A program made the translations under genes and the position numbers. The notes beneath the pieces were generated by a model. It saw nothing but the letters and a program-made list of their open reading frames with translations. It ran no database searches and was not told where the DNA came from. Below are positions 1-64,000 of a stretch of DNA of 64,000 bases, in pieces. The stretch spans positions 276,349,765-276,413,764 of the forward strand of contig NC_133620.1 of the NCBI RefSeq assembly GCF_048593235.1, in the 5' to 3' direction. The stretch comes from Sminthopsis crassicaudata. Taxonomy: Eukaryota. Position 1 is the first letter of the stretch; every line of letters starts with the position of its first letter.

Positions 1-299
1 ATTTTTAATTTAGCTTAAAAAGAAAGAGAGAAAAAGAGAGAACTGAAGAAAGAGGAAGCCAATGGGATGCATCATTTTGGGAAGCTCATCTTCTATACTT
101 TCATAGATCAGCTATTCACACATCATAATTCTCTAACAAGAATTAAATCCTATACTGAGTGTTAATATAACATCCAATCAAGAATTTTCTATTACAGGTT
201 ATAAGGTTAGGAAGTAAAATACCAGTATCTCCATCTCTTAACATGAAATAATTGGACTAATTCATAGTTAAAATCCTTTATAGGCTGTAAAATCAGTCA

Positions 300-1690
300 A
301 CTAGCATTTATTAAGGGCTTATTAGGTCTCCGACATGGTGCTAAATGATAAATATATATCAAGAAAAAACAAAAAACAATTCCAGCTCTCAAGGAGCTCA
401 CAGTCTAATGGGGAAACTATGCAAATAACTTTGTACATACAAGCTATATATAGGATAAACTGGAGATAGTCAACAAAGAAAGAAAGATATCAGAAGGATA
501 GAAGACTGGGAATGGCTTCCTGGAAAAGTATTTTATCTGAGACTTGAAGAAAGGAAACCCTGAAGAAAAAGATAAGGAAGGACAGGCAGTAAAAATGGCC
601 AGAATCAAAGATGAGTGTGAGGCTCAAGAAACAGCAGGAAGGCCCACGTCACTGGCTTGAAAAGTACTTAGGGAAGTGTAAAGTATGAAAAGACTGGTGG
701 GAAGTAATTTGGCACAGGATGGGCAAGGCAAGTTACAAAGAACTGTGAATACTGACCAGAAGATTTTATATTTGATTTTAGGTTTTATTTATAATTGATA
801 GGGGGCCACTGGAGTTGATGAAGTGGGAGAGGGGAGTTGACAGGGTTAGATCTGCATTTGAGGAAGGTCACTCAGGTAGCTGATTAGGAGAATGGACAGG
901 AATGGGGGGAGAGAACAGAAACAAGGAAACCAAACAGCAAGCTATTTCAACAATCCAGGTGAGAAGTAATGAGGATCTGTACCAGGATAACAGGAATGTC
1001 AGAAAAGAAAAGTCTACTAGAAATGACTTGAAGGTAGAAACATCAGACTTTAGGAATAGATTGGATATTGGGAGAGAGTGGTGGCAGGGAGGAGGTAAAA
1101 GAGTAAGAAGTCAAGGACACCTAGGTTGTGATGACTAGGAGGATGTGAAGGGAAGTTCAGGAGAGGAGATTTGTGGGGAGATGAGATGAAGTTTAATTTT
1201 GGGCATGTCTATAGGACATCCAGGTTGAGATGTTTCATAAATAGTTGGGGATAGAAGACTGAAGGTCAACAGAGAGGTTAGGGTTGGATAAGCAAATCTG
1301 AGAATCATCAGCAGAGAAATGATAATTTAATCCATGGGGACAGATGAGATCACCAAGTAAAACCGTATAGAGAAAGAAGAGAAGTGGGACCAGGAGAAAG
1401 TCCTGTGAGACACCCACAGATTTTGGAAATCAAGCCTTAAAAGCCCTTGGAAGAGTTGGGGGGGGGGGGACAAAGGAGACTGAGATGAGTAGGAAGAGAA
1501 CCAAGAAAAAAATAGTGCCATGAAAACCTAGAGAGGAAAGAGTGTCAGGGAGAAGAGGATAATTGATAAAGTCAAAGCCTGCACAGAGGTCAAGAAGGAA
1601 AACAATTGAAAAACGCCATTAAATTTGGCTATTAAGAGATCATTAAGTTACTTGGAGAGAGCAGTTTCAGCTGAAAGATAAGAGCCTGGA
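300..1690 (-). mobile_element. LINE-2 fragment (degenerate ORF2/3' end)
   Basis: ORF 1235-1417(-) GVSQDFLLVPLLFFLY...NYHFSADDSQI resembles the L2 RT motif (GVPQGSVLGPLLF...YADDSQI); L2 3'-end motif at ~305. Confidence 0.8.
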
Positions 1691-2095
1691 GGTGAAGCAG
1701 CCTGGCACATGAGAAATAGGGACCCTTTAAGACCTCTAAAGCTCTCAGACTTTATCACTGTAACTCACAATTGAATAGAGCTCTATAGTCTGTCAAGAAT
1801 TTTTCTTTCTTTTTTTTTTTTTTTCCATTTATTCACTACTTTTTTTATTTAGAATTTTTTTTTCCCACAGTATCTATGCATGAGTAAAAGAATTTTTCTT
1901 ATAATATCCCTGTTTGACTGGCAATATTTCATTATTTATTCCCACTTTTCAGATCACAAAAGTTAAGATCCAGATTAAGCAACTCAGAGGTTAAGCTCAA
2001 TTAGATGGCTAGTCAGTTTCAAAGCCAAGGTCATTAACCCAGGTCATTAACCCCAAATCCCATTGCATTTTCCATAATAATGAAAGGGTAACAAA

Positions 2096-2098
<3 letters not shown>

Positions 2099-2139
<41 letters not shown>

Positions 2140-2154
2140 ACACACACACACACA
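2099..2154. repeat. (CA)n microsatellite, one interruption
   Basis: Seen directly. Confidence 0.97.
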
Positions 2155-3786
2155 AAAAATTTCTTTTAAAGGAACAATGTAATGAAACTAAATTATGACT
2201 CCCAAGTGTCAAATGCCCACTAGCAGTTGCAGGGAGTTCCCTTAACTTTCCTTGGCCAACTTCTCCAGAACCAGCTTCCATCCAATTCACTCTCTAAGTA
2301 CATGTTTACTTTGGCATCGGGGCTGAGCACAACTGAACACCAAGCAACATTGACCCAGCAAACCTGATCCTCACCCATTTCATCACCCACTTCCGAGCTT
2401 TAGCATAGTCTATTTCTTTTTCCCTAAGCTCCCTTAGCTAATAGAAAGCATCTCCTGTACTACTGGCACCCTGACACTCTTCACTGTTTTTCTTTGTATA
2501 TGAAGATCACCACCCAAATTGAGGCTGCCCAAGGAGAAAGACTGTCTCTGTGGCATAAAACTAGAATTACCTGATCATGGCAAGGCGTAGTGTCAAAGCA
2601 GGTAGAGAGCTGTTGTGGAAAACCCAGATTTAAGTCCAAACTCTGAACCATCCTGGCTATGTGACTGTAAGCAGGTCATTTAACTTCTTCTCAGGGCTGT
2701 AAGTTATAAAGATCTGCACTTGTGGAGGGTGTTTTCTACATCAATGAAATCACAGGTCCAGTCCTATGCCTAAGTATGAAGAATGTGTTTCTCCTATCAG
2801 ATTATTTATTCTTTTTCCTCCACTATAGGTACATGTGTGTATATGTCTGTTGAAGCAGTGTGCCTATGTGAATCCCTCTCCCCTACTGGCTAGAGTTCCC
2901 TGACTAGAGTACTCCATCTCCTCTCTCAAAGTGGAAGCTGCTCTAACAGAGTGATGGTCTTCTGTCTCTGTTGCCTTTCTCCCCCAAACTTCAAAATAGG
3001 ATTCTGCACTAAGAGAATTACTAACTCATGACACTGACCAGTGTAGGAGAAGAAGTCTGGATGGAAGCAAGCCAAAGGGACTCAGGAATCATTATCTACT
3101 AAATTGATATTTGAATTTTTCAAGCCTTTGCTCCTCAAATTGAAGATAAGTTTTGCCGAATTAGTCCTGATAATTTCAAAATAACAGATTTACAGATTTT
3201 TAGCATTGGGAAGGACCTTGGAAATTATTTTAATTTAGTAACCTATCAACCCTGGTCAGGATCCCAATTCAATCTCCTGCTTCCCAATCCAGTGAACTTT
3301 CCACTAAAAAATCCAAGTAAACTATTAGGAAGTTCTTCCTAATAGAGAAAGGTTGTAAATGCTGGCCTGAGTGGGGGTAGAATTTTCCTCCCTGGAGATC
3401 TTTTAAAAAAATGAGAGATTTTCATTCGTATGGGCTGGATTAGGCATGGTCTTCCCTGGAGACATAGGGTTGGGAAGATGATCTCTTCTTAGAGTCCTTC
3501 AGTCAGGTTTATGATTCAAGAACTTCTGTTCCACAGTATAATCCAGTAATCATGGTTTTAAAAGGTCTCTTTCCCTTTAACATACACACATCTCTCCATA
3601 CACAATGTCCCCATAGACTCTTCCCTCAAAGATGCTTTGTTGGTATATGAAAAGGCTCAGGATTCAAAAGAAATAATCCCATCCTTTCCCTCCTTTCAAT
3701 GACCCCATACACCCAAGTGCAGGTCACCTACAAAAAGTCTGGGTTCTGGTAGACTCTGAGGCTGTTCAAGTTTAGCCTTAAAAGCC

Positions 3787-4580
3787 CTTTGGGGGCAGTC
3801 CCTGTATCCCAAAAAGATCATAAAAGAGGAAAGGGACCCACATGTGCAAAAATGTTTGTAACAGCTCTTTTTGTAGTGTCAAGAAACTGGAAACTGAGTG
3901 GATGCCCATCAGCTGGAGAATCACTGAATAAAGTATACGAAGATAACAGAATATTGATGAGCAGGCTGATTTTAAAAAAGCCTGGAAAGACTTATATTAA
4001 TGGATACTGAGTAATGTGAGCAGAACCAAGAGAACATTGTACACAGTAACAACTAAGATTATGTGATGATCAACTGTGATAGACTTGGCTCTTCTCAACA
4101 ATGCAGTGATTCAAAAAAATTCCAATAGATTTGTGATGTAAAAAGCCATCTGAATTCACAGAGAAAACTAGAGACTGAATGTGAATCAAAGCATAGTGTT
4201 TTCACTTTTTTTTTTTTTTTTTTTTTTTAAGGTTTGGTTTTCTTCTTATGGTTTTTTCCCCCTTTTGATCTGATTTTTCTTGTATGACATAACAAATTTG
4301 GAAATATGTTTAAAAGGACTGCACATATGTAACATGTCAATTTGCTTGCTGTCTTGGAGAAGGAGAAGAGAGACAAAGAAGGGAGAAAGAAAAATTTAGA
4401 ATAAAAAGTTTTATAAAAATGAATATAGTTTTCAGTACTGAAAACTATCTTTACATGCATTTGGAAAAACAATACTATAGAAAAAATTTTAAAAGAAAAA
4501 AATTATTTCAATACCCATAAAAATGTTGAAAACTATCTTTACATGTATTTAGAAAAATAAAATATTATTGAGGGGAAAAA
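3787..4580 (+). mobile_element. LINE-1 3' fragment (ORF2 C-terminus + 3' UTR)
   Basis: KRGKGPTCAKMFVTALFVVSRNWKLSGCP is the marsupial L1 ORF2 tail; A-rich end. Confidence 0.85.
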
Positions 4581-4809
4581 AGGCTTTTAGAGAAGGTCTG
4601 TCTCAGAGAATAGGGATAGAGCAGAAGGCCAAGGATAGACTAATGTCTGACAAGGAGCCTTTCTCCAGCCATTAGGACAACTCTGTTTTAGCAGAGAAAA
4701 TCCCATCTTCTCCTTCCTCTCCTCTGCCTTTCTTATTGCTCACCTCCTGCCCTCCAAACATCTTCTACCACACTAAGTCTTATTTTAGGGTGAAATTAAC
4801 CTTTTAATT

Positions 4810-6030
4810 GATATGCCAAGTAAAACAGGTTCATGATTCAGACATAAAGGGTGATATTATAATCAAATTAGAACAACAAGAGCTGGTATACCTCTCAGAT
4901 CTGTGGAGAAGGAAGATATTTATGGCCAAAGAAGAACTAGAGAACATTATGAAATGCAAAATAGATAATTTTGGTTATATTGAATTTAAAAAGTATTTTA
5001 CAAACAAAACCAATACAGCCAAGGAGAGTGGAAAACTGGGGGGGAAATTTATAACCAACAGTTCTGATAAAGACTAAAATATATAGAGAAATGACTCAAA
5101 TTTATAAGAATACAAGCTATTCTCCAAATGATAGTCAAGGGTTATGAACAATTTTCAGATGAAGAAATTAAAGCCATTTCTAATAATATGAAAAAATGCT
5201 TAAATCAGTAATGATTAGAGAAATTCAAATTAAGACAACTCTGAGGCACCACTACACACCTCTCAGATTGGCTAAGATGACAGAAAAAGATAATGATGAA
5301 TGTTGGAGGGAATATGGGAAAACTGAGAAACTGATATATTGTTGATAGAACAGTGAACAGATCCAACCACTCTGTAGAGCAGTTTGGAACTATGCTCAAT
5401 GGCCTATCAAACTGTGTATATCCTTTGACCCAGCAGTGTCTCTACTGGGTCTCTTATCAAAAAGATTATAAAAGAGGGAAAGGGACCTGAATGTATAAAA
5501 ATGTTTATAGCAGCCCTTTTTAGAGTGGACTGAATGGATGCCCATCAATTGGACAATGACTGAATAAATGGCTTATTAAGTTATGGCATATGAATGCATA
5601 AAAAATGATCAGCTGGAAGATTTTAGAAAAGCCTGGAAAGACTTACATGAACTGATGCTAAATGAAGTGAGCAGAACCAAGAGAACACTGTGTACAGCAA
5701 CAAGATTCTGTGACCATCAACTATAATAGACTTGGCTCCTTTCAACAATGAGGTAATTCAGGTCAATTCCAATAGAATTGTGATGGAGAGAGAGCCATCT
5801 ACACCCAGAGAGAGAACTGTGGGGACTGAATGTGGATCATAACATAGTTTTTCCACTATTTTTATTATTATTTGCTTGCTTTTTTTTTTCTTATTCTTTC
5901 CCTCCTTTTTGATCTTTTTCTTGTGCAGCATGATAAATGTGGAAATATGTTTAGAAGAACTACACATGTTTGACTACATTGGATTACATGCTGTCTAGGG
6001 GAGAAAAGGAGGGAGCAAAAGAAAAAGTCT
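4810..6030 (+). mobile_element. LINE-1 3' fragment (degenerate ORF2 + 3' UTR)
   Basis: YLSDLWRRKIFMAKEELENIMKCKIDNF and downstream ORF2-like sequence. Confidence 0.85.
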
Positions 6031-6559
6031 CTTACAATGCTTTGAACATCAAACCCAATTTCCAAACATGCTGAATTCCAGGCTTCTAGCTATCTCTTAG
6101 AAGGCTTTTTTTATACCTTAATGTCACCATTGTCAAATAGATTCTAAACTTGGCTTTCTACTCACTCTGTGAATTTGGACATGCCACTCATCTTTTTTAG
6201 GCCTCCATTTCTCTATCTATATAATAAAGTCAAACTTAATTACTTATTTTGACTTTCAACATGAGAACAAAACGGGCAATACAGATATAGTCAATATTCC
6301 ATTATTACCCAAGATTAGAGATTAAAAATAATTTGAGTAATGTAAATCCCTGGATAAACCCAAATCTTCACATTAATCCATCTTCTCTCCTGATCAAACC
6401 AACAAGATAACAGAAGAAATAAGAATTGTTTCCACTTCATCTTTTCCCATCTGCCTCTTTGGAGGGACTAATATACAAAAGGAAAAAAGTACAGGACTTT
6501 GACGATCCATGAATGAGTGCTTCAAACCCAGAGTAAAGAGCTAAACTGCATGCATATGA

Positions 6560-7400
6560 ATATTCTCCACTGAAGTTGGAGACCGATACCCAGCTCTTTC
6601 ATTAAAACACATTCTCCTTCCTCCCAAACTTGCCTCCTTCTGAACTCTCCTGTCAGTCAAGGGTCCCTCTATGCTCCTAATCATCCAGGCTCACCACCTG
6701 GGGTCATCCTCAAATTACCCCTGCACTCATCCAAACATCCAGTCTGCTACCAAGTCTTGGTTCTACCTTCTAGATCCTGTACACATCTCCTTTTCCTTCC
6801 TCATACAACTGCTACCCCAGCACAAGATGCATTCTAGTGGGTCTCCCTATTTTAAGTCTGTCCTCATTCCAATCCATTCTCCTTTCAACAGCCAAAGTGC
6901 AGGTCCAACCATGTCATCCTTCCCTTCCACTTCAGTCAATTCCAGTGGCTCCCTGTTATTTCCAGGAGGATCAATTATAAATCTTCTGCTTGGTTTGTAA
7001 GAGCCCTTCACAATTAGGGACTTTCCACCTTTCCAGTTGTCTTCTTCTTTACTCTCCTACACAAACTCTAAGATCCAGTGACAGCAACCTTCTTAGCATT
7101 CCTCAAACACAACATCCCAAGCTATGTGCTTTTTCACTGCCTGTCCCCCACCTTCTCACATTCTCCTCCTAGCTTTCCAAAGACAAGCTTTTCCCAGTCT
7201 TCTCCCATTCCTCATGACTGTTACCTTCTCTTCTAGGTAACCTTCAGTTTCTAACATAAATATATCCTATATGAACAAGTGCTGCATGTTTTCCTTCCCA
7301 TTAGAATATGAGCTTCCTGAGGACAGGGGCTATGTATTTGCCTTTATATTTCCTGCGCTTAACATAATTTAAGAATCTAATAAATGCCTATTGACTGACA
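6560..7400 (+). mobile_element. LINE-2 3' fragment
   Basis: Pyrimidine-rich L2 body ending in the AATAAATGCCTATTGACTGAC-type tail. Confidence 0.7.
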
Positions 7401-7711
7401 TTTTTCTGAGCATTTCCTTTTCATTCTTCCCACTGCTGTCAAATTCTGCCCTTTATTTCCTCTCCTTGATTGCTATAGTATATTGAACTCTGATCCTTTC
7501 TGCCATTTAGGGACTTCCACTGGATAGTGAGGAAAGGTAGATGGAGACTAGCCTGGGAGAAAATACACTCCTAATGCGCCCTCTTCTCACAATCCAAAGC
7601 TGTGAGGCTCACCCTTCATCTCATCTAAAATCCATGTATTTTTTCCTTTTCCTAACCATTATTCCTATCATTCTCACCTCTAATACTCAAAAGGAAGAAT
7701 GTATGAATTGG

Positions 7712-7847
7712 GAGTTGAGCAGCTAGGTGGTACAGTGGATAGAGACCAGTCTTAGAGTTAGAAAGATCTGAGTTCAAATACAGCGTCAGACACTTGACAC
7801 TTACTAGCTCTGTGACCCTGGATAAGTCACAGCCCTGATTACCTAAT

Positions 7848-7878
<31 letters not shown>
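7712..7878 (+). mobile_element. tRNA-derived CORE-SINE (WSINE1-like) with A30 tail
   Basis: GCAGCTAGGTGGTACAGTGGATAGAG head, GAGTTCAAAT B-box, CTGTGACCCTGGATAAGTCAC core, A run 7849-7878. Confidence 0.8.
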
Positions 7879-7881
<3 letters not shown>

Positions 7882-8154
7882 TATATATAAGCATTAAGAA
7901 ATATGGGCAAACATTACCAAGATTTTTTGTTTTTGTTTTGGCGGGGGGTGGGCGAGTGGTTGGGTAGTCAAACCATCTTAGAGAAGGCAAAGGCAGCTCT
8001 AGGATGAACTTTGCTACAAAAACAAGGGACTTGATCCTTTTCTCTGCCTATACAACTAGCATTCATATAGAGTCCACACTCAAGCTCACACCCTTTTCTG
8101 TGCTCTGAGTTCAGGAAGTAGGACTTATACAAGAAAAGCAACCACATACGTTAC

Positions 8155-8232
8155 CTCCTCGGTACCTTCCCCGCTACCATCTTTCCCTCCGCTGTTGGGC
8201 TTGGCAGTCCCTTTAGCTGATTTAGGAGGCTC
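8155..8232 (-). CDS. PPP2R5D: PPP2R5D exon 2 (78 nt)
   Basis: Acceptor TTTTTTCCAG, donor GTAAC; encodes [26 protein letters not shown]. Confidence 0.95.
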
Positions 8233-11200
8233 CTGGAAAAAAAAGAATCACGGTTAGCAGCCACTGGTGGAACAAGAATGGTTTGGCTGGTTAGAATCTA
8301 ATGGGTTATCTGGGCTATGTAGCAAATAGTCACAAGATCATGCTATTTAGAGCTGGAAGGTGCCTTAGAGATCATCTTTGAGAACATCCTCAGTTTACTG
8401 AGGAGAAAACCAAAGGAAAGGGATTTGCCTGAGGTCACACCGCTAGTAAATAGCAGACAAGGGTTTCAAACCTAGGTCCTCCAATTCCTAATCCAGAGCT
8501 CTTTCCATAATATGAAGCCTCATATTAATTACCAAATATTTATCTCCGTTATATCTAGACACTACGGGAGTTAAGGAAGTGGTAAGAGACACGACTGCCT
8601 CCTTTTAAAGAGCTTATAATCCAGCTAAGACGACAAAACCAGCATCCGTAAATAAGTGAACACATGAATGCTAAAAATTGCATGGTCCTGAGTGTTCTAT
8701 CAGTTCAGAGAAGGGAAAGATCAATCAGTGTGGGCTGGAAGAGCTGGGGAAAGCTTCAAGACGACAAAAGGATGATGAGGGCATTCTGAGGGCAGGGATG
8801 AGCAGGAGCAAAGGCAGAGAGGCAGCAATCAGCTGTACGTGGGCCCCCTCACTTTCCTGCTGCTTGCTGGTCAAGTCAACCACAGTGACCACACTTTGAC
8901 CCAGCTTTGGAGTACAGTGATGGAAAGAAAGTCAAAGAGAGCTAGAGTTTGGAGGGGTCCTTGCACACACTCCCCTACAATGCTGCCACCAAACCAGGAG
9001 GAACCAGCTGAAGTGGAAGTCACACCCAGGGGCCCAGTGAAGTAAGAGATTCAGCCAATTTAGAACATGAGCAATGGGGAGGGCTGGGTTCCCCCCAAGA
9101 GATGTTTTCCCAGGCCAGGAAGATTTTATAAAGATTTTTCACCCCCTTCTGAATCTCATTAAGGGAGATCTACCTCAGAGTTAGGGGAATCAAGTGAAAA
9201 AGAAAACTCAAATTCTAAATCAAAATCCAAAATGGGATATATTATATCTAAATCTAATCACTCAAATCCCTATAGCATCACCTTCCATTCTTGCACTTAG
9301 GCCCGTGGTTTTATTGTTCTTTTATTTTCTCTGCTTCAGTTGCCTGGACCTTATATATTATATCCTTCCTTCCCCGACAGACTAGGGGACTACTTAAGGG
9401 TAGGTACTGTCTCCTCCTTCCAATTAGGAGCTACTGACCGAAACCTCCTATTGGTGAGCCCAGTATAGAGATCACTCAAATGGTGCAGTATAGATTATCT
9501 TAGCAATGTCAGTTCCCCAAGGGCAAAGTCTAGGTCAGGCATATATCTTATACAGCCCAGAGGCTAGCAGAGAGTCAGAAATATTAAACCACCACCAAAA
9601 CCCCCATGCTCTTCTGTCTTTACACCAAGAGTCTGAGAGGTTGTGCTAAAAACCTAGAATAAACTACTTGGTGAACAACAGGTAAAGATCAAGAGATTAA
9701 AATTCAAAAGGACAGACTCAGCTGCTCCCAGACTCAGCTAGAAGGAAAGCAAAGACAAATGGAATGGAGAGTTAGTATTCTAGCATAACACATGGAACTC
9801 TGTACCCCAAAGTAACCCCACTTTTGGATCAGAGTTTCAACATGCACAGGAAAAAATAACAAAGGGAATTAGAACAGAGGAAGAAAGATCTGCCTATATA
9901 AGTATTGAAAAAGTAAAGAATATGAGGAAATAGGTAACAGAATGATAAAAGCTTCCCTAACCACAAAGTAGAATCAGGCACTTCCTACTTTTAGGCAAAA
10001 GACATGAGTACTTTAATGAATTTCTTATTATATTGTTGGTATCTGAGAGGAGGGAGGAAGGAACTTTTGATAGATAAATTTTATTTGGCCAGTGGGATGA
10101 GATCTCAGATTCTCCAGGGTTAAGGTCAAGACAGTGCTCCCCAAAATTGAAGGAGAGAAAAAGAATATGAGGGAGCAGGGCAATAAACAGGTGGAGAACT
10201 GTTCTGGGTTCAAAAGGAGAAGAGGGAAATTAGGTCAATTTGGGCTGGAGAGTAAGGGCTAGACTAGGTGACGAAGATAAAGGGACTGGCTCAAGTTAGA
10301 AGGAAGAAGTGATTTCTGACTCTGGGTGAACATTCTGGAACAGGGCTGACTTGATTAAAGGGAAGGGACTGTCCTAGGTTGCATATGTATAAATAGGGGG
10401 TGACCCCAAGTTAAAAGGAATGGGATGGTGTGAGGATAAAAAAGAGGGATACCTTCAGATGAGAAGGAAGGGAACGCCCTACTGAGTGAGAGGCAGAGAG
10501 AAGGGAACGCCCTACTGTGTGTGAGGTGGAGAGAAGGAAGGGAACGCCCTACTGTGTGTGAGGCGGAGAAAGGAGTCACCCAAAGAGTGTGCTGTCCCTG
10601 AGTGAGAGGGAAGTCACCCTTCTGAGGAGAAGAGAGAGGGGGACCAGAAATAAAGAAGGAGGTGGCCTGAAGACAGAGGGAAGGGGCTGTCCTGCCCGTT
10701 GCAAGGGGGTCTCCCCTAGGAGAAGGTGATCGTGGGACAGAGAAGTGGAAGAGGCTGGGTTGAGCTATATGCTTGGAAGGAGGAATAGCCTCAAAATAGG
10801 GGAAAGGTTACGTGTATTTCGAGGGAACAGTGCAGGGAAGCTGTCCCACAGTAGGCATGTTTTGGGGGAGACAGGGAGGCCGGGAAGGACCCATCCTGGG
10901 GTGCACAGGAGAGGAGCTGTGGGGTGCTTTGGGGAGGGGCTATGGGGCCTTGTATTTGGGGGGTATATAGGAGAGAGGGGTGTGGGCTGCCTCTGTGTGT
11001 GTGCGTGTGCGCGCGCGGTGTGCTGGGGGTGAGGTGGCGCAGAAGAACGGGGAGAGGCTGAGGAAGCATGCAGGGCCCGGCCCGGGCTCAGGGTGCAGAG
11101 CGCGCGGGGGTTCTCGCGGCGCGGCCCGGGAGGGTCGGTCCGGGGCTGTCCCGGGGCCTGGCTCGGGCCCCTCCCTATTTCCCCGCGCAGGCCCTAGGGC

Positions 11201-11255
11201 GGGGGCCGGGAAAGCCGGGCCCGCTCACCTTCTCCTTCTTCAGTTTATAGGGCAT
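8155..11255 (-). CDS. PPP2R5D: PP2A regulatory subunit B56-delta, 5'-partial gene: join(11255..11229, 8232..8155); remaining exons lie outside the window
   Basis: Spliced translation [35 protein letters not shown] matches the recalled human N-terminus ([35 protein letters not shown]). It is head-to-head with PEX6, as in human. Confidence 0.96.
10461..10567. repeat. Minisatellite, 3 copies of a 33-37 bp unit (core AAGGGAACGCCCTACTG)
   Basis: Units start at 10461, 10498 and 10531. Confidence 0.9.
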
Positions 11256-11830
11256 CTCGGCCTGGCCTGACTCGGCCCGGCCCCCGGGGTCTCGCTCCGG
11301 CTGCGCTCTGCTGCGATGGGCCCGCTCCGGCCTCTTGCCACCGCCGCTGCTGCCGCCGCCGCTGCCACCGCCGCCGCTGCCTGCGCTTTGAGCCCCGGCC
11401 GAGCCGTGCCCGCGCCTGCCATTGGCCCCAGCTCCCCCAAACCTGCCTAACAACCGTATTTCCCCTGCCGTGATTGGCCTTTGCAGCCAAAGGGGCTCTT
11501 TTTTTTCCTTATTGGAAGGGAAGAGTACAAACCGCCAGAGTTCGTTCCTAGGATTGGTTGAAGCGGGAGTCCCGCCCCCTAAGGGGGTGGATCTTGGAAT
11601 GGGAGGCGGGGGTAAGAAGGAAATCAAAGCTGGGCTCTGCGCGGGCTACTCTGAGTTGGGCTCCTGCGGCCAGGGAGCCCCGGTTTCCCAGCCTGGGTCG
11701 CTTACCTCCCTTCTACTCTCCGTTGTCCGCGGGGACCCCATTTCTCCTTTCCTGCACGTAGCGCAAAATCGGAAGACTTGGATGAGTCCCAGGCGTGACC
11801 CATTCTGTGTGCGGGCACATTGTGACTTTG
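10990..11830 (-). promoter_or_regulatory. PPP2R5D CpG island/promoter with four CCAAT boxes (11421, 11473, 11511, 11553) and a GC box (~11572)
   Basis: GC- and CpG-rich sequence; ATTGG motifs spaced 38-52 bp apart; CCCGCCCC motif. Confidence 0.8.
11229..11255 (-). CDS. PPP2R5D: PPP2R5D exon 1 coding part (27 nt)
   Basis: ATG at 11255 encodes MPYKLKKEK, followed by a GTGAG donor at 11228; lies in a CpG island. Confidence 0.96.
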
Positions 11831-11989
11831 GACAAGTCATTTCCCTCCCTCAGCCATGGTTGCTTCCACAAAATGGGAAAAATAAAACTTGTAAAGCCTG
11901 CATCAATCATCGATAATCTACCCCGATTTGCGACTTAAGTGTGACTCCCAATCCTCTCAGTGCCCCTCCCCCAAAGCCAGCCCTTGCCA

Positions 11990-12625
11990 AGTTCTGTCCG
12001 TCCTGCTTTGGAAAGAGTTCTCTCACCAGCTGCCCTCTCTGCTCCCACTTCCTGCCTGAACTCTTGCAATATTCCTTTGTTCTCCATGATCCAGTTCATT
12101 TTTCACTGAGATGTCAAGTTGATCTTCCTAAAAATGGCATAGGTCCAGCCATCTTCCCCAACAGATTCCTGCAGATCCCCAATGCCTCCAGGATCAAACG
12201 TCCTCTCTCTGGCTTTCAGTGCCCTTCATAAACCTGGCCTTTTCTGCCTTTTGGGTCTGGTTACACTCCCCTCCCCATGCTCAGTGATAGGGTGATTCAG
12301 GTCTCCTTGTTGGTCACTGCAGACATCCCCTCTCCTCTCCATGGGGCCTTGTGACTGGCTGTCTCCCACACCTGGAATTCTCTGGAATTCTCATTTCCTG
12401 GCTTCCTTCAAGTTTCAACCCCACCTTCTGCGTGAATCCCCCTAAATGTTAGTGCCCTCCCTACTGGATTATCTCCAATTTGGTTTGTATATATATTGTT
12501 CTTACATAAGAGTTTGCATACTGTGTCCATTTGATTGTGAGCTCCTAGAGAATAAGGGCCATTTTTAAAAACTTTTCTTTGTGTCCCAATCACTTAGCAT
12601 GGGGCCTAGAACATAGTAGGAGTTT
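11990..12625 (+). mobile_element. LINE-2 3' fragment
   Basis: L2-type body and tail (TTTAAATGCTTGTTGACT). Confidence 0.65.
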
Positions 12626-12769
12626 TTAAATGCTTGTTGACTCCAGTGAAAATGGATGGAGTCAGAAGATGAAAGTGCCATCTGTGAGAAACAGCAAAGA
12701 GGCCAGTCAATAAGTGATTATTGACTGGACCATCTCATAGGGTATTGTGAGAATCACATGAAATAATTT

Positions 12770-35500: not shown

Positions 35501-38097
35501 AGGGTGTTGAGGATAAGTTCCCCCCACCCCAGTTTATTAAACATTTATGAGCACACCCCTGGGCTAAGGTTAGTATTCAAGGACACAAAGGTAGAGGGGA
35601 GGAGCAGGGCAGAGCCAGTGGGGAAGGAGGTGAGGGAGATCCAGTTTCACCATCACCCCCCTGGTTTCCCTGCTACTTAAGGGTTTGGTTTTTTTTTTTG
35701 GATGGGATGGGGGTCAGAGAGGTAGCTGCTTTGCCATGGAAAGAGGGGAATGATCACCATCCCCTTGGTTATTTCTTCTACCCCATGGCTGTCACACCTA
35801 CAGGAAGCAGATAACGTATGGCTACACTATCCCCTGCCTGACCCACTGGGATTTACTCTTCAGGTCTGACCATCCCTGGTCTAACAGGAGAAGAATAATG
35901 CTTCCTTATATGTGGATAGCACTTTATAGTTTGCAAAGCACATTCCACATCATTGTTTTCTCATTCAGTTCCGTCTAACAGCCTTATGAAATATGCAGAG
36001 CAACAATTAGCAGTGACATTTGGCAGATGAGGAAATTGAGGCTCAGGATTAGGAGATTTGTTTCACTGTTAGAGCAAAGTAAATGGCAGGTGGAGGATTA
36101 AAAGTAAATCATGCTGATGCCTGGACCCATGCCACCAGAGCAGGGACAAGCGATGTGAATGAGGTTAGGAACCCAAACTGTTCTCAGAGAAAATTAAAGG
36201 GGTTGGAGGAGAACTGAGAAGCAAGGGCAAGAGACAGCTCTCCACAGCTAGACTCAAGAAACTTGGCTTTGAAGTCAATCATGGAGAAAGACACTAAACT
36301 CTTAAAGATCCTTGACCATGAGAGCAAGAGCCCTTGAAGAGAAGCTACAGTGAGAAGAAAATAGAAATTGAACCAGAATAAAATTAAGGCATGAATTTAG
36401 GAGCAGAAAAAGGAGAGAACAGGAACAAGGAAAAAATACTTCCTTACAGACTCAGAATGTTAAGAGCTAGAAGGGTCAAGTCTAATCCACTGGAAAATTA
36501 TCAAGTGTCCATAGATAGGCTGACCTAATATGATAAAAATGACAATACTACCTAAATTAATCTACTTATTCAGTGCCATACCAATCAAACTCCCAAGAAA
36601 TTATTTTACAGACTAGAAAAAATAATAAAAGAGCTAGAAAGCCATCTAGTCATAGGATCTTAGAGCTAGAGCTGGCAGGGACCTCTGAGGCCATTGAAAA
36701 GGTCCCTCATTTTACAGGGGAAGAAAGTGAAGCACAAAGGTTAGGTAACCTTCGGGGGTCGCATAGCTATTAAGAGCCTGAGACAGGACTCCAAACCGGG
36801 TTTACCTCATTCAATTGGCTGCTCCACTATTCACTGTTCTACCTACTCCCACACCCTCATTTTACAAAGGAAAAAATTGGCCCCGAGCAGAATTGGCTTG
36901 CTATAAATCACAGCAAGTAATGGCAGAATCTGGACCAGAATTTGGGGCCCCTGACACAAGGTTCGGTGTGTTTCAGAGAATAGTATGTGAAGAATGCTGG
37001 TTCTCTGCATGGTCCCTCTGCTTCTAGACCAAGATCATCCCCTGGTCCCACATACCCCACTTGTCAAAAGCTTCCTCGTGACGACGGTTCCATCGTTCTT
37101 TCAGGGCGTACTTGAGCATCTTGTCACTGGCGTCCACACTGGTCACTTTGAAGCCCTCTTCCACTAGCATGATGGAGTCCACCCTGTGCCAGGTCCAGCA
37201 GGCAGTGATAGGACAGCGGAAGGGGAGAAGGAGGAGGAGGGAGGAGATGGACCAGAGAAGATAGGATGAGGACAAGAGGGGCCAGAAGGGAAAAGGGGAG
37301 AGGGAAAAGGGTAAGAGAGGAGTGATGGAGACAAGTAGGGTTAAGGAAGAGTAGGGCTAGAAAGGATGTTTTTGGAGTGGGGACTGAGGGTCAAAGGAAG
37401 ACCAGGAGGAACCCAGTACTTGTGAATGAGTTACTCTGGTGTTGAACTGACCCCCCCCCCATTATCACCCTCCACCCACCCACCCACCCACCCCCACCAC
37501 ATTTTTAATTCACTGAATCAAAAAATCCAGAAATCCACTTTCCCCCATACCCAAAGCATGACCTCCCTCTCTAGAAACTCCAGTGATATGCCAGACTAAA
37601 TTTCAGTGACAAGTGATTTCCTCCTTCACCATCATCAGAGAGAGGCAGCCCATTTTATTTTGGAAAGATCCTCTGACACCTTCCCCCCTATTTCCCACCC
37701 CGTCCTCACTTCCAGCCCCCTCCCCCCACCAATTTCACTCATGTATTCATGCTTGTCTCACTCCTCCACTTCCTCTGCTTTCCCTGCTGCAGGTAAAGCC
37801 CTAGGCAATTCCTGGCGACCACCTGGACTGGTGCCTGCTAGCTCCCCCCTACCCCCGGAGCATGTCATGCCCTGTGCTTCCCCAGCTTTACCCAGTGCCA
37901 CAAGCCACGTCAAGCACATGTTGGCAGCCGTGCTGGTGCAGCAGCCCCAGGAGCCAGGCCTTGTACTCATCCCTACGGCTTCGGGTGTCCCCTATGTACA
38001 GCTGCCAGACCCGTGCTGCCTCTCCATCGGCGTATTGGTCTGGGAGCCCCTCAGCTGCCACTCCCAGAGAGCGGGTCCGGTACACACTGTCTGCCAT
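32402..38097 (-). CDS. GNMT: Glycine N-methyltransferase, complete: 6 exons, 888 nt, 295 aa
   Basis: Starts [31 protein letters not shown], has SAM-binding motif VLDVACGTG and ends [12 protein letters not shown]. Exon sizes are 206/128/117/143/122/172, all GT-AG. Confidence 0.98.
32800..32921 (-). CDS. GNMT: GNMT exon 5 (122 nt)
   Basis: [40 protein letters not shown]. Confidence 0.96.
32990..34410 (+). mobile_element. LINE-2 fragments in GNMT intron 4, interrupted by a SINE (~33875-33990)
   Basis: L2 body and tail motifs; boundaries approximate. Confidence 0.6.
34560..34702 (-). CDS. GNMT: GNMT exon 4 (143 nt)
   Basis: [47 protein letters not shown]. Confidence 0.96.
35034..35150 (-). CDS. 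GNMT: GNMT exon 3 (117 nt)
   Basis: [38 protein letters not shown]. Confidence 0.96.
36473..36628 (+). mobile_element. Internal LINE-1 ORF2 fragment flanked by an 11-bp direct repeat
   Basis: Encodes [26 protein letters not shown]-like L1 ORF2 sequence; AAGAGCTAGAA at 36462-36472 and 36629-36639. Confidence 0.75.
37056..37183 (-). CDS. GNMT: GNMT exon 2 (128 nt)
   Basis: [42 protein letters not shown]. Confidence 0.96.
37892..38097 (-). CDS. GNMT: GNMT exon 1 coding part (206 nt)
   Basis: [10 protein letters not shown]...VLDVACGTG, donor GTAAAG. Confidence 0.97.
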
Positions 38098-38138
38098 CCT
38101 CTCGGTTCCCCTGGCCCCCCGGCCACCTGCCGACACAC

Positions 38139-38188
38139 TTATAAGGCTGCCCCGGCTTTTTTTGCCCAGCCTGCCTAACCTGTCCAAT
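38139..38188 (-). promoter_or_regulatory. GNMT proximal promoter: TATA-like TTATAA (38139-38144) and CCAAT (38184-38188)
   Basis: TTATAA lies 42 nt upstream of the ATG, consistent with a very short 5' UTR. Confidence 0.65.
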
Positions 38189-40609
38189 GGCAGGTGAGAT
38201 CCAGGACACGCCCCTGCCTGCTCTTCTCCCAGAGCCAGGAACCAGCAGTTCCTGACCTCCCAGGCTCTGTGAATGGCCTTCTTCTACCCCACCTCCCTAA
38301 CCCTTAGCTAGAGGAGCGTGTCATGTGGGAAACCTCCCCTCCATCCCCATCCCTGGCATCCAGGGGGAAGAGGAATCCTGAGCTTCTGAGAACCAAGGGT
38401 GGGAGGAGAAAGGGCAAACAAGTAACCCCAAAGGCTCAGGGAGACTGTCAGGGATAACCTTAATCCTTTCCTGAGTGTCCACTTGGGCACCAGGCCCGAG
38501 GAAGGCAGACAAGGGGTTAGGAGAGAGGGAACGGACTGATGAATAGTTAGATCACAACATCCTATCTCACAACTCTTCCACCCCCCCATATTTGGATGTA
38601 GTTATTATAAAAAGTAATTATACCAATCCCTTCTATGTCTAGCATAGATAGCTCCTAGCTTCTGCCTTCTCCAGGGTACTGGGGAGCTGGCCCAAGACAG
38701 CGGGGCCCATAGGGTGAGCTGGGTTTGAGGAGGGTTTGTCATGAAACCAGCATATTATCATCTTTGGAACACTGAACTTAGAGAACTGGCTTCAACTTTT
38801 TTTTATATCTGGTGAGAGTGGGATATAAAACTGGGTGTTACAGATAGGGGGGGATACTCAATGCTTAGTGGGCAAGGGGGGTACACCCATGTACCCAGGT
38901 CCTCCCAAGATCCCAGGATGTGGAAGGGAGGCAGGGCAGGGGTCAGAGCATGTTAAACACAAGGGAGAGGAGGAAGGGCTCCTGCCTGCTCAAACACCCA
39001 AAAGAACTCTAGTGATAGGCTAGCTATGGAGAGAGAGGCTCAGGGTCAGCCTGGAGCAGAAGTCTTAGCGACATACAATTGGACAACCTAGTTGCCACCC
39101 CAGAAAGAGGCCAAACCTCTGCCTAAGAAATCGATGAGATAAGTCCTGGGCGAAGAGGTGAACTCTCTCTGTTGGATAGTTCTGTTCAGTGAAACTTTTG
39201 AGAGGAAAAGTGTTGGATATTGGCAAGGAAACGGGTTGAGAAGCAAAGATGTGACCCCGCTTATACTGTGTGGGTATCTTCTCTCTACTCCACTCCCAAT
39301 TCTGATCCAAATGTCAGTCCTGGGCATTGAAGTCCAAAAGAGGGAAATTCCACTCCCATGGGGAAATTGAGCCAGTTGGGTCCCACCTAACATAGGATGT
39401 AAGGAGGGTAAGGACAGGCCCTTGACAGAAGTAATCTCTAAGAGTCAGTCTCTGCTTTTTCTTCAATCCATGGCAAGAGGGTTGTCAGCCAGAGAAGATA
39501 AAAAGTTTGCATTTCTCAAGGACAAGCCTGCCTTAACTCCTCCACAGAGGGGAGAGTGGGGAAGGACTGTGGGACTTAGAAGTTCACAAACCCACTCCTG
39601 GTCCATTAATTGGCCAGTAGGCCTGGACTTAGGCTGGGTGATAACAGGAGAAAACAGGGTCATTTTCAACACTAAACTTAAGGGAGTAGCCGTAGGGGGA
39701 GTCCAGCAGGATGTCTTCTTCCTTTTCAATAGGGAGGTGTGGGAGAAGAAATCAAACTGTACCCTGCATCATTAGTGCCACGTGTTGGAAGCTCTGGGCC
39801 CGGCTGCCCCAGGTTGCCTTTAGTATTAGCAGGGAGGGACAAAAAAGGCTAATTACCCTCCCCCTAACTTCAGAGGATATCATGAAATGAGCAAGTATTG
39901 GCTGGGGTAGGGGGAGGGGGAAGAGAGGAAGTCCTACGTGGTACATTCAAAAGGAAAAAACTGGGGACAAAGTTCAATGACAGGGGGCAGCCCTGAAAAG
40001 GGAAAATAGTAAATACATTACACAAAACCTGGAATCACAAAGGAGGGAGGAGGGATGGGACAGGACAGGGGTGAACAGCTTGCTGAAAGGTGCCCAATGG
40101 AGGTGACTAGGCAGAAAGGGGAAAAGGGAACAAAGGAAGACTCAAATTCTAGAACAAAAAAAGAAAGGACTCCAGGAAATCAAGTGGGAACAAGGATAGC
40201 TGTCATTTTGACTGTTACTCTAGAATAGGGTGTTTAAAAACCATCCTTGCAGTCTCTTTTCAAGGTCCAATATATGAGGGTACGGGCTGATGTGAAGGAC
40301 AACCTCCATCCTACTACCAGCCCTCTCCTCCCCTGTACTTCCTCCCAGCATTCTCCACCTTTCCTTCCCCTCCCCACTCCCTCCATGCATAATCTCCCCA
40401 TCAGGATTCTCTCTTTGCTACTGCTCTTCCAGATCAGCTTGCAAGAGTTCCCCAGAATAAATGGGAAATCAAGGACCAAAAAGGATTCATTGCCCTTTAC
40501 ACCATCCTTATGCCAATTCCCATGAATTCTGGATAGAAGAATGAGAGAAAAGCCAGGTAAAAGGCACAAAAAAGGGTTTTAGGACACCAAGTAAAAAGGC
40601 CAAATATTT

Positions 40610-40615
40610 TTTACT
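40610..40615 (-). terminator. Probable CNPY3 poly(A) signal, variant AGTAAA
   Basis: AGTAAA followed by U/GU-rich sequence about 540 nt after the stop; I saw no AATAAA on this strand between the stop and here. The human CNPY3 mRNA end is recalled as ...AGAGTAAAAA... (not verified). Confidence 0.55.
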
Positions 40616-41153
40616 CTGCACATTGTGCAGTAAAATGGGATTGGGAGGAGTAGAGGCTGGGTGTCACATGGCTGCAAGGGGGCTAGGGCCCTGGAGAAAA
40701 CGGCCAAAACCAGGACTGGGTGAGGAAGGCCTTCCTGGTAGGACTGGGGCCAGGAGAGAGATGTTTCTGAAACCGGGGGAGTGGTGTTGCTGAACCACTC
40801 CCAATGGAAGAAGGTGGGGGTGCACCCATGGGACAATGAGGGATAGAGTCCTCCCTGAGGGCTCGGCAATGCTCAGACTCATCCCTCAAAGGTTTACAAT
40901 GCAGTTTTTAGCTCTGGGGCCGCCACACAGCTCTTCTTCCAAGCCCAGGGGAGAAGCAGCTGCCAGGAAAGGAAAAGGAAGGGCAGGCTCTGTAATCCTC
41001 AGTGGGACAAGGGCACAGCAGGGGGGGTGCAGTGAACCCCCAGAGCTGGGGAGTCCATCCTTGTCTGCCAGAGGCACAAGAGAACACAGTCTCCCTCAGC
41101 CAAGGGCTTCCTTCTGCACCCCTGGGACAGTAGATGGGGTGCTCAGTTGGATT

Positions 41154-41371
41154 CTACAGTTCATCGGTGGGGCTGTGTGTGAGAGGGGTGGCTTTCTGGA
41201 CACCCTCATCCTCCTCAGGATGAGGATCCTCATCTAGATTTCTTGGGTCTTTCCTCTGCTTGCTGTTCTTCTTATTGGACACCTTGCTTTTGCCTCCCTT
41301 TTTCTTGGCTTTCTTCCCTCCCAAGGCTGCTGTATCTCCCTTCTTGCTGATCCATTGCTCAGTCAGGCAAC
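41154..41371 (-). CDS. CNPY3: CNPY3 exon 6 coding part (218 nt), stop TAG
   Basis: [20 protein letters not shown]...[10 protein letters not shown]. Confidence 0.96.
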
Positions 41372-44300
41372 CTGTTGAAGGGAGAGGGGAAGGAATACAA
41401 TGCTCAACCAGCAACAACTAGAAATATTCATCTGCTAAGCACCTACTGGGCATCAACCACTGGCCTGAGACTATTGTAATAAGGTTTGGGAGAGGATGCT
41501 AAGGAAAGGGAGAGGAAATAGGGATACAAGGAAAAGCCCGATATTCATTAAGTAAGCAGGCATTTGTAGTCACAAGAGAAGGTTCCAATCCTGGCCTATT
41601 CATTAGCTGTGCGACTCTGGTCAATTTCTTTAATGTCTCTAAACCTGATTCTTTATATATGAAACAGGGAAAATAACACTTGTGATAAAGCTGATCAAGC
41701 ATAATTCAAGAGTGTTATTTCAAAGCATGATCTTCATGGTACTACTGACTCGTGCCTGGGAGGTGATGGATTAATATGTGGAACACAACACATACGGGGT
41801 AAAAGGATGGGAGGAAAACCAGTGAGAGACACAAAAAAGAGGGGTTAGGACACTGAGTAAAAAAACAAATTTTTTTACTCTGAACATTATGCAATAAAAT
41901 GGGTTGGGGCAGGATAGTGTGTGAGTGTCACATGCTCCTGAGGGGGGTTAGAGCCCTGGGGAGACAGCTGTGACCAGGTCTGGGGGGGAGCTCTGATGGT
42001 TTCACCAGGGACCTCTGCCTCTGACGCCTATGACCTAATGGCCTAGATATACATGCTTTGCCTGGCCCACACTAAACTCATCTGGTATCCATTTTGTAAA
42101 TATTCTGAATCTTTTTGAAAGCTGTGTGGAGCTGCAGCCTCCCCAAATAACCCAGGCTCTCCAAGGACAAAATCTCTGTCCTCTGAGATCCCCATCCCAC
42201 CCCCATTTTCCCAGTGTTTCCAGGCATTCCAGCAGGGGTATGTGACCTGAGCCCCCACTGCCCTGCCCCCAACCTCAGACTCACTTGTGTCTTTCCCCTT
42301 TAGCACATGATTAGCGCAGAGAAAGGAGGTTAGGTCCTCTTCCTGATGGTTCCGATACCAGTCCTCAATCACTTCTTCGAATTCCTCCACCAGCACATCA
42401 CACTAAAGCAGAACCCAACAGAGGCACAGATACACAGAATGTAGAATGTCACAGCTGCAAGAGTCTTCAGAAATCAGCTAGTCCAGTTTCTTCATTTTAT
42501 AAAGAATTTTATATCATATTTATAAAGGCTTATCTGAGAGCCCCAGGAAGGGATACTGACAAACCATTATCATTGCCAACTCCACTTGGATTCTCTGGTG
42601 GCAGCTTGTGCTTCTGATCAACATGGACCCCCTTTCCTGAGCTGTCCTTGCTGAAAAAAGACTAAAATGGTACAAGTGGCGAGAAGGGGCCTTGGAATTT
42701 GGGAACTCATATCCTATCTTTCCCCCATGACACAGACCTAATTCATCTCCCAGGCACTATCTGTGCTGTGCTATCTTGCTGATTCCACAAACACTAATTT
42801 AGTTCTTTGTACAGTGCACTGTGCTAGATTTTTGGGGAGATAAGTTGAAGGGAGTAGAGGAATCATGCACAACTAAGTAGGTAGTGAAATGGGAAAAGGA
42901 GAAATCCAAACAAAATCCTCTATGAAAATGTAAAGAGGAGAATGGAATGACACTAAGAACAGGTGGGGGAATTCCATAGGCACATACCTGCTTCTTGAGG
43001 TCAGCTACCTCAGCCGAAGTCTCATTCCATAGTTCATAGGGAATGTCCATCACTACCTTCACCCCCTTGTGAACTAGATTGTGGAGTGTTTCAAAAGTCT
43101 CAGACATGCCCTAAGAAGAAGAAACATAAGAGTATCTGCCCACCTGCCCTTCTCAACGCCTGAAGGTACTAGTGATAGACATTTTTATATTGAGCTGCAG
43201 GGACCGCAAAATCACAGCATCTCAGAGTTAGTGGGATCTCCACAACCATCTAATCCAGCCCACACCTGAATAGGAAACCTTCAGTCACACTGCCAATCGG
43301 GCCTTTCACATCTTACTTTGGCTTCTTCTCCCTCTTGCTATTATTGCTGGTCTTGATTTTGGCCTTCTTTCTAGGCTGCTACTCAACAGTCATGACTTCT
43401 TACTTTTATCTTTGCTCTCTAGCCTCAACCCAAGTTCCTCACTCACTTTTCCTACTTTCCAACCTTTTGCTGATATTTACTCAGGACTTCACTTGAGACC
43501 TAGTTCTCCAATTCTGAAGAGCACTAAAAGTCTGGAAGCTGGCATTAGAGCTCCCACCACAAATGGGTAGCTCTAACCACTTCTGCCACTGGGACTTCAG
43601 CAATCTTTCAGGCCTTTCAGAATACTTCTACTGTCAGTTGATAAGAAGAATACAAACCTTATATTTGAATGGTGGGGTTGAAGGAGTTAAACAGAGTACC
43701 AATATAAAATGATAAAGTGCAATAGGAGCCAGCCTCGGGAAATAAGACCTTCGAAGGTTTGCACTTCAAATTACACCCATAGGAACCACATAAGNNNNNN
43801 NNNNNNNNNNNNNNNNNNNNNNNNNNNNNNNNNNNNNNNNNNNNNNNNNNNNNNNNNNNNNNNNNNNNNNNNNNNNNNNNNNNNNNNNNNNNNNNNNNNN
43901 NNNNNNNNNNNNNNNNNNNNNNNNNNNNNNGGGATGATACCAACCTTAGCAAACCGGTTGCTGCCACTCCTTTCCTTATGCAAGCTATAGTCCAGAAGTC
44001 TCTTGCAGATGGTCTCAGTTACTTCAATTAACCGAAGATCCCTGAAGAAATGCCAACATAAAGGATACTGATCTCCCCACCCATTTCCAGTTGGTTCCTG
44101 CTGTTGCTACCACAGGAATGTGGACAAGTTTTTCCTGCCTGTGGGGGGCAGGAGGGGGGATCATAGAATCATACATAGGATGCCATAGCCAGAAAGTGCC
44201 TTAGAGAGACCATTTAGTCAAACACTATTCTTTTATAAATAAGGAAACTGAGGCCCACAGAAAAGAAATCACTTGCTCAAGATTTAACAATGATTAGTAA

Positions 44301-47300
44301 CAGAACCAGGACTAAAACTCAACTGTCTGGATTTCTAAATCAATGTTCTTTCCATTCCATCACATGGCCTTGTGAGTCACTGTTTTCTCCTGGGAGATGA
44401 GAAGGGGGCAGACAGTCCCCATCATCTCCACGAATGGACTAAGGCAGACTAATGTACCCACTGCTCACTTACGATTTGGTATATTTGACTCTGGAGGCTT
44501 TCTGGTCTAGGATGCCATAGCCTGTATCAATCACTTCCTTGGTCTTGCCAGTCTCCTCAAAAGCTGACTTCAGTTCCACGGCTACATACTTGCACACTAG
44601 GAGAAAGAGGCAAAACACAGATAGGTGAATGGATGACACTTCAGGGCACTCTCCAGCTAAGGCAAACCTGAGACTCTTCCTACCTATCAATCCTGGAAAC
44701 AAGTGGGGTTCTCTGACCAATCAATAGGAGCTGGTTCTAGATGCTCAGATGAAATACATCACATCCACATCTTGCCACCCATATTCCAAGTTCCCTTCAG
44801 TGCCTATTTCTTGTCATTTTCTTGCTCCAGTCAAATTTATTGCTAGTCTCCCACATGATTTGTCTGTTCCAGACCTCTTTTGATGAAAATACCACCCCCC
44901 CCACCAGCCTAGAACACCTTTCTTCCCCATGCTACTCAATCCACATTCAGTATCTTCAGTACCTCTAGGAAACCCTTTCTTTGAGTGAAATGAACCTAGT
45001 TGATTCTTATCTTGCTGTTATGTCAATTATCAAAGTGATTTTCCTAAAGCATAGATCTGACCAAATTGCTCCCCTTTTCAATAAACTCCTGTTTTAAAGC
45101 TCTTTACCATCTATGCCCTTTCCTGCCTTTATCATACATTATTTCACGCATTCTATAACAGTCATACCAGCTTCTTTCTGTTTCTCATATAAGACATTTT
45201 CTTTCTCATTTTTATGCCCTGACACTTTGCTGTGCATGTTCCTGAGCCAGAAGCATTACCATCCTCACCCCCTTCTCTTGGGACCCCTGACTTTTTCTTC
45301 TGCAGGAAACTCCTGCCTTCTTGCTGCTCCTTTCCCATTAGGTTACCTAGTATACATGAACATGTTGCTTTTTCCATTTGAATGGAATTTGGAGGTTTTG
45401 CCATTTTTTTCCCTCCTCTTTTTTCTGCATCTCCAATGCTTAACAAGTCCCTGCCATATGGTGGGAATTTAATAAATGCTAGTTGATTTTCTGATTACAG
45501 GGTCCCTTCAACACTTAAGTACTCAAAATAAATTTCTTCATTTGGCCTTCCTTGTGTGGTATTTTTAAAATATCTTGGGCTACATTCTCATGTCTCTTCC
45601 TCCCCTCCAGAGTATAAGCACCTCAAGATTAAGGTCTTTATTTTCTATTTCTTTCTATCTTTTTTACTGTGACCATTATACAATAGATATTCAATAAGCA
45701 ATAAATATTGTTGAAAGGAGGACAAAATGACTTAATATCTGCTTAAGGGCTAAGCAGGTCCTCGTGCCCCTTTTAATACAATATGGCCTTGAGCCTAAGC
45801 TTCATTACAATTAAAATATTGATGGCAATTTACCAGTGACAAGTAACATGTCCTGGAAAATCATATGATGGTATTTTCTAACATATGAATTAACTAATTG
45901 CCTTGAGACTCTATCCAGGGACATAAAGAAATGACTCTTGAATAATTTCATCAAATAAGCTAGTTCTTTGAGAGTATGAATTTAAATTACAGCTCACCTC
46001 CCTAGTTCTCCATTTCATGCCATCTGCTGTCTTTTTTCCTACATTCCTCAATTCAATCCCTTCACTCCAGGAAAGCACATCATCTTTCTGGCTTCTCTGC
46101 CCCCTTCTCCCACGCCCTCTGTGTGAATTGCAAGGCCTGGGGGTTTGGAATACCCTCCTATTCTACCACCCATCCAACCATAAGCCATCTCCTCAACTCC
46201 TCCAAACTTCACTACCTAACAAGCCCCTCTGGGGATCCCACCCAGAACCAGAACTGGGGAAGCTGTAGCATGGAACCCAGAAACTCCTGGCCATCCACCC
46301 ACCCATCCCCTTTCCTGGGCATCTGTACAACGTTCACATGTGCTGAGGCCTGTCTCTCTCTCAGGCTAATGGGCCAGAAGCCCAGCTCTGTGGGCCAGGC
46401 ACAATAAACACTTATATAAGAATATAAAATTATTATTAATAATAGCATAGTAAAGAAAAGCCTGAGGGCTGGAATTTGCCAAATCAGTGTGGAGCTCTAA
46501 CCATCTTTGTTGAATCACCTATAAAATGAGGAGGGTAACAACCAATGCCATCTATCAAAAACAAGCATACACTCCCATTTTAGTATTCTAGGCCCTCCAT
46601 TAGGTTCCAACCTCCCTTTCCAACCTTATACTACCCTTCTCTCGTTGTATTGTCTATATTCCAGCCAAACTGGGTTATCTTCCTCCTTAATTCCCATCAT
46701 GCTGCTGCTTACCTCCCTGCCTCTGCTTACACCAGTGGTATCAAACTTCAATAGAAATGAATTACCCAAAGTTTTACTATATTCTTATTTTGTTATAACA
46801 CCTTTAGTTTGTCTTTTCTGACATACTATGCCCCATGCCTGAGAGGACTCTTCCTCTTCCCTATTTCCACTTAGGTCATCCGAACCTCAATTTTATTTAA
46901 AATCACTTTTTCCTCCTCAAGTGTCTTTGCTTAAACTCTGTATACTTCTCTTACTTGCTCTGTATCATCCTTATCCGTAAACTTATTGTCCCAATTCAAT
47001 TTTAAACTTTTTAAAAAGAGTATCTGTGTCATATCTATCTTTGTATCCACTGAACAATAAACATTAGGTGAACTTTAAATTTATCTTATATTTGTAAAGC
47101 TAAAACTTTATAAAATACTTTCACATGCACTGTCTTATCTGACTCTTACACTAATCTGATGAGTAAGCAGGGTTAATCTTTTCTCCATTTTATAGATGAA
47201 GAAATTGAGGCTCAGAGAAGTGAACTGATTAGCTTCTCGGGACATTATCACACAATCCTAAGTCTTCTCGATCCTGATCTAGTTTTCTTATAAAATCACT

Positions 47301-49160
47301 TTTAGCTCTAAAATTCTCCCCGTTAGGAGAAAACTCTGACCTCATTCTAAGAACATGAACTAAAGTGAGAGTACAGAGAAAAAAAATGAAACTGTCCTTG
47401 AGGCCCCTTAGTTTTAAGATAACGAAAAAGAGTGGGAAGAAAAATGAAACCACAAAGAGCCCTCTGCCAAGGGAGGCAGGCCAGATGGAGAGATCCTCGA
47501 CCTGGAGAGCAAGTGGGAAGAAAGAGGGGAGAACAAAAGCTGGTGAAATGAGATATTCTGAGCTAGGATGGAGAGGAAACAAGTGAAAGCCTGGCCTACA
47601 AGATTATAAGATTTTTGAGGGCTGGGATACTCTCTCATTAATAGTATTTCCCTGGACTCTAGCAAGGGAGTCCTCATACTTAAGAAATGTCTAAACAGTG
47701 AAAAAGCAGTTCTCATTTCAATTCATCAAATTTCATTAAATGCTTACTATGCACAAGGAGTCCTCAGTACTGGAAAACAAAGATGAAAATATTCCCTCAA
47801 AGTGTTTACAATCTAACATGTACATAGATAACTGTGCTCAAAGACAAAATATGCTATAAAATAAGTCAAATTAGAACAGAAAGGGATGATCCAGATGATT
47901 CCTTCATTTTATTTGTGAGGAAAACGAGGCCAAGGGTCCCTGGGCCAGTAATTAGTAGTATAAGGACCATATCTCCAGAAATCCAGGATGACTTCCTGAA
48001 AGAAGTGTTCACCAAAATGATGCAAAAGTAAACAGTCAAAAACCTTTTAGAAATTCAAACTTTCTCACTCTTCTTTCATGATTATTATTAATTTCATCAT
48101 TATTAGTAATAATGATGAGCTGACACTTACATAGCAATTACTATGTGCCAAGAGCTTTACTAACTACTGTCTCATGTGGTCCTTACACGTGATTCTCATA
48201 TGAAACCTTAAAAGGGAGGTGCTATTATTATCTCTATTTTATAGTTGAAGAAATTAGCAGACAATTAGGTAACTTGCCTAAGATCACAGAGCTAGTAAGT
48301 ATCTGAGGTATGACCTGAACTCAGGTCTTTTTGACCAGTGCTCTACCCACTGCCATCCCTTTTTTTCCCTACCTTCTCTGGAACGTTTTTTTTAAAAACA
48401 ACTACATACTCTTTTAAACTCTGCCCTTCACTACACCTTTCTTTCCCATCCTCACATACACTGCTAACATTTGTACGCTGCTTTAAGGCTTTAGCTTTAT
48501 AGATATATAGATAACATAGATTTGATTCTCACAACTCTACGAGGTAGGTTCTATTATTATCCCATTTTCCTAAAAAGGAAACTGAGGCAAAGGTTTAAAT
48601 GAGTTGCCCGGAATCACACAACTCCTGAATGTCGGGGGTGCGATATGAACTCGGGCCTTCCTGACTCTAGGTCTAAGACACTACTTACTCCCCCTTCTCA
48701 ATTTATTTTATCCCTACCATTCAATGCAACTATCACTAATGAAGACCCTCTTAAGTGCAGGCATAGACCTCATTTTTCCACACGAGCCCCCTCTCCTATC
48801 TTTCTCAGTCCTCTCTTTGCTTCCTAGTGGAGCCCCTAGCCCTAAGCCCAAGCCCCGCCCCTCCTCCAAGCCCCGCCCCCCAACAAGAGGACCCGCCCTT
48901 TCCCTTCAGGCCCCGCCCCCGCTTCTACATCAAGTTCCGCTTCGTCCTCCTCGCACTCCTTCCCCCCCATCCATCCCGACCCCACCCCCCTCACCCTCGC
49001 ACTTGCTGGGCAGTCGGACCCAATCGGTCTCCTCAGCCGAGGCACTCAACTCCGAGGGGGAGAGCAGGAGCAGGAGCAGCAGCAGCAGCAGCAGGAGGAG
49101 AAGGCGGTGGGGTCGGGACCGGGGCGCAGGCGGCAGCGGCGGCGGCAGCGGCCGCTCCAT
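41154..49160 (-). CDS. CNPY3: Canopy FGF signaling regulator 3 (PRAT4A, ER co-chaperone for TLRs), complete: 6 exons, 846 nt, 281 aa
   Basis: Signal peptide with poly-Leu, [27 protein letters not shown], saposin-like cysteines, and a basic C-terminus ending HSPTDEL*. Exon sizes are 166/124/97/123/118/218. Confidence 0.97.
42285..42402 (-). CDS. CNPY3: CNPY3 exon 5 (118 nt)
   Basis: [39 protein letters not shown]; donor GTGAGT. Confidence 0.96.
42988..43110 (-). CDS. CNPY3: CNPY3 exon 4 (123 nt)
   Basis: [41 protein letters not shown]. Confidence 0.96.
43795..43930. other. Assembly gap (136 N) in CNPY3 intron 3
   Basis: N run. Confidence 1.
43945..44041 (-). CDS. CNPY3: CNPY3 exon 3 (97 nt)
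   Basis: [32 protein letters not shown]; donor GTTGGT. Confidence 0.95.
44473..44596 (-). CDS. CNPY3: CNPY3 exon 2 (124 nt)
   Basis: [40 protein letters not shown]; donor GTAAGT. Confidence 0.96.
44990..45490 (+). mobile_element. LINE-2 3' fragment
   Basis: GATTTTCCTAAAGCATAGATCTGACC...TTTAATAAATGCTAGTTGATT. Confidence 0.65.
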
Positions 49161-49830
49161 GGCCGGGCCGGGCCGGCACTTCCTCCCCCCCCACCGTGCG
49201 GCCGCTTCCTGGAGCCACTTCCGGGACTGCACACGTGCCTGGGCGTCACCACGGCAACGGCGAGCCCCTCACTCTTCTTCCTTCCCTCCTTCTTCGCCCA
49301 GTAGCCCTCACCTCCCGTGCAGTTACCTCCAGCTCGCTCCCGTAACCAATGAGCGCCCGAGTGCGAAACAGCCAATGGGCCTTCGACGGGAGTTCATCGA
49401 CTGACGAATGGGGAAGGGAGGGCTGGTGCCCGCTCCGACCAATCAGAGGGCCTAAGGTGGCTGCTGTGACCAATGGCGTCTTCTCTATCTGAGGGGAGGG
49501 GGAGGAGGAGAAGCGGGTCCCCAGGGAGGGGTGAGAAGGTGGGAATAGCATTAAGAGCTGACGTTTGTGTGGTACTTAAAGGATTGAAAAGCGTTCTGTT
49601 TGCGCTGTAAATAACAAGCTGGCATTTATTTAACGCCTCCTGTGTGCCAAGCACTACGAGAGGTTGCCGGGACTACAATCAGCCCCTGCCTTCAAGGAGC
49701 TTACATTCTGGGGAACCACACGTGTTCCTGGGCACACACGTACTTGTAGTTACACACGTGCGCACGTGTGAACGCGACTGCTTTAAGTGTGTGTGTGAAC
49801 ATCCGTGTATCTATACACCACACACGTGTA
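48780..49830 (-). promoter_or_regulatory. CNPY3 CpG island/promoter: ETS site (49218-49226), X-box-like GTCACCACGGCAAC (49245-49258), CCAAT at 49346, 49372, 49439, 49470
   Basis: CpG-rich region; motifs read directly from the sequence. Confidence 0.78.
48995..49160 (-). CDS. CNPY3: CNPY3 exon 1 coding part (166 nt)
   Basis: MERPLPPP...L14...[14 protein letters not shown], donor GTGAGG. Confidence 0.95.
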
Positions 49831-50049
49831 TATCTATACATACATATGTGGAGTAGATAGAAAATGGATGCAAGAGCGTGTGTATACGCGTACATTTTGT
49901 GGGGGGGAAGGGAAGAAAACATGCTAGGTAAATCTGTGTGTGATACACAGATGTAAGGTAGCTGTCCCAGGAGGACTGGGCATCGGCTAAGTCCTCGTGT
50001 ACAAGTCAGTAAATACGGCAAATTTCCTAGTGTCACACTACGTGCTAAA

Positions 50050-51100
50050 TGCTGGCGGCACAAAGGAAGGCAAAAGAAAGCTCCTGCTCTCCAGGAGCTC
50101 AGTCTAATGAGAGAGATAATATACAAACAATTATGGTAAAAGAAGCCGAAGAAAGCGCTGGAGTTGAGGGGAATTGGGAAAGGTGAAGAGGGCGGGATTT
50201 ATCATAATTATTATCACGGATATCTTCTGTTATCATGCAGAGAATCACGCTTCCAGTGAGTCCTGAAAGAGAAGGAGCTGAGGAGGGAGACTATTCTAGG
50301 CACTAGGTAACAGCGGCGGGTTAAGGATGGAGAAGTGCACAGGAGGAACAGTACAGAGGCGGCGGAATGGGCCACGCGGAGTGTGAAGAAGCAGAACGGA
50401 AAACAAGGCAGCTGGAAAGGGGCTGGCCACAGGTGGAGGCCTTTCAATTCCAGGGGTGGCTTTGGGGGAACCTTATTGGCAGCTGTTTGTGGAGGAGGCC
50501 GCTGCACTTCCTCCAAGGGGAGCTGGTATCTTAAGGAGGGTGGCAGCTAAATGGATAGAAAAAAGGAGACAAACATGAGGGAATAGAAGTAAAAAAATAA
50601 AAATAAAAAGCTGGGGGGGGGTGACCAAGGAATTGAGAACAACAAACCTGGTGATCACAGGTATTGTAATACACTCAGTAGAACAAGGAAGTTCAGGAAA
50701 TTCATAAGAGGAGTGGGTTTTGGGGGAAAGATAATGAGTTTTTTTTTTGGACATTTCAAATTTGAAACACTGGAGGAACACTCCATTCAAAATATCTTAT
50801 AGGTTTGAGTGGTCAAGAAGCCCAAGATTTGGCAATTTATTAATATTGCTACAAATGTCCGTGTTATTCTGAGTCATTGGTAGCTTTGGGGAGAGCAGTG
50901 TCAGTATAATGATGAAGTTAAAAAAAAAAAAAAGAAGAGCAAAGAAATGAGCAGTGGAGACAATGAGTACCAACGACTTTATCTAGGAACTTAACTGAGA
51001 AAAGGAGGAAAGATATGGTACAACACCTAGAGAGGATGTTTGAGTTTAGCAGAGATAATTTAAGAATGGGAGAGCATTGAACATATTTGTAAGCAGCAGG
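50050..51100 (-). mobile_element. LINE-2 fragments, CpG-retaining near the island shore
   Basis: CCTGCTCTCCAGGAGCTCAGTCTAAT tail and L2 body motifs. Confidence 0.6.
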
Positions 51101-52650
51101 GAATAAAGTGGTAGATAGGAAGAGACTGAAGACTAGGGAGACTGTGGTGGGGGCGTTCTGCTAAAGGGGCAGCTGGGTGAGACTCCAAACCTGAGTTAGG
51201 GAGACTCATCTTCCTGAGTTCAAACCTGGCCTCAAATACTGGGGATCCTGGACAAGTCTTAACTCTAGCCACCCTAGTATTCTTGTCAAGAAAACCCAAA
51301 TGGGATCATGGAGAGTTAGTAATATGATTGGGGGGGAAAAAGTGCCTTAATTCTATTGGAGAAGGAGGGATGGATGAAATCAAGAGCACATGGAAAGTAG
51401 CTGGCAAGGAAAGCGACAATGAAAAAAGGGAGAGAGAATGGGAAATGTTATTACAGGGTTATGATATGCTGGGAAGGGAAGGTGAAGAAACTATTCACAA
51501 CAGTCTTATGAGATAGATACTAGTGGTATATTCTGTTTTACAAATGGAGATTAAGGTTCAGAGAGTTTTAATTACTTACTCATGGTACACATTTAGTAAA
51601 TATCAAATGTAGAGGCCAAATCCAGCATCTACCTGATTCAAGTCCAACACATCTCCACTCCAAACTGGTGATTCCAGCCCTCTCCTAGATCAGTCGTCCC
51701 CATCTGGTGATTCTTTGATTTAGTGGAAATAATAATAACTTGCATATACAAATGATATTTTAAAGTTTGTGATTAAAGTTTTATAGATATTACTACCACT
51801 GTTTTTCTAATGACAGTGAAACTGGTAAGATTAACTGACTTACCAAAGGTTGTGTCAGAACTGGGCTTCAAACTTGTCTCTCCTGACTACCATCAATCTT
51901 TCCATTTCAAGTTCAGTTATTACTAGCTAGCTCTCTAGTCTTGGGTGGATTACTTTACCTGTTGGAGCCTCAGATTTCATACTACTCATTCATCCATCAC
52001 ATTTGCTTTTGCTCTTGTGTGAGATTAATATGACATATACCCATTCAGAGAAGATCATTCTTTCAATTTGCTACAAGCTTCAAGATCATGGACAAGTTTA
52101 TCTTTCTAAGGTTCAATTTCTTCTACTCTAAAATGGAGAGGTTATTTTTGGATATAGGATATTCTCTTAAATGAGACTGAAACACAACATGTAATTTTTT
52201 TTTAATTCCACTTTTTTTTTTTAAATTCTTTGAGAACTTTCCCTCTAGTATGAGTTCACTAATCTCCAAGCCTTTTGTAATATGGGTTGTTGCTTAGTCT
52301 TGCTAGATTCTGTGATCCCATTTGGGGTTTTCTTGGCAAAGATACTGAAGTAGGTATTTATTTCTCCAGCTCATTTTACAGATGTGGAAACTGAGCCTCA
52401 GAGTCTCTCTGTAAACTAGTAAAGTGAGACCAGATTTGTACTCAGGAAGATGATTTTTCTTGATTCCAGGCCCAGTACTCTGTGCACTACAGTATCACCT
52501 GGTTGCCCCTATTTGTAAAATAGGGATATTTATATTTATTATTTCCTGCCTCACAAAGTTCTTTTGATAAAAGGACTTTGTAAACTTTAAAGAAGGATTA
52601 TAAATAGGAGCTATTGATACTTTTATTAACTATTACTTTCCTCCAACTTT

Positions 52651-52799
52651 TTTTTTTTTTTTTTAATTCCCCAGGCATTTGGATTAAGTGACTTGCCCAG
52701 GGTCACACAGCTAGGAAGTGTTAAATGTTAGGGCAGATTTGAACTCAGGTCCTCCTGACTTCAGGGCTGGTGCTCTATATTCGACACTGAGGTGCCCTC
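52651..52799 (-). mobile_element. WSINE1-like SINE with poly(A) tail and ~12-bp TSD
   Basis: TCCTCCAA(C/T)TTT at 52639-52650 and 52800-52811; SINE head/core in reverse. Confidence 0.8.
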
Positions 52800-53014
52800 T
52801 CCTCCAATTTTCTTAGCGCACTTTGTCCTTTTTATACTCTACTGAGTATCAGATTTTTTTGTATATAAGTTGTATCCACATGTTAAGATGTAAGCTTCTT
52901 GTGGCAATGGCCTTATTTGAAGGATGTATAGTTTCTTCAATGTAGGAAATTTCTAGTGTGACAACTCCTTCCACTTTCTCAAATCTATCTATGATTTATT
53001 TGGTAAGACCTAAG

Positions 53015-53815
53015 GTTGCTATTCTCAATTTTTTTGGTCTCAGGACTCCTTTACATTCTTTTAATATTTTATTTTCCCCCCAATTACATGTGAATGTTTT
53101 TAACATTCATTTAAAAAAATTTTTTTAAATTCCAAATTCTTTCCCTTTCCTCTCTCTTCATTGAAAGGCAAGTAAGCAATTTTATATAGGTTATCTATTT
53201 GCAATAATACAAAACATATGTCTATAGCCCCTTTACAATTTTAAAAAGATTATTCTCTCCCCAACTTCTCTCCCTGCTTCCTACCCCACCACCCCAAGTA
53301 TTCAGCCAGTTACATGATAGAGTGCCTGGCTTGAAATTAGGAAAACTCATCTTCCTGAATTCAAATCTGGCCTCAGACATTAAGATGCATGACCCTGGGC
53401 AAGTCACTTTATCTTGTTTACCTCAGTTTCCTCATCTACAAAATGAATAGGAGAAGGAAAAGGCAGTATCTTTGCTAAGAAAACCCCAAAGGGTAGCTAG
53501 GTGGCAAAGTGGATTGAACACTGACCCTGGGACAGGTGGACTTGAGTTCAAATCCAACTTCAGATACACTTACAAGCTGTATGACCTTGAACAAGTTACT
53601 TAATCCCAACTGCCTTGCAAAGAAAAAGAAAATCCCAAATGAGGTCATGAAAAGTCAGATCTGACTGAAAAGAGTGGATAACAACTAAGAGTTATTGTGC
53701 CATATTTATTGAAATTTACCACATTATTAGAAATTAAAACATCTTACTATTGTTAGAAAAGGACCCCTGAAGGGGTTTCAGGGACCCCAGGTGATCTAAT
53801 GTGGAGAACTTCTGA
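53015..53815. mobile_element. Ancient hAT/Charlie-like non-autonomous DNA transposon relic, split by an L1 fragment (~53060-53225) and SINEs (~53320-53690)
   Basis: Degenerate terminal motifs TTCTCAA...GGTCTCAGGAC and TGGAGAACTTCTG; CCTTTACA repeated either side of the L1 piece. Family name not certain. Confidence 0.45.
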
Positions 53816-55469
53816 TCCAAGGAATTTGTAGGTAGTCAGGAGAGACAGAGTTTAAGAAACTGTTCAGGCTCAAACATCATGATGATACCTTGCACACAGT
53901 GGGCCAGGTGACTCCACTGCATCTCTTGACCCTACTACATCCAAAATAAGTGTAACTATGGTGTTGTGCCCTACTAGCTTTCTCCTCATTTCTGAGGAGT
54001 GGAGCACAGTGGAAGGAGAGCTAATTCACAGGGCCTGACTCTCAGCCCTAAATCTGCCACTTACTATGTGTGTGATCCTGGGCAAATTTCTCTGGATTCA
54101 AGTTTCCTGATTTGTAAAATGATGGAGTTACACCAAATGACCTGAATTTAAGATCTCTCCCTCTCTCTGATGACCCCAATCCCTGGCAGGCAGCCAAGGG
54201 AAACAGATGGCTCTTTCCAACCCTTCCCCCTTCCCTATAGCATCCTCCCACCCAGCTCCACATCCACCCAGCCACTTCCATCCAGAACTCGGCAGATACT
54301 TCATGTTCCCAACACATGCAAAGTCCCCATTCTACCCCAACCAGCACTTGTCTCTACCTCACTTCCCCCCTCCCCAATCAGCTTGGTTTGGGATCCAGGC
54401 TCTCTTGGAGACTGCAGGCTTTCTCCCCTCATCTAAATCAGCTTAAAGTTCTCCATAATTCAACCCCTGGCAACAAAAGCAGAAATTCCAAAGGGTTTTG
54501 GGGGTTTTATTTTTTTAAGGGCTGGGAATGCTTTTCCCGTCCTTTAAGACATCTCTTCAATCTGAGTTCCAGAGAAGTTAAATCCCAAGATTCCCAAAAC
54601 CTGCAAGGGATCTTTAAACCTAAAGATCTGTTTCCAAATTCAGGGCTCATTTTATTGTACCAAATTGCCTCATAAATCAGGAATCAGGATAAAGTTTTGG
54701 TCTAAGGAAAGAATAACTCACTTGATTGTAGGGGTGAGGGGAAGGTAAGGGAATGGACATGGGAGGTGGGGGGAAAATGGGAGGGAGGGAGAGGAATAGA
54801 GAGAAATAGGATTTGACTTGCAAAAATTCTTTATGAACAATTCATAAAGAGCTCATCTACTTCCTGGTATGAGATAAAATAGGGGAAAAATATATTTGTA
54901 ACACAGTCCTTCCTCTTTCATGCACATCCCACTTTATACTGGCTTGGGGACATGTAATTTCACCAAATACCAACTTTAAAATTGAGTCATCACTTGAAGG
55001 TCATCTAGGGGTCAAGAAGAAAGTGGAGTCGGAGGAAAGGAACTCCCAAGTCTCTCCTTCCTCTTTCCAACTATTCTCTTCCTGCTCAGGAATGCACAGT
55101 AAAAGCAGATGGAATTTGTAAAAAGGTTCCTAACTCCAAAGTATTGGGGGAAGGATCTGGCAGTGGTAGGGAACCCACTTTTATGTGTACTTTCACTTGT
55201 GCACCAGAAGCCTGGGTCTGGGAGTTAGGGGATGGGGAGTGAAAAGAGGTTGTATTGGGAAATTAATCCTGTTGCTGGAGAGAGTTAAACTGTATCTATG
55301 ATGCTAAGAGGGCAATTCCAAGCAACACTCAGATTTTTGTGGTTGTTTAATACTTCTCCCCCTACTTCAATTTACGTTTATTATTGTTTCTGATTAATAA
55401 GCATTTCTTTTCTCCCCTTCACAAGCCTCCCTACAACTGAACAATTAAAAAAAAAAAGAAAGAAAAAAC

Positions 55470-56160
55470 TTTTCTTTTATAAAATAGTTTTTTTTTCAAA
55501 ATACATGCAAAGATAGTTTTCAACATTCACTCTTACAAAACCTTGTGCTCCAAATTTTTCTCCCTCTCTTCCCCTTTCCCCTCCCCTAGACAGCAAGTAA
55601 TCCAATATATGTTAAATACATGCATTTCTTCTATACATATTTCCACATTTATCATGATGTATAAGAAAAATCAGATGGGGGGCAGCTAGTTAGTGTAGTA
55701 GATAGAGAACTAGTCCAGAAAATCAGGTCAAAAAGGAAAAAAGAAAATCTTGATAACAAATATGGACAGTAAAAGAAAAGCAAGTTCTAAATTGGTTATG
55801 TAAAAAAAAAAAAAAAAAAAAAAAGTCTTATTCTTCATCCTGAATCCATCATCTCATTGTTAGAAGATGGGTAGCATACATCATTTTCAATTCTCTGGAA
55901 TCATTGTCATTGTCAGAGTTCTTAAGTTTTTCAAAATTGTTTTTCTTTATCATGTTATCATTGTACAAATTATTATCCTGATTCTTACTTCACTTTATAT
56001 CAGTTATTAGGCTTCTTTTGACCTTCTGAAAAATATCAATTTCATCATTTCACATGGCACAATAATATTTCATCTTATTCATGTATCATAACTTGTCTAG
56101 TCATCCCCCAATAGGTAGGCACTCCATTAATTTCAAGGGTTGTTTTTTTTTTTTGCTACC
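55470..56160 (-). mobile_element. LINE-1 3' UTR fragments
   Basis: Marsupial L1 3'-UTR motifs (CCCCTCCCCTAGACAGCAAGTAATCCAATATATGTT). Confidence 0.7.
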
Positions 56161-56903
56161 TTACTCAGGTTTTGTCCAATCCAGATTTGAGGGGGCAAGC
56201 AGAATTAAAATTTGGATCAATATAGAATCCCTACCCATCTCTGAATGTTGTTGTGAGGCTCAAATAAACGTTATAATTCATACTTAAATGGAGATTTAAA
56301 TAATTTTCTTTTGATAACCCTGTGAAATGAGTGATACTATTGACCTCTTTTAAAAAACCTGATCTATGAATTCATAGGATGCTTTCAGTCTACAAAAGCA
56401 ACCTACAATCTTAGAGTGTTGTGTGATTGGTGCTGATAAGTTAAATTAATTACCCAGAATCATAGTCAATATATGTCTGAAACAGGACTTGAAGTCAGGT
56501 TTTCTTGTTACAGAGGCAATCTCTTTAGCAATGAACTCTTGCATCTCTGTTTAACATATGAGAAAAGTAAATTATAGAGGGGATGACTGACTTGTCCAGG
56601 CTTGTATAGTTAATCGTTGTTACAGCAGAGATTTGAACTCCAGACTTCAGATTTGATGCTTAATGTTCTCACTACCTCCCACAGCACTACCTTGCCAAGT
56701 GCACATAAGCTTGCAAAAGATTGTAATTAGGCTTCCAAACAAGCCTGAGGCTTTTTTGCATGTGACTTTGTAGACTGAAGAAACGTGATTCTAAATTGGC
56801 AAGGATAATACTGAGCATGAAGCAACTCTATGAACCTCATTTTCGAGTTAGTGGCAGAGCTTTTGGGGAGAGAAACATCTGTATTTCCAGAGTGTCTTTG
56901 GCA

Positions 56904-56904
<1 letters not shown>

Positions 56905-56947
<43 letters not shown>
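56905..56947. repeat. (AC)21 microsatellite
   Basis: Seen directly. Confidence 0.97.
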
Positions 56948-56948
<1 letters not shown>

Positions 56949-57916
56949 GCTGCAGACATGTTGGGGAAGCAGGCCCTTCTGCGTATTTCTAGTTTGCTTC
57001 CTTATAAGCTACAAAATGGACCTCTTTAGGTGAGATTGGGCTCTCTCTTTTGATCTGAGCTGAGATCTCATTTTGCTCTCAGCTTAAGAGCCCATTCACT
57101 CTGGTACACTCTTTGATATTGTCTAATTTAAATAAATCTCTATTTCTATTTTCTGTTTGCTTGAACATATGGCTTTATTTGCTATTTGTGATGATCTTTT
57201 ATATAATTGGCATTTGGTAAGAAAGAGCTAAGCTAGGGAATATAAAATCTGCTCTCCCCATATAAGTGCAACCAGAAAAGCAGCTTTTCTTCTGAGCTAC
57301 TCTTAACCCTAGACTACCAATATTCAAGAAGACAAACAGATTTTTATTTTAGTCTGATATTTCTCTTAAAGATAGGCAAAAGGAAGAGCACATGTCCTAA
57401 TCTTCCTTTGAGTAGAATGGACCAGATTCCAAAGGTAATTATCCCTGCCACCCTTGATTTGTATCTATATATTTAGACAATCCATATGAATATACATAAT
57501 TTTTGTGTTCACACATATTTTGCATTATATAGCAAATGCTATACAGATATAAAATCATAGATTTCCTCCTGGCAAAACTAACTTGCTCTTACTCCCTTTA
57601 AAGTTCATTTCTTTAGAATATGAGCTCCTCAAGTCAAGAGTCCTTCCTTAATCTCTTTGTATCTACCCACAGGCATTATAAAGAAGCTTAAGGAGGAAAA
57701 CAACATCAGTAGGGGACTGGTGATGGGATGGGTGTCACTTTTATTCAGAAAATTATGGGGATGATAAGTAGGGCATTTGGGGGATTAAGCTGATTTGATA
57801 CAATTTGATCTTAGTTCATGGTTCCAGAATTAGAGGAGTGAGGGGGGATGATGCTCAGGTTGTCAGCCAGGGGGAGGAAATGGCTAGAGAGAATGAAGGG
57901 AAATGAAACATGGCTT

Positions 57917-57920
<4 letters not shown>

Positions 57921-57962
<42 letters not shown>
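57921..57962. repeat. (TA)21 microsatellite
   Basis: Seen directly. Confidence 0.97.
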
Positions 57963-57967
<5 letters not shown>

Positions 57968-59290
57968 AGTATAGATAGTCAAAGAAAAAAATGCCCACAT
58001 TGGTTATGTTACCAAAAGGGGTTAAATGGGGTGAGGGTGAAGAAGAGACATTACTATGTGGAGGAATACTAAAAAAGATAATCATATCAATAGGTTAAAA
58101 GGATCAATTAAACATTTTAAAAGGAAAAAGATGGTATTCCATGAGTACTAGTTGAATGACAGAATGAATGGTCCTAATGAAGTAGAGTTGGGACATCTAT
58201 CTCAGATAGTTACTGTGAAGGTTAAATGAGATTATGGATGTAATGTGCTTTGCAAAGCATAATGCTTTCTATAACTATGAGCTGTCATTATCATTATCAT
58301 CATAATCTTAAGAATGACCCTTCTTCCACCTCTAGAGAAAGGACTAATGGAAGCTAAATGCAGATTGAAACATATATTTTAAAAACTTAATTTTTTTTCT
58401 TTTGTAACATAGCTAATATAAAAATATATTTAATATAATTGATATGATATCAAGTTGCTTGCCTTCTCAAGGCGGGGGAAGAAAGGAGGGAGGCAGACAA
58501 TTTAGAACTCAAAAAAAATTTTTTTAAGCATAAAGCATTTCTTTAATATTAAGGAAAAATAATCAGGATATTACAATTATTCAATGTAAAATAAATACAA
58601 AAATACTGAGTAAATCGTCGTCCATATCTAAACCTAGGCTACAATCTTCCATTGAAGTACATAGAATCCATGGGATGAGTAGATATGTACTCAGAAAACT
58701 ATACCACAAGTGAGAAAAATCTCTGTGCTCTAAATTCTGAAATAAAGGTATCAGTGTCCTTGGTTACATTTAGGAACCACATAAAGTTGCTTCTCTATAT
58801 AACATTCCCTTTCTGGTCTTTATTGTTTTCTTATTGGGCAATTTCCTCACTTAATTTGATTTTATATTGTTCAATCAGCTTACAGCATCTTGTTTCAGAA
58901 AAAAAAGACAAACAACAACAACAAAAAAAAAAAAAAAAAAAAAAAAAAAACAGAGTTAACAACAAAATACCTTAATACCTTAGAGTGGTTCTCAGGGCAA
59001 TGAAGACAAGCCCAATCAGTTCTTTACACTACCAGATTCTGGTGACTTTCAAATAGTTTCAAGTCTATGCCTTTAACAAAGACTTTTTTTTTTATTATAC
59101 CTTTTTATTGACATTACATAGGCATGGATAATTTTTTACATTATCCCTTGCAATCACTTCTTTAGAACTCAACATTTAATATTTAAAAATATTTTTTCCC
59201 CAATTACACATAAAAATTTTTAACATTCTTTTTTCAAAGTTTTAAGTTCCAAATTACATGAGCAATCATGTAAAACATTACCATATTAAT

Positions 59291-59420
59291 NNNNNNNNNN
59301 NNNNNNNNNNNNNNNNNNNNNNNNNNNNNNNNNNNNNNNNNNNNNNNNNNNNNNNNNNNNNNNNNNNNNNNNNNNNNNNNNNNNNNNNNNNNNNNNNNNN
59401 NNNNNNNNNNNNNNNNNNNN
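59291..59420. other. Assembly gap (130 N) inside L1-derived sequence
   Basis: N run. Confidence 1.
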
Positions 59421-59733
59421 TTCAGACAATATCAATTCTTTTTCTGAAGGCAGATAACATTTTCCATCACAAGTCCTTTGGGATTGTCTTGGATCGTTAT
59501 TTTGCTGAGAATAGTTTAGTCGTTCACTGTTCACTGTACAAGATTGCTGTTATTATGTACAATGTTCTCTTGGATCTGCTAACTTTATATAGTTCATATA
59601 AATCTTTTCCGGTTTTTCTGAAATCATCTTGCATGACATTTCATATGGTATAATAATATTCTATTATAATCACATACCATAGCTTATTTAATCATTTCCC
59701 ATTTGATAGGCATCCTCTCAATTTCTAATTCTT

Positions 59734-60237
59734 TTTATTTTTATTTTTATTTTATTTTAATTTTTTTTATTCATTTTTCCAAATTATCCCCTCCCTCCCT
59801 CCCTCCACTCCCTCCCCCCATGACAGGTAATCCCATACATTTTACATGTGTTACAATATAACCTAGATACAATATATGTGTGTAAATACCATTTTCTTAT
59901 TGCACATTAATTATTAGCTTCTGAAGGTATAAGTAACCTGGGTAGATAGACAGTAGTGCTAACAATTTACATTCACTTCCCAGTGTTCCTTCTCTGGGTG
60001 CAGTTATTTCTGTCCATCATTGATCAACTGGAAGTGAGTTGGATCTTCTTTATGTTGAAGATATCCACTTCCATCAGAATACATCCTCATACAGTATTGT
60101 TGTTGTGTATAGTGATCTTCTGGTTCTGCTCATTTCACTCAGCAACAGTTGATTTAAGTCTCTCCAAGCCTCTCTGTATTCCTCCTGCTGGTCATTTCTT
60201 ACAGAGCAATAATATTCCATAACCTTCATATACCACA
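59734..60237 (-). mobile_element. Young 5'-truncated LINE-1 nested in an older L1 (~59090-60380), 16-bp TSD
   Basis: TCAATTTCTAATTCTT at 59718-59733 and 60238-60253; (TTTTTA)n tail. Confidence 0.88.
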
Positions 60238-60399
60238 TCAATTTCTAATTCTTAACTACTACAAAAAAAGAGCTGCTATAAAATTTTTTATGCAAATAGT
60301 TTTTTTCTTTAAAAAAAATCTCTTTGTAATACAGATCTAACAGTGGCATTGCTGGACAAAGGATCTGCACATCTTTTGGGTATAAGAACTTAAAAATTT

Positions 60400-60790
60400 T
60401 TTTTAAATGTTAAAAATTGTCTTTACAACAATTCCAATAGACTTGTGAGGGAAAGAATTATCTATCTCCATAGAGAGGACTTTGGAGACTGAATGTGGAT
60501 CACAAACGTAATATTTTGTTTTTTCTTTCTCATTTTTTTTTGCCCTTTTGATCTGATTTTTCTTGCACAGCATGATATATGTGGAAATATGTTTAGAATA
60601 ATTGCACATGTATAACTTGTTTTGGATTACTTGCTGCCTAGGGAGGTAGAGTGGAAGGGAGAAAAAATTGGAATACTAGATTTTGCAAGGGTGGATTTTG
60701 AAAACTATCTTTGCTTTTCGAAAAAATAGAAAGCTCTTATTTTTAAAATTGCTTTTACATGTAATTGAGAAAAAATTAATTAAAAGAAAA
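60400..60790 (+). mobile_element. LINE-1 3' fragment
   Basis: CAATTCCAATAGACTTGTG...GACTGAATGTGGATCACAA 3'-UTR motifs. Confidence 0.75.
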
Positions 60791-61317
60791 AATTATCCTT
60801 TTTGTCTTGAAGGCAGCTATTAACCTCTTTTCTGCTGATGAACCTTTACAAGGAGAATAGAGACTCCTCCAAATTTTTTCTATTATTCTTGTTACTAAGG
60901 GAACTCAATGATTCAAGCTTAGTCTCCATCTCTTTCCAGTTTTCCCTCCTACTCTCTGATGTGAAACTGAACACCCAGAATTCCCACAAGCACCTTCCTC
61001 TCAGGATCTTGGGCCATCTGGTCTTCCTGTAACAATAGGAATGAGGAGAGGTTGTCTTGTATGGTAAGAATATTGGAGCAGGAGTTTACAGAGTCAGGTC
61101 CAAATCCTGCCTCTTCCTTCCATTTACTATCTGTGGGATTTGGGAGCAATTCACTTCACCTCTCTTTGCTTCAGTTTCCCCATTTGTAAAATGACTCATG
61201 TATTCTCTATTCTCAGAGTGGTTATAAATCCTACAATTCCACCAGAATGTTAGCTGTGATTATTATTATCATTATTATTGTCAGGATAGGGAGAACTGAG
61301 AACTGCTTTTGCTTTTT

Positions 61318-61799
61318 TTTTTTTTTTTTTTTCATATCTAATAGTTTTTATTTACCAGATATTTGCATGCATAATTTTACAACATTGACAATTGCCAAAT
61401 CATTTGTTCCAATTTTTCCCCTCCCCCCCAGATGGCAGGTTGACCAATACATGTTAAATATGTTAGAGTATAAATTAAATACAATATATGTATCTATGAC
61501 CAAACAGTTGTTTTGCTGAACAAAAAGAATCGGACTTTGAAATAGTGTATATTTAGCCTGTGAAGGAAATCAGAAATGCAGGCGGACAAAATTAGAGGGA
61601 CTGGGAATTCTATGTAGTGGTTCATAGTCATCTCCCAGAGTTCTTTCACTGGGTGTAGCTGGTTCAGTTCATTACTGCTCTATTGGAACTGATTTGGTTC
61701 ACCTCATTGTTGAAGAGGGCCACATCCATCAGAATTGATCATCATACAGTATTGCTGTTGAAGTATATAATGATCTCCTAGGTCCTGCTCATTTCACTC
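61318..61799 (-). mobile_element. Young 5'-truncated LINE-1 with poly(A) tail and 15-bp TSD
   Basis: CTGCTTTTGCTTTTT at 61303-61317 and 61800-61814; same 3'-UTR type as the 20931-21213 insertion. Confidence 0.9.
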
Positions 61800-64000
61800 C
61801 TGCTTTTGCTTTTTAACCATGCCTCACATGAGGAAGGAAGTGAGTTCCCAAGGTTATGAGAATTTCCCTCTTTTTTAATTAAAAAATTATTTTCAGTTCT
61901 TAATTCTTACCTTCCCACTAGCCCCTTTCCAGGAGAAAAGATATGATACTCATCATACATATAAAATCATGCAAAACATATTTCCATATTAGCCATGATG
62001 TGAAAAAAAAAACAAGAAAAAATAAAGTAAAAGAAAATATGCTTCATCCTGCACCTAGATTTCCAGTTCTGTCTCTGGAAGTAGACAGCGTCATGAGTCC
62101 TTTGGAATTGTGGATCATTATGTTGATTCAGAATAGCTAAGTCTTTCCCAGTTGATCATTGTTAGAATATTTCTGTTACAATGTTGTCCTGATGCTTCTT
62201 AGAGGAATTTTTTTGAAGTCAAGTTATATTCCTCTTTACTTCTTTCCCTTTGTATACATTCCCCAACCACTAATCTTATATCTGGCCTTAGAGAATAGCT
62301 TCATTCATCCTGAGATCATAATGGCACAGCAGAAAGAGGGTTGTATTTGTAATCAAAAGGGCCTGAATAAAATCATAGTTCAGTTATATCTGTGTTATTC
62401 TGGACAAGCCACTTCAATCCTCTCTGGGCCTCTGCTTTCTCAGCTGTAAAAAGAAGCAGTTGGACTATTTGACCTCTCAAGGTTTTCAGCAGTAAGTCAT
62501 ATTCTTTAGTGAAGAGTAGTTTTCAGCTTTGTGGCTTTAAGATTTCCTTTCCCTTCCTAACTGCTCAGTTGTTAACTTAGAGGTACTAGAACACTCTGGA
62601 CCATTGTAAATTAAATAATTCTTTTTGGTAATGTGAATAACCTTTGTAGAGTGGATAGTTAACTTAATTTGGCATTTCAATATTGAGACATCCTAAAGGG
62701 AAGCACAGCTGAATATGGGATGACCTCATTGCCCAATCAGCTTTTTTTGAAAACTTCCCATCAAGTCTACACAAGGCTTTGGCTCAGTACCATGCTCATT
62801 TAAAATATCCAGGGGGATCGATTCTCTGTTCCTCTGTTCCAACATTCCTTCTTGCCATCTTTTCCCCTTTCTCTGCACAGTGCCAGAGCTAGCAGACCAT
62901 CATCATTTTACAAAGGAGGAAACTGAGCTCTCAAGGATTCCTTACTCCCCTCTCTCTGACTTCCCAAAAGCCCTTCTCTAGGCTCTATTCTTCATCTGGA
63001 ACTTTCCACCTCTGCCTAATACAAGCTAAGCCATAGAACGGAATTCCAGACCCTGATGGGGCTTTTAGAGATCAAATCTGCTAGTCAAAGACCAGCTTTT
63101 AAAAATATCTCCTTTATCTGACTCTCATTCATATTTTACCTTTTATTCCAGCAGCTCAGGAAATCTCTCTTCTAAGAGGTCTTTGTAGAAAACATCTGCT
63201 GACAGATTTAGAACTGGAAGGGACCTTGGAGGTCATCTAACCCACTCCCCTCCTCCCTTTTAAAAATACAGATGAAGGATTCAAGGCTCAAAGGTTAAGA
63301 GGCTAGACCAAGATCAGACAGGATGTAAATAATAGTATAAGGGTTTGAACCAAGGTCCTCTGGCTCCAAATTTAACGTTCTTTTCATTATTGAGAAGAGA
63401 GGTACAATATATGCTTTCCTTATGTAATTTAGCAAAAATCTGATATGAAATGATCAAGTCTCTGTTAATAAAGAAGCATAATATCAGTTTTTCTTTGTTT
63501 CTTTGTTTTTCCCTTTGGACTGCCCCCTCCCCACCATTATTTGGTGTTGCCATTCTTTCCCAGGACTTTCTTTCTAGGGTAAATTTCTCTCTAGTTAAGA
63601 CTTTCAATTCTGCTCCTGGGGGAATGATTTTGCTTTCAAATTTGTAAAAAATAAAATTTTAAAAAGCCCAAACAGAAATGAGGTGTTTGAGGTTATAGCC
63701 TCTAAAAGGGTTAGTTCAGCTCAATTATATAACTCCCTTCACTAGGACTGCTGACTCATATGTGTCAAAGTATTGGTCTAGATCCTCTGTTTGGGGGAAA
63801 CTATAAAAATATAAATCAATAAAACCTCTTTCATTCATTCTGTCTCCAGTTTTGCCAGAAATTTTCTAGTCATAATAAGATCTATCCCTTTCCCTGTGTA
63901 TCTCATCATCCAATGCCACTTCTGGATTTCATTTACCCCAAGGACACAGACATATAAACCAATAATTCAGTGAATTTATTATCTTAGAGAAATGCTTTTC

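What the first reader, a model, noticed from the sequence alone, without database searches (positions are those of the whole stretch)
40564..41990. CNPY3 terminal 3'-UTR/poly(A) region duplicated inside CNPY3 intron 5
Seen: the ~165 bp at the presumed end of the CNPY3 3' UTR (40564-40730) recur in the same orientation inside intron 5 (41829-41990), at about 80% identity by eye over the core. Both copies keep the AGTAAA hexamer (40610-40615 and 41874-41879, - strand) and the downstream U/GU-rich tract. I saw no third copy and did not recognise it as a SINE or LINE. Inference: a local duplication gave the gene a second, intronic 3'-end-processing site upstream of the last exon, or the intronic copy is a relic of a duplicated terminal exon.
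Basis: partly seen in the sequence, partly recalled or inferred. Interest (0 to 1): 0.7.

Follow-up and report, generated by a model that had tools for sequence, protein, structure and literature searches.

The report
Unused intronic duplicate of CNPY3 poly(A) site
About 195 bases around the authentic, mammal-wide conserved end-of-message signal of the CNPY3 gene were copied long ago into the gene's last intron, and the RNA data available give no sign that the copy is used, so it is most likely an ordinary small duplication relic.

Summary
Copy A (40526-40720) and copy B (41792-41984) are direct repeats. They are 79.9% identical over aligned bases (75.9% counting gaps), with blastn E 6e-27. 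There is no third copy in the 64-kb window and no wider duplicated block.

Copy A is the true CNPY3 poly(A) region. AGTAAA (40615-40610, minus strand) is the only AATAAA, ATTAAA or AGTAAA hexamer between the stop codon and position 40500. mRNA contigs of three RNA runs end 27-71 nt before it. Six eutherian species carry the same CAGAGTAAA..TTTTGGCCTTTT motif 389-618 nt after their CNPY3 stop.

Copy B is therefore a derived duplicate that eutherians lack. The similarity runs about 70 nt past the cleavage site and there is no A-tail, so it arose at the DNA level and is not a retrocopy. No exon sequence was duplicated.

I found no evidence that copy B is used:
- Only the exon 5-exon 6 junction is seen.
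- Low-depth intron contigs read through the site.
- Copy B has lost the conserved GGCC.
- One individual is heterozygous for a ~20-nt deletion of its downstream element.

Logan contigs cannot map RNA ends, so rare or tissue-specific use stays open. Genome-wide copy number was only weakly tested. Verdict: real, ordinary, low interest.

The parts
40526..40720 (-). Copy A: the last ~105-125 nt of the CNPY3 3' UTR, the poly(A) signal, and about 70 nt of downstream flank. This is the ancestral copy.
   Evidence: Matches copy B. Its core aligns to the CNPY3 3' end of six eutherian species at the syntenic distance from the stop codon.
40610..40615 (-). AGTAAA poly(A) signal of CNPY3. It lies 539 nt after the stop codon and is followed by TTTGGCCTTTTT and a T/GT-rich tract.
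   Evidence: It is the only AATAAA, ATTAAA or AGTAAA between the stop codon and 40500 on the minus strand. mRNA contigs end at 40642, 40663 and 40686, and none continues past it. The hexamer is conserved in eutherians.
41792..41984 (-). Copy B: the derived duplicate of copy A, inside intron 5.
   Evidence: 79.9% identical to copy A. It is absent from the ~250-290-bp eutherian intron 5. It is present in a related species, organism B, on a contig spanning 41749-42165.
41874..41879 (-). AGTAAA hexamer retained in copy B, 405 nt downstream of the intron 5 donor site. It is a potential cryptic intronic poly(A) signal.
   Evidence: Sequence. No RNA evidence of use. The conserved GGCC downstream is lost. 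The predicted RNA pairs the hexamer with the downstream U-run, at -9.4 kcal/mol and z -2.5.
41833..41858 (.). Polymorphic ~20-nt deletion within copy B's putative cleavage and downstream-element region.
   Evidence: DNA run X5 holds two contigs over 41803-41924. One is 122 nt with no change, at depth 31.7. The other is 102 nt with 20 bases left out, at depth 29.3.
41154..41371 (-). CNPY3 exon 6 coding part, ending ...SPTDEL and the stop codon. The 3' UTR continues down to about 40595.
   Evidence: ORF. Junction 41369/42283 in X12, X18 and X19. 58-69% identical to eutherian exon-6 peptides.
41372..42284 (-). CNPY3 intron 5, 913 nt, GT..AG. It holds a MIR-like element (~41400-41700) and copy B.
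   Evidence: Joint 'skips 913, CT..AC (cut +2)' in three RNA runs. The MIR-like piece has seven weak relatives in the window.
42285..42404 (-). CNPY3 exon 5. Read-through into the intron would add 79 residues and stop at 42045-42043, upstream of copy B.
   Evidence: ORF. RNA contig pieces cover 42283-42404.

Best explanation
A single, old, local DNA-level duplication in the lineage of this (apparently marsupial) genome copied about 195 bp spanning the authentic CNPY3 poly(A) site. The copied piece ran from ~105-125 nt of terminal 3' UTR through AGTAAA to ~70 nt past the cleavage site. It landed 1,266 bp upstream, in intron 5, in the same orientation. Copy A is the ancestral, functional site, conserved across therian mammals. 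Copy B keeps the hexamer and a U-rich tail but is a neutrally decaying relic. At most it is a weak cryptic intronic poly(A) signal that is normally skipped. The likely reasons for skipping are inferred, not shown: the 913-nt intron is spliced efficiently, the site lies only ~405 nt from the 5' splice site (within the range where U1 snRNP is known to suppress poly(A) sites), and the copy has lost the conserved GGCC element. Shown: the duplication, its polarity (A to B), its DNA-level origin, and the absence of any sign of use in the contigs. Inferred: neutrality, the suppression mechanism, and an age of tens of millions of years from K2P ~0.24-0.27.
For: The repeat is significant and unique in the window. 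As a control, a MIR-like element in the same intron matches other copies in the window at only 4-12 bits, whereas A matches B at 65.7 bits. Copy A is the orthologous site: in all six eutherian species examined, the only AATAAA, ATTAAA or AGTAAA within 1.2 kb after the CNPY3 stop (or up to the contig end where that comes sooner) is an AGTAAA at +389 to +618. The A+B profile's best hit in each locus falls on that hexamer, on the correct strand (E 0.005-0.17). Alignment A3 shows the shared CAGAGTAAA..TTTTGGCCTTTT motif; copy A keeps GGCC and copy B does not. The eutherian intron 5 is ~250-290 bp and holds no copy. Similarity continues ~70 nt beyond the expected cleavage site and there is no A-run, so the origin is DNA, not mRNA. 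RNA contigs from X12, X18 and X19 show one joint only (41369/42283) at depth 154-991. Intron contigs at depth 3-6 span the putative site (X12 41733-41909; X19 41749-42165). Intron 5 upstream of copy B is no deeper than intron 4 or the downstream part of intron 5. No A-tailed loose end is listed among those shown (36 more were not shown). A heterozygous ~20-nt deletion removes copy B's downstream element in one individual. Core identity (85%) is not clearly above flank identity (78%).
Against: All the runs served were Logan contigs, which cannot show RNA ends, strand or level, so weak or tissue-specific use of copy B cannot be excluded. Copy B still has an intact AGTAAA and a U-rich downstream tract after about 24% divergence. 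Genome-wide copy number was tested only through DNA contigs at 80% likeness or more, and that test barely registered the known MIR core. About one extra contig's worth of depth lies over ~40550-40650 and is not listed in the output, so a third partial copy elsewhere is possible. No other marsupial genome could be examined.
Confidence: 0.72

Rival explanations
1. Copy B is a functional, regulated intronic poly(A) site. When it is used, exon 5 runs on into the intron (a composite terminal exon). The message would encode CNPY3 without its lysine-rich tail and C-terminal ...TDEL, carrying 79 intron-coded residues instead.
For: An intact AGTAAA with a U/GU-rich downstream tract, copied from a real poly(A) site. 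The read-through frame stops at 42045-42043, upstream of the site, so the product would be defined. Human CNPY3 has a validated intronic polyadenylation isoform, though in intron 3 (PMC12126230; PMC12586162).
Against: No contig ends there. Contigs read through it, there is no depth step across it, and no A-tailed loose end is listed. The conserved GGCC is lost. A deletion allele removes the downstream element. The core is no better conserved than expected if only copy A is constrained.
Confidence: 0.1
2. Both copies are members of an old, low-copy interspersed repeat family that happen to lie 1.3 kb apart. One of them was co-opted as the poly(A) site.
For: The test for old repeats was insensitive: the MIR core at 41546-41642 drew only a few DNA contigs. 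Some unexplained extra DNA depth lies over ~40550-40650. There is a loose by-eye resemblance to the MIR '...GTAAAATGGG' region.
Against: No other copy in 64 kb by blastn or nhmmer, while a genuine MIR-like element finds seven. Copy A's core is orthologous to the eutherian CNPY3 3' end, so it predates the therian split. Yet A and B are 78% identical even in their flanks, which is far too similar for independent insertions of that age. No excess DNA contigs lie over copy B. Nothing in Rfam.
Confidence: 0.07
3. Relic of a tandem duplication of the whole terminal exon plus UTR, of which only the 3' end survived.
For: Same orientation, with the copy upstream of the real last exon. The spacing of 1,266 bp is of the order of the last exon's length.
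Against: No similarity between 41985-43700 and the exon 6 coding sequence or the proximal UTR, although coeval sequence at ~76-80% identity would be found easily. The place where a duplicated exon 6 would lie is occupied by exon 5 and its flanks. The eutherian intron is short and simple.
Confidence: 0.07
4. Copy B is a 5'-truncated retrocopy of the CNPY3 mRNA 3' end, inserted into the gene's own intron.
For: It includes the terminal UTR and the signal, in sense orientation.
Against: Similarity continues ~70 nt beyond the expected cleavage site. There is no poly(A) tract at the end and no target-site duplication visible.
Confidence: 0.03

Closest known systems
Cryptic or latent intronic poly(A) signals suppressed by splicing and U1 snRNP ('telescripting'; named from my own knowledge, not tested here)
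   Same: A hexamer plus a U-rich downstream tract, in the sense strand of a short intron, ~405 nt from the 5' splice site, with no detectable use.
   Different: Most such sites arise by chance or from transposable elements. This one is a copy of the gene's own authentic poly(A) region.
Human CNPY3 variant 2 (NM_001318848.2), a TDP-43-repressed intronic polyadenylation isoform (PMC12126230; PMC12586162)
   Same: Same gene. [quoted passage not shown]
   Different: The human event is in intron 3 and was validated experimentally. The copy here is in intron 5, is absent from the eutherian contigs examined, and shows no evidence of use. No human sequence was examined here.
Small intragenic dispersed or segmental duplications
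   Same: About 195 bp, same orientation, 1.3 kb apart, roughly uniform divergence of ~20-24%, and no mobile-element hallmarks.
   Different: The duplicated piece happens to be a conserved RNA-processing signal.
MIR / CORE-SINE fossils
   Same: Comparable age, and one lies next to copy B in the same intron.
   Different: A and B do not match the MIR-like copies in the window. They match each other about 50 bits better than MIR copies match one another.

Membership tests
Functional mammalian poly(A) site - copy A | Hexamer (AAUAAA or a common variant) 10-30 nt upstream of cleavage, with a U/GU-rich downstream element | tested here: met
   AGTAAA at 40615-40610, then TTTGGCCTTTTTACTTGGTGTCC...TTTTTTGTGCC.
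Functional mammalian poly(A) site - copy A | Transcript 3' ends map just downstream of the hexamer | tested here: inconclusive
   High-depth mRNA contigs stop at 40642, 40663 and 40686. In X12 and X18 nothing lies beyond; X19 has only a depth-6 contig over 39800-40404. Contigs cannot show exact ends or tails.
Functional mammalian poly(A) site - copy A | Conservation at the orthologous position | tested here: met
   Six eutherian species have AGTAAA plus TTTTGGCCTTT at +389 to +618 from the stop, and it is the only top-3 hexamer there.
Functional intronic poly(A) site - copy B | Hexamer plus downstream element | tested here: met
   AGTAAA at 41879-41874, then TTTGTTTTTTTACTCAGTGTCC. The conserved GGCC is lost.
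Functional intronic poly(A) site - copy B | Transcripts that run from exon 5 into the intron and end at the site, giving a depth step and A-tails | tested here: not met
   Contigs span the site (41733-41909; 41749-42165). Depth upstream is no higher than downstream or in intron 4, and no A-tailed loose end is listed. This is a weak test because only contigs were available.
Functional intronic poly(A) site - copy B | Purifying selection on the copy across species | not testable with these tools
   No other marsupial locus could be fetched. The word search returned only eutherian exon-6 ORFs. One deletion allele segregates.
Interspersed repeat family (SINE, LINE or DNA transposon) | Many dispersed copies | tested here: inconclusive
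   None in the 64-kb window and no pile-up of DNA contigs at 80% likeness or more over copy B. That test is insensitive to old families, and about one unlisted contig's worth of depth lies over copy A.
Interspersed repeat family (SINE, LINE or DNA transposon) | Structural hallmarks: tRNA-like head, A-tail, terminal inverted repeats, target-site duplication | tested here: not met
   None seen at the boundaries. Rfam gave no match.
Processed retrocopy of the mRNA 3' end | Ends at the cleavage site with a poly(A) tract | tested here: not met
   Homology runs ~70 nt past the site and there is no A-run.
Tandem terminal-exon duplication | Collinear similarity that includes exon sequence | tested here: not met
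   Only one 194-column block between 38200-41796 and 41797-46000.

The most novel reading that the evidence does not exclude
The gene's own conserved poly(A) module was duplicated into its last intron and now serves as a conditional, for example tissue- or stress-specific, intronic polyadenylation switch. The product would be a CNPY3 lacking its lysine-rich tail and ...TDEL end. That would be a lineage-specific, independently evolved counterpart of the TDP-43-controlled intron-3 event in human CNPY3.
Probability: 0.07. Interest if true: 0.45.

Novelty: new member of a known kind. Interest (0 to 1): 0.2.

Why it matters
If copy B were used, it would be a clean natural example of a new alternative 3' end made by copying a gene's own processing signal. 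It would also truncate an ER co-chaperone needed for Toll-like-receptor folding. As the evidence stands it is a small neutral duplication. Its main value is for annotation: it pins down the true CNPY3 poly(A) site as AGTAAA, conserved between this genome and eutherians. It also warns that the intronic look-alike should not be annotated as a transcript end without 3'-end data.

Tried and rejected
1. A wider duplication: blastn of 38200-41796 against 41797-46000 found only the one block.
2. A known RNA family: Rfam at E <= 1 over 38000-46000 found nothing.
3. A MIR origin, which I suspected by eye from '...GTAAAATGGG': neither copy matches the MIR-like copies in the window.
4. A conserved hairpin at the signal: the predicted folds are weak (z -1.7 and -2.5), differ between the copies, and are absent in a eutherian (z -0.4).
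5. Orthologous marsupial loci: the word search with the exon-6 peptide returned only eutherian exon-6 ORFs.
   - I ran no further search on this.
6. Direct alignment of the eutherian 3' UTR by blastn found nothing beyond the exons. Only the A+B profile found the short conserved core.
7. Earlier scan findings: only this same finding came up by place, and nothing by sequence.
8. The N runs (43795-43930, 59291-59420) were left untouched.
9. No contig that I took for human was used. The eutherian contigs carry exon-6 peptides that differ from the human one as I recall it, which rests on memory and was not checked.
Full report
**Observation**

The window's plus strand at 40526-40720 (copy A) recurs in the same orientation at 41792-41984 (copy B).
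- blastn gives 76.3% identity over 194 columns, E 6e-27.
- nhmmer gives 65.7 bits, E 1.7e-19.
- A gapped global alignment gives 151/189 identical aligned bases (79.9%, or 75.9% with gap columns) and K2P 0.24.
- The local alignment score is 85, against 10.0 +/- 1.5 for 500 shuffles.
- Neither blastn (word size 7) nor nhmmer with an A+B profile finds a third copy in the 64 kb.
- Comparing 38200-41796 with 41797-46000 finds no other collinear block, so only about 195 bp were duplicated.

**Gene context**

CNPY3 lies on the minus strand.
- Exon 6 starts at 41371 and its stop codon is at 41154-41156 (...SPTDEL).
- Exon 5 is 42285-42404.
- The intron between them is 41372-42284, 913 nt, GT..AG.
- The exon 5-exon 6 junction is present in contigs of three RNA runs from three studies, at depths of 154, 991 and 251.
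- The exon order read from the ORFs matches a six-exon CNPY3, so 'intron 5' is correct.
- GNMT exon 1 follows at about 38187-37888 on the same strand.

**Copy A is the real, ancestral poly(A) region**

On the minus strand, the only AATAAA, ATTAAA or AGTAAA between the stop codon and 40500 is AGTAAA at 40615-40610, 539 nt after the stop.

The high-depth mRNA contigs stop at 40663 (X12), 40686 (X18) and 40642 (X19). The X19 contig ends in a library adapter, not an A-tail. In X12 and X18 nothing lies further downstream. This fits cleavage near 40590-40600 but does not prove it, because contigs cannot show ends.

A word search with the exon-6 peptide (window:41157-41369:-) returned 19 exon-6 ORFs, 58-69% identical. 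The eight whose sequences I read look eutherian. I fetched genomic contigs for six different ones (L001/L002, L007, L008, L009, L010, L011).

In every one, the only AATAAA, ATTAAA or AGTAAA within 1.2 kb after the stop (or up to the contig end, which comes first in L009 and L011) is an AGTAAA at +389 to +618. The best hit of the A+B profile in each locus lands on it, on the correct strand and on the same profile positions (E 0.005-0.17 in 32.6 kb).

Alignment A3 shows a shared CAGAGTAAA..TTTTGGCCTTTT motif. Outside this core the eutherian 3' UTRs cannot be aligned to the window.

So the core of copy A predates the split between this lineage and eutherians. Copy B, which is 78% identical to A even in the unconstrained flanks, must be a much later derivative of A. 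The eutherian intron 5 is only ~250-290 bp and holds no copy.

**Mechanism of origin**

The similarity continues about 70 nt beyond the expected cleavage site, and copy B has no A-tract at that point. The template was therefore DNA, not mRNA.

No exon or proximal-UTR similarity accompanies copy B, so a decayed tandem duplication of the last exon is unlikely. The boundaries show no target-site duplication or terminal repeats.

As a control for ordinary old repeats, the MIR-like element at 41400-41700 in the same intron finds seven other copies in the window at only 4-12 bits. A and B are not like that.

A related species also has copy B. This is organism B in run X19, about 3% diverged in exons and about 7% mismatched plus indels in the intron, with a contig over 41749-42165. 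With K2P ~0.24-0.27, the duplication is several times older than that species split. Tens of millions of years is my inference.

**Is copy B used?**

I found nothing that says so.
- Only one splice joint is reported in the stretch.
- Intron contigs at depths of 3-6 span the putative site: X12 41733-41909 and X19 41749-42165.
- In X12, depth upstream of the site (3.2) is not above depth downstream (5.1) or in intron 4 (6.6).
- No A-tailed loose end appears among those listed (36 more were not shown).
- Copy B has lost the GGCC that copy A and all six eutherians keep.
- In DNA run X5, from a different individual, the region 41803-41924 is a two-allele bubble. One allele lacks 20 nt within 41833-41858, at depths 29.3 and 31.7. 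That removes the GU-rich stretch just downstream of copy B's hexamer.
- Core identity (85%) against flank identity (78%) is about what constraint on copy A alone would give.
- Predicted hairpins are weak and not conserved.

From established knowledge, a poly(A) signal 405 nt from a 5' splice site in a 913-nt intron is expected to be outcompeted by splicing and suppressed by U1 snRNP. That step is inferred.

If the site were used, exon 5 would read on for 79 codons to a stop at 42045-42043. The protein would lose the lysine-rich tail and ...TDEL.

**Limits**

- Every run served was a set of Logan contigs. RNA ends, strand and level cannot be read from them, so rare or tissue-specific use remains possible.
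- The genome-wide copy number test, DNA contigs at 80% likeness or more, showed no pile-up on copy B. It barely registered the MIR core, so it is insensitive to old families.
- Roughly one contig's worth of unexplained extra depth lies over ~40550-40650. The contig concerned is not among those listed.
- No other marsupial genome could be reached.
- I did not verify that the genome is a dasyurid; organism names were coded.

**Comparison with known cases**

Human CNPY3 has a validated, TDP-43-repressed intronic polyadenylation isoform, variant 2. It is in intron 3 (PMC12126230; also PMC12586162), so it is not homologous to this copy.

The nearest description of what is here is a latent intronic poly(A) signal created by a small dispersed duplication.

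**Verdict**

The feature is real and ordinary, a new member of a known kind, with interest about 0.2.

Noticed in passing
window 41400-41700: A MIR / CORE-SINE-like element in intron 5, next to copy B. It has seven weak relatives in the window: 48552-48640, 11786-11894, 52683-52747, 14622-14659, 48223-48311, 53362-53443 and 21484-21545.
   Followed up: partly
window 42453-42505 (intron 4): A short stretch where many DNA contigs of run X5 lie only partly, at under 90% likeness. Bin depth is 567 against about 58 around it, with many loose ends, so it looks like a fragment of a high-copy repeat.
   Followed up: no
window 41833-41858: A heterozygous ~20-nt deletion allele in one individual (run X5), inside copy B.
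   Followed up: partly
window 43795-43930: An N run begins about 14 nt after the end of CNPY3 exon 3 (...RFAK), so it covers the start of intron 3. The known human CNPY3 intronic polyadenylation event is in intron 3 (PMC12126230).
   Followed up: no
window 37888-38187 (-) and 39800-40404: GNMT exon 1 lies about 2.4 kb downstream of the CNPY3 poly(A) site on the same strand. Run X19 has a low-depth (6.2) contig in the intergenic stretch. It could be read-through transcription or DNA carried over into the RNA library.
   Followed up: no
window 40550-40650: DNA run X5 shows about one contig's worth of extra depth here. Neither the overlap of the two local contigs nor copy B explains it, since no contig fitted two places. 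It could be a third partial copy elsewhere or a low-complexity match; the contig was not listed.
   Followed up: no
window 40600-40640 and 41855-41880: In both copies the AGTAAA hexamer sits inside A/U-rich inverted repeats. In copy A it pairs with the upstream UUUUAC around a CUGCAC/GUGCAG stem. In copy B it pairs with the downstream U-run. The folds are weak and absent in eutherians.
   Followed up: yes
L002:1133-1380; L007:3260-3554: The eutherian CNPY3 intron 5 is only ~250-290 bp, against 913 bp here. The extra length in this genome is the MIR-like element plus copy B and their flanks.
   Followed up: partly
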